Assembly: GCA_044220955.1 (NCBI GenBank)
Contig: JBGAQA010000003.1
Coordinates: 108,749-120,960, forward strand
DNA from: Sandaracinaceae bacterium
Lineage (GTDB): Bacteria; Myxococcota_A; Polyangia; Polyangiales; Sandaracinaceae
DNA: 12,212 nucleotides
Reading direction: 5' to 3'
Shown here in pieces: positions 1-12,212 of the stretch; the first letter of the stretch is position 1, and each line of letters begins with the position of its first letter. The position numbers and the translations under genes were made by a program. The notes under the pieces are model-generated. The model did no database searches, was not told where the DNA came from, and saw nothing but the letters and a program-made list of their open reading frames with translations.

Positions 1-312
1 CGCGTCCGCGGTGCCCGAGTACCAGGCCGTGTGCTCGCGCGAGCGGTAGGGCGAGTAGATGCGCACACCGCCGCCCCGCTCCCGATCGAGCTCCCAGGGC
101 CCGCCGGCGCCGATGTGATCGATGAGCGAGTGCGGCCGGTACTGCGCCAGGATCATCACGTCGAAGACGTTCGAGTTGACGCAGTTCGACAGGACGAAGT
201 CGATGATGCGGAACTTGCCGGCGAAGGGGACGGCGGGCTTGGCCCGCTTGGCGGTGAGGACCGAGAGGCGGGTACCTTCTCCTCCGGCCAGGATCACGGC
301 GCAGACTTTCAT
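1..312 (-). CDS. glgC: Glucose-1-phosphate adenylyltransferase (ADP-glucose pyrophosphorylase), 5' part; runs off the window edge
   Basis: Manual translation from ATG at 312: [68 protein letters not shown]...WYSGTADA. It carries the LAGGxGx[10 protein letters not shown], RIIDFxLSNC and WYxGTADA motifs of GlgC. Confidence 0.96.
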
Positions 313-321
313 GTGCTCGCG

Positions 322-327
322 AGCGTA
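322..327 (-). promoter_or_regulatory. Putative sigma70 -10 element (TACGCT) for glgC, leaderless or near-leaderless
   Basis: TACGCT lies 9 nt before the ATG on the minus strand; no SD is visible. Confidence 0.45.
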
Positions 328-365
328 ACCGATCGTTTCCACGGGGATCGAGATCGCTGCGAGGG

Positions 366-396
366 TTGACGGATACCGGGCGATCTCGGGTACGCT
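366..396 (+). promoter_or_regulatory. Putative sigma70 promoter of the PEGA operon (TTGACG-N19-TACGCT)
   Basis: TTGACG at 366-371 and TACGCT at 391-396, 12 nt before GTG 409. The spacer is longer than the optimal 17 nt. Confidence 0.4.
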
Positions 397-408
397 CGGC
401 GCCGCATC

Positions 409-1856
409 GTGCTGCGATCTCACCCGTTCCTCATCATCGCGCCTGCGCTCCTCGCGCTCGCACCGCTCTCGCTGGCGTCGGCGCAGCCGCGGCGAATCCA
501 GCTTCCGGACGAGGACGAGACGGGCGTCGGCGGTGGCACCCCCGTGCAGGCGGACGAGGCGCCCCCGTCCCCGGAGGACCAAGCACCGCCGGAGGGGCCG
601 CCGCCGTCCTCGGGGCCGCCGCCGTCCTCGGGGCCGCCGCCGCGCGTGGCGGTGGTGTCGGTCGCGGCCGACGACTCGCTCGAGGCCTATGCCCAGCGCG
701 CCGGCGCGGCCGCCCGCCACGAGCTACGCACGCTGGCGACGGTCGACTGGGCGGCGGCCGATCAGCTCTTCCTCGGCTACGACGCCTCCGCGCTGCAGAC
801 GATCGAGCGCGCTCGGGAGCGCCTCGAGCAGGGGCGTCAGGCCTACCTCAACCTGGATCTGGGTCAGGCGATCGAGCTGCTCTCGGGCGCCGTGGCCGAC
901 TTCGACGCCACGGCGGCGGCGCTCGAAGACCCGGAGGATCTCGGTCAGGCGCTGCTCTTCCTCGGCGCCTCCTACGCCTTCAACGGCCAGCAGCGCGATG
1001 CCACGCGCGTGTTCACGCGCCTTCACGTGCAGATGCCGCACATCGTGCCCGATCCGAACGTGTTCCCGCCGGACGTGACCTCGCGCTTCGACGCCGCTCG
1101 TCCGCGCGACGCGGCCAGCCCCGCGGGCTCGATCTCGATCGAGAGCGACCCCCCGGGCGCGATCGCGTACGTCGACTTCGTCGCACGGGGCGCCACGCCG
1201 CTCACCGTGACGGGGCTCATCGGCGGCGAGCACATCGTCCGCGTCACGCGTGCCGGCGCCACGCCGAGCGTGAGCTCGGTCACCGTTCGGGCCCGCGGCA
1301 GCGAGTCGACGAGCGCCTTCCTCGTGGACGACGCGAGGACCAGCGGTCTGCACGAGGCGATCGCCGCCATCCGTGACTCGGACATGGCGTCGGCGCCGGC
1401 CGGCTCGCCCGTCAGGCAGGTCGCCGAGATCCTCGACGTCGAGCGCATCGCCGTCATCCGCGTGTCGAGCGCCGAGACCGAAGGGTCGGTCGGGATCGAG
1501 CTGCTGGTCTACGACGTCGCGAGCGGGCACCGCCTCCTGCGCGGCTCGGGCACCGCACCGACGGGGATCGGCCAGCTCGAGTCCGCCGTGCACCAGGTCG
1601 TGTCGGGCGCGCTCGAGACGGCGTTCACCTCCCGCCCCCAGGTCGCGGTCGAGCCGCCGCCGCCCGTCGACGACGAGAGCCCGCTGCTGCCCCCTCCGCC
1701 TCCGCCCAGCCACTCGATCGTCGAAGAGTGGTGGTTCTGGACCATCATCGGCGGTGTGGTGGTGGTCGGAGTCGCGGTCGGCGTCGGCGTCGGCGTCGGC
1801 TCGCAGGGCTCGACCGTCGGGCAGTCGCCGAGCGGCGTCGTGGTCCTGGAGTTCTG

Positions 1857-1857
<1 letters not shown>
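409..1857 (+). CDS. Secreted/membrane-anchored PEGA-domain protein with TPR-like helices (paralog 1)
   Basis: Signal peptide (..[12 protein letters not shown]); Pro-rich linker; helical TPR-like region ([33 protein letters not shown]); PEGA signature [38 protein letters not shown]-terminal EEWWFWT plus Gly/Val hydrophobic segment. Confidence 0.85.
595..642 (+). repeat. 18-bp tandem repeat (GGGCCGCCGCCGTCCTCG, about 2.7 copies) encoding GPPPSS
   Basis: Directly visible and in frame within the Pro-rich linker of CDS 409-1857. Confidence 0.85.
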
Positions 1858-3119
<1,262 letters not shown>

Positions 3120-3137
3120 GCGCGCGCGCCGGGCGCG

Positions 3138-4265
3138 ATGCGGCGTGACCTCGCGTTCGGCCTCGCGCTCACGCTCGCCCTCGGCGCGTGCGACGAGGGG
3201 CCGCCGCAGCGCGATCCGGCGTTCCGCACGGAGCGACGCGTCGAGGTCGAGGAGCTGCCGTCGGCGCCCACCCTCGCGGAGGACGAGCTGCCACCTCCGA
3301 TCGCCGAGCCCGCCCCGCCCTCCGCCGACGATCCGGGCGCGCGCGTGGTGCTCCCGGCCGCCGCGATCGACTCGGCGTACGACGCGGACGACGAGGTCGA
3401 GTCCCGCCGCTTCGTGTACCGCGTGCACCTCGACGTGCCCTCGGTGCTCGGGGAGCCCGGTGGCGAGGTCGAGACGGCCGCGGCCGAGCTCTTCGTGGAC
3501 GTCGGCGCCGAGCGTGCGCGCGCGCGCTTCGGAGGACCGGGCTGGCCGGCCCTCGGCGAGGTGCGCCTGCGCGGCGACAGCCCGGGCGCATACCTCTTCG
3601 ATGCTCGCGGAGGCCGCCCGCTCCTGCCAGGTGAGCTCGCGACGTGGTTCGAGGGAGGGCCGCCCCGCGCCGGGCCCATCTTGATCGTGCGTCGGGATCC
3701 GGCGCTCCGCGGCGCGGTCGATCCGGGCCCCGGCACGCTGCTCTGCGCACTGCTCGCGGAGTGGATGGGCGAGGCGCGCGACGGTGTGATGCGGCGCTGC
3801 ACCGCCGGGGCCCCGCTCTCCTTCCGCGTGGGCTTCTGGCGCGGCGAGCGCATGGCGGACGTGACGGTGCAGGCCGCCCGCCGCGAGCTGCGGTCCGACC
3901 ACGAAGCCCCTCCGGAGCCCGTCCCCTACGCGAGCTCGGGGAGCTTCCTCGAGGCGACGGCCCTCGCCCGGCTCACGCCTCGCGCACGCGCGACGGCCGA
4001 GCCCGTCGACGACGGCCTCGGGCCGCAACCGACGCAAGGGCTCGACGTCGTCAACCAGAGCGAGGCGCGGATCATCGTGGTCGCCGACGGCGTGGCGATC
4101 GGCTGGGTCGACGCACGCGCCACGGGGCACTTCGCCGGGCTCGCCGGCGGCGTCCACGAGATCGCCGCCATGCGCCCCCTCGGCGCCGTCGTCATGCGTC
4201 CGCGCGAAGTGCTCGTGCCCGGGCGCACGATCCTGCGCGCCCCGCGCCGTCCCACGGCGGAGTGA
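3138..4265 (+). CDS. Hypothetical lipoprotein with a C-terminal PEGA-like beta-sandwich
   Basis: Lipoprotein signal MRRDLAFGLALTLALGA-C; Pro/Glu linker; C-terminal LDVVNQS..IIVVADGVAIGWV..GLAGGVHEI; starts 18 nt after the previous stop; GC3-rich frame. Confidence 0.75.
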   Translation: MRRDLAFGLALTLALGACDEGPPQRDPAFRTERRVEVEELPSAPTLAEDELPPPIAEPAPPSADDPGARVVLPAAAIDSAYDADDEVESRRFVYRVHLDVPSVLGEPGGEVETAAAELFVDVGAERARARFGGPGWPALGEVRLRGDSPGAYLFDARGGRPLLPGELATWFEGGPPRAGPILIVRRDPALRGAVDPGPGTLLCALLAEWMGEARDGVMRRCTAGAPLSFRVGFWRGERMADVTVQAARRELRSDHEAPPEPVPYASSGSFLEATALARLTPRARATAEPVDDGLGPQPTQGLDVVNQSEARIIVVADGVAIGWVDARATGHFAGLAGGVHEIAAMRPLGAVVMRPREVLVPGRTILRAPRRPTAE

Positions 4266-4268
4266 GCG

Positions 4269-4288
4269 GAGGCCTTCCGAACGGCCTC
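4269..4288. terminator. Short hairpin between convergent genes (GAGGCC-N8-GGCCTC)
   Basis: 6-bp inverted repeat in the 21-nt gap between two stops; no U-tract. Confidence 0.3.
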
Positions 4289-4943
4289 AGGTGCAGTGCA
4301 TCGTGCCGTCGCACGTGCCCGACATGCAGTCGGCGTTCACTCCGCACGCCGCGCCAGCGGCGCACGTGCGGCCCATGCCGACGCAGTCCGCACCGCCGCA
4401 GTCGATGGCAGTCTCGGTGCCGTCCAGGATGCCATTCGTGCAGCTCGGCCCGGCGTCGCTTCCGGCGTCGCTCCCGGCGTCGCTCCCGGCGTCGTCGCCG
4501 GCGTCGTTGCCCGCGTCGCTTCCCGCGTCCATGCCCGCGTCCATGCCTGCGTCGCTTCCGGCATCGCTTCCGGCGTCGCTTCCGGCGTCGTTGCCTGCGT
4601 CCATGCCTGCGTCGTTGCCGGCATCCACGCCGGTGTCGGGCAGGACCGCGGCGTCGCGGCCGGCGTCTCCGATCGTCGCGGCGTCGTTGCCCGCGTCGCC
4701 GCTGCCCATGTCCGGCAGGTTCGCGTCGGGCAGGTTCGCATCGACGTTCGCGTCGCTCCCGGCATCACGCCCCGCGTCGGAGCCGCCGTCTCCCGGCCCG
4801 ACGTCCACGCCCACGCCGGTGTCGGCGCTGATCCGCGATCGATCGAAATGGACGAAGAGCTCGCAGCCCGCGGCGAGGGGGGCCGCCAGGACTGCGATCG
4901 CGAGGACCGGGAGCGCGCGGACGAACGGACGGTGAGTGGCCAT
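4287..4943 (-). CDS. Lipoprotein with Asp-Ala-Gly repeat stalk and C-terminal Cys-rich domain, 218 aa
   Basis: Likely start ATG 4943: MATHRPFVRALPVLAIAVLAAPLAAG-C lipobox; DAGx repeats; terminal 8-Cys module CTNGILDGTETAIDCGGADC...C..C..C..C..C resembling myxobacterial Cys-rich repeats. Confidence 0.82.
   Translation of the reverse strand: MATHRPFVRALPVLAIAVLAAPLAAGCELFVHFDRSRISADTGVGVDVGPGDGGSDAGRDAGSDANVDANLPDANLPDMGSGDAGNDAATIGDAGRDAAVLPDTGVDAGNDAGMDAGNDAGSDAGSDAGSDAGMDAGMDAGSDAGNDAGDDAGSDAGSDAGSDAGPSCTNGILDGTETAIDCGGADCVGMGRTCAAGAACGVNADCMSGTCDGTMHCT
4446..4625 (-). repeat. 15 tandem 12-bp units encoding D-A-G-[S/N/M/D/P]
   Basis: Counted from the translation (DAGN DAGM DAGN DAGS...DAGP). 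More degenerate units (DANLP x2, DAGR, DTGV) continue to about 4825. Confidence 0.92.
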
Positions 4944-4951
4944 CGGGTCAG

Positions 4952-4981
4952 AGGCTACCGATCCTGGGGCCCTTTCGCCAA
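4952..4981 (-). promoter_or_regulatory. Putative sigma70 promoter TTGGCG-N18-TAGCCT for the DAG lipoprotein
   Basis: Minus strand reads TTGGCG (4981-4976), 18 nt, TAGCCT (4957-4952), 8 nt, ATG 4943; no SD. Confidence 0.5.
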
Positions 4982-5004
4982 GACCCTGCACGTGAAATCG
5001 GCCT

Positions 5005-6423
5005 TCACACCATCTCGAGGAACAGCGACTCGGGATTTTCGAGGAATCCGATGATGTCGTAGGCGAACGCCGCCCCGACGTGCCCGTCCACGATGCGATG
5101 GTCGAAAGAGAGCGAGAGCAGCATGACCTCGCCGATCACGATCTGGTCGTCCCGGACCACGGGCTTCTTCTTGATCTGGTGCACGCCGAGGATCCCGACC
5201 TCGGGGAAGTTCAAGATCGGCGTGGCGAAGAGGCCGCCCTGGGAGCCGAGCGACGTGATCGTGAAGGTCGAGCCTGCGAGGTCCGCCGAGGCGATCGCCC
5301 CCGCCTTCGCGGCGGTCCCGAGGCGGTCGATCTCTCGCGCGATGTCGAGGATCGACTTGCGGTCGGCGTCCTTCACCACGGGGACCATGAGCCCCTGATC
5401 CGTCGAGGCGGCGATGCCGACGTGGAAGTACTTGCGCGTCACCAGCTCGTTCGTGCTCTCGTCGAGAGCGCTGTTCAGCACGGGGTGCTTCTTAAGCGCG
5501 GCGACGACGGCGCGCACGATGAACGGCAGGAACGTGAGCTTCACGCCCGCGGCCTCGGCGGCGGGCTTGAGCTTGTTGCGCAAGTCCTTCAAGCGGCCGA
5601 CGTCGCACTCCTCGACGAAGGTGAAGTGCGCGGCCGTGTTCTTCGCCGTCTGCATCCGCTCGGCGATCTTCCGGCGCACGCCCACGAAGGGCTTGCGCAC
5701 CTCGAGCTCGCCCTCGCGGGGTGCGGTGCCCGCGGGGACCTGGACCGTCATCGGAGCGCGGCCGCCGACGCCAGGGGCGATGCCGAGGGCGGGCCCCGGA
5801 CCCCCGACCGGCCGGTGCGCCTTCGTGGCCGCCCCGCCGACGAACGCCCGCACGTCCTCGGCCGTGACGCGGTTCCCGTCTCCGGTCGGTCGCACGCGAC
5901 GCAGGTCCACGTCGAGATCGCGCGCGAGCTTGCGCGTCGCGGGCGTGGCCAGCGGGCGCTCGGAGAAGTGATCGCCCCCCGGCGACGCGGCCCGGGCGGG
6001 GGTCCCGTTGGCCGGGGGTGCGACCTCCTTCGCGCCGAAGAACGCGGCGCCGGGCAGCGTGTCCTTGATGTCTCCGACCGCCGTGGCCGCGGGGCCCTCG
6101 GCGCTCTTCGGAGCGGCCTTGGCCGCGGGCCGTGCGGCCGCGGGCGCCGCCTTCGTCGTCGTCGGCGCGGCAGCCACGGCGCTGTCCGTCTCGATGACGA
6201 CGAGCAGCGCGCCGACCGGCATGATCTGTCCGACCGTCGCGTGCGTCTCGAGGATCGTCCCCTTCTTCGGCGCTCCGATCGTGACCGTCGCCTTGTCGGT
6301 CATCACCTCGACCATGGGCTGGTCTTCCTTGACGACGTCTCCGCCCTTCACGTGCCACGCGACGATCTCGCCCTCGGCGACGCCCTCGCCGATGTCCGGC
6401 AGCTTGAATTCGAATCGAGCCAT
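5005..6423 (-). CDS. Dihydrolipoamide acyltransferase E2 of a 2-oxoacid dehydrogenase complex (probably branched-chain type)
   Basis: Single lipoyl domain (EVMTDKAT); Ala/Pro linker; peripheral-subunit-binding domain (ATPATRKLARDLDVDL..GDGNRVTAEDV); catalytic DHRIVDG; GAGG SD upstream. Confidence 0.96.
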   Translation of the reverse strand: MARFEFKLPDIGEGVAEGEIVAWHVKGGDVVKEDQPMVEVMTDKATVTIGAPKKGTILETHATVGQIMPVGALLVVIETDSAVAAAPTTTKAAPAAARPAAKAAPKSAEGPAATAVGDIKDTLPGAAFFGAKEVAPPANGTPARAASPGGDHFSERPLATPATRKLARDLDVDLRRVRPTGDGNRVTAEDVRAFVGGAATKAHRPVGGPGPALGIAPGVGGRAPMTVQVPAGTAPREGELEVRKPFVGVRRKIAERMQTAKNTAAHFTFVEECDVGRLKDLRNKLKPAAEAAGVKLTFLPFIVRAVVAALKKHPVLNSALDESTNELVTRKYFHVGIAASTDQGLMVPVVKDADRKSILDIAREIDRLGTAAKAGAIASADLAGSTFTITSLGSQGGLFATPILNFPEVGILGVHQIKKKPVVRDDQIVIGEVMLLSLSFDHRIVDGHVGAAFAYDIIGFLENPESLFLEMV

Positions 6424-6432
6424 GGGTGCCTC

Positions 6433-7422
6433 TCAGTACTTGCCGATCTCGAGCAGCTTCGGCGCGATGCGGTGCGCGAGCGGGAGGTAGTCGTTCTCCA
6501 GCGTGTACGGGAACGGCGTGTCCCAGCCGGTGACGCGGGTCGGCGGCGCCTGGAAGTGGAGGAACGACTTCTCCGTCACCAGCTGGAGCACCTCGGCACC
6601 GAAGCCGCACGCCTTGGGCGCCTCGTGCACGACGACGATGCGCCCCGTCTTCTCGACGCTCCGGACGATGACGTCGAGGTCGAGCGGCCAGAGCGTGCGC
6701 GGGTCGATCACCTCGCACTCGACGCCCTGCTCGGCGACCTGCTCGGCGGCGGAGAGCGCCTCGTAGAGCATCGCGCCCCACGCGACGACGGTGACGTGCT
6801 CGCCCTCGCGGACGACCTTTCCGACGCCGAGCGGCGTCGTGTACGCCTCGTCCGGCACGTCCATCTTCACGGCGCGGTAGACGCGCTTGGGCTCGAAGAA
6901 GAGGACCGGATCGTCGTCCTGGATCGCCGACGCGAGCAGGCCCTTGGCGTCGTGCGGGTTGCTCGGGCAGACGACCTTGAGGCCGGCGGTGTGGATGAAG
7001 AGCGCCTCGGGCGACTGCGAGTGGTACGCGCCGCCCCGGATGCCGCCGCCCACGGGGCTGCGGATCACCATCGGACACTGGTACTCGCCGCCGGAGCGGT
7101 AGCGGAACTTGGCGGCCTCGCTGACGATCTGATCGAAGGCCGGGAAGATGAAGTCCGCGAACTGGATCTCCGGCACGGGCCGCATTCCGTAGGCGGCCAT
7201 GCCGATCGCAGCGCCGATGATGCCGCCCTCGTTCAGCGGCGTGTCGATCACGCGGTCGTCGCCGAACTCGTCCCAGAGGCCGGCCGTCACACGGAACACG
7301 CCGCCGACCTTGCCCACGTCTTCGCCGAGGATCACCACGCGATCGTCGCGCAGCATCTCGAGCCGCAGCGCCTCGTTGATCGCCTGGACCATGTTCTTCT
7401 GGGAGGAAGCCTTCTGAGTCAT
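6433..7422 (-). CDS. 2-oxoacid dehydrogenase E1 beta subunit (branched-chain/pyruvate family)
   Basis: Start ATG 7422 overlaps the E1alpha stop (ATGA). Motifs GEDVGKVGGVFRVT, DTPLNEGGIIG, EIQFADFIFPAFDQI, YRSGG, HSQSPEA and VKKTG-like VEKTGR..VHEA are intact. Confidence 0.96.
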   Translation of the reverse strand: MTQKASSQKNMVQAINEALRLEMLRDDRVVILGEDVGKVGGVFRVTAGLWDEFGDDRVIDTPLNEGGIIGAAIGMAAYGMRPVPEIQFADFIFPAFDQIVSEAAKFRYRSGGEYQCPMVIRSPVGGGIRGGAYHSQSPEALFIHTAGLKVVCPSNPHDAKGLLASAIQDDDPVLFFEPKRVYRAVKMDVPDEAYTTPLGVGKVVREGEHVTVVAWGAMLYEALSAAEQVAEQGVECEVIDPRTLWPLDLDVIVRSVEKTGRIVVVHEAPKACGFGAEVLQLVTEKSFLHFQAPPTRVTGWDTPFPYTLENDYLPLAHRIAPKLLEIGKY

Positions 7423-8333
7423 GCCTCGTGGACCTTCCGCAGCTCGTCGCGCTGCCGGATCAGGTGCGGACCGAGCTCCGCGGTGACGTGGTCGAAGATC
7501 GAGTCGAGCGCCGGGGGTCCGGCGTCGATCGCGGCGCAGATCGCCGCCTCGATGCCGGCCATGACGTCGCGCCGGTGCTGCATGTCGGCGCTCTCGTCGA
7601 ACGCACCCTCGGCGAGGAGCCTCGCGCGAACCTGCGCGAGCGGATCGTGCTCGAGCGAGATCCGCGCCTCGACGATCGTCGGACCCTCGCCGCGCCGCGC
7701 CCGCTCGCACGCCTCGCGGACGGCCTCGAGCACGTGCGTGGGATCGCCCGAGACGTCGACTCCCGCGACGCCGTACGCGATGCCCTTGTCCGCGACCTCG
7801 ACGTCGGGCGCGGGCGCCTCGCTCCCGTCGGTGCGGACCAAGAACACGATCGGAGCTCGGGTCGCGCCGGCGAAATTCACGGCGGAGTGGAAGTCGCCCG
7901 CGTCGGCCGCGGTCTCGGGCAGCAGCGCGAGCACGCAGGAAGGGTCCTTCCGCAGCCGCGCCGCCCACGCGATCCCCATCGCCTGGGTGAGGTGCTGCGA
8001 GAGCTGGCCCGTCGGCGGCGCGATCTTCTTCGCGCGCGAGCAGAAGCAGCCGGGTGAGGCATGCCCCGAGAGCGGGTCGCTCGCGCCGCCGATCACGTGC
8101 GCGAGGTAGGTGCTCACCTCGACGCCTCGCACGAGCGCCGCCGCGTGGTCGCGCGCCGTCGGGACCACCCAGTCGGTGTCCCCGAGCGCGAGCGTCGCGG
8201 CCGCGATCACGGTCTCGGCCCGCTGCGAGTCGGGGTGCAGCCCGATCCGTCCTCCGCGCGCGAGCACGTCCAGCCGCTCGTCGACGAGGCGCGCAGAGAG
8301 AGCGTGGCGGTAGATGGAGAGGAGCTCGCTCAT
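7419..8333 (-). CDS. Divergent 2-oxoacid dehydrogenase E1 alpha-like protein, probably catalytically inactive, 304 aa
   Basis: Start ATG 8333 with GGAG SD. E1alpha scaffold is recognisable (LARGGRIG, DWVVPTARD, GDFHSAVNFA...APIVF, KGIAYG, ARRGEGPTIVEA, DPL), but GDG, NN and the TYR..HS..DD..YR loop are absent. Confidence 0.88.
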   Translation of the reverse strand: MSELLSIYRHALSARLVDERLDVLARGGRIGLHPDSQRAETVIAAATLALGDTDWVVPTARDHAAALVRGVEVSTYLAHVIGGASDPLSGHASPGCFCSRAKKIAPPTGQLSQHLTQAMGIAWAARLRKDPSCVLALLPETAADAGDFHSAVNFAGATRAPIVFLVRTDGSEAPAPDVEVADKGIAYGVAGVDVSGDPTHVLEAVREACERARRGEGPTIVEARISLEHDPLAQVRARLLAEGAFDESADMQHRRDVMAGIEAAICAAIDAGPPALDSIFDHVTAELGPHLIRQRDELRKVHEA

Positions 8334-8450
8334 CGACGGGGCTCCTATATCACGACGGGCCGTGGGGCCAGCGCCAGCGGGGTGAGCGTCCGCGCGGCCG
8401 TGACGCGCTGCGATCGACCCGGCCGGGAGATAGCGTGCTAACCCCGGGGC

Positions 8451-8870
8451 GTGACCGCGTACCCGCACCCGACCGCGTTCATGCCGCATCGGCCGCCCAT
8501 GCTGCTGATCGACGCGCTCGTCGCACACACGGACGACGCGTGTACGTGCGTCAAGACGTTCCGCGCGGGCGATCCGCTGGTCGAGGGCGCGGGTGTGAGC
8601 GCGCTCGTGGTGATCGAGCTCTTCGCCCAGACGGCGGCCGCCCACTTCGGGTACGCGGGGCTGATCCGTGGCGGCCCGATGGCCTCGGGCGCGCTGCTCG
8701 GGACGCGCCGGATCGACCTCGTGCACGGGGCGCTGCCCCTCGGCGAGGCGATCACGATCGAGGTCAGGCGCGTGATGGCGATCCCGCCGATGGCGCAGTT
8801 CGAGTGCGAGGCGACGCTGGGCGGGCGCGTGATCGCCTCGGGCACGATCAACGTGGCGATGGGAGGATGA
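8451..8870 (+). CDS. Hotdog-fold 3-hydroxyacyl-ACP dehydratase-like protein (FabZ/ApeP-like)
   Basis: PHRPPMLLID and IELFAQTAAA motifs, G-x-LLG-x-R segment, 139 aa, directly upstream of fabG. Confidence 0.85.
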   Translation: MTAYPHPTAFMPHRPPMLLIDALVAHTDDACTCVKTFRAGDPLVEGAGVSALVVIELFAQTAAAHFGYAGLIRGGPMASGALLGTRRIDLVHGALPLGEAITIEVRRVMAIPPMAQFECEATLGGRVIASGTINVAMGG

Positions 8871-8874
8871 CGCC

Positions 8875-9630
8875 GTGCCGAAGATCCTGAGCGAGAAGCC
8901 GCGCGCACTGATCACCGGCGCCAGCCGCGGCATCGGCGCCGCCGTCGCCAAGAAGCTCGCGGCCGACGGCTATCCGGTGATCGTCCACTACCAGTCGCGC
9001 GAGGAGGCGGCGCAGAAGGTGAAGGCGGAGATCGAGGCCGCCGGCGGCACGGTCGAGCTCGTGCGCTTCGACGTCGCCGACCACGAGGCCTCGCAGGCGG
9101 CCATCGCGATGCTGCTCCAGGGCGCCCGCCCGATCGGCGTGCTCGTGAACAACGCCGGCGTCACCGCCGACGCGCCCTTCCCGGCGATGGACTGGCAGAT
9201 GTGGCGCAAGGTCGTCGCGACGAGCCTCGACGGCTTCTACAACGTCACCCAGCCTCTCTCGATGCCGATGATCAAGCTGCGCTGGGGCCGCATCGTGAAC
9301 CTCACGAGCGTCAGCGGCGTGATCGGCAACCGCGGCCAGGTGAACTACTCGGCGGCGAAGGCCGGCCTCATCGGCGCGACGAAGGCCCTCGCGCAGGAGA
9401 TGGCCAAGCGCAACGTCACGGTGAACGCCGTCGCCCCGGGGCCCGTCGAGACCGACATGTTCCAGGGTGCGATCGCCAACGGCACGCCGCTCGAGGAGGT
9501 GCTCAAGCACATCCCCATGCGGCGCATCGCGACGGTCGACGACGTCGCCGCGGTCGTCGCGTTCCTCTGCAGCGACGCCGCGGGCTACGTCACGGGTCAG
9601 GTGATCGGCGTCAACGGCGGGATGTGCTGA
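8875..9630 (+). CDS. fabG: 3-oxoacyl-ACP reductase (SDR), resembling aryl-polyene cluster ketoreductases
   Basis: TGASRGIG, NNAG, S..YSAAK catalytic motif, VNAVAPG, GQVIGVNGG; GGAGG SD before the GTG start. Confidence 0.93.
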   Translation: MPKILSEKPRALITGASRGIGAAVAKKLAADGYPVIVHYQSREEAAQKVKAEIEAAGGTVELVRFDVADHEASQAAIAMLLQGARPIGVLVNNAGVTADAPFPAMDWQMWRKVVATSLDGFYNVTQPLSMPMIKLRWGRIVNLTSVSGVIGNRGQVNYSAAKAGLIGATKALAQEMAKRNVTVNAVAPGPVETDMFQGAIANGTPLEEVLKHIPMRRIATVDDVAAVVAFLCSDAAGYVTGQVIGVNGGMC

Positions 9631-10070
9631 GGCCCCGCGCGCTCGCGATCGCCGCGGTGATCCTGGCGTTCGTCCTCGGGGCCCTGCTCTGGCGTGCCGG
9701 CGGTCGGCCTGTCGGGCACGAGCGCGAGGCCGAGGGCGAGGGCGAGAGCGAGGGCGAGAGCGAGGGCGAGAGCGAGCGCGAGGGCGAGAGCGAGCGCGAG
9801 GGCGAGCGCGAGGGCGAGAGCGAGAGCGAGAGCGAGCGCGAGAGCGAGCGGGTCGCGCCCGCTGCGCAGATCCAGCTCACGCCGGGCGCCATCACCGAGG
9901 CGCGCATGGCGGAGATCCGCCGCGACGTCCACCTCCTCGAGATCCAGCGCCTCGACGCGCGCGAGCGGGGCGACCACGAGGTCGAGGCCCGCCTCGATGC
10001 GGAGATCCGCGCGGCCCGCGCCGAGCACGACCGCCTCCGCGACACGCTCGGCGCCCCCGAGGGGATCTGA
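9624..10070 (+). CDS. Small membrane-anchored hypothetical protein with Glu-X repeat and C-terminal helical/coiled-coil region, about 148 aa
   Basis: GTG 9624 overlaps the fabG end; hydrophobic ALAIAAVILAFVLGALLW; (E-x)22; charged helical tail. The portion of ORF 9201-10070 upstream of 9624 is fabG shadow. Confidence 0.62.
   Translation: MLRPRALAIAAVILAFVLGALLWRAGGRPVGHEREAEGEGESEGESEGESEREGESEREGEREGESESESERESERVAPAAQIQLTPGAITEARMAEIRRDVHLLEIQRLDARERGDHEVEARLDAEIRAARAEHDRLRDTLGAPEGI
9720..9851 (+). repeat. 22 tandem hexamers, mostly GAG(A/G/C)GC, encoding ER/EG/ES dipeptides
   Basis: Directly visible gagggcgagagcgagcgc... run of 132 bp. Confidence 0.92.
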
Positions 10071-10163
10071 CGGGGTCACTCCAGCCCCCCTCAACCCCCC
10101 GAGATCACGACGTTCTGGCGGGTAGGTGCGCGTTTCGTTGCGCGCAGCAGCGAGCGAGTCACA

Positions 10164-11579
10164 TCAGGCGAGCAGGCCTGCGACGCAGGCCGTCATGTAG
10201 GTCGAGAGCAGCCCGCCGAGCATCGCGCGCATGCCGAGCTTGGCGAGATCCTTGCGCCGCTCGGGCGCCATCGCGCCGATGCCGCCGAGCTGGATCGCGA
10301 TCGAGCTGAAGTTCGCGAACCCGCAGAGCGCGTACGACGTGATCACGGTCGCGCGGTGGCTCATCGGGTGCGCGCTGCCGAGGTTCTCCGCGAGCGAGAT
10401 GTATCCGACGAACTCGTTGAGGACGAGGCGCTCGCCGAGGATCTCCGACACGGTCTGGCAGTCCTCGATCGGCACGCCCATGACGAAGGGCATCGGCCAG
10501 CCGATCACGCCCAGGATGCGCTGCATCGTGAAGGGCTCCCAGGCGACGAAGTGCGAAGAGAGCGTCCGGTTCGCGTCGTGGATGCACGTGACGAGCGCGG
10601 GACCGTCGAGCGTGCCGGCGCACGCCTCGGCTGGCTCGTGGCCCGCCGCGCGCAGCGCGGCGAGCGCATCGGCCCACACCGACCGGTCGTGCCAGAGCGA
10701 GGGGAGCGCGAGCAGCGCGTTCAAGAGCGCCACGAGCGCGATGAACGCGAGCAGCATCGCGCCGACGTTCAGCGCGAGCATCAGCCCCTCGCTCGCGCCG
10801 GCGGCCGCGGCGTCGACCACGTTCGCGTGAGGCCGCTCGTCGCTCATCTCGAGCGTGCCGGCCGTCTTCGGCGCCTGCTTCTCGGGCAGGATCACCTTCG
10901 CGAGCACCAGCGAGGCCGGCGCGCTCATCACGCTCGAGGCCATGAGGTGTCCCGCGATGTCGGGGAAGTGCCCCGAGAGGAGCGCGACGTAGGCGGCGAG
11001 CACGCCCCCCGCGGTGTTCGCGAAGCCGCCCACCATCACGGCCATGAGCTCGCTCTCGGTCATGGTGGCGACGAAGGGCTTCACGACGAGCGGCGCTTCC
11101 GTCTGCCCGACGAAGATGTTCGCCGCCGCCGCGAGCGTCTCGGCGCCCGAGGTCCTCATCGTCCGCTGCATGAGCCAGGCGAAGCCGCGCACGACCCTCT
11201 GCATCGCGCCCACGTGATAGAGGACGCTCATCAACGACGAGAAGAAGAGGATCGTCGGCAGCACCTGCAGCGCGAACGCAGGCCGCATCTCGAGGTAGTC
11301 GCCGAAGAGGAACCGGCTGCCCTCCGCCGTGAAGCCGATCAGCGCGGCGATCGCGTCGTTCATCAGGGAGAAGAACGCGAGGCCGAGGCTCGAGCGCAGC
11401 ACGATCACGCCGAACGCCAGCTGTAGCCCCACGCCCCAGAGCACGATGCGGCGCGGAAACGCCTTGCGGTCGTAGCTCATCGCCCACGCCAGGCCGATCA
11501 TCACGCAGAGCCCGAGCGCCGACATGCCGCGCTGCCAGAGCGGGACGTCTTCGGGGGTCAGCGCGCCGAGATCGTGCAC
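10164..11579 (-). CDS. NupC/CNT family concentrative nucleoside transporter
   Basis: FALQVLPTILFFSSL, TSGAETL..AANIFVGQTEAPL, ASSVMSAPA, LNEFVGY and YALCGFANFSSIAIQLGG motifs; many transmembrane segments. Confidence 0.96.
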   Translation of the reverse strand: MHDLGALTPEDVPLWQRGMSALGLCVMIGLAWAMSYDRKAFPRRIVLWGVGLQLAFGVIVLRSSLGLAFFSLMNDAIAALIGFTAEGSRFLFGDYLEMRPAFALQVLPTILFFSSLMSVLYHVGAMQRVVRGFAWLMQRTMRTSGAETLAAAANIFVGQTEAPLVVKPFVATMTESELMAVMVGGFANTAGGVLAAYVALLSGHFPDIAGHLMASSVMSAPASLVLAKVILPEKQAPKTAGTLEMSDERPHANVVDAAAAGASEGLMLALNVGAMLLAFIALVALLNALLALPSLWHDRSVWADALAALRAAGHEPAEACAGTLDGPALVTCIHDANRTLSSHFVAWEPFTMQRILGVIGWPMPFVMGVPIEDCQTVSEILGERLVLNEFVGYISLAENLGSAHPMSHRATVITSYALCGFANFSSIAIQLGGIGAMAPERRKDLAKLGMRAMLGGLLSTYMTACVAGLLA

Positions 11580-11588
11580 GGGGGCGCG

Positions 11589-11594
11589 AGGATA
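11589..11594 (-). promoter_or_regulatory. Putative -10 element TATCCT for the nupC-like gene (leaderless)
   Basis: TATCCT lies 9 nt before GTG 11579; no SD. Confidence 0.5.
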
Positions 11595-11598
11595 GGAC

Positions 11599-11628
11599 GA
11601 GAACGAGAGCGAGAGCGAGAGCGGGAGC
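11599..11628 (+). repeat. Intergenic hexamer repeat (GAGAAC, GAGAGC x3, GGGAGC)
   Basis: Directly visible between the GH31 stop and the nupC start. Confidence 0.8.
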
Positions 11629-11639
11629 GGTCCACCCGC

Positions 11640-12212
11640 TCAGCGCAGCACGACCGTGATGGCGCGATCCGTCGCGCCGCCCGTGATCGTGAGCATGGCG
11701 GTCCCGTCGATCACCAGCGTGCCCGTGCCCACGACGGAGATCGTGCCGCCCGTGATCGGCACGCTCGTCCCGTTCCACGTCGCGCTCGCGGCTGCGCCGC
11801 TCCAGCCCGTCGCGCGCCAGGCGTACGTCAGCGCGCCCTCGGCGAAGTCGGCGCTACCGGCGCCGTAGAGCCAGATCTCGCGATCGTCGCGCACGCTCGC
11901 GAGCGTGACGCGCGTCGAGGTCGCCGCCACGGCGCGCACCGTCTCGACCTCGGGCGGGAGCGCGACGATCATCGACCCCTCCGGCACGAACGCGGGGATC
12001 TCGGTGACCGGCGCGGCCACGCTGATCGCCGCGCCCGTCGAGGCGATCGCCGCGCCGCCCAAGAGCGGGCGGTACGTGCCCGGCGGGAGCGTGACCATGC
12101 GCGACGTCGCGCCCTCGGTGACCACCGGCGCCACGTAGATCGCGGGACCGAGCTGGTACTCGTCGGTCATCGACCAGCCCGGCTCGAAGCCCGGGTGGTC
12201 GTACGCGAGCGG
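11640..12212 (-). CDS. Glycoside hydrolase family 31 protein (alpha-glucosidase/xylosidase-like), 3' part
   Basis: Frame is open to the window edge: PLAYDHPGFEPGWSMTDEYQLGPAIYVAPVVTEGATSRMVTLPPGTY...APVTEIPAFVPEGS, matching the GH31 C-terminal pattern (RPL..D..D.qy.lG..llVAPV...r.vyLP.G.W...P.F.r.Gs). Confidence 0.85.
   Translation of the reverse strand, partial: PLAYDHPGFEPGWSMTDEYQLGPAIYVAPVVTEGATSRMVTLPPGTYRPLLGGAAIASTGAAISVAAPVTEIPAFVPEGSMIVALPPEVETVRAVAATSTRVTLASVRDDREIWLYGAGSADFAEGALTYAWRATGWSGAAASATWNGTSVPITGGTISVVGTGTLVIDGTAMLTITGGATDRAITVVLR

Follow-up and report, generated by a model that had tools for sequence, protein, structure and literature searches.

The E1 component of the 2-oxoacid dehydrogenases is, in textbook form, a symmetric alpha2beta2 enzyme. 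In a Sandaracinaceae genome we encountered an operon for such an enzyme whose alpha subunit appears to have lost the residues needed for catalysis. Why would this subunit be retained, and can another alpha subunit supply the activity? We address these questions using a window of 12,212 nucleotides, the whole stretch of DNA analysed here, together with related loci and genomes of the Myxococcota.

The operon and its alpha subunit

We refer to the degenerate subunit as alpha1'. The features on which the analysis rests are the following, in window positions.

8342..8346, minus strand: Shine-Dalgarno-like AGGAG, 8 nt 5' of the alpha1' ATG (read from the sequence)
7419..8333, minus strand: alpha1', degenerate E1-alpha of 304 aa, candidate pseudoenzyme subunit (PF00676, E 7.5e-32)
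7911..7919, minus strand: PET replacing GDG/GEG; both glycines gone, the acidic Mg-ligand position being Glu140 (alignment)
7869..7898, minus strand: GDFHSAVNFA helix, the most conserved stretch of alpha1' (95-sequence comparison)
7827..7835, minus strand: RTD replacing R/Q-N-N; the inner loop behind it is shortened by 6 residues (alignment)
7638..7685, minus strand: GPTIVEARISLEHDPL, the outer active-site loop, with the catalytic His deleted and 23 residues short (alignment)
6433..7422, minus strand: E1-beta of 329 aa, branched-chain type, ATGA-coupled to alpha1' (best solved match Thermus BCKDH beta 1um9_B, E 4e-119)
5005..6423, minus strand: E2 acyltransferase of 472 aa with a single lipoyl domain, an E3-binding domain and DHRIVDG (domain matches, sequence)

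The alpha1' reading frame (8333-7419) comprises 304 codons with zero stops, and its stop codon overlaps the start of beta (7422-6433) in an ATGA. GC3 is 0.93 in alpha1', 0.96 in beta and 0.93 in E2. An earlier reading of the sequence, the first-pass annotation, had described an uninterrupted frame with a Shine-Dalgarno sequence, GC-rich third positions and coupling to E1-beta, and all of this was found. Its description of the two downstream genes as catalytically intact also held: beta carries NEGG (Glu65) and HSQ (His134), and E2 retains the lipoyl TDKA and the catalytic DHRIVDG. Neither a sigma-70 promoter nor a terminator was found across positions 4800-8600 of the window. The alpha1' protein is identical on 4 contigs. 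Two sludge metatranscriptomes gave small word shares (0.10 and 0.05); their contigs were short pieces over beta and E2, mostly less than 90% alike, and none covered alpha1'. A plasmid search returned only ~30% identity among the best 5 of 403 matches.

By family and fold, alpha1' is an E1-alpha. Alignment to the E1_dh family (PF00676), which the first-pass annotation had proposed as a check, gave 110.9 bits against a gathering score of 22, and the PP-domain fold is also present. The best solved-structure match is the Thermus branched-chain E1-alpha (E 4.5e-33). The AlphaFold model has a pLDDT of 93.5 and, in a Foldseek search, a TM of 0.89-0.91 to Thermus BCKDH alpha (0.89 to 1um9_A); the fold is thus that of the heterotetrameric BCKDH E1 enzymes (Thermus thermophilus 1um9/1umb, Pseudomonas putida 1qs0, human 1dtw). 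With 154.7 bits, alpha1' falls below the cut-off of 411 for TIGR03181, the PDH_E1_alph_x equivalog, a cut-off narrowly missed also by the genome's intact alpha2, described below (392.9), and by the intact alpha1 of locus L037 (382.3).

Cofactor-site losses and their conservation

We judged catalytic competence by the motif GDG/GEG-x(~26)-NN, a His-bearing outer loop and an inner-loop Ile, and alpha1' lacks them. The outer-loop span GEGPT..DPL is 18 residues long in alpha1' versus 41 in the genome's intact alpha, and the alignment to solved chains stops at residue 225 and restarts at 228, skipping the His loop. The deletion recorded by the first-pass annotation is therefore real, with GPTIVEARISLEHDPL running from 7685 to 7638 (about 7641 in the annotation). 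The inner-loop span, correctly described as shortened, has 23 residues versus 29 and no equivalent of the Ile that contacts the thiazolium; the thiazole-contacting Tyr is missing as well. Of the motif remnants reported earlier, GHASPGC lies at 8066-8046 and PTAR at 8162-8151, with TD at 7832-7827. Human residue labels in this work, including BCKDH Tyr113, follow a presumed numbering that we placed on the solved-chain alignments, and we take the outer-loop catalytic His to be H271 in Geobacillus and H291 in human. In the parts of PMC2663715 drawn on here, Mg is coordinated by D173, N202 and Q200, the thiazolium is contacted by I206 and Y102, and H271 of the outer loop has a role in acyl transfer. 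The alignments argue strongly that alpha1' is unable to acylate lipoyl groups; the argument does not extend to a loss of all Mg-diphosphate binding.

Part of the site persists. Among 65 close homologues, Glu140, the acid of GDG, is kept in 58, Asp169, at the Mg-ligand Asn position, in 62, Arg61 in all 65, and Arg or Lys at 167 in 64. The second GDG glycine position is Thr in 56/65, so that the diphosphate-binding helix starts with Gly-to-Pro and Gly-to-Thr changes. Thus the earlier claim that the ThDP/Mg motif was lost stands for both GDG glycines and fails for the Mg-ligand positions, which remain acidic. Since these acids and the two Arg are retained, the alpha1' cofactor site seems to have been remodelled in this lineage and not lost completely. 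Sampling of other dead lineages showed a gap at the Asn/Asp position in 21/24.

The core helix is better preserved than any other part of alpha1': G146, D147, H149, N153, F154 and G156 are invariant in 95/95 sequences, and GDFHSAVNFAG is nearly so. Asp147 aligns with Asp180 of Geobacillus E1p (numbering counted from D173), the residue of the proton wire that, by the structure title, was mutated in PDB 1w88. At the position of E183, alpha1' has Ser, and neither alpha2 nor intact alpha1 has an acid there, so we do not expect this family to possess a complete proton wire.

The losses are shared by relatives, as the first-pass annotation had predicted. Among the best 120 homologues of 176, 108 have the same His-loop loss and the other 12 are canonical; the dead copies with named sources belong to Sandaracinaceae, Labilithrix, Polyangiaceae and further Myxococcota. 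Dead alpha1 is spread over 11 families, with a full-length open frame at 36/37 loci, the remaining one being cut by a contig end; in one genome (G025) a stop lies near the end of the match. Column-based scoring found 0/3 motifs in 36 of the dead copies and 1/3 in 1. Across dead lineages the parts lost differ, and no new invariant residue was found in the motif region. At 4-5 of 80 loci (L176, L181, L183-L185), GDG/GEG is present while NN and the loop are gone, and these look like intermediate stages.

Maximum-likelihood omega for alpha1' was 0.046 (GY) or 0.13 (MG) in 5 genomes of the genus, and 0.049/0.14 (11 genomes) and 0.064/0.19 (7 genomes) in subclades of the family (GY/MG). For alpha2 in the same genome sets it was 0.019-0.029 (GY) or 0.086-0.10 (MG), and for intact alpha1 in 10 genomes 0.021 (GY) or 0.074 (MG). 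Selection on dead alpha1 is therefore relaxed ~1.5-3-fold, yet strongly purifying. Pairwise NG86 estimates (0.18-0.49) were discarded because a GC3 near 0.93 deflates dS. The predicted dN/dS below 1 was thus obtained (0.04-0.19), and the open frames together with purifying selection uphold the view that catalytic residues were lost without stops, frameshifts or neutral decay.

A second alpha subunit and the ancestral operon

The first-pass annotation had also predicted an intact E1-alpha standing alone elsewhere in the genome. Using tblastn, we found it (alpha2) at G000:C264:15501-16643, with GDGATS, QNN and HSSSDD. Its 12 kb locus contains neither beta nor E2. Only one E3 of the genome scores above the cut-off of TIGR01350; it is on the same strand as alpha2, 1.4 kb downstream and after two unrelated ORFs. 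Orthologues of alpha2 occur at 29 other loci with 58-91% identity, none with a beta within 1.5 kb and many with E3 directly behind, and all three motifs are present in 59/60 alpha2 loci. The near-complete genomes G007 and G023 each encode 4 separate E1-alphas versus 3 separate E1-betas, and each of the other two betas has its own adjacent alpha. Beta and alpha2 both have BCKDH chains as best solved matches, and a BCKDH-type beta, E2 and E3 (the last near alpha2) are all present in the genome; the substrate is likely a branched-chain 2-oxoacid. Intact alpha1 and alpha2 show fixed differences, with Tyr (49/49) versus Leu (59/60) at the position of BCKDH Tyr113 and also Arg versus Gln, which hint at different chemistry. 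An esg-like alpha/beta pair on contig C257 sits in an 11 kb locus without E2. A separately encoded E2 is named for the Myxococcus xanthus BCKAD in the part of PMC4048283 used here, and the C257 pair suggests that an E2 may be shared.

How are the two alphas related to one beta? Outside the order of the source genome, alpha2 directly follows E2. In 5/7 distant operon regions (L239, L240, L243, L246, L247) the order is alpha1-beta-E2-alpha2-E3, and in the remaining 2/7 alpha2 follows E2 with E3 not within range. Alpha1 is intact in L240 and L243 and dead in L239; in L246 and L247 it aligned weakly and was left out of motif scoring. This five-gene operon is ancestral in Myxococcota and was split, in the source order, into alpha1-beta-E2 and alpha2-(E3). 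Its arrangement ties both alphas to the beta and E2 of the window, and the place of alpha2 after E2 in distant relatives favours an asymmetric alpha/alpha'/beta2 enzyme. The Bacillota and Acidobacteriota loci that we examined each hold one canonical alpha, and their 4 kb flanks contain neither a tandem nor a dead copy.

We then considered co-occurrence. A beta orthologue was found in 97/301 genomes of the phylum; our non-random set of 90 genomes joins 54 of these 97 with 6 further relatives and 30 earlier loci. Requiring a completeness of at least 90% leaves 80 genomes, of which 27 pair dead alpha1 with alpha2, 0 have dead alpha1 alone, 31 have both intact, 18 have intact alpha1 only, and 4 have no alpha1 before beta. 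Over all 90 genomes the counts are 35, 2, 31, 18 and 4, and the two dead-alpha1 genomes where alpha2 was not found (2/37) are 70% and 84% complete. Absence of alpha2 here reflects search thresholds, with a profile recheck in 5 genomes. Phylogenetically independent contrasts gave 2 and 4 pairs with 0 opposite (p 0.5-1), too few for significance. In 3 genomes (G009, G014, G037) the alpha2 counted as present is interrupted; in G014 and G037 the adjoining E3 is frameshifted also, which suggests assembly errors. Among the genomes without alpha1 before beta, a profile search did not find alpha1 in G207 (100% complete), G108 or G282 (98%), which have beta and alpha2, so in some lineages alpha2 is likely able to make tetramers with beta by itself; in G167 there is another alpha elsewhere.

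In trees, alpha1 and alpha2 form separate clades (support 100/99), with the dead copies nested in alpha1. On the number of deaths the two genes differ: the beta tree, a quick tree, calls for as many as 8 changes, at least 2 of them forced by starred branches, whereas on the alpha tree all sampled dead copies form one long-branch clade (support 99; 100/98). On the alpha tree a grouping of dead G040 with intact G317 is rejected (p-AU 0.015), and the dead clade may reflect long-branch attraction.

Explanations for a probably disabled subunit

Alpha1' combines lost catalytic residues, purifying selection and a predicted active paralogue in the same genome, the genomic hallmarks of a pseudoenzyme partner, and the first-pass reading of it as a retained pseudoenzyme subunit is supported; that it is catalytically dead is what we infer. 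On balance, we consider it somewhat more likely than not that alpha1' belongs, without a catalytic role, to an asymmetric branched-chain-type E1 of composition alpha1'/alpha2/beta2 in which one site works. Alpha1' would bind beta through its conserved core and, being translationally coupled to beta, would likely meet it first. The alpha1'-beta half would then join an alpha2-beta half to give a mixed tetramer. The alpha2 site would decarboxylate the 2-oxoacid and acylate the E2 of the window, the E3 encoded near alpha2 would reoxidise E2, and the alpha1' site would take no part in lipoyl acylation. Retention would be explained most simply if the mixed tetramer had become entrenched after duplication, while both alphas were active; alternatively, the dead subunit may tune the live site. 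According to the part of PMC2663715 drawn on here, the subunits of human BCKDH do not communicate by a proton-wire mechanism, which makes one live site per tetramer plausible. A predicted complex of alpha2 (36-372), beta (5-329) and alpha1' scored 0.85, and a control with alpha2 replaced scored 0.86, on a scale where a textbook pair could pass through likeness to solved structures; we give this prediction no weight for or against. Counting against the mixed tetramer, alpha1 is not universally needed, as the alpha2-only genomes G207, G108 and G282 indicate, and 18 genomes live with alpha1 alone.

With the operon split, alpha1' and alpha2 may be made in different amounts, a situation as compatible with regulation as with fixed stoichiometry. 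Alpha1' could thus be a regulator or decoy. It would either titrate beta away from alpha2 or, as an inactive alpha1'/beta tetramer, take up the E1/E3-binding domain of E2, and the separately expressed alpha2-E3 unit would set the activity; Glu140, Asp169, Arg61 and Arg167 may then serve to sense Mg-diphosphate in the form of ThDP, a nucleotide or PPi. The separation of alpha1-beta-E2 from alpha2-E3 in the source order, the three near-complete genomes with alpha2 and no alpha1 partner, the conservation of the Mg/diphosphate positions in 58-65 of 65 close homologues and a possibly shared E2 (the esg-like pair without E2; PMC4048283, in part) all fit such a role. However, dead alpha1 occurs also in an unsplit five-gene operon (L239), where independent control is unlikely, and the gaps at the Asn/Asp position in the other dead lineages (21/24) mean that ligand sensing cannot be the general cause of retention. 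We regard a regulator or decoy, the strongest of the alternatives, as rather unlikely.

Residual or changed catalysis is improbable. Here alpha1' would bind ThDP-Mg and decarboxylate without acylating lipoamide, leading to aldehyde release or carboligation. Both Mg-ligand positions are acidic and two Arg remain, and in the relevant part of PMC2663715 I206A (and qualitatively H271A) raises activity in the DCPIP decarboxylation assay while lowering that of the complex. On the other hand, the Gly-to-Pro and Gly-to-Thr changes fall at the very start of the diphosphate-binding helix, the Tyr, the Ile and both loops are gone, dead lineages have gained no invariant residue in the motif region, and omega is relaxed ~1.5-3-fold.

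It is very improbable that alpha1' is an assembly chaperone that stabilises new beta and is swapped for alpha2, so that the mature enzyme would not contain it. Its ATGA coupling to beta, its intact fold and the distance of the alpha2 gene from beta are what one would then expect, but retention in unsplit operons with a co-encoded alpha2 is left unexplained, and there is no sign of a weakened interface, the core helix being invariant. Despite long branches and relaxed omega, a decaying pseudogene or an assembly error is effectively refuted by homologues sharing the loop loss (108 of the best 120) and by low omega (at most 0.19), along with open frames at 36/37 dead loci in 11 families and the same protein on 4 contigs.

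The proposed asymmetric E1 can be set beside known systems. It resembles alpha2beta2 BCKDH E1 in its gene order alpha-beta-E2, its canonical beta and E2 and its canonical alpha2 (GDG, NN, HSSSDD), and differs in having two paralogous alphas for one beta and an operon-leading alpha1' without the His loop, motif glycines and Tyr (155 bits versus 411 for TIGR03181). Trypanosomatid DHSp (PMC3663545), which forms a heterotetramer with its active paralogue, and the AdoMetDC prozyme (PMC5201418) are likewise catalytically dead duplicate subunits kept under selection. Their folds are unrelated and activation has been demonstrated there (3000-fold for DHS), whereas assembly with alpha1' and its effect are predictions; unlike them, alpha1' would belong to a tetramer of three gene products, and some lineages have dropped it altogether. 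Engineered half-dead E1 tetramers (Frank 2004; Li 2007, as cited in PMC2663715) have one working and one dead ThDP site, as proposed here; alpha1' keeps the D180-equivalent and is natural and selected, not engineered.

Many myxobacteria have two alpha-subunit genes for one keto-acid dehydrogenase. Searches of the full-text literature, mostly non-subscription and without supplements, turned up neither a two-alpha E1 operon nor a dead E1-alpha described from myxobacteria, and this is apparently a real, conserved and undescribed variant of a textbook enzyme. It is a serious possibility, if short of an even chance, that Myxococcota possess a three-subunit E1 (alpha1/alpha2/beta2) with two different sites, one of which many lineages switched off, on perhaps as many as eight occasions, leaving a subunit that is obligatory or an allosteric Mg-diphosphate sensor. 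If so, nature would itself have made a single-site thiamine enzyme, and each stage would be represented by a living intermediate: both intact; loop lost with GDG kept; fully dead; and alpha1 deleted.

Annotation calls the dead alpha1 genes pyruvate dehydrogenase E1 alpha, a label that leads metabolic models of Sandaracinaceae and Polyangiaceae astray. Whether the two E1 sites have to alternate is a debate two decades old (PMC2663715), and a natural tetramer with one disabled site would offer a direct test. Retention of dead paralogues has so far been approached mostly through simulations and engineered systems, as far as the sources used here go; the clade, from two intact alphas through partly degenerate and dead to deleted, would provide an evolutionary series in which neutral entrenchment can be tested against regulation.

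Genes and repeats around the operon

The degenerate E1-alpha (alpha1'), beta and E2 operon lies divergent from an ApeP-like dehydratase/FabG-like reductase gene pair, one of several neighbors in the window:

1-300, minus: GlgC-like nucleotidyltransferase, start of gene
409-3119, plus: two membrane-anchored PEGA-domain proteins in tandem
4287-4991, minus: putative lipoprotein with DAG-type repeats
8451-9630, plus: ApeP-like dehydratase and FabG-like reductase, the latter close to FlxB/FabG2 profiles
10164-11579, minus: CNT/NupC nucleoside transporter
11640-12212, minus: GH31 hydrolase, C-terminus

Judged by sequence, the divergent pair would have tailoring functions of the aryl-polyene or flexirubin type. 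Tandem arrays were found at three places: within the lipoprotein region (4450-4625); at 9719-9850, where 21.7 copies of a 6-bp unit encode a low-complexity (E-G/E-S/E-R)n on the plus strand; and, shorter, at 11598-11629. Another putative lipoprotein with DAG-type repeats (L001:6647-7435) lies 3' of alpha2, the intact E1-alpha of the same genome (G000), and contains a lamin-tail domain.

Further E1 genes in the source genome

G000 carries an additional alpha/beta pair (L004, C257:92824-94898), which we take to be esg-like. No E2 was found near this pair in its 11 kb locus, and the E2 of the window may be shared with it. An acetoin-dehydrogenase-like E1-alpha with an open frame (L003, C52:10167-11783) has a long N-terminal extension, presumably akin to a sterol-carrier domain as judged by eye; contig C52 terminates after this gene. 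At L006 (C267:3431-5884, minus strand), E1 alpha and beta are fused in one gene.

E1-alphas in other genomes

For canonical E1-alphas from eight Acidobacteriota and Sericytochromatia records (L188, L189, L191, L194, L195, L196, L198 and L216), neither beta nor E2 was detected within flanks of up to 4 kb; these are possibly stand-alone alphas.

Two fully intact, divergent E1-alphas per single beta were found in 31 genomes (L240 in G277, L243 in G322, L241 in G041, and 28 further genomes), arranged with beta in a single operon or split. The paired alphas share about 45-50% identity and are distinguished by fixed cofactor-contact positions (Tyr/Leu and Arg/Gln). Such pairs with one beta possibly form a dual-specificity or mixed E1.
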